DNA from: Paragordius varius
Taxonomy: Eukaryota; Animalia; Nematomorpha
NCBI GenBank assembly: GCA_964247055.1
Contig: OZ176056.1
Location: 3,968,001 to 4,032,000, forward strand
Reading direction: 5' to 3'
Length of the DNA: 64,000 bases
Within the stretch, counting starts at the first letter, position 1, and each line of letters starts with the position of its first letter. Position numbers and translations under genes: made by a program. The notes below the pieces were generated by a model. It searched no databases. It saw only the letters and a list, made by a program, of their open reading frames with translations, and was not told where the DNA came from. Positions 1 through 64,000 of the stretch are shown here, piece by piece.

Positions 1-249
1 TAAATTAATTTTTTAACAAAAAGTAAATTTTACCCTCTAAATATCTGAAATATGAAGTTCAGGTGAATCATAATTTACCGTTTAATTTTATACAGACACC
101 ATTTTGTTTATCTGACATTAAAAGATAAACTCACGCCAGCTGTGTTAACCAAATAGCGTCTTATATCAATTAGTTATTATGCTGAATTTTGTGCCTGATA
201 GAATATTTGCGGCACCCAGTCAAAACAAAAGACTGAAAGTTATCGTTTG

Positions 250-1080
250 ATGACATATACATATGAGTACATATAAACACATGTTAAACATTTTAATATA
301 AAAATTTGTGACACTTGAAAGAATGAGGCTGGAAGACTACACAACTGCGAAGAAGCTAAACAAGAGTGATGCCTAACTCAAATCTAACTTAGCAGAAACA
401 TTAGTTGTAAACAAACAATCAGTAGATGTTAAACTAATTAAATCGTTAAAGGGTCCCAAATTTGAATGAACGTAAAAGCGAAATTTACAAAGTGACTGTG
501 AAATCCCGATTAAACGTCGTGAAAGGAAATCATTTTTGCACCGAATGATGGGGGATGAGAAATATATTTTGTAAATCCAAAGAGAAAATATTTGGCTTTC
601 ACCTTGTCAAGCCGGTCTATCAACACCAAGGCCAAAACACTTCGGCAAAAAAATTAAGCTCTGTATATGGTGGTATTGGAACAGTATTGTGTATAAAAAA
701 CTTTTGTAGACCGGTACAGTTACAACGCTATCGCCAACAAATGATTAATTTAAATACCAAAAAACGATGGGGATGGGTCTTAAATGGCAAAGTGATTTGT
801 TTCATAACAATGATATGTTTCACAAAAACACTAATGAAAGACTTATTTTTGGAAAGTTGTTTCGCATATACTCTACTTTTCTAACTCGGCACCATCTAAC
901 TTTAATCTTATCACATCAATGGGGAACACGCTTGGGGACCATTCTCTTCAATAATTTAGAAGACGTAGATAAATGCCTTCACATGCCATTACAAACGATT
1001 TGCCGCAAATGACAATCAGCTTTTCCAGCATAGCATTTATGTATTATCTGAGAGATGGGCGACATGTGGGGAAATGTAAC
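250..1080 (+). mobile_element. Degenerate mariner (Mos1-like) DD34D transposase remnant with frameshifts and stops
   Basis: Across frames: SFLHRMMGDEK (~528-560; mariner xFLHRIVTGDEKW), KLCIWWYWNSIVYKKLL (~655-706; KVMLCIWWD..VVYYELL), RYRQQMINLN and a KVI..FHNN-like segment. Ends are approximate. Confidence 0.75.
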
Positions 1081-3602
1081 AAACAATATTTTGAATAAAA
1101 TAAATAATTGATCTTCCTTCCATATTACCTATCTTACCAAAAAAACTAGTAAAGTTATGACTACACCTGGTATTTTACAATAATATCTTTATTGGGCTAT
1201 TTTAAGGATTATTTTATTTTAGGGAAACAAGTAACCTCTAATATTCTTATTTCAAGACAAATATTTTTAAAACGATTAAAGGGAAAATATCTATATTAAT
1301 TAGAAAAATGTTAATTCTATCCCGATTTTAAAAATCTCACCTAATAAGTTATAGTTGTTTATTGCAGTCATATCGAGCCATAAAGAAATAAAATATTTTT
1401 TTTTAATTTATATCTGTTAAATAATATTTATATTAATTGAGAATAATTTTGAAATATATTTTAATTTAAAGAAAATTTTTATAAAAAGGTCTGAATGCTG
1501 ATAAAATGTTTTCCCAAAAACTGGGATTTATGAACGGAAATAGTCACCGTATGCCAAAAATTTATAATTTTTGTATGCTAAAAACTTTAAAATATAACTG
1601 TTTTTGCATTGTCGAAACACTAAAACCTACGGCATAAAATTTTACCCATAATAATTTTTTTTATATTAGATATTTCTTAATTATTCTTTATCTAGCATTT
1701 TAAAATTAAAACAAAATTTATCCGTGGTTAGATCAGGATTTGATATTAGCTAAGAAGGATAAATTTTCACTTTTTAAATTCCATTATATTGAATGTTTAA
1801 ATATCAAACTTATCTGTGTAACAAAATTTTGAAAGTTTTATTTATAAGTATGATTTATGATTATGCATTTAACTCCATAGTCATTGAATTAGAGGAGTTT
1901 TTTCGGATGACAAAGTTTTAATATAACTCAATAAAAATATAAATACATAATTTATGAAGTTATAAAAAAATCTGAAAAAATGTCTTTTTTGATTATATTT
2001 TATTGATAAAATATCCATTAACTAAAACAATTTAACCATGTACACAGGTAAACATGCCATTAATTATTTTTAAAATTGTTTTTTACGTTAAAAATCTCTA
2101 AAAGGCTTAAAGCTGCCTAATCCTCAAATATTGTTATTGCGTAAAAAACAGATACAGTTAAAAATATTGATTTTTTTCCCAGAATGGTAAAAGTTAGGCA
2201 ATTTTTTTGATAAGTAATACTATGAGCAGATTTTAAAAAATCCCCATTTCAAAATTTAAAGTAAATCAAAAAATGTAATAGATACATATATATTATGTCA
2301 AAAATATCGTTTTAAATTTTATTTTATTTTTTATCCGTAAGTTATTTATGCAAATATACATCAAAGAATTGAAATATAATATTTTTTATAAAAAAACATT
2401 TTACTAAAAAATATGGACGTCGAAAGCACTTAAATATAAATAACTTTTCCGCTCAAACTTCAATATATCAGTTTAAATCTCCTGGTTAGCAAATTAGATG
2501 AAAATATTTCAAATATATGCAATTTTTATTTTATGGAAATTAATTTTATTTGATAAATTTAAATTGAATAATAAAAATTGCAAAGTATGAAAAAGGTAGA
2601 CAAAATTAAATTAAAAATGCGTCTAGAGTTTTAAAACTTAACGAGGACTTATATGTGTTCCGACCATAATTTACTCTTAAAAAATTTAAATTGCGTTTCA
2701 TATATATGAAAACAACAATATGATAGTTTATGCGTAAAGTTTTTTACAAAATATATTTAAGTTCAATTCCATTAATTAAAAATCTATCTTAATTCCTTTG
2801 TTTTAGCGTTAAATTTTAACATAATTATCGTTTTCATTATTATTGATGCACGACAGAATTATTCATGTATTGGACCTTTGAAAAACATTTTTCGGTTAAA
2901 AATAAAAGCTTAAGTTTTTAAACAAGAAGGACAACAACCTAACGAAATTTGAAAAACGGGTGGCTTAAAATTTATTTTGATTATAATATATGCAGTGCAT
3001 ATGATAATCTTGATACTTCTATATCAGATGTATGTGTATATTTGTTCAGGATATTTTTCATAGATAAAGAAATCAGCTAAAAAACTGTTCGTTAACAATT
3101 CTCGTTGCAACCTATTTTATGGGATTTTCCAAATAAATGGATAAATTTGAAATATATAATTTATACACTGCTTCAGTATTTCGAGTAAAGCGTCTTAACC
3201 AAAAATAAAATTTTTAAATAGAAATTATTTCATAAAATTTCGTCAAAATGTGTACAATTAAAATGGAAAAACAACTAAAGCTCCAGTATGGTGCTTATTT
3301 TTTGGCACGTGAAAATCGGATCGAGTAATAAATACAACGTTTAAAAACTTAAGAATTTAATAATGCAATATTTAGAGTTTTAAAACCCAATTACCGTTTG
3401 GGGTAGTTTTATTCCCCAGAGCATGCTATCTTTACCTTTTTAGGCGCATTAAATTTTTTCACAAAATGTAAAAAATCAACTGAAACTTTTACGTCGCCAT
3501 TTTTTCTTTAGATTATTATAGTAGTATGGTAAGAAATTGTATATTAATTTAAAAAGCTTTCAGGATACATTTTTTCAATAAATATTTAATATTTATTGAT
3601 AA

Positions 3603-5471
3603 CTAGCTGGCCCTGTCACGCTTAGCTGTGACGTATCACCGATAATTAATTTTTAATAATTTGCAATAAATAGAGGTAATGAAGAAAAAAAAATAATAAT
3701 ATTAAAAAAAAATGTCTTTATTATTCTTTTACGGGTTTATGCATAGGCTCAAATATTGTTTAATCGAAATTGACCACATTTAAACTGTCCCTAATTAAAT
3801 TTAATTAACTATCATTGGATTTTATTTAAGACTTTCGTTTTACGAAATCATGGTAAAAAGTTTTATTTTGAAATTGTCTTCACACAGCTGGGATCAAGGG
3901 ATATAAAAAGTAAATCATTTGTGGTCCCTTTTTAAAGGAAAGAATGATATAATACATTCCCCAAAAATGTGTTTAACTGAATTCGTATTGCTTCTTAAGT
4001 TTTTTTAAAATTCTCCAAATTCACGCCATTTTTGTATGGCGTCTCAGTTTTAATCAGTAGACCTCTACCCATAGATGTATATGGAAAAAGCGCTAAGTTA
4101 AATTCTTTGCCTTTATAGGGCAAATATTTGGAATCATCTTTGATATCATCGGCTCATTGGTGATTCGAAAAAAAGATTTCAACACTGAATAATTAAATAG
4201 CGCTAGGGCTAACGGCTAAAAAAACGCCTGATTTTTTTTACCTAGTAAAGGGTAATATTCCAAGCTTTTAATGAGTTCATATGGCTTCATAATGTAAATT
4301 ATTTCCAAAACAACGCAATTTCTATATAGTGGCACAGTTTTTGTCGGGTAGCTCCATACTCAGGGGCAGATAAAAAAACCGTTGGGCAAAAATTTTGCCT
4401 TTATATGGGGAATACTGGAATTATTATGGATTCCATATGTTCCTATTAAACTCATAAGTTTTCGAAATTCGGCTCCAAAGGCATGCTGTATCGATTGTGG
4501 TGACTTTACGCGGGTAGCCCCCTAACCAGGGGCGACAAAAAAACGCTCAATTAAAATTTTTGTAGGGTAATACCTGGAATCATGATTGATTCCATGTGCT
4601 CTAATGGAATTTGCGAAAATTATCTCAAAAACAAAAAGTCTTTTTATGGTGGCGCATTTTTCAGGGCAAGGGTTTAATTAACAACTAATTTTAAAAAACG
4701 GATCTACTTGAATTTTTGCCTTTTTACGGGTAATATTTCAAACCCTTATTGAACTTATGTGGCCCACATTAGTTTTTGGAAAAATTGATCAACTAAAGAA
4801 TCATTCTAGGGTGACGCATTTTTGGGCGTGAAGGGCATAATTAACGGCTAATTTTAAAAACCGTATGTCCTAAACTTGTTACGGGTAATATTTTAACTAC
4901 CTATTTAACTAATATAACCTGATAGATTTTTTGAAATTTAGCCCCAAAGGCACACTATTTCGATATGATGGGGTAGTTTTTAGCGGATAACTCCTTCCCC
5001 AGCAGCCAATATAAAAACGCAACATTAAAATTTTTTCCTTTTAACAGGGAATATCTGGAATCCTCATTAAATTTTTACAGTCTCCTACCCTGGGCGAAAA
5101 ATAGATTCAAAAAACTATTTTTGTGGACTGTTTTTATAAAAAAATGGCCATTTAACGGGCTGGTAAAAAAGGGCCCAAAATAAAAAAGCGAGCCGTATGT
5201 TCGGCACAATCGAAAATAAATAAAAAAATCATATTTGAAATCGAATGGATTTCCGGAAAATTGTCTCAAAGACATGATTTTTGTGAACATGTCAAAAAAC
5301 CCGTTTTTTACACGGGGTGGGCCAGAACTGGGGGCCTTATTCAAAAAAGGGCGAATATATTGTCGCATTTATTAATAATTATATTTTTTCAACATTTGGA
5401 TTTGAATGGGTCTACCGGTTTTCCGGAAACAGATCACAAAGCCACCACTTTCTATATTTATAAATATACAG
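3603..5471 (-). mobile_element. Non-autonomous Helitron-like element A with internal ~157-bp tandem array
   Basis: On the minus strand the 3' end is a hairpin (GTCAC 3615-3619 / GTGAC 3628-3632) followed by CTAG|T at 3603. Array anchors (GGG-AATA motif) at 4118, 4250, 4407, 4565, 4728, 4883, 5047. The 5200-5470 segment is shared with the copies at 45.6-45.9 kb and 56.0-56.2 kb. Confidence 0.55.
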
Positions 5472-6032
5472 TTATTGTTTCAATCGTGTTTTGGAACCAT
5501 CCAAATTTTGGACTCTTGAAATCAGAAAATTGTAATAAATACTAGTTTTTGCATCTAAACAGGCAAGGTTTAATTAAATTTTAACCAAAACAACTTTAAC
5601 AAATGTTTTACAAGTATTAGCTCTAAAACCCCCAAAATGTAAACAAAAAATCAAGAGGTAATAAAGCTTTAATGAAAAAAACATTTTTAATTTTTCCATT
5701 TCAGACATGTTAGCTAAAAAAATAATAAAAACAAAGCACTTTGAACAACTAAAAATAATAATTAAATAAATATTTCTCTTTTCAAAACGCCCAAATACAA
5801 AATTTTGTCTAATAAATTTATTTTCCGAATCCAATTGTGCATTTTAGCCGCTTTAATGAATGAACGTAGAAGTTTAAAAAGATTATAAATTATCTTAGAT
5901 AAATATTAAGTAAATCAGCTGACTGCTATAATCAGTTTTATTTATTTTCCTATATGTGATGTGGCCCCAAAGTTTTAGATAGTAAAAGTTAGAGTTTTTC
6001 TAAAAACATAATATATATATATATATATATAT

Positions 6033-6098
6033 GGGCATCAAAATCCCCACCTACCCGCGGTGATGCCCGCAATACCCCCTCGGGATACTAACGGGGAT
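6033..6098 (+). ncRNA. HDV-like self-cleaving ribozyme (predicted nested double pseudoknot)
   Basis: P1 GGGCATC 6033-6039 / GATGCCC 6062-6068; P2 ATCCCC 6043-6048 / GGGGAT 6093-6098; P3 ACC 6049-6051 / GGT 6059-6061; L3 TACCCGC; possible single-pair P1.1 C6054-G6069; short imperfect P4 6073-6087; J4/2 CTAAC with putative catalytic C6088. The strand order matches the HDV/CPEB3 topology. Confidence 0.7.
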
Positions 6099-6256
6099 GG
6101 CGGTCCGAGATGACCGAACTCTTGTAAAAGAGATTCTCTAGCTTTGTGCAGCGAAAACGCACTCTCACCTCTGAGTTTGAGGTTCAGCTATAAGGGCATA
6201 TAGTTGGTAAAAAAACCTGCCAAATTTATTTAAAACCATGGAAATATTGAACAATT
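6033..6256 (+). mobile_element. Isolated structured 5' leader, probably from an RTE-like non-LTR retrotransposon, between two (TA)n tracts
   Basis: A GC-richer 220-bp island between (TA)n at ~6010-6031 and ~6256-6281. It starts with the ribozyme fold, continues through four small hairpins, and has an ATG at 6238 shortly before the right TA tract. Confidence 0.45.
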
Positions 6257-6649
6257 ATATATATATATATATATATATATACATAAATATATTTCGTATT
6301 CGTATATAATTACATGTTGCTACATCCCACGTTGTTTTATATCGGTAAAGCCTGTTTTAAAGACAAAACTGTATAATTTTTTTTCGAATAAAACCATCAA
6401 AAAGAAAACAAGAAACGTCGCTCTTTTGACATATATTAGATCAAATTAATATTATTATTATAAACATATATTTTGTATGAAAATATAAAACTATTTTATT
6501 ATGCACGTGAGTTTTATCTAAAATAAAAAATAAGTGACCATTCACGTCACACTTTTAACTGGATTTAAAACGAAATCATAATGTAAATATTGTTTTTGAA
6601 TCTAATATTGTAAAGGTAAATGACGGATTAATAATGTTTTGTATTAACA

Positions 6650-7350
6650 TTCGTTAAATCCGTGAAATAATGATATAAACACAAAATAAACTTAAAAGTA
6701 TTTGAAAACATTTTAAACTAAAAATATGTGAAACCGTTCGTCGGAAGTAATCGCAGACTAATTTAGTGCTTGTTAGCAGTCATCAGTACGACACAACTAT
6801 TTGACAACTTTGGGTTTTCACATATCAATTTCGTATAAGGTATCCAACTTTTTATTTTGGTATAAATGTAGTCGGTTTTATAAATTTAAAATAAACTGAA
6901 AATTAAGACTAGGTTTAACCCTACCCCAATTCAAAATTAATGCTAAGAAGACATAGAATTTTGTATTTTTTCAGTTTAAAACTTATTTAGTTCAGTTTTT
7001 ATTTATCTCATTATTTCTCGGATTTTTGCTTGGATAAATTAATTTTATGAGAAATCTAAGTAGCTATACTCGAGATCTAGGGTTAAATCTAGTCTTAATT
7101 TAGTAGAAGTTTTTGATTTTTACACCAATTTCCATGATGCCAATTAAGATTAATTTAAATTCGTTTAACCGACTGCATTTTACCAAAATTGCAAAGTTGG
7201 ATACGTATATAAATTGACCCAAGTCAAATAGTTGTGTCACACTGATGACTGCTAACGAAACTAGCTTGCGATTACCATTGACGAACGGAAGTAATTTCAC
7301 TCTTTTAGTTTAGTTTACGTTTATATAATTATTTCACGGATTTAACGATT
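6650..7350. repeat. Long imperfect inverted repeat (foldback element), arms ~6650-6925 and ~7080-7350
   Basis: Arm pairs: CGTTAAATCCGTGAAATAAT with ATTATTTCACGGATTTAACG; GTTAGCAGTCATCAGT..GACACAACTATTTGAC with GTCAAATAGTTGTGTC..ACTGATGACTGCTAAC; AAAATTAAGACTAGGTTTAACCCT with AGGGTTAAATCTAGTCTTAATTT. Confidence 0.8.
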
Positions 7351-7691
7351 ATTCTTTGTTCTTAAATGTCGTCCAAAATATTTTTGTTTACACTATTTTT
7401 TAAAATAACGTCTTTTAGCCCAATTTATTTAAAAATGTCTACAATAAATATGTCCCATCGGAATAGGGACAAGGAGGTAGAGAAGTCCTAGGGAGGTTAT
7501 CATTGGGCATAAGCAACAAAAAAGCATTTTTTTTCTAAAAAAAGTAATTAAAAAATGTACCACTGATATTAATATGTATTAAATTTTAACCGTATACTAG
7601 AATTAGTTTATATAGCATTGGGTGACTTTGGTTATTCTTGCCCATATAAAAATATGTTGAATTGGCAAAAGATATCAATTTAAATATTTAT

Positions 7692-8306
7692 TCAGGTATA
7701 AATTTTTTCTAATAATGTTCCATGTATACTTAAGTGAGAATGCTCTCGATATTCTATATAATTGGGTTTAAATAAAATTTTATCTCCGGTGCTAAGATCA
7801 TTTTGGTTGTAAACATGCACATTTTCAAATTTTATGCGTTTCACTGATTCATCTATTTTTGAGTCATTTTGACTGACAAAAATTTTAATTAGAGGATTCT
7901 CGGAATGACAAATAATGGAATTATTTTTTGAATCTACACTTTGAACCTTTCCACTCATGCTCAAATCTAATTATTAGTTTGATATTATACCAGAAGATGG
8001 GATATCATAGAATATTCTATCATATTTTACTATAAAATAAAAATTATTGAAGTCTGAAAATAGTTTTGATGATGTATGAATTTTTATGTTTCCTATGGCA
8101 AGAGTGATCGAACCATTTGTAAAAGTTTTGGTAAACTTATCATCCAAGCCTTCATGCTTTTTAAGCAAATCAATAATTTTAGAATTGAAAAAAAGTTTTA
8201 TGTTCCGTTTTGGGAGATAATTAAATGGGAGAGAAAGATTTAAAATCCGGGATTCTTTGGTAAAATTATCAAGGCGTAAAAGGCCATGTGCTTCTTTAAA
8301 CCTCAT
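7692..8306 (-). CDS. POLR1F: RNA polymerase I subunit RPA43-like (Rpb7/RPA43 family, N-terminal RNP-like domain plus OB fold); exons 8306-7991 and 7966-7692
   Basis: LNLSLPFNYL..LAIGNIKI..DRIFYDIP resembles RPA43 HIALSPRYL..IAYDNIKV..DFVIFCP. GDKILFK..LSIHGTLL resembles GDELEFEV..FCIRGKL. The two track ORFs are in the same frame and are joined by removing a 24-nt GT-AG segment (7990-7967). Confidence 0.65.
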
Positions 8307-8749
8307 ATTAAAACGTCTCTAAATATGTTGTTTATTGTAATATTAAAAAAATTATAATTAGCACAAAAAAGTGAACGGCTAATTGGTTAACTAATTTTAT
8401 ATGATGTTTAAAATTTATTATATTTATAAGCTATTTTAATAGTTAATCCAAGATTTTGATCTATTTTAATTAAAAGTTGGTTAGTCCATATCATAAAATT
8501 TTTGATTTTAAACAGGATTGTCTCTAATTTGTGAAAAACATATAGACATGACTTTTATTTAAGTATCAACCCTAATATTCTTTTTTTGAGATAATCAAAA
8601 ATATACTTCATAAGAAAATGCTAAAACCTATAAATAACTTCTATTTTTAATTTTTTTTGCATAAAATAATTATATTCCATTATAATGTATCGGTAATTTT
8701 ATTCTAACGTTGTTAAACAATTGTCCATTCATTCAGCGCCATGCCCAAT

Positions 8750-9560
8750 TACCGCATACTTAAAAAGCTAATATTCTTCAGTTGTTATTATATATCGGAT
8801 CCCGGGATTTAAAGTAACGTATGACTATTCAAAACAATTAGTCTTCCGACACAACACCAAAACAAAAGTGGATAGATATGGAGATAAAAAGTGCCAAGCA
8901 AACCCATCGATGCGATAGTTAAACCTACATAGTGGAACATGAGTTACAGCTATATGGAAACGATCACCAATTTTTGCTTGAGGGGATTGTGGGTAAGGTC
9001 AAACTATGCAAAATGGTAACGACAAAAAACATTATATATTTAAACGAATTTTGTAGCCGATACGGCTACCTAAAATGATATATATCGACATGTCTGGATA
9101 TGGTACTAACTCACAAATACCTCTCAAGTCCTACTATCCCCAAAAGTTACACTTCTAAATCATGTGGTAGAATACAAATGACCGCATTTAGACAATGTAT
9201 ACCCACACGAACAACAAAAATTAGAAATTAAATATTAAAGAGTGACGGCGAGAAGGAATTCTAAACAGGATGTTTTGATTACTTTTATATGAAGTCCGAG
9301 ATGGAAGCTACGATTTGAAGATGCGCTGATTTAGGACGGTGGGAAGAAAGATAAAGCATAAAAGAAATCAAACCTCAACATAAAATATCACCACTGCAAA
9401 AAATAAGAAAAGAGGTCTAAATTAAAAATATCCGCTGCTACAAAACCCCCGATCATACCTTCCTATCTCGTAAGCTAACAGAGAATTTCCATTCAAAGAA
9501 ACAATGACACCGCCAACGGAAAGCCCTATTGAAAAACGGTACCATAAGTGAACCCGATAT
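8750..9560 (+). mobile_element. Possible highly degenerate Ty3/Gypsy integrase remnant
   Basis: Fragments in different frames: NEFCSRYGY (~9043), SYYPQ (~9128) and NHVVEY (~9158) recall F.EFC...GI.H..SPYHPQSNG.VER. There are many stops. Confidence 0.35.
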
Positions 9561-9834
9561 TAACACGATAAAAGGGAAGGGATGTACTAGAAAATACTTA
9601 TGTCGACTAAACTATAATTAGCTAAATGTTTTTTTTACTATAAAGATATACAAAATTTATTGAATGTGGACAAAAAAATTATGATTTTTTATTTTTTGCA
9701 GTAGACAAAAAAACACATTTAATTAGTAAACAAAATCATATTTATAAAATTTTTCATTTTTTAATCATTTTTATGGATGGTTATATATAAAAATGAAAGA
9801 TCAATCAATTATTGCCTATTTGAGATCATATTAA

Positions 9835-11380
9835 TTATATATAATTGCATTCCAAGGACGTTACAGGTCTTTTGCACGAGAAAGTGTCGTAATATGGTGC
9901 AAAGTTTTGTAAAGCCAAATTAGATCTATAATCACACAAAAAACATGTATAAATTATATATATAGAATTACGAGCACTATTATCCATATCTGTATTTCTA
10001 AAATGGAATTTAATTTACATGTGCCATGTATGTATGAAATTTTTCGTTGTATATGTTACACGTTTAACACTTCGATTCAAATTGGGGTATCTAAATACCC
10101 CAGACTAAGTTTTAATTGAATTTTTTAAAAAACTACTGAAGGAAACGGTCCCAATTTAAATTTATGCTTCTATCCTGATAAATATTATATAAATATACCA
10201 AAATATCTTGATAAAATTTTGTTTTGAAAAAAAAGTTCCACCTCAAACTACTTCGACGCCATTTTAATTTTACAAAAATTTTGCAAAATATCGTCTTCAT
10301 TTAATTTTAAGGGTAAAACTAAAGCTTATTTTCATATAAATTACATCTAACATTGATAGAAATAGAAAAAGCGGTTTATTTTGTATTATTTTTTAATTTT
10401 ACAATTTGACACATGTCACGTTGACTAAATTTTTACCTTTCAGTTTTAGCTCAAAATAAGTAATATGAATATTTTTGAATAAAATTTTTTATATATTTCG
10501 GTTTATTAATGTTATATAAGTGCAAAATTTTGCCATGGTTTCGATTGCCTCCATACTTTTTAAACTATTTGATTTTAAACAGGCCTGGGGTATCCAACTA
10601 CCCCAATTTGAATCGAAGGACTAAAATGAGTGTATTGTATCCAAGTGTTAATTAAACACTGTATTTTTTTCCTTATATTTTCATAAATGTAACTAATTTA
10701 ATGAAAAATCTTATAACGTGTAAAGTTAACACATTTTAGCCACTTAAAATACAGAAGTGGTGTATAACAGTTTTCGTTACTTATATAAACGATTATGCAA
10801 CTACTTATATAATTTTTTTGGAAAGTCAATATTCAATAGGGTGTTTTACAAAATAAATTAATGTTAAACCTGACTGCGAAAGACAAGTGAGTGCCAATAT
10901 TCATTAGATCTTGGAAATAGGGTTTTGTTTGTGAGCATGTATACTATCGATAAGAAATATATTTATAACAAACATTATCATAAGATGTATTGAGTCAAAA
11001 ATGAATTAGACAGACAATGCGTAAAAAACATTAAAAACAAATATTTTTTAAAAAGACAAACTACTTTTTTAAATTTTAACTCTTTTAACTAAGGATTTTC
11101 ACATAATAAGAGGTTTAAATTGCTAATATAAATCAATTATATTTTACAATTGTAATTTTATGTGGGGAACATTACGGTTAAAAAAAGATGGTTTTCTTTA
11201 TAAATTAAATATTTGTCTTTTAAGTTTTTACACTTTGTCCGCATAATTCGATGTTTTACACTGTATATCAATATATACCCGTGAATATTCCAATAAAAAT
11301 TGGCGATTTATGTTGTACAAGTCCTGTTTTTTGTATTGGATGGTTTTCAACATAGCCTACACAAATTTAGGAAAATAATT

Positions 11381-11422
<42 letters not shown>

Positions 11423-14400
11423 GAATGATATTCACATAAAACGGAATATTCACAAATAAGAATATCAAAATTTAATCATACGGATTTTATTTGGCCTGTG
11501 CTGTGTAAGCAAATGTGATTGATTGCTTACAATTTGACCGTAAAATAATCCTTACTTTAATAATTTATGCCAAAAAATTTTGCTATTGCCGGTAATGCAA
11601 TATAAAATTTTGTTTTTAATAATATTGATTTATTTTTATTTCCTGTATTATGTCCATTATTCTGTTTTTGATACTTTAGATGAACTAGATATTTGAAATG
11701 CCCAATTGTTAAAAAGTGTTAAAAAAATATGTATATTTTTATGTTTCCGCATACCTTTATAAAAAACGATATTAATTTTTTATTTTCCACGAATTTTCAT
11801 AAATGTAACTCATGCTGTGGTTGTTTATTCATTAGAATAAATCACGAGTTAAAATTAAAACCGTTTGTGTGGAACCGAAATCCTAGCTTTTAATTTATAA
11901 TTTAAATAGGTTCCAGTTTCTCTTTAATAATTGCGATTGCGATTAAAATTAAAAAAAATTGATACAGGAAAGCTTTATATTTTATCTATTTTATCTAAAT
12001 ATATTTTTCAATGGTTTAGACAAATCAGCTTGTAAAATCTTTATAGCTTAAATCTAGTATTTATATGATATTTTAATATTTTTTATGGCTTGAATCTAGA
12101 ATTTATTATTTTATCCTCCAAGTATAGTTTTCATTCAAAGTAAAACCAAATTATAAACGCCCAATGGAAAACAGAGTTATAAAATTATTTTAGCAAAACT
12201 TTATTTGGAGAAACCCAAAAAATGGTTTTTATTCCCTGATTTAAATTTAAAACCATACTTGGTAAGCCATACGTAAGCCATAGTAATCCGACAATGATTC
12301 ATCCAAAATATCAGTTGAAATCTAAATCCATTGGGAATTTAATTATTTTAGAGAATTAATTTGAATATTTTAAAATACGCCCATGAAATAATATGAATAC
12401 AATACCCCCTTAATATGGTTCACATAAGGTTTCATTATTTGTTTGAAGCAATCGAAAGATTGGTTATATTTGTTATGGGGATCCAAAATAACTAATTTAT
12501 AAATATAAATACAGTAATGTATCCTTTATTTTAGTTAAAAATTTTATTATTTTCGTTAAATGGGTATAAATATTAAATAAAGAATGGAAAAAACAAGAGC
12601 TATGGAATTAACAATATCATATTCATCAAAAAGTATAAGAATTACCATAGAGCTCTTGTTTTTTCCATTCTTTACCAAATCTTTATACCCCTTTAACGAA
12701 AAAAAATAAATTTTTGATAAAATAAAGGATACATGTCTGTATATTGCATTGGTGATATATATATATATATATTATATCAAGATTTTCAGATGTAAAAAGC
12801 TAATTATGTTAGATGTGAATTATTAATTATCGTATGATTTTAAATTACACATCTTAAAATATAGTACCGTGATTTATTGTGTGCACCATTTCATGCGATA
12901 TTAAACTTCCAACTTTTGCAAACTTTGCAATATCCGATTCGTTGGAATCATATAGATATCCTTGGAGCATTCCCAAACCTACAACTAAATTATATAAAGA
13001 TAATTGACTTGAATACTGCATAATTTAACACTTCGATTCAAAATGGGGTATCTAAATACCCCAGACTAAACTTAAATTAATATTTTTAAAAAACTACTGA
13101 AGGAAACGGTCCCAATTTTAATTTATGCTTCTATCCTAATAAAAATAATATAAATAAGCCATATCTAAATAAAATTTTGTTTTGAAGAAAATCCATGTCA
13201 AACTACTTCGACGCCATTATTTTACAAAATTTTTGCAAAATATCGACTTTATATAATTTTAAGGGTAAAATTAAAGCTTATTTAAATTGCATCTAACATT
13301 GAGAGAAATAGAAAAAGCGGTTTATTTTGTATTATTTTTCAATTTTACCATTGCACACATGTCACGTCGACTAAATTTTTAACTTTAGTTTTTGCTTAAA
13401 ATAAGTAATATCAAGTATTTTTGAATACATTTTTTTATATATTACGGTTTATTAATGTTATAAAGTGCAAAATTTTGCCATGGTTTCGATTCCTTCCATA
13501 TTTTTTAAAGAATTTAATTTTAAACAAGCCTGGGTTTAACTACCCCAATTCGAATCGAAGAACTAAAATGAATGTGTTGTATCCAAGTGTTAAAGTAAAA
13601 ATTGAAATTATAAGAAAACGTAAAAATATTTTTTGAACAGACCACTTCATTTTTTTAAAATATATGATTGATTTTTAAAATAATTTATATTTAAAAAGTA
13701 TGGTTATCTTTTGAAATAAATATGTGTTTTTAGGTTTTGTCTGTAGAATTTCAATTTTTATTGTGTGATGTACCATCCGATTTCGTTAATATGATATTTA
13801 TTTAAATTTTTTAATTTTTTTTTTTAAAATTCTGCAATTTATAGTTTAAGAGATTCTCAATTATATATTCTTATCATTAAAGATCTCTATTTTGATCATT
13901 TAAAATTTTTAAGTTTGTATTGTTAGTGAACATCGTTTTTTCAAAAAGTGATTTTACAGTAAACACCTATTAGGGTTTTGAATTTTAATTTGAATAATGA
14001 TATATAGTATAAAACAAATATTGAAGAGTACCAATTGAATTGTTCATAAATTCGTACATTGCATTATCTAATAGGTATGGGCTAGGTGTAGATAAATTCC
14101 TAGTTAAAAAATAATCAAAATATATGGTGACATTCATATGTTTGATTTGAAAGTGGTTCACAACCTTTTCATGCTCCATCAAACTAAAAATAAAAATTTA
14201 TGTGACCACACCCCCTCCCTCCCATTCAAAAAACTCAACATAAAAGTGTAAAATATCAATCAAGGAGATCTTTATATCCGCATTTTTTGAAATATATTTT
14301 CCATATCGGTGACAAATCTTGATAATTCGCACCTGTTAGCAAAAAATTTGTTAAAGTGCACTCATCCTATTTTGAAGCATGGTTGGTGATGCCGTTATTT

Positions 14401-17025
14401 TACTACAAATTTTTATTTTATTTTTTGACTTTTATAGAGTTTTGAAGATGACAAATTTTTAAATCAAGGAGATAAAAATGTTTAGCATTATTGAATTAGT
14501 TTTATCATATCTTAATTCGTTTTTATACCGCTATCATATTTATGACTTTAAAAGCCCACATATAAAAATTTAATTTGAAAATTATTGTTCTACTTTTTAA
14601 ATAATATTATTTTTTGAAATGAAATATTGGCCTTGATAAAAAATATTTTGTAGTATAATGTGCGAAAATTTTGCGATTTTTCTAAAGTGGTAATAACTTT
14701 TTAAAAGTTCCAAAACTAAGGGACCCAATCCTTGTAGATTATCATAATGTGTAAGTTATATCAAAATTTTTTTATTACATTGTGTGATGGAAAAAATAGA
14801 CAATATGATGTTGATATTTTTTCCCTAGTATGTATGCAGTAATCAAAATGAATATCCGATTAGAGGAGTAGAATATATAATAAAATGTCAGTGAATTCAA
14901 AAAATGATAAAAATTTATGACGATTTGACCGCTATCAATCTTATATATGGTAATAACCAGTTGATAATACATTTATATAATATATATTGGAAGTAAATTT
15001 GGTTTAAGATTTTTAAATTAAAATAGGAACCAGTAACACATGGTAATTATCCAAAAAAATTTGATTAGTTTTTTAGAATATAATAATATATATTTTTGCT
15101 TACATGTTTTCTGTGATTTGGCGGTTATACTCATAATCATCGATACGAAGTTTAATCTATAAATTTAAAAAAAGTATATATATATATATATATCCTTGTG
15201 TTATTCATTATAACATATCTAATTGGAACATCGATATCAAAGCCCCAACATTTTTCATAAATCAAAAAATAATTTATTTACAATAATTTTTAACAAGGAC
15301 GTCCAGCATATGCAAAAAATGGAAAATTGCACGAATTCCATAATTAGCAAAAATATGATTATAATATAATCCTTAAACAAATCTAAATTATAGTCTGTCC
15401 AATTCGCAGCAAAAAAATTGGTGTAAATAATAGTCATTTAATATATTTTTTTCAGCTTGTTAATTCTAAGTTATTTTTAAATGCGGCCCATCGGGTTTTT
15501 TTAATCAAATATAAGGCACTCGAAGCCATTTGGTTTGGACTCCCCTGGTCAAAAAACGGTGTAAAGTTTCTTTATATTGAAAGGGTATGAATGGATATAT
15601 CTTTACGCAAAATTTATTAATTTTAAAAATTGAAATTTAAAATTGTAAATCTGTGGCTACATATAATTAGATAAATTATTTTATTAGAAAAAGCATATAG
15701 ATTATGTACCTTTGCACCATTGCTTTTGTCATTATCAAAGTCCGATTGCTTTGGGAAAAATTCTAGCCTCAATGTATCCAACTAAATATATTAAATACAT
15801 CTACATTTAACGGGATTAAAAAAGCGATCATTGTTTAATTAAGGGGATAAATACCACTATCGAATATTTAGATCACATATAGTCTTTAAAATATTACATT
15901 TTATACTCTAGTTTCTTTTTTTTATTTTTCAGGTAAAGTTGTAGGTTGTATTAAGGACTCAAAAAAGCTTTAATCGCTTCTTTGTTGCTGACAAGGAGAA
16001 ACGATCACATTCACATACATAAAACATATGAACTTTATATAATAAATTTCCAGAAAGCTTCAAAAGTTTGATTTTTGGGGCATAACAAAAGCCGACAACG
16101 TTAATTTAGAAGATATCTCGACCGTGATGTATATTCATTAAAAAATGAATGAATGTGGCCTTAACCCAATGCACTAAACCGGGGGGGTTTAAAATATGCT
16201 ACAATATGTGTATTCTGATAAAGGAACGCATCAGGATTATCATAGTACTGTTGGTTTGGGGCGTATGACTAATTTTAAAAAGTTATTTTCGTTTTTGCAA
16301 TAATACATAAAAAATCGAATAATTTGCGCTCATTGTGCTAAATTGGTTTCTCTCCAAAATCATTAATATTATATTTAAAAAGCAAAAAAATATTTTTATA
16401 AAATTATACACGAGGGGTCGGAAAGTGGCAAATTTGCCCATTATTAAATAAAATAGATTTTTTTAAGTTAAAGGCAAAAATGCCGATATTTCGCGATCGG
16501 GATTATAAATATGTGCATTATGGTGTTTATAAATTATAGCATGTTTAAAATGAACCGCTTTTTATTGTATTTGTAAGATGAAAACAATAATTTTTAATAT
16601 TCAATGGCGCTAAAACTACAACCTCAGAATTTATAACATTCACTCGTCTTCAAATTCACATAAATTATATTTAAAACAGACGAACAAATATAAATTACTG
16701 AGGTGATAGCGTTTAGCGCTAAAGAATTATACGTGAAAAGTGTTTTACAGGGACTATAATTTAAAATAGAATAACCTATGGTTTATCAAAATTAAATATC
16801 AAAAAATATTTTTTTATGTCATCATCTAGCATTAATAAACATTATCGCAAAGTCCCACCTAAAAGTGGCGAAAATAAGATTTTCCGGGCTTTCATATAAA
16901 AATTAAAATTTTGAAAAAACATTGTTTTGCGATTAAAGCATTCAGTTTACATTAAAAATTTAACATATGCTTCGCAGTATTTTGTAAACCAAAAACCATA
17001 ATAATCCTAATACATTTTGTTATCG

Positions 17026-17076
<51 letters not shown>

Positions 17077-17869
17077 CAGTCATGTAAATGTAGAATTGAC
17101 AGAAATTCGTTTTTAAATGATTAATATTTGTTTTTAATTGTTTAAATGTTTGATATGTCAACAACATGCGCATTTTTAAGCATAATAATAATTGCTTATT
17201 TATTGTAAACAATTAAAAACAGAGTAAAATCAATTAAAAACGTATATCTGACAATTCTAAACATACATGACTGTAATATCATCTTGATAATTTGTGTGAT
17301 AGGGACTATCTAAAGTTATTACACATTCTTTACTTATATAAGACTAACAACGGGAATAATTTATTAAATAGATTTAATGCTGACTTAAAGGCTGAAAAGC
17401 CATAACCAATGGGGCTACACGTTTTTCCAATAATTGTTTTACAGACACGAATTTGTTATGTGGAGTGCATTTTACATAAGGTAGACCAGGTAGAGGTTCA
17501 TTCAAAAAACAGAGCTATCTTATTTTAGCCTATAAATGGATATGCAATGTAAGATCTTATTTTTATTCTTATAATACATTTGCTAAAATGAAATATTTAT
17601 TTACGAACATTAATGCAAGGAATGCAAACGTCAGAGCCAAATATAAGGGTATATTGACCATTTAAAATGGCTTCCAACCTTTTTAAATTGCTACTTAGTC
17701 CATACAATCAATATAAAATATATTGAATAATAATTTTAATTATTATTGCAATTAAAATTTCATTACTACAAGTAATATTAGTCAAACTTAAAAACATTAC
17801 ATAAAATGTAAACTAATAATCAGAATTTAAATTAAAAATATAACTAAAAAACCCCTAATTTGCATAACC

Positions 17870-17941
<72 letters not shown>

Positions 17942-20900
17942 AATTTTATCAACCTTTTTCGCGATTTCTTTTTTTAGGGGTAGTGGCAGGTCAACACTGT
18001 TATTTATCATGTGAATGGCCTCCCTTCGTAATGCTTCAAATATTTTGGTCACCTATTTTCCAAATTTTAATAATAATAATAATAATTAAAAATATGTGAC
18101 GTTGTTTAAAAATTATCTGTAAAGCCCGTCTAGTATAAGGATAAATTTAAATTTTTCCATATACATATAATACGGGTTTTATATAAATGTAAAAATACTA
18201 GTGGACCATAGGTTCTATAAAATGTTTTTTTAAAATATATTAGGGACACACTTCTATTTCTTTTGTATTGGACAGTCTAAATATTTTAAATGCAATTTCG
18301 TTGAATACACCTTGGAAGCGTGTTTGTGTTACAGTGTAGCAATAATCAGGATCATCACTTATGCCTTTACAAGAATATATGTATGGGCAAACCAAATCTT
18401 TATAGTGTTGCGATGTTTTTGAAGGTGCAACAGGTATGTTAGTTAACAAATGAGTGTAAATTAGGTATTGGTACAAGATTCTACGATATAACAAATAATT
18501 TAAAATAATTTTACGATAAATGAAAGCGATAAATTCTAAATTAAAGTTAATTAAGCTTGGACTTTAGTGTCCTTAAAGGAACATAATCAAATTTATTGCA
18601 TACCATAAAGTAAAAAAGCAAATTATACAGACAAAATTTTAAATCAAAACAACAGCCAAAAAGACAGCTATTTTTTTATAAAGGAGAGGTAAATTGTTCA
18701 CACACATGTTGTAAATTCATTGTTACTATATCATACAGTCCATATAGAAAATTTTTCTCTTGTAGTAATAACAACTTATATATTTAACTGTATAAATTTT
18801 TATTAATTAGTTTTTAAGCTTTCTAAAAGGAAAAACACTAAAACTAATAGTTGAAATTATTAACCTTATCCCGAATTCGCTAGAGAAATATTTGTTTTGC
18901 AACAGATTTCCAACTTTCTTAAGATAAGTGGTGGGAATTTGGTAAACCAATGAATCGTTTGGCAAACCATTTACGGATATTCTATACTAAAATTATATTT
19001 AATTAACATAAGAAATTCATGGACACTTCATTACTTTTTAATATTTTAGACTATTACATAGGGAAGATTTATGTCTTAGAGCTTATTGTATTTAACAGCA
19101 ATAAAAGTTCTTAAATCATACCAAAATTTTTCTCATGTATTAAATAAAACATACTTATTTTGAAGGTTCAACTTTGCGAGTTTACGATTGTAGCTTTCTG
19201 AATTTAATTATTTACATTTATTTACCTCAATACATTTATGTGAAGGAAAAAATGGTGGTAAAAAAATCTGAAATAAGGATTTTAGACAATTTTGCATTTT
19301 CAGTTTTTTTAATTATACACCATAAAGCATATATTATAATTTGGCCCAATATCTCAAATATTTTTCACGATAAAATCAAAAATTGCCCTAATCAAAGGTA
19401 ATTGTTAAATCAAGTTTTGCTGTTTTTTTGATAAAAAAGCACTAAATATATAATACATACAGATAATTATTAAGGATATACCAATAATTGTTTATACATA
19501 TTTCGTTTTTTCTAGAAATATGGAAACTAGGATGTGGCAAATCGAATTTTATTGATTCTGCCAAATGATAAAATGGAAAACTTGGGGTAGCAATTATTAG
19601 TCAATTGAAATTAGCAAAGTAATATAAATAAAGCAATAATAGGTTTAAAAGGCAAAGGCTAAATAAATAAGGAAACTTATGAAAAGGTATCAAAACCGAT
19701 TTAAAACCATAGGGATTCTTTTTAATTATCAAAGCAGTTAATCCCATTCACCCTATTCAACATACTAACGATGAGAAAACAAGGGTTCAACACAAAACAA
19801 TATTTTATAGTTTTGAAACAGTGAGATTTAGACAAAAAACGAAAGTATAAAATTAAATTTTGATGGAAACTAATGCTAACACAAATAAATCAAAATAATA
19901 TTAAAATATAACAAAAATATCATGGTGCTTGAAGAAATACTTATCAGATTTAAAATTTGAAGGATTACAATTACAGTATTTAAAATAAATATGTAACTAA
20001 TAAATTTCACAAATTGACGACAACCAGAGTCTTAACAAGATTTAAAGGATGTATACATCCCTCAGCGCACAAATTAGTATTTTTTGATGTTTTAAAGGTT
20101 AGGAATTTTAGCACCGCCACAAATAAGAGACGCCATAAAGCATTCATTCACTGGAGTTAAAAATGGTCGCTACCCGACTGACAGCAATAGCTTAAGAAAT
20201 TTAACAAGACATTTGGCAAGATTTTTAAATTATATTTAAAAAAATGGAGATGGCACAGAAACTACCCAGGGAAAAGAAGGGGCTATGTTAATATTCAACC
20301 GATTAATTTCATCTTTAGCAAAAAGCAGAAACCAAAAATTACATCATAATTTATGATCCCTCCCTGAGTTTTTCTTGTTTTAACTTGACTAACAAATATT
20401 AGCGTCCATTAACAGGAACTTATATAATTGTATATAGTATAATAAACCAGTGGAAAATCCAGGAGAAATTCGGAGAGATTTTGATAATTCTTTGATTCGT
20501 CATTTATGGTAGCGTTTCTAATCTATAAATTAAATATATAAAACATATTTTAAATTGATTCATTACAGTAAAAATTTAATTTGAATAGGCAGAATGTAAA
20601 TATATAAAGACAATTTTCAAAAGACAAATATACCTTTTAAAACCTTAATTTTTCCCATCTTAACTATTATTATAATTGTAAATAACATTATGATTGTATT
20701 ACCAATTTACATCTATATTTTTTTTAAAAACATGGACTATAAAAAATTTTGTCTTAATATTTTTTCGTTTTGTCCGTATAATTTCATTTTTTACTGTAAT
20801 GCATAAAGAGATAAAAAAGTTTAGGCCAAATGCCTAATAACCATTAACTAGTTCTGGTTAAGTACGAATGCTAAGATAAAAAACGCTGATAAACTAAAAA

Positions 20901-22182
20901 TCAACATGTTAGGTCAATCAAGGTTTTATTGTGAAAAAATGGATTCTTTAACCAATGCTTAATCCTCAATTTTTTATAATTAACACAATGTTAAAATTAA
21001 AGAATATTAGTTGGATGGTTTAAAACTATTATATATGTAGATTTTTGATAATAAAAATAGTAATTAAAATTTATACCATAACAAGTTCGCGTTCCAAGTT
21101 AATTATATAATTCACGTCTGTATGTGTAAAACCTAACGGAGAGAGGAGAGTGTGAATATATGCCTTATAATTTTTCATGATGGTAGAATTTGCAAAGTAT
21201 TTAGGTTCAGACAAATGAGTTGTCGAGCGTGCAAAATAGATAAGCTTGTTATAATTTCCAAACAGGCCAATAACTTCTGCCATAAATGCCTTCATTGTGC
21301 TATTAGACAATTTTAATCCATTCCTTTGGTGTTGATCATTCAGCCATCTATCCAGGGACTGAACAAGGCTTGTTGAGTTTTCAAATGAATTTTGCATAGC
21401 AAATATTGGTTTAGTTTCATTGTATAAGGTAAAAGTTTTGAAAATATCTGTATAATTTATAGGTCGTCTAGTTTGCCATTTCCGTGTTTGACATGATCGA
21501 TAAAAAGTATACATTAGCTTTTCATGTGGGTTGCGTTCATTCTCACTTTTCCGGACCAAATAATCTAGTGTTGTTATAGCAAAATTAAGTATATTACACA
21601 TATTAATATCGATGTAATTTATTTTAAAATTTAGATTGAATGCATTTTAAATTATAAAATTAGATTTTTAGTTTTGGAATTTTATAAATTCGAAAAAAAC
21701 GACTTTTCATCAATAAAAATCGCAAATTAAAAATTGCATTTTATTCAATACGCATTCAAGCTTAATTTTAGAATTAAATACAACTAGTACAATGGTGTTT
21801 AACACGTGTTTTTCGATCGCCAAATTTATTTTAAAATGTTAATAAATCATAAAATTAGATTTTAATCAAAAATTTACGATTATTTATAATATATATTATT
21901 CAAAATTTGCTTAAATAAATAAAAAAACTAAAATATCAAAGCAGCCCACGAAGCTATCTGTGGTAGACACCCTGATCTATTGTTATATTCACAAATTAAA
22001 ATATCAAACAGAGCAAATAATTATTATTAGATTACCAAAAACGTCTTCTTTATTCCGCTTTTTTACTTTGGACAATTGAGATCCGGTTTTTTCGATGGCT
22101 GAAAAATTGTAAAAAAAATCTTTGCATGCAAAAACATTAAAATTTACGCACGGGTCATATCTGGGCGAATTCGATTTTCGAG
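9835..22182 (-). CDS. Neprilysin/ECE-like M13 zinc metallopeptidase, multi-exon; 5' exon(s) and exons between 17954 and 14099 unresolved
   Basis: Mostly phase-consistent exons (the 20448-18865 junction is uncertain): 22182-22036 (DPCVNFNVFAC), 21564-21077 (FYRSC..LERELV), 20522-20448, ~18986-18865 (PTTYLKKV), 18480-18252 (YQYLIY..DYC), 18052-17954, 14099-14032 (DNAMY..NSI), 12984-12868 (GMLQ..HEMVH at 12895-12881), 12491-12406, 12321-12259 (ESLSD..GLRMAY), 11356-11279, 10943-10870 (TH..AVR), 9925-9835 (SNLALQN..FSC..C, stop). Confidence 0.9.
10068..10647. mobile_element. piggyBac-type MITE, copy 1 (TTAA target site)
   Basis: TTAA|CACTT...AAGTG|TTAA with subterminal IR CTTCGATTCAAATTGGGGTA / TACCCCAATTTGAATCGAAG. 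A near-identical copy lies at 13029-13589. Confidence 0.8.
12512..12739. mobile_element. Near-fully palindromic MITE with TA target site
   Basis: TA|CAG...CTG|TA. Arm pairs: ATGTATCCTTTATTT / AAATAAAGGATACAT and AAAGAATGGAAAAAACAAGAGC / GCTCTTGTTTTTTCCATTCTTT. Confidence 0.75.
13029..13589. mobile_element. piggyBac-type MITE, copy 2 (TTAA target site)
   Basis: Same termini and internal sequence as 10068-10647, in direct orientation. TTAA at 13025-13028 and 13590-13593. Confidence 0.8.
17873..17937. repeat. (TA)n microsatellite, the longest of many
   Basis: Seen directly. Others lie at ~6010, 6256, 11385, 15175, 17030, 22394, 29667, 30775, 38145, 43898 and 53115. Confidence 0.95.
19500..20350 (+). 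mobile_element. Possible highly degenerate LINE reverse-transcriptase remnant in an M13 intron
   Basis: The fragment PFTLFNIL (~19743) resembles the RT motif LSPTLFNI. Weak NKSK and KYL-like fragments follow. There are many stops. Confidence 0.3.
20566..20796. mobile_element. Tc1/mariner-type MITE family (TA|CAGT...ACTG|TA); other copies at ~28750-28980, 29460-29625, 32790-33030, 39562-39780, 52854-53114, and a degenerate one at ~63513-63745
   Basis: The TIR motif TATACGGACAAAACGTAAAAATATAAAGACAAATA and its reverse complement recur at these sites. TA flanks and CAGT termini are clear at 20566 and 52854. Confidence 0.7.
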
Positions 22183-22388
22183 CTAATATTTCGATAGTTA
22201 TATAAATTATCCCAAACAAAATGGAAATTTTGAAAAAAAAGCAAATATTATGTTGATCAAATTACCTGGTATTTTGTCAAAAAATACAAGAAAATATATA
22301 AAAAACATAATGTGTAACAAGTGGCTTGAAATGGTCATTTTTAACATATAAAAAAATTAAAATTAAATAGGATATTGTAATGTAAAAC

Positions 22389-22439
<51 letters not shown>

Positions 22440-25149
22440 AAACTTTACCATTGATTCTAAGAAAATGGGCCCATGCATCGCAAGAATTTTAAGAAATTAT
22501 ATTTTTACTAATTTTGAGCGAATAGTAATTTTTAAATTTGTAATTAGTGAATTATAAAAGGTGGATATGCAATTATTTTGCCTGAAGCTATGTATATTTC
22601 GCAAAAAGAGATGTTATTATTATTAAAAATTGATTGATTTTTTTGTCATTATTAGAATTCAAACAATTTGTTTTAATTAAAATGATCAAAATTTTTTTGG
22701 AAATGAAACAGGTCTCCAATAAGGAAAGATTAAATTTCATGATATTATAGTAAAAAACGGCCTCCTATATTACAAAAATGTTTACATATATTTTCTTGAT
22801 TTAGGTAATTATTAATGGGCCGGGGTATAAAAATAAGTTCAATTTTACGGAAGTCGTTTTTGTAAGTTAAGATTTCGCTTTTAAGTCTCTTCCTATGTTG
22901 GCTTGATATAAATTTCACTTAACTTATTGACTTATCTTATAACCTTAACTCATCACATTTTTTAATTATGTACCATAGTTGAGTGGAGATTTTTTTTATT
23001 TTTACTATAATAGATTAAAGTGTGTAATATCTCATATAATTCAAGTCGAAAAAGTCATAGTGATAGTAATGTTAGCAAACAAGAGTAATTTTGATTCAAA
23101 TAGCATGTAACATAAATTCACCACGGAAATAATTCACACTATGGTTAATACGGATAACTTAAAAAAACCTTAATTTTCTTAGCAAATTGAAGGTTAATCA
23201 TGAGATTTGTTTCCGATGTGGAAAAAATACTTCAACAATTGCAGCTACAAAGATCTCATTATTTTTATAAAATTATAAGAAATGCGTTTTTATCTTTGTT
23301 TTTTTTTGGAGGACTGAGGGGTTTTTTTTTCAATTTGGTGGGGCATGGACAAAAAGGTTGAGAACCACTGCTTTAAATCATCATGCAATATTATTCAAAC
23401 ACCTTTAACAATTAGTTAGCCGGCAAATGTAAATTTAATGAGAAATTGGCTACGATATCCTGTACTTTAAAAAAATTATCTTTTGCAATAACACTGTTTC
23501 ATCCTGAAAGTTTAATCCAGAGGTGTTTAACACAAATGAATTCACGGGCCGCATTTTCACAGACAATAAGCTGGTGGGCCGCTTTAAAATATACATGGGC
23601 ATTCATATGTTTTTTTATATACAAAACTGTAAAAACACACAATAAAAAACATATTTTTTTAAATAATTAGTTAAAGAAATATGAATTTTACAAATATTTC
23701 GTGAGCAAATTTTTTGCAAATTATGCATCTCTAAGCGAAACACCCAGGGTTTAATCAAAAATTCATCAACTAAGTAATTATAGGAGCTTGTGGGATATCG
23801 GATAAAACTTTTATGATATTTTAAATAATATTTAAGTTATAAAATTTTAAAAGCATTGATACGATTTTTTGATTTATAATGCTAAATAAAGGACAAAAGA
23901 AACCTACAAATCATTAACATTAAGGCCTAGAAATTAAGTCTTGAAACGATAAATTAAAGTTACCGATATCAGCCGCATTGAATTGACACAAAATAACATC
24001 CTAAAAAATGATTATTTTGGTTTGGAATTTATGAACGATTGGTTTATGCATCAATATTCTTCTCGAAGAAAAAACAAAAACATGTTTCTCTTGATGTCAT
24101 TTGGGATCCGCTAAATTTTAAGAACAGGATCTTTTTTTGGCACTTTATTTTTGTTTTATTTTTCGCAAATTCTAAAGATTTTGCAGACTTAACAAAAATT
24201 CGTTATTGCTGATATAATGTGCGAATGCATCTCGTCACATTTTCTGATCCAAAAATGCCGTCCCCGAAGCCATATGTGTTGGACCCTGCTTTAGAGTCTA
24301 GACCTATTCTTTTTTTAAAAATATTTAGAGGATGTTTTCAGCTTTATTTAGCCTGGTTTGAAGCTTTGTTTTTTACCAGTTTTGAGAATAATTACGGTAC
24401 AAAGATATATGTAAATTTTAAATGTGTTATTTAAAAAAGACCCGATCTCTATGCATAAAGTATGTATTAAGTAATTATTAAGTCTTTTTAGCCAATTTAT
24501 TTATGATTACTGATACTTTCAACTTAGCCACCTATAAATTTTCCCTGTTAACATGGAATACTTTATGACTAACTAGCATCATAAACTCAAGCGAAAAAAA
24601 GCGCTAATCCGGATGCCACGTCTACTGATGTTTAGAAAGATGAAATTGAATGGTGCATCAACAACATTGTATCGATAATGCAGCGCCATTTGTTGACTGT
24701 TTTCCCACTTCCTGGGTTGATTCTTGCATAAAATTATATGCCCATGAAAAGGGTAAGTAATACAACAGAGTACTACATTGGAATCGCTTGATCAAAACAG
24801 TCTCAGTCACAGGTACTTAAACCGCGGCCCAAACTCATATGACCCTAAAAGTGTTTTTTATGGCCCTTAATTATTTATCAATTCTTTGATGTATTTATTT
24901 GATTATAAATATCTGCAATTATGTTGAACCGCTATATTAAATTTTTATCGGTATTATATGGTGCATGGCCCTTGAGACAAGATAAAAAAAATTTATGGCC
25001 CTTAATTATTTTTGATGAGTATGGTCTATTTCTATCCAACATCGTGTTACTTATTTTAATCAATACCTGCATCACAAAATCTGTGGTTATCGAAAGAGAG
25101 TATGCCATATGAAGTATCATTTCATCGACATTCGTGGGGCGTATAAATT

Positions 25150-25500
25150 TAAATGATTGATAGGGAAAAATTATAAAACTTAATAACGATGATAAAATTT
25201 GATGATATCTTTAAGGCACGTTTCCGAATTTGTGGTTGAAGAGCATCAGATCACATCATACTTGTGGCCTAAATGAAGGTTGTTCCGTATCATTCCTTAC
25301 ACATAAGGATGGATTGTAATTTTTTTCACAGGCTTTGCAACGCTGATAATGTATGTTTGACCATTCACAGTATGGAAGGCGTAATAGAAAAACTATTTAA
25401 AACTTTTGGCAGATTACGGATTGGAGATCAATAATGAGATGTGAAAGCTCGTGACAATTGGCGAAGAATGACTCGTTTAATTATACGAAGCAATGAGATA
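25150..25500 (+). mobile_element. Possible degenerate RTE-like LINE 3' fragment
   Basis: ARDNWRRM (~25447) resembles the A.DR..WR motif at the end of RTE ORFs. No intact ORF is present. Confidence 0.25.
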
Positions 25501-26635
25501 GAATCGAGTAATAACTTTTCCTACCCAGGTATACGAATTCAATATAGGGTTCGTGGCCGAATAACATATATTTAAAAAATAAGGTGTTAGAGAGGTAGGG
25601 TTAATGAGTTGGGGATCTAATTAAGTGGGTTTAAACCTTACGTGAAAAATTAAAGTTGTTTCTCCCTCCTACTCAAGGAAAGCTGATCTAATTTTAAAAA
25701 ACAATATAAAGTTTCAAGTTTTATAAACCGGACTTTGCTGTGTTTAAGTGGCTCACAAAGAATAAAGGTTAGTTTTTAAATGCTAAACTTAACATAGCGA
25801 GTATTACCAGTTAACTTTGACATACGTATAAAGAGTCTCAATATACTTGTACACTTGCAACATATCATCGAAGTCCTTTGTCGGAAACATAGGATGGGAT
25901 TACGGAAGGTTTCTGCACAACGGAATTATATCGTTCATGCAGCTTGTAGAACTAGTTGATACAGTATTTAAATGATAACTCCACAAGGTTAACAAATCTT
26001 TTAGAAGAATACGACATATACAATAGTAGTGCAAAGAAAGGGAAAAACAAAAAATGCGCGTCCCATTCCAAGGCAATATAACTTTAAACACCGAATTTAA
26101 CTTTGATGCTACAGTGTGGCATTGAGAAGCAATATACCAGACATAGCTTAGCTCCTAATACTACATCAATCGTTCTATAATTATACTGTATATTCTTTAT
26201 ATAATTTTAGATAACGCTTGTTATGATGCATCGGTTTCGTTAGAGATAACAATGAGGGCCGTGAGCGAGAATACAAATTGCCGGCTGAACTTGATTATTT
26301 TATTTTTTTAAAAAAATATTACCAAAAGTTAAATCTGAATTTTTTTTATAGTGAACCAATCGCATTTCCTAGTATTTGATGCCTAAATTTTAATCTATAG
26401 TCAATATTTTTTTCCATAGTATACAAAAAGTACATATACAGCGTGAAAAAATATATTTATTTTATGATTCTCTTCTAATAGCATAAAATTTTGCTAAATT
26501 AAATAGTAAAAAATACAATTTACTAACAAAATTGAATAGTAACCGGTTTTAAATATGTGCATATAGATATATATAAAATAATATTATAACTATTAATGCT
26601 AACATGTCTAAATGACCTAATAAATAAATGTTAAT

Positions 26636-29600
26636 TTATAAGATTTTTCGGCGAGGCTTTATAGTTTCCGATATATTCCAAAGCTCATCATCAGCCAAAT
26701 GGTATTGAAAATTATCAAATATTGATATTATTTGTTCATCTTGTTTAATTTTATATGTTCTAAAAAAATTGGAAAAACAATATATAATAAAACTTGAAGT
26801 TATAAAGTTAAATTTCCAAAAGAGAACCATACTTTTTTTATTAATCTAAATTTTCTTATATAAATTATTTAATTACAAAAATAAATAATTGATTGCCAAT
26901 ATACAACAGTTTTCAATTTAAAACAAAGAGTTATTATTGAAAAAAATAAGTTTAATAAGTACAGCGGTCTCTTAAAATAATTTTTTAATCATTCCATCAT
27001 GTATTGTTCATATTATTTAAATTTTTACCGTTATAATTATAATAAAAAACAAAAAATATAGTTTTTTGATTGAAAAAAAAATAGTTTTTACTTATTTTTG
27101 AAACGCTTCAAACTATGGAGTACGGAAAAAATTTGCCAGCATTTTACGAAATTGATAAGACCGTCCGGAGTGTACGTTGGATTTCCAACATCAATGAAGG
27201 TTAAATCTTGCAAAATTAATCCTCTATAATAAAACAAATATGATTAGATAATTTAAATAAATTATTTTTCATTATTTTTTGAATCAAAAAGACGAATGAA
27301 TAATGCTATAACATACTATACACAAAGATAAGCTATATAATTTGGTAAACACCCACCCTGTTGATAGAGATTATTATTATAACAGTTATAGTAAAAAGTA
27401 ATTATTTGTTAAAATTTCAGTCGATGTTTCAAATAAGCGAAGTGATTGTGTATTCAATTTTATCTAATGATTTTAGTCCAACTAAAATTTGTTATACCCT
27501 ACAAAACTCGATGCAAAAGAGATCAAAAAAAGAAAAGATTATATCATACACATAAGGTATGCAAGGTGGGACAATTTCTGCCAATGTTTTTCGATAATTT
27601 TTGAAGGAACCCGAGCTATCCACCAACTCCCGTAAGGTTTGAAGTAAAGTCATTTCTTTATCCGTTAATTTGATTAAATTTAACATTGGAGCTGCTGGCA
27701 TTTGGGAAATTTTTTCATCTTTATTCCTGGTAGGATTTATAAATGCATTGCTATTAGTAGAGATTGCAGATGAATTTGTTGTAAAATTATCCCTCATAAA
27801 ATTTTGTGGTGTCCCAAATGATTTACGAGCAATCAAATTTGATTTGGGACTCATCACCAGTATTTCTATAAATATTATAATAAAAAAAGTAGTTGGGTCA
27901 GTATTATCGGGGTAATTGGATAAAACATGCTTTTATACATAAAGTTTTATAAAGATTTTACAAGAAAACTGGATCGCACACTTTTTCTTAAAATGCCAAG
28001 TTTAAAATCAAGAAAAATTATTATTAACATTGTTGTTTGGCGTGTAAAACAGATAAAAATTATGTAAAAACCAGCTTTTAAAAAAATAGACTAAATTTCA
28101 ATTTTATACCACTAGATGGAGATTTAGGCCTTCGGCCACGGCTAAGAGATCGTTTTCGCTGTTTGGAAGCAAAGAATGGAGATGTTTCCATTTTTGATTT
28201 ATTCCTGGACAGCAAGTTATCGGATAGCCTTCTCTGATAATTCATTCCATGATCCATAGCGGCATCACTTTTATTTGCGTTGTTGTAAGAAACTCGTTGT
28301 GATAAATTATTGTTATTTAATCTTTTGTCAAATACCCCTTGATTCCGGTTTTTATCGGGACAACAATATTTTTTGCAAGGTGAATTGCATGGGGATGGCG
28401 TAACTTTGCTATTTGAATTATCCTCCAATAACCTTGAAATGGGTGAGCTATCAAGTGCTGATAATAGGGCTAGCAGGGCATTAAAATTGTAGTATTCGTA
28501 TCGAAGGTGGCGCATAACCTTAAGGAATTTGCGATAAACCTTTAACCTAAGACCCGATATAAACTCTTGTGTAATTTGATTATTGGCATCGTCAGTATTG
28601 GTTAGATTAGGCGTAGTATTGCAAAGTGAATTAGTTAAATTATTTATATGATTGAAATTGTGTTGTGAGTCTTTTGAATTCTTTCGTCGTTTAATACCAA
28701 TCGGTGGTGCCAAAATCATAGTTCTACACCTATGTATAGATAAGAAAATTTAAATAATACAGACAAAAAGTAAAAATATAAAGACAATTTTTTTTTTTAA
28801 AAAACAATCATACTTTTTGAACCTGCTTTTTCTTTTATATAAATTAATTGATTACAATTTTAAATTTTTTTATTTTATTGGGCCAATTTAAATCTCTATT
28901 ACATACATTGCAATAAACAATGAGTAAAAAATAAATATAGTTTAAAAAGACACAAAGGTCTTTTCAAAAAATCTTTAAATTTATGCTACGTTTCATTGGT
29001 ATAATTTCAATTTTTTACTGTATAGATATGAATTTTAAAGTATCAATCTCGTAATACCAATATGAAACATCATTGAAATGTTTGGTGAAAGTTGAGAGGT
29101 TAGGTGTTAAGGTTTCGTTTCGTTTAAGAGCCCAAATCAAACATTCATTCATACTTAGGCGACAAAATAATTGTGCGTCCAAAAAGGTTAATTGTTCGGC
29201 AATATCGCGACTTTTGGCATTCAAGAACAGTTCAGTAAAATCTAGTTTTACGTGATTATATATAAATATTTTTTTTGATCAAAATTAGTTGACAAAAATG
29301 CAATGATTTATGAAATGGTGATACCTAAAATCTGAAATATACATTAAAAATGGAATTTATACGAACAAAACATAAAAATATAAAGATATATGTTTTTTTC
29401 CAAAAGTAAATCTAACTTTTTTAAACTCCATTTTTCAAATATAACTCATCGTTTGAAATGGCAAAAGTGTGTAATTGAGATGTATATTAGTAAGACAATA
29501 CATTCTATAAAATACAATTATACTTAAGTAGCTTATATAGGAAAATTAAAGTGTAGTTGTCTTTTAGAAAATATTTGTCTTTATATTTGTACGTTTTGTC

Positions 29601-30767
29601 CGTATAATTCCAATTTTTACTGTAAATCTATATATATAAAGCAATATTTTTTATAAAACTTGTTAAATATATATATATATATATATATATATACCATTTT
29701 CAAATTTAAATTTTGGTTCAGCATCTTTCCTGGCCATATAATAAGGTGAGTTGGTCAAAGGAGATGGTATCCCATTACTAATATTATTATCTGTATAATT
29801 AAAAAAATTAATTATTATTCAGAGTTATAATTTAAATGTTATATATAATTGATATATTAAAAATCAAACTTTGCGTTTTCGGTGACATTAAGGCCGGTGA
29901 AAGCGCAGTGAAATTTATCATTTTTTCAGTTTTTTCATCCATAATTGTTGATTTAGTTAAACCATTATCATTCTTCATCAATTTGATTTCAAGCTTGCCT
30001 TGGAGTATTGTAGCTAATTGAATTTCCCCAATTTCAAACATTGATTGAATTTGATGTTTCAAGGATTGTAATAATAATTTATCAGAATGACTGCCTAACA
30101 CCATTTCATTCGATTTAAATTCATTATTATTGATGGTATATTTCGTGGCATCCGTTATTTCATTGAAACTATATCAAAGTTATAAAATATTTGCTTGTAA
30201 TGGGAATTTAAAATTGCTTTTTAGAATGATTTTTTTTGCGTAATTATATTTTATATTCATAAACCTGACATCATCCAATATGCGATATAAGAAAGAAAAA
30301 GTTGAACGGTATGCCCTTTTGAAAAGTGTCGAACCATTCACACAGGCCCGTTGAAAATGAGATAAACGCTTGATAAGTAGGTCGAGTAGGACACACGGTG
30401 TCATAAATAATCGGTAAGTCAGGACAAATGCTTCCTGAAAAAGGAAATCTAGGTAATAAAGCAAAAAGTTTTTTTAAGAAATGAAACTTTAAATTGTAAT
30501 TAATATATACAATAAATAGTGAAATATTAAATATTTAGGTATTAAATTCAAAAATGACTTCTGAAATTATTTTTAAATTACTTGATATATATTAATTTTC
30601 ACGATTCATTATAAGCGAATGTTTAAAGTTAATAAAAATACCGTTTTGCATGGGACAAGTGGCATATACGATAAAGGCAATTATGCTACCAGATTGAACG
30701 AATTTCCTATGCTTACCATTCACTAATGTGCTTCTAAACAAAAAAAATTGTACATAATAAGGGTCAT

Positions 30768-30818
<51 letters not shown>

Positions 30819-33800
30819 AAATTCCAAACACCCTTTTATTAGATCGGGGGTGTAAAACATGTGACATCCCCGAGATTGCGGCATTTGAAAAATTACTTAA
30901 CAAATAGGAATTTCCATAATTTCTTATGCGAATTACTAAAGCTTAGTAAAATTGTTATTTATTTAACATTAATTTAAGTAATTTTAAATTTTGATAAGAA
31001 CTAGCAAAAATAAATGAAATTAATAGTAATTATTTAAATTGTGTTCCAAATTACATCAATAAAATAAGTTTGAAATTAATAAATTATTTATTTGCCCATT
31101 TTTTTTCGAATATAAGCCGCAAATTTATTTAATGGCCGTAATTTTGGGGATATATTGATATATCAATATTCTTGATTAAGAAAAAACTTCACAATAAAAA
31201 TTTTTATATGTTGATTTTACATATTTTTTTATTCTTTTCAATTTTTTAAAATTATTGTTATTCACGGCTTAATCAAAATCAAAAACTATATAGGAAATTT
31301 TCAAAAATTAGTAGTTATATTTTATAAATGGTAAAGGACCGGCAGGCATATATTCAATTAAATTTATTTGCTAACAAATCTACCTATAAGGCAAAGTAGA
31401 TTTTGAGGTGCAATTATCAGCAAAGTTCAAATTGCCTTCGTTGGAAGAATTAAATTGAGTTTGGGTATCTCGAAAAACCAAATCTATATCTTTGGGTACC
31501 AAATCGTATAGCGATGTTTGGTATTCAGTTTTTACCGTTTCTATAATTGTTAATAAACATTTTATTAAACAATATTAGAAAAAATACCATGCACTAAAAC
31601 ACATAATAAATAATAAATACATCAAACTTGAAACAAAATCGCAACTATATTCTACCATTATCCGTCCCGCACTAACCTACGGCACGGAATGTTGGCCCAT
31701 GACAAAGTCAAACCTTGGTAAATTCCAAAGATCAGAATCCAAAATACTCAATACAATACTTTTTGTACACAATCCTAAACTCTTTAACTTTAATAATCAA
31801 TTTGACCCTTATAAAATCCTTAATATCACTGCTCTTGATCGCTTTCTAAGAGCTAAAAGACTGAGATGGGCTGGTCACATCCATCGTAGACCACCAGATA
31901 ATTATATACATATAATGATGTCCTACTCCACACCTAGCTCAAAGCCTGGCAGACCCTTCAAAAGCTGGATCAGTACTATATATGATGATCTTACTGAGAC
32001 CAAATTAAAAATAGAAGATGCGGAAAATAGAAACAATTGGAAAACAGCAATAAAAACTTATCTCAAATCAGCTACCTTCAACTCTGAAGAACAACAGCTT
32101 TGATGATATATGTTTTTGATCTAACCTTTTTTGTGTCCCACTAAAAAAAACTAAACAATTAATTTAGCAATAAAATAATATTTAGTGCAATTAACATATA
32201 AATATCCGGATAATTATAATTAATCTAAAAATCCAGGTATGTAAAATAAATTTAGAAATTTTGTTGATATCTTAAAAGGATGACTAAAAATAAGCCTTAT
32301 AGACTTTACACTAAAAACGTTAATATAAAAAATAAATTTTCGAAGATTGGGTTATAAGAGTTTTTCAACTTAGTCATAACATAGTAGATAAATGTTTAAC
32401 AAATTCTATTTTGGATTTTAAATATAGGATTGATAATATAGGTATAAAGTTATAGTCCAATTAAACCAAAAAACCCTATCCTACGGTTTCACAAAAGGTG
32501 TTTTAAAAACAAAATTCAACAATTTTTAAACAGTGTAAGTAATTTAAATCCAATGTAAAAAACAAAATTATTAGCAGGAATATTAAATACCCGGTAAAGG
32601 TGGTTTGATATTAAAGACATTATTTTCCAAGGTATCACTATGCGTAGTTCCAGTTTTAGTAGATGATGTATTGTACGTTTCATAACTACTTGTTGAAATC
32701 GAAGATTGTCTTTTAAGTATAGGCTTAATCTACGATAAAGGCATATTCATAATGCATATAATTACAATTTCTTTCGTACAATTTCTAATTACGGTATAAA
32801 ATAAAATTATATAGACAAAACGTAAAAACATAAAGACAAATACTGTGTTTTTTTCTAAAAAACTTCTATACTTTATTTAACTTGCATTTTTAAAATATAA
32901 ATCATTTTATTGAATTTGAAAATAAGGGATAAAGATGTAAATTAATTTACACAATTGATTAAATAATTGTATGAAAAATATAAGCTTTGGTGTCTTTTGA
33001 AAAAAAATTTGTCTCTTTGAATTTTACGGTATTAATTTATTACCATAGATGATGGTTTTAGTAAAGATGATGGTGCTTTTATCATGGGTGATTTTAGCAG
33101 AGTAATTATGTCCCGTTCTTGACCTTCTAATCTTAATTTGGGTTTTTGAAGCGTAGGACTATCTATTAATTTAAAAATTTAATTATTTAGATCAGGGGGA
33201 CATTTATGCGCGGCCCGCGAAAAAATTGTAAATCCATGATTTGCAACAATATGTTCACTAAATCTTAGTAATATTGATATTCAATAAATAAATTTTGTTA
33301 AGGTATATCCAATCGGCAACGAATTAGATTGTCTTTGTAATTAACAGTTTTATGGTTAAAATCCAATAAAATACATGTAAATGCCCATATATATTTCGAG
33401 TGTGGCCCGCGAAGGCTTTTATGTTGTATACACAGCCCCTGATTTAGACAATTGAATGTTTTTGTTTTAAATGAATCTTTATTTCAAGAACCAAAAATAA
33501 GTAGAAATCTAATTAACCTTTTTGATTTAGTCTAGATACTAACGTATCATCAGAATATATGATTTTAGCATCCCTTCCCGTGAAATGAAAACTACGATTA
33601 TCGTCGATCCTATTGTGAGGTGACAAATTTTGCGGATGTAGTTGTTCTATGGTTTCTTTGGCCGAATCTGATCGACGAAGTTTATAAAGCGTAGTGTTAG
33701 ACGTGAAAGGCTCTGAAATTTTAGCTGCAGGGCGATTGTCAAGATTAATTTTATTTGAGGACGCTTTGAAATGGTAAGCATCAAATATGCGACATTCCCT

Positions 33801-36800
33801 GTCTTGAACCTCATAATTTTTGATAATATTATCGGAATAATTAGTATTGTTAAATGTTGAACCATTTTTACGGGCATTCTTAAAATTGCAAACATCTATC
33901 CTATCATAAATTTGTTCCTCCTGAGGTGGCCTTTGATTTTGTGAAGCGAGATTACGATTATTCATATTTTGTTTGGGCTTGGAGGATAGTTGGGTAAAAT
34001 CTTGAATAATATGTTCAAACAAATTTCCTTCAGTAATAATTGCATTTTGTAAGCAGGTTTGATTACTTTTTATTTGGATGTTTGGTAATAGCTTAGAAAC
34101 TTGAGGTAGCTTTTGTCGATTATTTTCATTTAATTTTGATGTCGAACTCGAAAATCGCTCATTTCTTTTGTCATTATCGAAAGGGATGGTGTTTTCCGAA
34201 AGATCAGTATATATGTTCAAGGTTTTCCAATATTTCTAAAAAAATGTTTGTTGAAAATAAAATTAAATAGAAAAATTATTTGAAAACATTTATAATCAAA
34301 AGTCTCAATTTACCTCAATATCCTTGATAAAGTATTCCGTTGATTCTCTAATGAAACTGAATGGGTCAGTGTCCATGGCTAACCCATTGTATTCACCAAT
34401 TGTTTTGACATAATTTGTTACTACAAACACGAAAAAAAAACAAAAAATAATTTTTGAAAAATAAATTTTAAAATTTCGGACATACCATTTTCAGAAATTT
34501 TGGGATGATTATTAATAATGCTGCTCTCTTTATTATTAATGGTTTCACTTTTTTTCTTGCAATCCGCTTTTCTGGGTTCTTCCTGGCCATTTGTAGGGAT
34601 TGTTTTAAAGTAATACGAATGCGTATCTTTTATATAATTCCTACCTGTTTCATGCACTTTTTTAACATAACCTATAACATCTTTATTCATTTGATGATTT
34701 TTTATGTCTTTATTACTATTATTGTTGCAATTTGGGTCAATAACTTGGTCAAAACTTTTTTTATTATTTTTATTGTTATTATTGGCTAAAAAAGAATTTG
34801 ATTGTTGTCCCAATTTTTTTGCGACACTGCCCTCGTCAAAATGAGTAGTTTTATTATGGTCCGAATTAATCGAAGCCCGGTCAAATGTAAAAATCTGACC
34901 ACTTTCTATGCTAAATACGGAGGAATCTGTATCTCTATTACCAAATAAATTGTTAAAGGTTGTATTAATGGTACTGATTGATATATTATCATCCAATGTT
35001 TGATTATTATTAAGGTTTTTGGCTGAGGTAGTATTTTGACAATCTGATGTAGAGATATTTTTGTGGTGGTTTAAATGACAACTTCTTTGAGAATCGCTAA
35101 GCTCTTGAACAGTACTCTGCATACTGGATAAAAGACGTTCAATTTCATTCTCTAAGATACAGATAGAATAAATATATTTAAAAAAACATAAAAAAGATTT
35201 TTTATTGTTTAACATAATTATTAATTGTGTACAGCGCTTTAAAACAGTATTGCTACACCCTGGAAATTACTTCATAACCATGTTGTGTAAATAAATCATA
35301 GCTAACAAATGGGGGAAGAGCACAAAACATATACTAATTTATATTTTTCCCATTTATATATATTAATTAATGAGATTGTATTTGTTTAAAGAATCTCATT
35401 TAATAACAGTTTATACAAAGTTTAATCAAAACCAACCAAGTAGGGTTAATCATTATTTTTTGATCAAACCATAATAAATTTTTTAATTGTTAACAATTTT
35501 ACCTGTTTCGCAATCAAGGGCAGCCAAATTTTTACTGTTTTCTTCACAAGTCTTTTCTTTGCAGCATTTTTCAGAACTGGAGGTGTTATTAATTTTAGGG
35601 GTAACTTTTTGCATTTGTTCATCATTGCTTTTGTTGTTATCATTAGCGGGGCGTGAAATAACATACCTTGCTTGATCAATGTTATTGGGTTGAATTCGGT
35701 TTTTAGCTTGTAAGCTATTAAGCGGTATAGGCGAAGAGGGTGGCGTAAGCACCGAAAAACAGTTTTCTGCTATTGGGTTTCTAGAAGTTAAGCTTTCTGG
35801 GGTAAAAATATTACTAATTGAAGCATTTTCCCCATAGTCATCCCTTTGTTCTAGGATAACACTATCAATTATATCACCTTCCATAAAATCAATCTTATCA
35901 TTCTCGGAATGGATCACTTTTTTATTGGGAGAATTGTTTTGGGCAGTCTTTTCATCGTTTTTACGATTAGCGTTATTGGTATTGGTATTTTCAATATCAA
36001 CAAGTCTACGATTCAATTCTTGCAAAACCTGACTGGCCTGAACGCCACGCGGTAATTTAATTTCCAGGACAGTTTTGCGCACAAGTTTAGCTTTAGCTTT
36101 TATCCGATCATTTTTTTCCGTTTTTTCGTTTCCGATATTATTAGCTTTCCTAAAAGTCCCGCCCTCTTCTTTAGATGGATTTGGGCTGGATGTCATAAAT
36201 AAGCGATGATTTGCATGTTTTTGGTTCCGCATAAAGGTTTGTAAATTAAACTCACCATTATTTATTTCTTCATTATTATCATTATTATATGTACTCTGAC
36301 TTCTGTTTTCAGAATCAGACAACATGGAATATTCCGTTAGTGTTAATACGGATGGTGTTGGACTACTATTATTCCTGTGCTCTAAATGAGGGAGAGCGAA
36401 AATTTATACATTACATTAGAAATTAAAAGATTTGTGTTAGTTTAATAATTAATAAGATTATCTTATCATGAATTGCCCGTAAAATAAACTGTATCAATTC
36501 CCAATGATCAAAAAAGCTTTATGAACGCAACATTTATTACACAACACTTACAATATATATGCATGCTTAATTTAAAATATCGTAATGTAATTAAACTGAA
36601 ATAAACTTGTATACCTCGCAAGTTGTTTTGAAACGATTGATGATTAACTTCATTATTTTTGGTAAAATTTTTTCCCTTATTCTTCTGAGTTTGCTTGGGT
36701 AATGAGTCATCTTCATTTTTTTCTTTTATCCCGCCATATTCATGCAAGCTAAATTTATGAGAATGTTCTAGCAAAGTAGGAGTTTGCACAAAGTTTAATA

Positions 36801-38137
36801 ATGAAGTATTTATATCGGATTTGGAAAAATCCCTTTTTTGCGTGCAATTTTTCTTTGCGTTTAAAAAATAGTTTTCGGGTACAAATTGTTGATGATTTTT
36901 AACAGGATTAGAGGGTTCAATTAATTTTTTGACCCAAGGTGGTACATATTTTTGTGGACATTCTGCATTTGATGGTATTTGGGAATTAGAATTCTTTTCG
37001 TGAAATACTTCTCCGTAGTTTTTGTCCGCGCTTAAATTTAATGGAGTGGGCCGTCTAATTTTAGATTTTTCCTTGTGATTATTAGTATTTTCAATTTTTT
37101 GTGTATGGTGGTTATCTAAGGATTGTTTAGGCGTGTTTGAATTACGATTATTAGCTAAAGTGATTGAACTTGAAGAGTAGCCCAGGCTTGACGATTTTTC
37201 ATAATAACTGTCTTCAGAGCTAGACATGGAAATATATAAAAATTTAGGATTAAAGACAAATTTAAAAATTGGATGAAGCGTTATTTAAAAATTTAAAAAA
37301 CGTATAAACAAAAAAGGGTTTTAGAAACATACTTCAAGTCAAACATACTATTGTTTGATGTACATTCTGTGTCTTCACTGCTAAATATCTGGGAATCACG
37401 ATTACCTGCATTCATTTTGCCTATGTCTCCAAAATCAGATGAAGTCATTTTAATTAAGGGTGGCGCATATTTTGGCTCACATAATAAATTTTTAGAGGTG
37501 GTTAAATGACCAATTTTTTCTACTTCTTTCGAAGAATTATTTCTGTTGGGTTCAAAATATTGAGAACCATCGTCATATATTGAGTTATCTGTCAGTAATA
37601 AACTATTGATGGAGGATAGAGATTGGTTGCTTTTATAATCGTCAGTATTTGCATTTTTGTCCATGCTTTTTTCATTACTATTTGCTTCAGAGGTTTTAGG
37701 GCAATTTTTATTTGCAGTTTTTACTGATTTTTCTTTTGCAAATGATATACCCTGTACAAGTCTCTATACATAAACATATATTATACTATTTACTCTAAAA
37801 ATATATTGGAACCCAATCTTATCCTTTTTCAAAGAAAATCAAGTTAAAGCCTTTAAAAATCATTAATAAGGATAACTTTAAAACATATTACATAAAATTC
37901 GGATTCCACACGTTGCAAATGCATTAAGCCGATATAATTATCTTTAGCTTTTTCATATTCCTTAATTACATTGCCATTATTCACAATTGTTTCAAAGTTA
38001 AAAGTAGTTTCGATATTTGGCAAAGTTTGAGGTGGTTGTTGAGATTCAATACTTTGATGATTGCCATAAACGCCATCACACCAGGTGACAAAAGTCACCA
38101 AATTTTCAAACAATTGTTTAGGGGACAATCTACACAC

Positions 38138-38176
<39 letters not shown>

Positions 38177-38646
38177 TTTTGTTAATTTCTTAAAAACTTT
38201 TTACCTTTAATTATAATATATTTTAAACAATAATAATTTGAAATCCATATAAACCCTAAATTTGCGGTTTATATACATTTATTTATTTTAAACAGTTACT
38301 CAATAAACCGTTATATTATGAAAAAACTCTCTTTATATATGACTCAAGGCTTTTAGTTGGCAAAATTCTTCCAAAATGTAAGTTTTGAATGTTAATAGTT
38401 TCAGAAAACTTTGAGTAATATATAAGACTAACTAAAAACCTATGGATATAAAAACTTTCGGGTGAACATGTTTCAATGTTAGCTTTAAGTTCGATAATGC
38501 AATCAAGTAGAATGGATATGGAACCGGATAGAAGGGCATTTAAGTTGCTACCCAAAACTTGTCGAATAAATGTACACACTCGAGTAAATTCTTCAACATA
38601 TGGTTCCAAAAATTTTGGTGGCGCATTTTCTTCCCCCATTTCACTT
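26636..38646 (-). CDS. RAPGEF1: Rap guanine nucleotide exchange factor C3G/RAPGEF1 orthologue, ~19 exons; further upstream exons possible
   Basis: Phase-consistent exons: 38646-38440 (LLSGSISILLDCI), 38129-37892 (LFENLVTFVTWCD), 37751-37333, 37219-36615, 36381-35503, 35151-34486, 34420-34314 (NYVKTIGEY), 34235-33518, 33162-33044, 32729-32591, ~30935-30830, 30733-30642 (VQSGSIIAFIVYAT), 30448-30265 (REM: FQEAFVLTYRLF), 30168-29870, 29790-29695, 29241-29058 (IAEQLTFLDAQLF..NDVSYW), 28729-28110 (NFNALLALLSALDSSPISRL), 27865-27550 (DSSGSFKNYR..PPCIPY), 27223-27092 (GLILQDLTFIDVGNP), 26759-26636 (HLADDELWNISETIKPR). These match C3G CDC25-domain motifs. Confidence 0.92.
31612..32110 (+). mobile_element. 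5'-truncated RTE-like non-LTR retrotransposon 3' end, antisense in a RAPGEF1 intron
   Basis: An uninterrupted frame 31612-32103 reads KSQLYSTIIRPALTYGTECW..ESKILNTI..KRLRWAGHIHR..AENRNNWK, typical of RTE-clade ORF C-termini. Confidence 0.8.
33193..33441. mobile_element. hAT (Charlie/Buster-like) MITE with 8-bp target duplication; related fragments at ~23300-23620, 24810-25000, 52251-52553, 55150, 62910-63225
   Basis: CAGGGG...CCCCTG termini, internal GGCCCGCG motifs, flanks ATTTAGAT (33185-33192) and ATTTAGAC (33442-33449). Confidence 0.75.
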
Positions 38647-41600
38647 CTAAAACTTAAAATTTGTCATATTGTTCTTTGTTTTAAGGATAGTTTTCTAAAT
38701 AATTATTGTAGTATCATATAAAAGTGAAAAATATATAAGATTGATAAAAATATTTATCTTATCCGCACCGCGCTATGATTAAAACAAATGATAATATATA
38801 TTTTATTATTAAACAAATCGGTATGCTCCAATTAATATAATATACTAATATATAAAAATAATTTTATAATTAAAAAAACTTTTTTAATATATATAACTAA
38901 CTAACTTTCTGTGTCTACTTCCATATTTTCTTATTTTATTCGTTAATATATATATATGAAAATTATAATTATTTTTAACTTTTGGAACAATAGATTATAA
39001 AAAGTAAAAATAACTGTAAAAATTAATCAAAATAAAAAGAATAAAAAAATATTCACTGTGAAATTTATTTTTAACTGCACAATAACTAACAGATATTTCC
39101 AGCTGGAACTCAAGGATTATAATGATTTAGCGGTGGCTCTTATTGTATAAGATTGCTTAAAAAAATTTTTATCAAACAATTATAAAAGTTAAAGTTAGTT
39201 TATATAATAAAGTTAAATCACTTGACAAAAAATTTTCACTTTTTCATAGACACCAGGGTTACCAAAATAATTAAAGATTTAGTACCGTCATCCTAATATT
39301 TATATATTTCGAAAATTGTTTTAATAAATAATATATTTATATATGTCAAGGTTTTATGGTGTCTAATTTGCTACGGAAAATATATTACTCTTACATCTAA
39401 GACTAAATTCTCAGGATTGTGTGTTAAAAATTAATATAAAAATAATAATCTTTAATTTGATTCTTTATATGAAATATTTACAATAGAATTGTTTATTATA
39501 TAAGAAAAATCAAATAAAAGTATTGTGGTCATTTGAGAAAATCTATTTTTCAAGAGTTACACAGTATAAAAATTGAAATATACGGACAAAACGTAAAAAT
39601 ATAAAGACAAATATTTTAATTAAAAGAAAATTTAGTTACGAGATAAAATATCGATGGTGTTAGTAAAACCTCTCTATTTCCGCTTTGCTACATAAACAAT
39701 GATTTATATTGAAATCAATCAAGTCTAAAAAAATGGGTTGTCTTTATTTTTACCTTTTGTCCGTATATTTCGGTTTTAAAAAAATGTTTAAATCGTTGAA
39801 AAGAGAGTTTTATCCGTAATTTATTTGTTCAAACAAATAAAACCAAATTTAAATTTATAATATACCTTTAAACTATTGTTGGAAGTATCTATGTATGTTA
39901 TACATCATTCATGCTAAAGCTTTATGTAAAATAATTTTTTAAAAAAGAAAAAGAACTTTGTTAAAAAAGTTTGTCATGAAAATATATTTGAAAAATTTAA
40001 ATTCAATTAGTGCGGCGTACCCAACTATCCATGTTAAATTTATCTTATAATTCAGGAAGGACAGTTTTTTAAGGCTTAATAATATTAAAATATATGTAAA
40101 TTATTATATAAAAATTCTGAATATATATAAATAAAAATATAATAAACTAAGAACTAACCTTAGGCAAATTTAGACAATGGTGAATAAAAAAATAAGATAT
40201 ATGTGATGGTTAAAATCTTTTGAAATAAAATATTGAATAATAAAAATTTAACATTAATATAATGAAACTAAGATCTTTAATTAAGTTAGCAAATGTGTTC
40301 AATTAACATAATTTTTTTGCGGCATTTTTTTTATCAAAAAATACATAAAAGAATATCAAAAAATTAATTTTATAATTCGATTTTAAAAAATTATAAAATA
40401 AAATTCCAAAAGTTCATATAAAATTAATGGTTATAAAATTACTAAATTAGGATTAAGAGCCAGGAAAATATATTACCATTTAAACAGATTTTAATGTTTG
40501 AAACTATGAAGTAACTTTGCAAAAGTTTTCTAAATCTATTATATAAACAAAAAGGGGATTTGCATTTAAAATGAATATATAATGCAAGAATAAAACAAAT
40601 TTATCTTGAGATTATAAATAATGAACTTCTAAACAAATTGATGATGATGATAGATTGATGAGGATCAACGTTTTCATGTAACATGTATGGCGTACAATAA
40701 ATAATATATTTAAGGATAAATAATTTAAGTCCAAAAATTAAAAAAGAGTAGAATTTTAAAAATTAAATTAATAATTTTTACAGAATAACATTTAAATTTA
40801 CCTTTAAAAATTTGAATTTTGTGTGTGGTTGATATAAAGTATGAATAACAATCAGTTGGGGTATTTTTATGTCAATATTTAAGTTTAATTTTTTCAACAA
40901 CAGGCATCAGTTAATTGCGTTAAAAACATATAAATTATTAAAAAAAAGTATAATTAATTAGCAGATCCTACCAAAAATTTTTAAATAAAATATATCTTTC
41001 ATAGAAAAATAAATAGGAATTCTTGCCTATAATTTTTGGTCTGTAGGTAATTTAATAAAAATGCTTGCTTTTGTAGTATTTGCCTAAATTCAAAAAATCA
41101 TAAGAGAATGCTAAATAAAATATTTTTGGGGATATGAAATTTATTCCAAAATAATTATTAGCACTTCATTACCTTTTAGATTCCTTGTCCTAGAGTACTT
41201 TTTGGGTTATTTTTATTCCAGTTTATAACAGTACACATTGTCATGGGTCCATTATCTCATATATTAATTGTTATATTAAGGAAACTAAAAAAAATTTATT
41301 TTCTGCTACCCAAAAGTGTAAATAAAAGCTTATATTTTTTCATTTTAGCAAATTTTAGAGCTAAAATTGGGCAGTTTAAGAACACGATTGAAACGAGCAC
41401 CAGATATTGAAATCAAAATATATCTAATTAAATGTAGCCTGAAAGCCAAAGTTAATTAAATACATTTTCTAACCATATTATAAATCTATTTTCTTTCATT
41501 ACATTATCACATAAACATAAAAAGATAAAATAGATGTATTCTGATAGAAAAATATATCGAGTTTATCATGTTGGTTTGGCACCCAAGTGTGTTATTAACA

Positions 41601-43791
41601 TTTTGTGCTCATATTCCGTATCAAAAAATGGCAAAATATGTACATATTTTTAAACAATTTTTTGAAAACTATCCAAGGAATATCATTAAAATATATAATA
41701 AAAAAAGCAAAACAATTATAATGTTTTAGTTTTTAAACTTTGGTTCCGAAATCCAAATTTTTTCACTCTATAGTTTATTTTCTTATGCGCAAAATTTTTA
41801 CTTATAATAAATTTTGACATTAAAAAAATAATTTTAAAAAAATGCATAGTTTTACAAATATTTAATTTCTTGAAATTTTTTTTGAAGACTTCATCATATT
41901 TTTAGACATGATGGAAACGGAAAAGGCTATTAGATATTATAAAAGCACCTTTCTATAATTCGATGATGCTGAACATTTATATCACCTGAGAATTTTGATT
42001 TAAATATTCCCTCGTCTTCGGATTTATACTAAATATTAATTATCGTTTTTTATAAAAATTTCACCAAAAATCAAAGGTAAACAATCCTTTAATATCAAAT
42101 TATATAGATGAAGTGTTTTTACAATATTTAAGTATACCGTTTTCATCGAAAATTAGTATGAGGTAGGCTTCAACTAAATTATGCTACAAATTAAATAGTA
42201 TGCTTTTTTAAAAAAATATTTTTTTTTCATATCAAAAATTTAACATATAACTATGATTATTATCCTACAATCCCGTCATTTTTGCGTTAATTTTAAAAGA
42301 ACTAAAAGCGAAAAAATGTTGGACTTTCAGAGCCCACATTTAAAAATTAAAGTAATTTAAAAATACTCTTTTGTGTTTCATAGGTAGTTTATTATATATT
42401 TTGGTGATATTTTACCAAAAAAATTTAATAAAAATGTGCGCAATTTAGCCATTTTCTGATATAGAGCACTTACCACATAAGTGTAAATAACTTTCTTATA
42501 TTTATCGTAAGGGCCAAAACAAAAAGCATGTCCTAAAACATTTACCTATCAGAATATTAATATTTCAGACAGTTAATTAGAATATCTCAAAAAATAGTTT
42601 CACCATTCGACAAAATTTAAATATTTTAATCTATTAGACGCTAGACATACAAATATTATAAAAAATGCAGAATTGTAAAAAACTCTCGCCTCAAACTTTT
42701 TGACCGCCATTTTTCCTTCCATATGAATGCTAATAGAACAAAAAAATAAATATATATTATAAAAAAATATAAATTTTAATTTGGAAAGCTTTCATATCAC
42801 AAATTACCAGTAATTTTTAAATATATATGAATAGCTGATTCTAATCTTTCTTTGTAACTATCCAATCGGTCTATAGAAGTTAAAAAGCTGTAAAAAATTC
42901 CAAACTCCTTTATCTAATACAGGAGAAGAGGGTTTATCAATTGAATTTAACCAAAACAACTTTCAGATTTTTTTGTCGTCTCGTATAAACAAATAGAATA
43001 TGATGAAGTTTTAAATTTTGTTGTATAATTGTTCGGAATTTCAATATAAGACCGATTTCACAATATCTTATGATGTTTTTTACCGCTACCACTACCTCAA
43101 AATTACATAAAATACGCTTCAATAAATGTGTTAAAAATTAAATTGCAAGCCAATTTTCAAAATTGTTATCGCCAATCGACTTTATGTTAATAAGGGTAGC
43201 TTATTTTAGGATGGGCAAAAACTAAGCTTTCCACACGAAAAATTAAAGTTTTTTAAAAATATTTTTATGCTTTTTACACAGGGTTCACAAAAATATTGTG
43301 ATGAAATATATAAATTCTGATTGTTATACCAGGATACTCATGATACTTTTGGTTTTGACTTGATATAAGAAAGTTGTTACCACTTTTGTGGCTGCTCAAT
43401 ATCAGAAAATAGCAAAATTTTGGCACATTTTGTTATATAAACATTTTGGGTAGCCGTCCAAAAATATTACTAAAAAATATGATAAGCTGTTTATAATAAG
43501 CAAACAATATTTTCATATTTTGATTTTCGATATGAGCGCCGAAAGTCTCACATTTTGGACCCGTACAAAATGGGCAGATTTTTTTCTTTAATTTATGTTA
43601 AATGTTTTAATAAAGCATGAAAATTTAAAATAAATTTTTGAAACAAAATTGTATAAAAAAGTGTTTTGAAATGTCTTAGCATATTGTAAAATAATATTAA
43701 TATTATATTTGACTGCAAATTTTTGGATCATTTTAAGCTCTATTGATATTATACTTGGTTGTTTTCTGCAAAAGTTGGATACGCCTATATC

Positions 43792-45897
43792 CTAGCTTAA
43801 ATCTCTGGCTGCTACGTAGCCCGAGGAAGTCCTTCGAACTTTTTAAGGGGGGGGGGGGGGGCATTTTTGAAAAAAGGGATCAACAAAATTGTGATCCATA
43901 TATATATATATATATATATAATTTATTTCGAACATTATTTAATAGTTATGATTTTAGGATTTTCCAAACGGTGCAGTGTGCATTCATATTAATATATTAT
44001 TTACTAGTGTAAAGGCCCCAAATTGAGGATTAACGGAAAAAAACGCTATACTATAATTTTTACCTTTTTATGGGTATTATTTAGAGCCTTTATTAAACTC
44101 GTATGGCTTTTTTAAAAAAATTACTCTAAAACTACATCATTTTGTATGGCGTCTCAGTTTTAAACCGGTACTCCCCTACCAAGCCTTATATGAAGCGTTG
44201 AGTAAAACTCTTTGCCTTTATAGGGCAAATATTTGGAACAATCTTTGATACCATCGTCTCATATGTTATTCGAAAAATAACATAACACTAAATAATCGTT
44301 ATATTATGGCTTATTTTTAGGGCATAAAGGCCCCAAATAACGCCCAATAAAAAACGCCTGATTATAATTTATAGATAGTTACGGGTAATATTTCCAGCTT
44401 TTAAAAAGCTCATATGGCCTCATATATTTTCTGTAAATTTCAAAACAACCCAATTACTATATAGTGGTGCAGTTTTTGGCGGTTAGCTCTACCAAGGGGC
44501 AGGTATAAAAAGGCGTTAAAATTTTTGCTTTTATATAGGGAATGTAGGGAAATATTATGGATCCCATACTATAAGTTCTTGAAAATATTGCTTCAAAACT
44601 AAAAAATTGGGCGGTGCATTTTTTAGGGCGTAAAACTTTACTTAGCGACTCGTTTAAATAACCCCTATACTAAAATATTTGTAAGGGGTACCAAATATTT
44701 AAGTCCTTATTTCACTGACACAATCTCATAGGTTTTCTAAAGTTTGGCTCCAAAGGCATGCTGTATCGATATGGTGATGCAGTTTTATTCGTATAGCCCC
44801 CTATACAGGGGCGAAACAAAAAAAACGCTCGATTAAAATTGCCTTAATTTATGTAATACATGAAGCGATTCTTGCTCTCGTGGGATCGAAAAATTGCCTC
44901 AAACCAAAAAGTCATTCTATGGTGGCGCATTTTTCTAGACAAGAGCCTAATTAAGGGATAATTTAATAAAACCGCTCGACTTAAATTCTTGTCTTTTTAC
45001 GGGTAATATTTCAGGCCATTATACCTATATGATCTGATAAGATTTATGAAGATTAACTCCTAAACAACGCAATTTCGATAAAGGTGGCATAGTTTTAGGC
45101 GGGTAGCTTCCTACCCAGGGGCTGGTACAAAACAAGCGCTTGATTAAACTTTTTTACGGAATACCTGTAATTATGATTGATTCCATATGCTCTCATTAGT
45201 TTTTGGAATTGCTTTAAAACTAAAAACTCATTCTATGGTCGGGCCCTTTTCAGGGCGTGAACGGCCTAATTAACAGCTAATTCAAAAAACGACATAAATT
45301 TTTGCCTTGTTACGGGTATGATTTTAAGCAGCTATTGAAATGATATGGCCTGATAGTTCTTCTGAAATTTGGCCCCAAAGCTCTATTTTGATATAATGGG
45401 GCAGTTTTTAGCGGGTATCTCCTTACCCAATAGCCAATATAAAAGAAACGCACGACTAAAATTTTTGCCTTTAAACAGGGAACACCTTGAATCCTCAGTG
45501 AATTGCCTTGGGCGAAAAATAGATTTAAAATATTATTGTGGACTTATTTTTTTAAAAAAATGGCAATTTGCGGGGAGAGCGGGTTAAAAGAGGGCCTCGA
45601 GCCGACTAGTTCGGTGCAATCGAAAAAAAAGTAAAAAAATCATATTTGAAATTGAATGGTCCAACACGTTTTTTGGAAAATTATCTCAAAGACACGATTT
45701 TTGTCGACATCTGTTTTCAAAAAAACCCGTTTTACACGGGGTGGGCCCAAACTGGGGACCTAATTCCAAAAAAGAGCGAGGCTATTGTCGGGGTATTCAT
45801 TAATGATATTCTTTCGACATTTGGATTTGAATGAGTTTACCGGTTTTCCGGAAACAGATCTCAAAGCCAGCATTTTCCATTTTTACAAATATATAGA
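43792..45897 (-). mobile_element. Non-autonomous Helitron-like element B with ~9 units of the ~157-bp array
   Basis: The minus-strand 5' end is A|TCTATATATTTGTAAAAATGG at 45897. Array anchors at 44223, 44381, 44538, 44685, ~44850, 45001, 45158, 45314, 45478. A putative 3' end has the palindrome GCTACGTAGC and CTAG at 43792-43795 (uncertain). It contains a G15 run at 43847-43861. Confidence 0.6.
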
Positions 45898-46500
45898 TTT
45901 CGAGAAATTTAAAAAAACATGACTCTGCAGCTCTCAATTTTTCAATGGCAGACTATTTTTTCTGATGTTTAATTAATATATATTTCTATTATTTAACTAA
46001 TCAGATAAAAACCGAATAAAAAATTCTTGCCATCTTAAATAATTTATTTTTCTGAAACGAGTTGTGCATTAGAGGGAAAAAATATATCAAAATGTAAACT
46101 ATTTTGTTTCATATTTTATGAAGTTTTAATTCGTATTATACATATTAAAAATAAATTATTGATAATAAATATACTATGTTCAATAACTTATAAATTTAAA
46201 AATATTTTTTAAAATTAAAAATACTAAATATTTATATATCACCTAATTAAAAAAGATTAACGTATTATATGTAAATGCCGCTTATGATTACAATGGATAT
46301 TTCAATCAACACAATAGAGAATGCGGTATTTTGCGTCATTAAAAATACTAATAATTCTTTTTTCAAGGAAAAAATATTAATAAAGTGTCGAAAAAATATT
46401 TTTTTGCAATAAACCCCCGAAATTCTTAGCACCGAGTAAATGGTATATAAGTGATTAATTTTTATATATATTATAAATAATATATCCTAACATTTTCGTT

Positions 46501-48422
46501 ATGCATAAAATTTGCCTTTACAATTTTTTAATTGTATTTTTGTACGTTTCTACGTTATTTAGCGAGCCAATCGATATCCCTCAAATAAAACATATTCATG
46601 TCCAAAGAGGTATATTTATAATAAGCTTTTTTGTTTTAATTCGCCAGAAATCTATCAAGGTTGAATGTTTTAGTAAATATAATTTGTAAAAATATTTTAT
46701 GGTAGAAATCCGTATTCAGACCCAACTCAGTCATCCCACAGTCATTAGTAGCCATCATGAAAAAGCTTGCCGAGTTATTAAGAAAGTATCGCCTGGAGAT
46801 CCTAAAACCCCCTTCAAAATATTTCAAATTCAATCCGGCTTCCCTGTTAAATTTGATAAAAGTATATATATAATTGTATCATTTCAGATCAAATAATTTA
46901 TAAGATTTGATAACTGAAATCTTTTATATTTTGATTTAGTATTCAGTAAGAATACCCCATCTTTTCTCCGATTACAAAACTGTCACTTGAGCATGACAAT
47001 AGAGAAACCATTGTACCCCACTGATGTTAATATAAGTAATAATTTAATTAATAAAATATTTTTGTTAATTTTATTTAAATTTATATTTTTTTATTATATT
47101 TCCAGCTCTAACTTTGAATAAAACTTCGATAAATTTGAATGATTTGGTAACCGAGACGCATATCAAACAGCTATTTGAAACTGATAACTTTTTTCAACAC
47201 ATCCAAACCAACCACCATAAAAGCGATAATGATAATATAATTAAATGGTTTAATTTGACCGCTCATGTAAGAAGCGAAAATAAAGGCCCACCTTATGATA
47301 TAAATAAATATCTTAACTTTTTACGAAATAACATGAATACTGTAAATAGCAATACTAACTTAAACAATGGAGAAGATCCTTTGTTTGATGGATCAGGGAA
47401 TGGAGAGAAATGGCAAAATAGGGATTTTTTTAGCCCAAACTTTAATGAAACTAGCAGTCATCAATTTGATAGTCTTGAAGTAAAAGAACTAAACGATCAA
47501 ATAGTAGAAAAGACAAAGGACAATCATGGTGTAATTAGCCTTCTAAATTCTTACATACACCTGGCTTATGAAAATATTTGGAATTATCTTTTCGCCAAAA
47601 ATACTCGTGATATCGATACCCAAAATGATAAAAATTTAGTTTTTCAAGATTATTACAGAAATAATAACAATAATGCAAATCAGTTTGATAATATACGTAA
47701 TCAACGGTTTAAGGAACCTTTGAACGAAATATTTCCCCTTTCCACACCGGAAACTTTTAAAAAATTAGAGATTAAGTCTGAAGAAAATGCCATATTATCC
47801 GCAGTAAATCTAAGATCATTCAGTATTTATGTTGATGCTTTAAGTCACATAACCATGGGACAGTTTGTTTTGGATCTTAATAATGTTTTCGTCTCTAATA
47901 CGCATGAAGGCAATCACGGAGAAAACTTAAATGAAGTTAAAATGTTGGGCAAAAAATCGAATGTTAAAACTAACCTTGAAGAAACCCTTTTAATTAATGT
48001 ATGATATTTTTTTCAATCAAAAAATATTTTCGGAAAATACTTTTTTATATGGTAGTGAAAATAACAAAACTTTAAAATGGGTAAAAAATATGTTACTTGT
48101 CTCTAGGGCCGTAGTATTGATAAAAATTTCATAGCTGTTTAAAACATTTGCAGAATATTTATGTCCTAAAAATTATTATCAAAAAAATTAAGTATTACTT
48201 CTCTAGGGCGGGGTTTGGATAGTTTTTATATAAACTATACTCGTAATAAATTTAAATAAAAGATTTTCCATTTTTTAGGGAATGACCAATTATTCAAATA
48301 TTAATCTATATAATATAAAATATATTATTTCCTTTTTTATATAGGTTGGCCCTAGTGATGGAAATAAAGTCCATTTTGTTATATCGAAAGCAACAAATTT
48401 TATAACCCAAAATCACAATTAA
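46501..48422 (+). CDS. Orphan secreted Asn-rich protein X (~360 aa); exons 46501-46609, 47106-47998, 48345-48422; possibly the N-terminal part of the downstream hyaluronidase
   Basis: Exon 1 encodes a signal-peptide-like MHKICLYNFLIVFLYVSTLFSEP and ends AGAG|GT (phase 1). Exon 2 acceptor is TTTCCAG|CT. Exon 2 is an 893-nt open frame with EDPLFDGSGNG and N-glycosylation sequons. Donor AAT|GTATGA joins in phase 0 to VGPSDGNKVHFVISKATNFITQNHN*. Confidence 0.8.
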
Positions 48423-51400
48423 ACGCATTTTTGATTTGATTATTATCATACAAATATATGGAATTCATCTTTTCAGATCATATATTCAATATCATCACAT
48501 CTTCAATTTTTTTCAAAATAAATTAATCATTTATCCATATTAACAACTTTTTAATATAAATTTATTTGATTATTATAATTTTTACCACAATAAATAACTT
48601 ATAAATTATATTTATTGAATATCACTTATTATCAATTATTCAATGTAAAATTATAAACCACATATAGCGCGGTTTAACGGTTTCATATAAAATAACTCCT
48701 ATTTGAAAAAATATTTTAAGGAATTTTCTCTTCGATTCCATTCTTTTTTTTGTCGATCCGATTTCAATTTTGGTTGTATTTTTCCAACTTCATACACACC
48801 TTAATGATTGTGATACATTTTTCTGAAAGTCAAAAAAATACTTTTATATTTCAAATATAACAAAAATATCTGAAACCAAAAAATTAAAAATAATATTTTT
48901 GAGACTGTTTAAAACTGTAGTCCGAATTTAAAAACTGTTCTAGAACTAAAAAAAAAATAAATCTCTTATGAAATTATTTTTTCCCTACATTGTATATAAC
49001 ATGTTTCTTTATATAATTCACACTTTGTATTGATAAAAATTTTGTTATTGATTATATTGTGGAAAACCAATCATTTTAATTGAAAAAAATTAAATTGGAT
49101 TTTGGACGAAGTGCATGGGTTTAAGGTTTATTATTGAATATTTAATCCTTGCTTAATTTATTTACAAAGATGGTTGGTTCATGAATAATAGATTATAAAA
49201 GCACACAGATATTCAAGGGCATTTTTATATTAATATATTAATTATGTTTTTATAAAAAATTTTAAACAAATCATAAGCCAATGCAATCCATAAAAATCAT
49301 TTTGGATTATTTAATTTTATCATATTTGTATAATTTTGCAACAATTGATTATCATTGATTGTTAGTAATATTGTAATATTTTAAAAAATAATCAACCAGC
49401 GTAATGATTTTATTATTGAAAGTATTGACTGTGGAAGTATATGCTATTATTATAGTAAGACAATTTAATATTTCTTTCATACATATTCAAACGTTCAAAA
49501 TTAACTCTTGAACATTTCAAATTTAACACCTTTGAGGAGTCGAATTAACCCTTAATATCGTTTTTTTGTAACTTTTATTTGAATTCTTTACTTTCATTGA
49601 TATAAAAATAAAATTAAAAATATGGTAAACTATGCCAAAAACAAATTTTTTCGATAATAAATTAATTTAAAAATATTTATTTAAGGGGGAATTTGAATTA
49701 GGTCGAATAAGATATGTTCAAAGGTTTTTTTGCAAATAAAGCGATAAAATACTTAATAGTGGTTCAATTAACCCAGTGATACTTTATTTGTATCTGGTTT
49801 CGAAAAATTTATCAATTACAACTAAAAAAACATTTCTTATGGTAAACGCACGCCATAACAATAATTTATAACAAATCAATAGCTTCGATATAAGAATAAT
49901 TTAGTTAGGTTAATATAATTAAGAATGCTTTTAAAAATTTCGAGCATTCTAATGTTCATTATGCCGTTTTTAGACTCAAAATTATTTTTGAAATTATTTA
50001 ATCTTAGATTGAGTCTTATTTTTTGGCCTGTAAAAATTATATCATTGAACTTTTAGATTCAAACAATGATACCAGGTTTAAAAAGCGCTACTTTAAGCCC
50101 CTCCGACTTTCAAATCATTTGGAATGCACCCACAGAAGTTTGTGGAAAACGGTAAAATAAAATGTACCTTAAAATTATTACAAGACATAAATATACAATT
50201 TGGTAAAAATATATATTTTTGTCCATTTATTTAATTTAAATAATTTTGCAGAATATATTGACAAAAAGGCTTAGGTAAAAATGTATACAAAACAATTAGG
50301 ATATCATACTAAAATTTTAGTCCAAAATGTATTTTATGGTTTGCATTAACCTAAAATAAAATACTAACCAAATTTAAATCCTTAAGCCAGATGATAATTA
50401 TCAAACGATTCCGCAGTGTGTCGTATATAACCAATATAAAATTTATATTTAAACAATAAAAATCTCTGATCCAAATATGGGTCAAGAATATTTTAATAGA
50501 TAGCAAGCACGAAAAAGTTTTAACCTTATCGGGATTCGTATAAACCATAAAATTAAATGAAAAATATTGAATGTCAAAACTAAAAAATCACATTTATGAT
50601 ATACACTAGATATGGCCATGATTTAAATATCTCATCCTATGGGATCATTTCAAATAATGAAGAACGATGGAACGGGGAATTAATAAATTTGCTTTATATA
50701 ACACAAATGGGTCTGTGGCCTCGGTTAATTGTAAGAAATGCCCGAAATAAATCTAGAGAACCCTAGATATTGATGAAATAATCAATGACGGTCTACCACA
50801 TAAAGCTAATTTACAATCACACTTTCAAAAATTAGAATCTGATATTAAGAAATATATACCTGACCCTAATTATTCGGTAGATATATTAAATTAAAATTAA
50901 TTTTATTGAATACGATTCTAACTTTTTATCATTGTTATTTCCTCAAGGGATTAGCCGTATTTGATATGGAGGAATATTTACCAAATTGGAACAACATGCG
51001 CTTTGGTCCCTATCTAAAATACAGGGTATTTTCGTAATTTAACGCATTGATTTTGTGCTAAATTTGCGTTGTAATTTTGAAGTATAAATCAATCTAATTT
51101 AATTAGACTCTTTTTAATTTGATGCACAAAATCCCTTATTCAACAAGAAGTTATTCTGCTATTTCCAATTTAACGGAAACTTTACAGTATATTAGTGGCT
51201 CTAATGCCATAAAGCTAATATAAATACACTGGTGAAAATATACAAAACAGCTGATGATTTAAGTTTTTTGGGTGGTAAACAGATTTAAAATATTCAAATT
51301 TACGACACTATTAAATAGTTCACAAAATTTATTAATTAAATATCTTCTCACATATTGACAGTGGCAGTTTCAGATGCAATATTTCACTCATACAAAGATT

Positions 51401-53111
51401 AGTTTGAAAAATATAAAAAAATTTATTATGCAAGATTAATTTTTGAAGGAATTTAATTTTTTTTATTTTATTTTTTTCTATTAAGCATTATGCCCAAAAG
51501 ATATATAAATCAGAACATCCAAATGTTAATACAAGCTATGCCATAACTAATGCAGGAAAGGAATTTGAAGCCGGATTAAAGCATATGATTTTAGAAACAT
51601 TGTTTAAAGCCAAAGCTCAAAGACCCAAGGCGCTTTGGGGTTACTGGGGTTATCCCAAGTGTACCAGGTTTGAATCAGAAATGACTTGATATACATATTT
51701 TTAAACTATTTTTAGTGTCCTGTTATAAACCTACCTACCTAAACGCTAAATTTTTTTTATCGGAAAATGGAATCTCGTTGGCTTTTTATTCATTAATTTA
51801 GCTAGAGTTTAAGGGCGCAAAACGATATCAACCCAAATCAGAAACACTATATGCCAATATAAGAATTTCGCTAATACAACAATTTGTCAGGCTTAGGTTT
51901 TATGGAAAACCAATAGGTTTTTTTTAGAAAACTAGGATTGGCAAATAATGCAGCTCTTCTTGAACATGTCATTAAAATTCACACTTAAATATTTCGAACA
52001 ATTTATTTATCCTAAAATTGTTTTAATTTTAAGCTAAATTAACTCGAAGCGATATTACTTTAACAAAGTTTAACATTTTTTCTGCTTTATAACTCTTCAA
52101 AAAACATTTTTTGAAAATATCAAATAATATTCCTTTCAAAAAACCTTGTTTAAAAAAGTTTTATATATGATTCAATATGCGAAAATATGCACGCAACCTT
52201 TTATTTTAACCAATTACAGAAAGACAAATTATTTTTAGTTATTGTATAACAAGGGTTTACAACACAAATGACTTAGCGGGCTGCATATTCGGATCAAAAC
52301 ATCCGATGGCCGCATTCGTAATATATATAGTTAATTGACAAATATTTTATCAGATATAAAACATAAGACTGTAAAAATTACTATTTATTTTAATAATTTT
52401 GGTTAGTTAATTGCCGAAATTCAAAAAGACTTATGCAAAAATTTGTTAAAGAAGTTTTTTTTTCGATTGATTTTGTATTCATATTTAAAGTTTCACGCGG
52501 GCTGGAGAAATATTTCAAAGAGCGGACGCGGCCACAGGCTTTGAATGCCCCTGTTGTAAATAAATCAAAATGATATTACAAAAAATGAATTTGGAGAGAA
52601 ATGTAATATTAAATATATTTTTTAAAATTTACAGAACTTTAAATGATTTACAATGTGATGCAATTAAACGTAAGCAAAACAATGCAATAAAATGGATGTT
52701 CCATCATTCCAAAGCCCTATTCCCAGCCATGTATTTGAATGAGAAAGCCTTGCCTGATGTGGAACATCGTGGCATATTTATGATAAAAAGTAGAAATTGC
52801 TAATTTTGAATATTTTAAAGTTTAAAACATATGTTGGGCATTGATTTGTTTTACAGTAAATACTAAAATATTAAGACAAAACATAGTATTATAAAGAGAC
52901 AAATATATATTTTTAAAGACAACCTCTTGATTTTTCTATATAAATTATTAGATTACAATGGTATAATTGTGTTACCAATTTACATCTCTATTTCCTATAT
53001 TGCAGTTTAATACAATGAGTTAGTTATTTTTAAGTTTTGAAAAATACAGAGCGGTATTTTGGAAAAAATATTTGTCTTTATGATATTTTGTCTGTATAAT
53101 TTCAATTTTAA

Positions 53112-53151
<40 letters not shown>

Positions 53152-53400
53152 TAAATAGTGATGCTAGAAAGTCGCCGGGTTCGAAGACTTGTGTCAAAAC
53201 CCCTACCTATTTATGCCTACATTCGTTACACGTTTCAGAATTCACCTATCTATTCATTTCTGACAGCGAGAGATTTTGAAAATAATATGGGACAGGCAAT
53301 TGATACCGGATTAAATGGGATTGTAAATACTATTTATTATTTATAAAATATTATATTTTATTTAATGTTCCCTTATATTAGGGATGTACAACACGGTTTT
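46790..53400 (+). repeat. Tandem segmental duplication, unit 1 (aligned part), homologous to 55830-64000
   Basis: Colinear exon, intron and intergenic similarity: 46793 to 55835, 47106 to 57950, 48345 to 59207, 50057 to 60895, 50948 to 61761, 51486 to 62310, 52635 to 63295, 53159 to 63767. Confidence 0.95.
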
Positions 53401-55457
53401 TATAAAAAATTTCAATCAAAAATTTTCAATATATAAATCATCCTAAATTGGGCTCAAAACAAAAAAATGCCAAAAATTACCAAAGCAGTCGCAATGATTC
53501 TATATTGGACATCTCTGATTTATAATTATTTTATCGCATGTAAAATTAAAATTTAATTGGGCAGCACTTCGCTATGAAGTAATAGAAATAATCGATTTGA
53601 GTTTCTTTTTATTTGTTTGACTGCAAAAACAAAAGAATTGTTTGAAACTAATGGACATAAATATATTTGTAAAACAATCTGGAAAGTGCAAATATTTTTC
53701 ACCTACTAGCATTATTGGTATTCTTTTTGAAAACCCTTTTGAGTTTACACGTTTTCATATTAAGGTCCATTCAAAATTTCGATAAATGGGAATAAAATTT
53801 GATCCTAATTTAATATAAAAATTAGATATTGTTATGCATATATGCTAGAAGATATAACATATTGGACATAGTTTTTAACGCAATTTCTAATATGCGAAAA
53901 TTTGACGGGTTATATAATGTTTATTAAAATATATATCTAAAACCATAACAGAGGTGTATACGGGCCAAGAAAAAATATGTAATGTTTTTACACGTTTTAA
54001 TTATTATTTAGATTATTTGGGGTTCTCATTCCGATTTTGGTGATTGCGAAAAGTTAGCCGAATACATGAAAACTACGTTAGGGCCTATTGCTGCAAAAAT
54101 GTTGAAGTACTCAAAGGGTAGGATACATATAATATTGTTTTTCTTCAATCGCTGTATTTTTTATGCATTTTTGCGTATACATAAGTAATGATAACTGAAT
54201 CTATAAATGGGAAAGGCTTTTAAGATTAGCGCAAACAGATTGCTTAATTTATTTTATGGTATTTTGGAATATGGTTGAAAGGGTATAAAACAATAAAGCA
54301 TTTAGAAAACTCTTTTCATATTAATTCGATGATGCTAAATATATCTATAAGCTTAAGTTTTTCAATAATTTCGTTGGCCTTCGAAATTTACAATTTATAT
54401 GTAATTTCCATCCTATGACGAACGAATTTAATCTGTTGATATGAAAGTTATTAAATTACAAATAATATACCTTTTATGGTATCTTAATATGCCTACATAC
54501 CGTTTTAACCATACTTCAAAATAACATCAACCAAGTTTCAACAGAACTTTGCTTAATTATAATCAAAGCAAAGTATGCACTTTTAAAAGAATTATTTATA
54601 TTAAAATCATAATCTAACATATAATAAAAATGTTGCGCAATTTTGGCACTTTTACTCAAAAAATACCGTTTTTTTGGGTTAAAAAATTTAATAGTTTTGA
54701 TCAGAACTCAAAATTTAATTTTGTAAATATATATGCAATCTATTATTTGTGTCATGCATAGTGCACACAAAAAATTATTGAAAAATTGTGTCAGGTTCTC
54801 ATAAAATGCTTTTGTTTTAAGGCTTACGAGTCATTTGTAAAATTTTTCCACTGAAAATTGCTGGTTATATTAGCGGATGCTCATTATTTTATAAAAAAAG
54901 CTTAAAGTTGATTACTCCACAGACAGTGTGTCAGATGCATCACCATTTTCATGGCTGAAAACATGAATAATATAAATACGGTCATAAAAATCAATGTGCG
55001 TGCTGACCAAAAAGTTTAGAAGGCCGCAGTCTCAAGGGCTGCGAATCATATACCTATAAAAGTTACATAGCTGCTTGACACATTCGCAAATGCTGCCAGC
55101 CAATATAAATATATCAACAAAATGAACAAACAGAGCCATAAAGCACTTTTAACATGCGGCCCATGGGCAGCGGTTTAACTATCGCTGGTTTATAGAGTTT
55201 AACACAAGTTTTAACCGAAATTTGTATTTTTAGCCAATATAAGTTTACATTTTTGCTTGATTATTATATTTATATTAATATTTATAGCGTGCAATGCCAT
55301 AGTATGTAATTCCACGACCCAAACAAATAAACGATGCATAAATAGATTGTTTTTGGGTGAATCCAGTAAACATATACTTCCAAATGCATATGCCAAGTTT
55401 TGGGATATTCCAAATTACGATGAAATTGTCAACTTTCCAAATTATGCTTGTCGATGA
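50057..55457 (+). pseudogene. GH56 hyaluronidase/chondroitinase copy 1, complete through the C-terminal Cys-rich exon but with a 1-nt frameshift (real lesion or assembly indel)
   Basis: Exons: 50057-50151 (FQIIWNAPTEVC), 50610-50876, 50948-51025 (GLAVFDMEEY, catalytic D-x-E), 51486-51667 (RPKALWGYWGYPKC), 52635-52789 (ALFPAMY), 53159-53322, 54012-54117 (IIWGS..LGP), 55288-55457 (CNAIVC..RC..YACR*). In the 50610 exon, AGA GAA CCC TAG gives an in-frame stop at 50764-50766; copy 2 reads AGA AAT ACG CTA GAA, one base longer. Confidence 0.85.
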
Positions 55458-56024
55458 AAATTTTAATTATCAAAAATCTTATGTTTATGGTTAATAAATA
55501 ATTCTTATTGTTGTTCACATACATTACTTTTATAGGTAATTTCTGAATTTTGCGCAATTTTATAAATATTCCCAATAAAAAAATCTTTTTAATTGTTGAT
55601 TATCATTTTAGCGATATTAATCGATAAAGCTAAAATGTTTGTCCATGTATTATGCGATTTGAAATATTCAAATTTTTGACACTAATTATTTACATTATCA
55701 AGGATCAGATTTTTTTAATGTATATGAACGGAATTTAAAATAATTATTTCGTTTAATATGAATTCTTCTTTGAACTAATAAATCGGCATTAGGGACATTA
55801 TTTATAGTGTGGCTACTATTCCTTTTTAAACTTTGGAGATCATAAAACCCTCATATTTTAAATTCAATCCGGCTTTATTGTTTGAATTTATAAGGTTTTA
55901 TAACTGAAATCTTTTTACTACATCTTTTTTCCGATTACAAAACTGTCTCTTGAGTATGATTGAAAATCCATTGTTCCCTGCTGATGTTAATAAAGTAATA
56001 ATTCATGCAATTAATAATAGTCAA

Positions 56025-57932
56025 TCTATATATTTATAAAAATGTAAAATGCTGGCTTTGCGATCTGTTCCGGAAAACCGATAGACCCATAAAATCGTGT
56101 CTTTGAGACAATTTTCCGGAAAACGGGTTAGACCATTCAATTTCAATTATATATTTTTTAGTTTCGATTGCGCCGAACGTAATCGGCTCGCTTTTTTAAA
56201 TTAGGCCCTCTTTTTACCCATGTTCCCTGAAAAATTGTCAAAAATATTTTTTTTAATCTATTTTTCGTCCAAGGTATACCGTAAAGTTTGGAGGATTCCA
56301 GGTATTACCTGTTAAAAGCTAAAAATTTTAGTCGTGTGTTTATATTGGCTGCCGGGTAAGGAAACCCTCTAAAAACTGCCACATCGAAATAGCGTGACTA
56401 TGGGGCTATATTTCATAAGAGGCATAAATTTAAGTAGCGCAGTTTTTAATGCTTAGCCCTTAATTAGGCCCTTCACGGAAAAATGCGCAACCATCAATTT
56501 TTTAGTTTTAAGGCAATTTTTTTATAACTAATGAGAGCATATCATGAATTTAGGTATTCTCCGAAAAAAGGCAAATAAAAATTGCGTTGTTTAGGAGTTA
56601 ATTTTAAGAAAACTTATAAGGCCATATAAGGCAATTAAGTCGAACGGTTATTAACTAGCCGTTCGCCTTAAAAATGCGCTATCATTTTGTTATTTAGTAT
56701 TGAATCCCCTCAAACTAAGAACATATGGAATGAATGATTCCATTTCTTTATAAAGGAAAAGTTATGAAACGTCATTTTTTATATTTGACTCTGAGTAGGA
56801 GGCCACCCGCCTATAACTTCGCCATCATATCGATAAAGCGTGACTTTGGAGGCATGTTAGAAAATTTATCACGCCATATAATTTCAAATAGGGCCTGAAA
56901 TATTACCCCTAAAAAGGCAAAAATTTGAATATAGGGGTTTTATCAAATTACCCCTTAATTAGGCCCTTCCTGAAAAATGCGCCACCATAATGAATTTTTG
57001 GATATGAAGCAATTTTTTGAAATCCCACGAGAGCATATGGAATATATTATTATTCCAGGTATTACTCGAATTAAAGCAAAAGTATTAATCGAGCGTTTTT
57101 TGTATCACCCCTGGTTAGAAGGCTACCCGCGTAAAACCGCGTCATCATATCGATACAGCATGCCTTTGGAGCCAAATTTCAGAAAACCTATAAGACAGTT
57201 CAATAAAGGCCTAAAATATACCCTTAAAAAACAAATATTTTAGTATAGGGGGTTATTTCAATAAGTCGCTTTCTAAAGTTTTACGCCTTAAAAAATAAGC
57301 CGCCATAGTATGATATTTTTGTTTTGAAGTATATTTCCAAGAACTTAAAGGATATAAATCCATGATAATTGTAGATATTCCCCGTATAAAGGCATAAATT
57401 TGACCCAACTTTTTGAACATGCCCCTGATTAAGGAGCCCGCCAAAAATGCGATACTATATATAAATTGCGTTGTTTTGGAGCTAATTAACAGAATGAAGC
57501 CATATAACATCACTTAAATGCTTGAAATATTACCCGTAAGGGGCTTTTATGCCCTAAATATACGCCATCATATAAAGATTATTAGTGCTGAGGTATTTAA
57601 TAACTTATAAGACGATGTTATCAAAGATGAATCCAAATATTTGTCCGATAGCAAAGAAATTAACTCAACGTTTTCTCCATATAGGTCTATGGGTAGGGGT
57701 CAGGTTAAAAATTTTGACGCCATATAAGAATGGCGTGGTTTTGGAGCTAATTTCCAAAAACATAAAAAGTCATACGAATTCAATGGCTTTAAATACCATA
57801 AAAAGTGGTCAGTTTGGGGCTTATCAGTTATATTAGTATGAATGCACGATTTTAAAAATTGAAGCACTGTTTTGAAAATCATATAAGATCATATTTATTG
57901 AATAAAGTTTCGAAATAGTCTATACATATGGA
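56025..57932 (+). mobile_element. Non-autonomous Helitron-like element C (same family as A and B), inserted in the first intron of X'
   Basis: The 5' end is A|TCTATATATTTATAAAAATG at 56025. The sequence is the reverse complement of element B as far as the GATC at ~57931-57934. It is absent from the matching intron of unit 1. Confidence 0.7.
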
Positions 57933-57949
57933 TCATACTATATTTCCAG

Positions 57950-59284
57950 CGCTAAATTTGAATAAAACTTCGATAATGAATGATTTGGTAACGGGGACTC
58001 ATATCAAACATTTGAAACTGATAACTTTTTTCAACAATTCCAAACCAACCACCATAATAGCGATAATGATAATATAATTAAATGGTTTAATTTAAGCGCT
58101 TTTGTAAAAAGCGAAAATAAAGGCCCAGTTTATGATATAAATGAATATCTTAACTTTCTACGAAATAACATGAAAACTGTAAATAGCAATACTAACCTAA
58201 ACAATGGAGAAGATCCTTTGTTTGATGGATCAGGGAATGGAGAGAAATGGAAAAATAGGGATTTTTTTAGCCCAAACTTTAATGAAACTAGCAGTCATCA
58301 ATTAGAGGTTCTTGAAACCAAAAATCCTAGCAGTCTTGAAGTAAAGGAACTAAACGACCAATTCGTAGAAAAGACAGATGACAATCATGGTGTGATTAGC
58401 CTTCTAAATTCTTACATACACCTGGCTTATGAAAATATTTGGAATTATCTTTTCGCCAAAAATACTCGTGATATCGGTGCCCAAAATGATAAAAATTTAG
58501 TTTTTCAAGATTATTACAGCAATAATAACAATAATGCAAATCAGTATGATAATATACGTAATCAACGGTTTAAGGAACCCTTGAACGAAATATTCCCCCT
58601 TTCCACACCGGAAACATTTAAAAAATTAGGGATTAAGTTTGAAGAAAATGCCATATTATCCGCAGTAATTCTAAGATCATTCAGTATTTATGTTGATGCT
58701 TTAAGTCACATAACCATGGGACAATTTGTTTTGGATCTTAATATTGTTTTCGTCTCTCATAATACGCATGAACACGGAGAAAACTTAAATGAAGCAAAAA
58801 TGTTGGGCAGAAAATCGAATGTCAAAACTAATTTAGAAGAAACCCTTTTAATTAATGTATGATATTTTTTTTACTTAAAATACATTTTTACGGAAAATAC
58901 TTTTTTATGTGAAAATAACCAAAACATTAAAATGGGTAAAAAATATGTTACTTGTCTCAAGGGCCGTAAAATCGATAAAAATTTCATGGATGTTTGACAA
59001 GTCTGCAGAATATTTATGCCCTAAATAAGTATATTAAAAAAATTATATATTACTTCTTTAGAATGGGGTTTTGATAGTTTTTATGTAAACTATACTCATA
59101 ATAAAGTTAAATAAAAGATTTTCCATTTTTTAGTAAATTATTACTAAAAATCTTTAAAATAAAGGATGAATTAATTCGTTTTTAATGTTATATCTTTTTA
59201 ATTTAGGTTGGCCCTAGCGATGGAAATAAAGTCCATTTTGTTATATCGAAAGCAACAAATATTTTAACCCAAAATCACAATTAA
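57950..59284 (+). pseudogene. X' paralogue: exon 2 (57950-58856) and exon 3 (59207-59284); no signal-peptide exon found; 4-nt frameshift deletion at ~58010
   Basis: Copy 1 ACAGCTATTTGAAA corresponds to copy 2 ACATTTGAAA. The upstream frame ends at TAA near 58076-58080, and the downstream frame has TGA at 57981. No homologue of exon 1 is visible between 55457 and 55830. Confidence 0.7.
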
Positions 59285-60894
59285 ACGCATTTTTGATTTG
59301 ATTATTATCATACAAATATATGGAATACATTTTTTCAGATCTTATATTCAATATCATCACATCTTTTTTCACCAAAATAAATTAATCATTTATCCATATT
59401 AACAACTTTTTAATATAAATTTATTTAATTATTATTATAATTTTTACCACAATAAATAAGGTACAAATTATATTTATTGAATATCACTTAATATCACTTA
59501 TTAAATGTTATTAAACCACAGACTATAACGCGGTTCAGTTTAGCGGTTCCGGGTAAAATAACCCCTGTTTGAAAAAATATTTTAAGGAATTCTTTCCGAT
59601 TCCATTCTTTTGTTGGTCGATCCGATTTCGATTTTGGCTTCCTTTTTTCAAATCACACATACCTTAATAAACTAAATAATATTTAATGGTGCGCTACTTT
59701 TCTCTGAAAGTCAAAAAAAGATACTTCTAAAACTAAAAGATTAAAAATAATGTTTTTGATGTTCGAAACCGTAATTGGTTTAAAACTAAAAGAAAAAATA
59801 AGTCTCTTATGAAATTATTTTTTCCCTACATTGTATATAACATGTTTCTTTATATAATTCACAGTTTGTATTGATAAAAATTTTGTTATTGATTATATTG
59901 TGGGAAACCCAATCATTTTTATTGAAAATAAAAGTAAATTGGATTTTGGACGTATTAAGTGCAGGGTTTAAGGTTTATTATTGAATATCTATCCTTGCTT
60001 AATTTATTTACAAAGATGGTTAGTTCATGAATAATAAATTATATTAAAGGTATATATAGCACACAGATATTCAAGGGCATTTTTATTTATATATTAAATA
60101 TATTTTTTAAAAGATTTTTTAAATCATAAGCCAATCCAATTAAACATTTTGGATTATTTAATTTATCATATTTGTATAATTTTGCAACAATTGATTGTCA
60201 TTAATTGTTAGTAATATTGTAATATTTTAAAAATAATCAACCAGCGTAATGATTTTATTATTGAAATTGACTGTGGAAATATTTGCTATTATTATGGTAA
60301 GACAAATTTATATTTCTTTCATACATATTCAAACGTTCAAAATTAACTCTTGAACATTTCAAATTTAACATTTTTGAGGAGTCGAATTAACCCTTAAGAT
60401 AGTTTTTTTTGTAATTTTTATTTGAATTCTTTACTTTCATTGATATAAAAATAAAATTAAAAATATGGTAAACTATGCCAAAAACAAATTTTTTCGATAA
60501 TAAATTAATTTAAAAATATTTATTTAAGGGGGAATTCGAATTAGGTCGAATAAGATATGTTCAAAGGTTTTTTTGCAAATTAAGCGATAAAATAATAGTG
60601 GTTCAATAAACCCAGTGATATTTTATTTGTATCTGGTTTCGAAAAATTAATTAATTACAACTAAAGAAACACTTTCTTATTGTAAACGCACGCCATAACA
60701 ATAATTTATAACAAATAAATAGCTTATCGATATAAGAATAATTTAGTTAGGTTTTAAATATAATATGCTTTTAAAATTGAGCATTCTAATGTTCATTATG
60801 CTGTTTTAAGACTCAAAATTATTTTTGAAATTATTTAATCTTAGATTGAGTCTTATTTTATGGCCTGTAAAAATTATATCATTGAACCTTTAGA

Positions 60895-63800
60895 TTCAAA
60901 CAATGATACCAGGTTTAAAAAGCACTACTTTAAGCCCCTCCGACTTTCAAATCATTTGGAATGCGCCCACAGAAGTTTGTGGAAAACGGTAAAATACTAT
61001 GTACCTTAAAATTATTTACAAAACATGACCAATTATTTAATATAATTTTTGTTTAATATTGAGGCATGGTAAAGGCGGTATATAAAATAATTAGGATATC
61101 TTACTAAAATATTAGTCCAAGGTGCATTTATGGTAACCTATAATATCGAAAGAATACTAACCAAATTTAAATCATTGAACCCAGATGATGAAATTTAAAC
61201 GATTCTGAAATGGCTTATCGTATATAACTAATTAAAAAAATATATTTTTACAAATACTTAATCCAAAAATATTGTCAAGAATATTTTAATAGATAGCAAA
61301 CAGAAAAGGTTTTAACCATGTTGGGGTTCGTATAAACCATAAGATCAAATAAAACATATCGAAATCACCAGATTTTAAGTGTCAAAACTAAACAAATCAC
61401 ATTTTTAATTTACATCAGATATGGTCATAATTTGAATCTCTCATCGTATGGGATCATTGCAAATAATGGAGAACGATGGAACGGGGAATTAATTAATTTG
61501 CTCTATATAACTCAAATGGGTCTGTGGCCTCGGTTAGTTGTAAGAAATTCCCGAAATAAATCCAGAAATACGCTAGAAATTGATGAAATCATCAACGACG
61601 GTCTACCACATAAAGCTAATTTACAAGCACATTTTCAAAAATTAAAATCTGATATTAACAAATATATACCTGACCCTAATTATTCGGTAGATATATTAAA
61701 TTAACACTAATTTTATTGATCATAATTCTAACTTTTTATTGTAATTGTTATTTTCTCAAGGGATTAGCCGTATTTGATATGGAGGAATATTTACCCAATT
61801 GGAACAACATGCGCTTTGGTACCTACCTAAAATACTGGGTATTTTTGTAATTTAATGTATTCCCTTTGTGTTAAATTTGAGTTATAATTTAAATAAATCA
61901 AAACATTTAATACTATTACATTATTTTTAAAATTATCCCTTAAACGACAATAATAATTGAGAATTAGTATAGGAAGTTATTTTATTCTCCTATTTCCAAT
62001 TTAGATATCGGAAATTTTTCAGTATATTAGTGGCTCTAATGCCATACAACTAATATAAATGAACTGGCGAAAATGTGCAAAAGAGCTGATAATTTTAGTT
62101 TTTTGGGTGGTAATATTAAAAATATTTAAAGACAATTTTTTTGTTAAAAGGTTCACAAAATTATTTGAATATCTTCACACAGATTGATAGTTGCGGTTTC
62201 AGATGCACTATTTCAATCATAAAAAGATTAGTTTGAAAAATATAATAAATTTTATTACTTTTAAGGAATTTAATTTAGTTAACCTTCTTTTTTATATTTT
62301 TCTATTAAGCATTATGCCCAAAAGATATACAAATCGGAACATCCCAATGTTAATAAAAGCTATGCAATAACTTATGCAGGAAAGGAATTTGAAGCTGGAT
62401 TAAAGCATATGATTTTAGAAACATTGTTCAAAGCCAAAGCTCAAAGACCCAAGGCGCTTTGGGGTTACTGGGGTTATCCCAAGTGTACCAGGTTTAAAAC
62501 ACAGATGACTTGATATACATAATTAATTTTATATATTACTTAGGTTATTACACAGTCTAAAGTAATTGGGCATTTTTATAGGATGGGCATAAAATCTTAT
62601 TTCCTTAAACACATCCAATTCATAAAAAATTCACCCATGAACATTCAATTTATTCATCCTTAAATTTTAGTTTTTTAAGGTAAATAAAACCGAAGCGATA
62701 TTACTTTAAACAAAGTTTAACATTTTTTCTCCTTTATGACTTTTTTCATAAATGTTGAAAAACATTTTTGAAAAGGTCAAATAGGTAATATTTCTTTCAA
62801 AAAGCCTAATAAAGTTTCATTCAAATTGATTGAATACGCGAAAATATGTACGCAACCTTTATTTTGGCCAATGGCAGAAAGGAAAATATATGTTTTTTTA
62901 ACATTCTGAATCAGGTTTACAACACAAATGACTTGGTGGGCCGGACATTCGGATTAAAAAATTCGATGGGCTGCATTCGTAAAAATATGGTTAATTGACA
63001 AATATTTTATTAGCTATAAAAGATAAGACTGTAAAAAATACCATTTATTTAAATAATTTTAGCTATTTTATTGCTGAAATTCGAGACTTATGCAAAAAAT
63101 TTGTTCAAGGACAGTTTTTTTAACATTAATTTTGCAAAATTTTATTTAAAGTTTTTCGCGGGCTGGAAAAATATTTCAGAGAGCTTGATGCGGCCACTGG
63201 CCACAGGCCTCGGACACCCTTGTTATAAGTAAATCAAAATGATGTTACTAAAAATTGGAGAGATGTAATATTAAATATTTTTTTGAATTTACAGGACTTT
63301 AAATGATTTACAATGTGATTCGGTTAAACGTAGACAAAACAATGAAATAAAATGGATGTTTCATCATTCCGAAGCCCTATTCCCCGCCATGTATTTGAAT
63401 GAAAAAGCCCTGCCTGATGTGGAACATCGTGGCATATTTATGATAAAGAGTACAAATTTCTAATTTTAAAATTTTAAAGTTTAAAACATATTTTGAGGAA
63501 TTATTTGTTTTCAGTGAAAATTATAATACTCATACAGACATATGAGACAAATATATATTTTCAAAGACAACCACTTGATTTTTCAATCATAAATTTTTGA
63601 TTACAATTGAATTATGTTAAAATTTACATTTTTATTTCTTATTTTACAAGTTAAAACAAAGAGTTAGTTTAAGTTTTAACATGTATAGGGCTGTATTGAA
63701 AAATATTTGTCTTATGTTGTTTTCTTTAAATAATTTTTTTTACTATTTATATATATATAAATATAGTGATGCTAGAAAGTCGCCGGGTTCGTAGACTTGT

Positions 63801-63930
63801 GTCAAAACCCCTACCTATTTATGCCTACATTCGTTACACGTTTCAGAATTCACCTATCTATTCATTTCTGACAGCGAGAGATTTCGAAAATAATATTGGT
63901 CAGGCAATCGATACCGGATTAAATGGGATT
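60895..63930 (+). CDS. GH56 hyaluronidase/chondroitinase copy 2, open across all exons seen, continuing beyond the window
   Basis: Exons 60895-60988, 61419-61686, 61761-61838, 62310-62491, 63295-63449, 63767-63930, all phase-consistent. Changes relative to copy 1 in the 62310 exon are mostly synonymous (6 synonymous, 2 replacement, counted by eye). Confidence 0.88.
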
Positions 63931-64000
63931 GTAAATACTATTATTTATAGAATATTATTTTTTAATTAATTAATGTTCCCTTATATCAGGGATGTCCAAC

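Follow-up and report, generated by a model that had tools for sequence, protein, structure and literature searches.

The question raised by this locus is whether 24 nucleotides that interrupt a long open frame on the minus strand of the window (the whole 64,000-nt stretch of DNA that was analyzed) are a spliceosomal intron far shorter than those expected of an animal, or whether their resemblance to one has another explanation. The stretch, GTATAATATCAAACTAATAATTAG, was read directly at window positions 7967-7990 (minus strand); it is 83% A+T, and the GC content of the window is about 27%. Upstream of it lies exon 1 (7991-8306, minus strand), which begins with an ATG at 8306-8304 and comprises 316 nt, that is, 105 codons and the first base of codon 106. 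The exon 1 frame extends over 109 open codons, with a stop in the same frame four codons upstream of the ATG. On the other side, exon 2 (7692-7966, minus strand) supplies the last two bases of codon 106 and a further 90 codons before a TGA stop at 7692-7694. An AATAAA hexamer at 7687-7692 (minus strand), also read directly, overlaps this stop (TGAATAAA) and is likely to serve as the polyadenylation signal. The 24 nt themselves start with GT (7990-7989), as part of the hexamer GTATAA, and finish with AG (7968-7967), as part of TTAG; excised, they would constitute a GT-AG mini-intron in phase 1. Read through, the frame spanning them is GGT ATA ATA TCA AAC TAA TAA TTA GAT, with two consecutive in-frame TAA codons read directly at 7971-7976 (minus strand). 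The pentamer CTAAT, read directly at 7973-7977 on the same strand, could provide the branch site, with the branch A 7 nt from the 3' splice site. In all these respects—the phase, the paired in-frame TAA codons, CTAAT and the GTATAA donor—our reading agrees with that of the first-pass annotation. GTATAA recurs in the window at 28109 and 26186, in both cases where an open frame ends, as a candidate donor. At window 27495-28749 (minus strand), portions of a RasGEF domain are recognizable in two open frames (Pfam E = 7e-7 and 4e-8), the upstream one of which ends at GTATAA.

Removal of the 24 nt joins the two frames into a single one of 196 codons that ends in TGA, and the local protein sequence becomes ...DIPSS-D-LSMSGKV..., in which a proline and a glycine enclose seven residues (P-x7-G). 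When the 24 nt are kept, the same proline and glycine are separated by 15 positions, two of which are stops, and translation ends after 110 residues. The annotation had set the 7-residue spacing of spliced P-SSDLSMS-G against 15 residues without splicing, and both counts were confirmed on the frame. No alternative in-frame GT/AG pair is present near 7967-7990, and the next two AG dinucleotides would give segments of 31 and 37 nt. With a length divisible by three, the stretch disrupts the frame solely through its two TAA codons, and this makes the decay of a pseudogene and the reassignment of stop codons the rivals that have to be excluded. Having weighed these and other alternatives, we take the stretch to be a genuine mini-intron in a gene that is real or was so until very recently, with a probability of roughly three in four, its splicing being predicted from features of the DNA.

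A repeat or assembly artefact at 7967-7990 is unlikely, since the 24-mer is unique in the genome assembly searched (110.6 Mb in 44 contigs) at up to two mismatches, exon 1 and exon 2 are each single copy in the genome, the depth of DNA contigs from the source species in the bin 7801-8000 resembles that in the neighboring bins, and no indel or joint falls at the candidate site among the DNA contig matches listed. A run labeled ‘Organism B’ (X5) is identical wherever it covers the stretch and thus provides no comparative signal. The surroundings of the gene are repetitive: two repeats of very high copy number flank it at window 5001-5600 and 10001-10800, inverted joints are numerous at 10062-10656, and the summed contig depth in DNA run X1 is about 1-4 million over the flanking repeats versus about 300-800 over the gene.

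A genome search for Rpb7-family genes recovered RPB7 (locus L005) and RPC25 (locus L006), both of which are interrupted by very short GT-AG segments. RPB7 has five such introns on the minus strand (L005:1705-1726, 1571-1594, 1384-1410, 1311-1332 and 930-953), which measure 22, 24, 27, 22 and 24 nt in that order. Two of these stretches are in frame and free of stops, and amount to insertions of 8 and 9 residues that are missing from PDB RPB7 and from four homologs. All five positions carry introns in the RPB7 locus of Gordionus (L028), where they measure about 41, 68, 68 and 168 nt and about 6.1 kb; Gordionus is the nearest relative found, with an RPB7 identity of 84% versus 73-77% for three other aligned animal RPB7s. 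The Lonchura RPB7 (P0002) was set aside, its high score being due solely to an internal duplication. RPC25 has three introns (L006:1579-1599, 1459-1481 and 1350-1371) of 21, 23 and 22 nt in that order, and when its exon pieces are aligned to solved RPC8 chains, they cover residues 1-38, 38-69 and 70 onward in unbroken succession. The donors of these eight homology-defined introns are GTAT in six, GTAA in one and GTTA in one, and the acceptors are TTTAG in seven and TTAAG in one; three of these introns also have TAAT at 6-10 nt before the acceptor. We regard it as confirmed, on the strength of these alignments, that a class of predicted 21-27-nt GT-AG introns exists in this genome in two conserved genes, as had been supposed when the first-pass annotation proposed a minimal-intron class from the candidate.

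The fifth RPB7 mini-intron, GTATGTTGCTATTTAAAATTTTAG (minus strand, contig C4), is 24 nt long with an in-frame TAG. It interrupts the coding sequence late, around codon 157 and close to the 3' end, and is preceded by an intron of about 220 nt. In a BRR2/SNRNP200-like gene on contig C7, ORF coordinates place the first intron (L011:6338-6409, minus strand) 45 nt downstream of the ATG and give it a length of about 72 nt, with about 380 and 300 nt for the two that follow; proximity to the start codon does not, then, always go with a tiny intron.

The candidate resembles the RPB7 and RPC25 mini-introns in its GT-AG ends, in a length within 21-27 nt, in its very high A+T content, and in splice sites of the forms GTA(T/A) and TT(T)AG (the candidate itself has the ends GTATAA...ATTAG); its removal restores one frame. 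Some of the verified introns are, like it, multiples of three with in-frame stops, and the second RPB7 intron is identical to it in both length (24 nt) and donor hexamer (GTATAA). The difference lies in how they are anchored: the introns of RPB7 and RPC25 are fixed by alignment to solved structures and the five RPB7 positions carry introns in Gordionus, whereas the candidate is recognized by its sequence properties and no homolog of its gene was found. With a small position-weight matrix derived from the eight verified mini-introns, each of which was left out in turn to obtain their range, the candidate scores 2.41 bits, as against -0.55 to 7.5 for the verified set. Segments with GT..AG ends and lengths of 21-27 nt number 6,077 in 280 kb, and 4.1% of these score at least as high as the candidate. 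When random in-frame positions were drawn in long ORFs (n = 5,352), 7.7% lay within at least one GT..AG segment of a length divisible by three, and at none of the 5,352 did such a segment score as high as the candidate. ORF-joining screens over the 280 kb are not usable for detecting the class, because GT-AG was no commoner in them than control dinucleotides. Genome-wide, the pattern GTAT-N(12-18)-TTTAG has 17,369 matches versus 16,683 with N(32-38), a 4% excess that is confounded by repeats.

These figures bear directly on the possibility of a pseudogene, in which a former 204-codon ORF would have acquired two adjacent nonsense codons between a GT and an AG that are there by accident. That the frame is broken solely by two TAA codons, the length being a multiple of three, is what such decay would leave behind, and there are disrupted transposon ORFs, such as that in L027, where a stop happens to be enclosed by a 24-nt GT..AG. 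However, two adjacent nonsense changes with none in the other 202 codons would be an improbable outcome of decay, the locus is single copy and is not a transposon, and the A+T content, GTATAA donor and TTAG acceptor resemble those of the verified introns. As the candidate scores within the range of the class and none of the random ORF positions has a score as high, an accidental GT..AG around a decayed ORF is unlikely, and we consider the pseudogene very improbable overall.

The second rival supposes that TAA is a sense codon or is read through, so that the 24 nt are translated as part of a 204-residue protein. It would accommodate the preserved frame of the 24-nt stretch and the fact that the gene ends in TGA, as does RPB7. 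Against it, not one TAA or TAG is found in 1,279 conserved codons, and glutamine occurs at an ordinary frequency in the exon translations; moreover, the TAA- or TAG-bearing stretches of RPB7 and RPC25 are missing from every homolog and are bounded by GT..AG. The proteasome domain (PF00227) speaks to the same point: 8 of its 25 exon-level matches in the genome contain in-frame stops, and because these are of all three kinds (TAA, TAG and TGA), they fit in-frame mini-introns and not a change in the genetic code. Translation of the 24 nt is, hence, exceedingly improbable. One 384-nt proteasome match, at C1:6948764-6949147, covers 120 profile positions and includes two TAA codons, a layout like that of the candidate.

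If the stretch is a mini-intron, the frames on either side of it should belong to a gene, and here a further alternative has to be weighed, namely that the two open frames are chance or decaying frames in AT-rich, repeat-flanked DNA and that the GT..AG between them is a coincidence. The homology and fold searches, which used exon 1 and exon 2 each by itself, provide this alternative with one of its main arguments: no homolog emerged in any database searched. In Pfam, at E-values up to 10, nothing matched either exon apart from a chance hit to MurD_N, and neither exon had a match above chance among PDB chains or any match in a word search of a collection of 5.8 billion protein clusters. HMMER, run with exon 1 against 1.84 billion representatives, returned one chance match to a repeat protein (P0001). 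The nearest named clusters in Atlas look-ups were cold-shock/S1-like at 0.79, a level that is often reached by chance, and an exact-sequence look-up of the 110-residue ORF gave no record. Likewise, none of the listed runs that contain the stretch is on record as RNA, and the runs guessed to be RNA (X6 and X7, which have the same species label) contain no contig over the gene. As negative evidence this counts for little; X6 does match another part of the stretch once, partially and over a short length.

Composition is also compatible with chance frames. The exons have a GC content of 28.5%, no higher than that of the flanks, and in a low-power codon log-odds model trained on the 1,279 conserved codons, exon 1 scores -0.16 and exon 2 -0.07 per codon, versus +0.19 ± 0.11 for conserved exons and -0.23 ± 0.08 for background-like sequence. 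On this scale, values of -0.04 to -0.13 were obtained for real genes that are less conserved, such as the RasGEF exons, a CHMP gene and a 264-codon ORF; this places the candidate near the background, toward the bottom of the range shown by real genes. The own frame of exon 1 scores no better than its other frames; exon 2 does prefer its own frame. Single-sequence AlphaFold models likewise separate the two halves: that of exon 1 has a pLDDT of 43, no better than expected for a random sequence, and that of exon 2 is all-beta with a pLDDT of 62. Searches with the exon 2 model, itself a poor one, by Foldseek and VIA-align gave no meaningful match.

Long frames as such are no rarity in this DNA: the two strands of 280 kb together contain 177 stop-free runs of 80-130 codons. 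The failure of GT-AG to exceed the control dinucleotides in the ORF-joining screens is likewise compatible with chance. However, we put the probability that a run of 105 codons or more adjoins by chance one of 90 or more at about 0.2-0.6% per run, and chance would in addition have to supply a class-like 24-nt GT..AG that removes exactly the stops, something seen at 0 of the 5,352 random positions. The case for a gene comes from two long frames joined only by a class-typical intron, a start at the first ATG of the frame, the AATAAA on the stop, and the frame preference and beta-rich model of exon 2. We therefore consider chance frames to be quite unlikely. The gene is a single-copy orphan with a weak codon bias and no detectable relatives.

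Under the preferred reading, that of a mini-intron in a real gene, window 7692-8306 (minus strand) would be a single-copy, two-exon gene for a 196-residue protein with a 24-nt, phase 1 spliceosomal GT-AG intron. The spliceosome would recognize GTATAA as the donor and TTAG as the acceptor, with the branch point supplied by an A of CTAAT some 7 nt before the 3' end of the intron. Retention of the intron would truncate the protein at residue 110 and probably expose the transcript to nonsense-mediated decay, in place of yielding a protein with 8 extra residues. The double TAA would be needed for this truncation because the length of the intron is a multiple of three. The candidate in fact combines the two features of a Paramecium-type safeguard, a length divisible by three and TAA TAA in frame. 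By analogy, its design may follow the logic that two Paramecium studies describe for introns of 25 nt, the average of the tiny introns there, in which in-frame stops in an intron divisible by three allow its retention to be caught (PMC8997360, PMC5014332). The likeness extends to the similar intron length.

Such a safeguard is not universal in this genome, as two RPB7 introns, of 24 and 27 nt, are in frame and stop-free. Among the five mini-introns with lengths divisible by three seen here, a small sample, three contain stops (the candidate, the 21-nt intron of RPC25 and the 24-nt intron at the 3' end of RPB7); the two that do not set this genome apart from Paramecium. These two (L005:1571-1594, 24 nt, and L005:1384-1410, 27 nt, both on the minus strand) would add 8 and 9 residues, respectively, on retention, without decay. 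Furthermore, in Paramecium nearly all introns are tiny and TAA and TAG encode glutamine, whereas the present genome uses the standard code and has, next to its tiny introns, others that range from 72 nt to at least 380 nt.

The animal spliceosome is believed to have steric difficulty with introns shorter than about 30 nt, and such introns have, to our knowledge, been published for very few animal groups. In the dicyemid Dicyema japonicum, introns average 38 bp (PMC6736024). The likeness to dicyemids is that of parasitic animals whose spliceosomes handle introns far below the usual animal minimum. Dicyemids, though, are spiralians with a reduced genome and a general shortening of introns, whereas the genome studied here is of ecdysozoan type, 110 Mb in size and repeat-rich, and only some of its introns are tiny. 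Published nematomorph assemblies are reported to be larger, at 200-300 Mb (10.1101/2024.06.11.598342), and the Gordionus genome has a GC content of 26.9% (10.1101/2023.06.26.546503). Neither of these two nematomorph genome preprints (10.1101/2023.06.26.546503 and 10.1101/2024.06.11.598342) mentions introns, and a full-text literature search on introns in nematomorph genomes returned nothing relevant among the papers listed (Cunha et al. 2023 lay outside its results).

We think it probable that an ecdysozoan animal, a nematomorph or a close relative of one, routinely splices GT-AG introns of 21-27 nt beside others of ordinary length. If so, the working minimum of the animal spliceosome would be well under 30 nt outside the dicyemids too, and a genome that mixes the two kinds of intron would be a natural system for studying the pairing of splice sites so close together. 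Genes of this kind would be broken or missed by gene finders that impose a minimum intron length, and this may inflate the gene losses reported for horsehair worms. The candidate, with 24 nt and a double in-frame stop, would be one instance, lying in a lineage-specific gene bound to escape standard gene finders. For the class as such, the candidate intron adds little beyond the better-anchored examples in RPB7 and RPC25, its gene being without relatives or RNA support.

A separate question is what the gene encodes. The first-pass annotation had labeled it RPA43-like and essential, a designation that found no support in Pfam, PDB, word searches, HMMER, hhalign, folding or fold searches. Exon 1 has no match to PF03876 (SHS2_Rpb7-N) at E-values up to 10, and a scan of the whole genome with this profile reported only RPB7, RPC25 and one weak, isolated ORF (L007), without finding the candidate locus. 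Exon 2 has no match to PF17875 (RPA43_OB), for which the best hit in the genome has E = 8 and lies at another locus. In local alignments, the shuffle z of the exons against RPB7 and RPC25 of the same genome is below 1, versus 12.7 for RPB7 against RPC25, and hhalign of the exons against the RPB7 profile gives a probability below 1%. The fold searches were blank, and no PDB chain of RPA43 was matched.

The one argument for an Rpb7-type protein is the linker. The spliced candidate reads IP-SSDLSMS-GKV, RPB7 reads MP-FKGEVLD-GVV and RPC25 reads SP-FIDEIIL-GKI, so that all three have the P-x7-G spacing, which is found in human RPC8 as well and which we take to be that of human RPA43. This match is weak, was noticed post hoc and is not specific to RPA43. 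An RPA43 (POLR1F) ortholog too diverged for sequence tools would share with the candidate a small, single-copy protein with this spacing (P-x7-G-K-V in the candidate), and possibly an alpha/beta half followed by an all-beta half: the secondary structure predicted at low confidence (a strand, a helix, strands and then an all-beta half) would fit an SHS2 and an OB domain. On the other side stands the fact that no tool detected in the candidate the defining domain or any sequence similarity. In addition, human and yeast RPA43 have about 330 residues and a charged tail, whereas the candidate has 196 residues and lacks one. In our assessment, orthology with RPA43 is unlikely.

The annotation had also called for a check for another intact RPA43 locus, and the genome searches with PF03876 and PF17875 found none; the absence of any other RPA43 candidate is itself a point in favor of the label. 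L007 was considered for that role and rejected, being merely an isolated ORF of 52 codons with E = 0.4. Two further loci, L003 (C4:1566511-1569579) and L004 (C5:11981359-11984427), have only chance matches to RPA43_OB. An identical 35-nt stretch occurs in both at the same position in the locus, beside an open frame of 383 codons, and their open frames include ones of 599 and 999 residues, which suggests that they are copies of one putative transposable element on two contigs.
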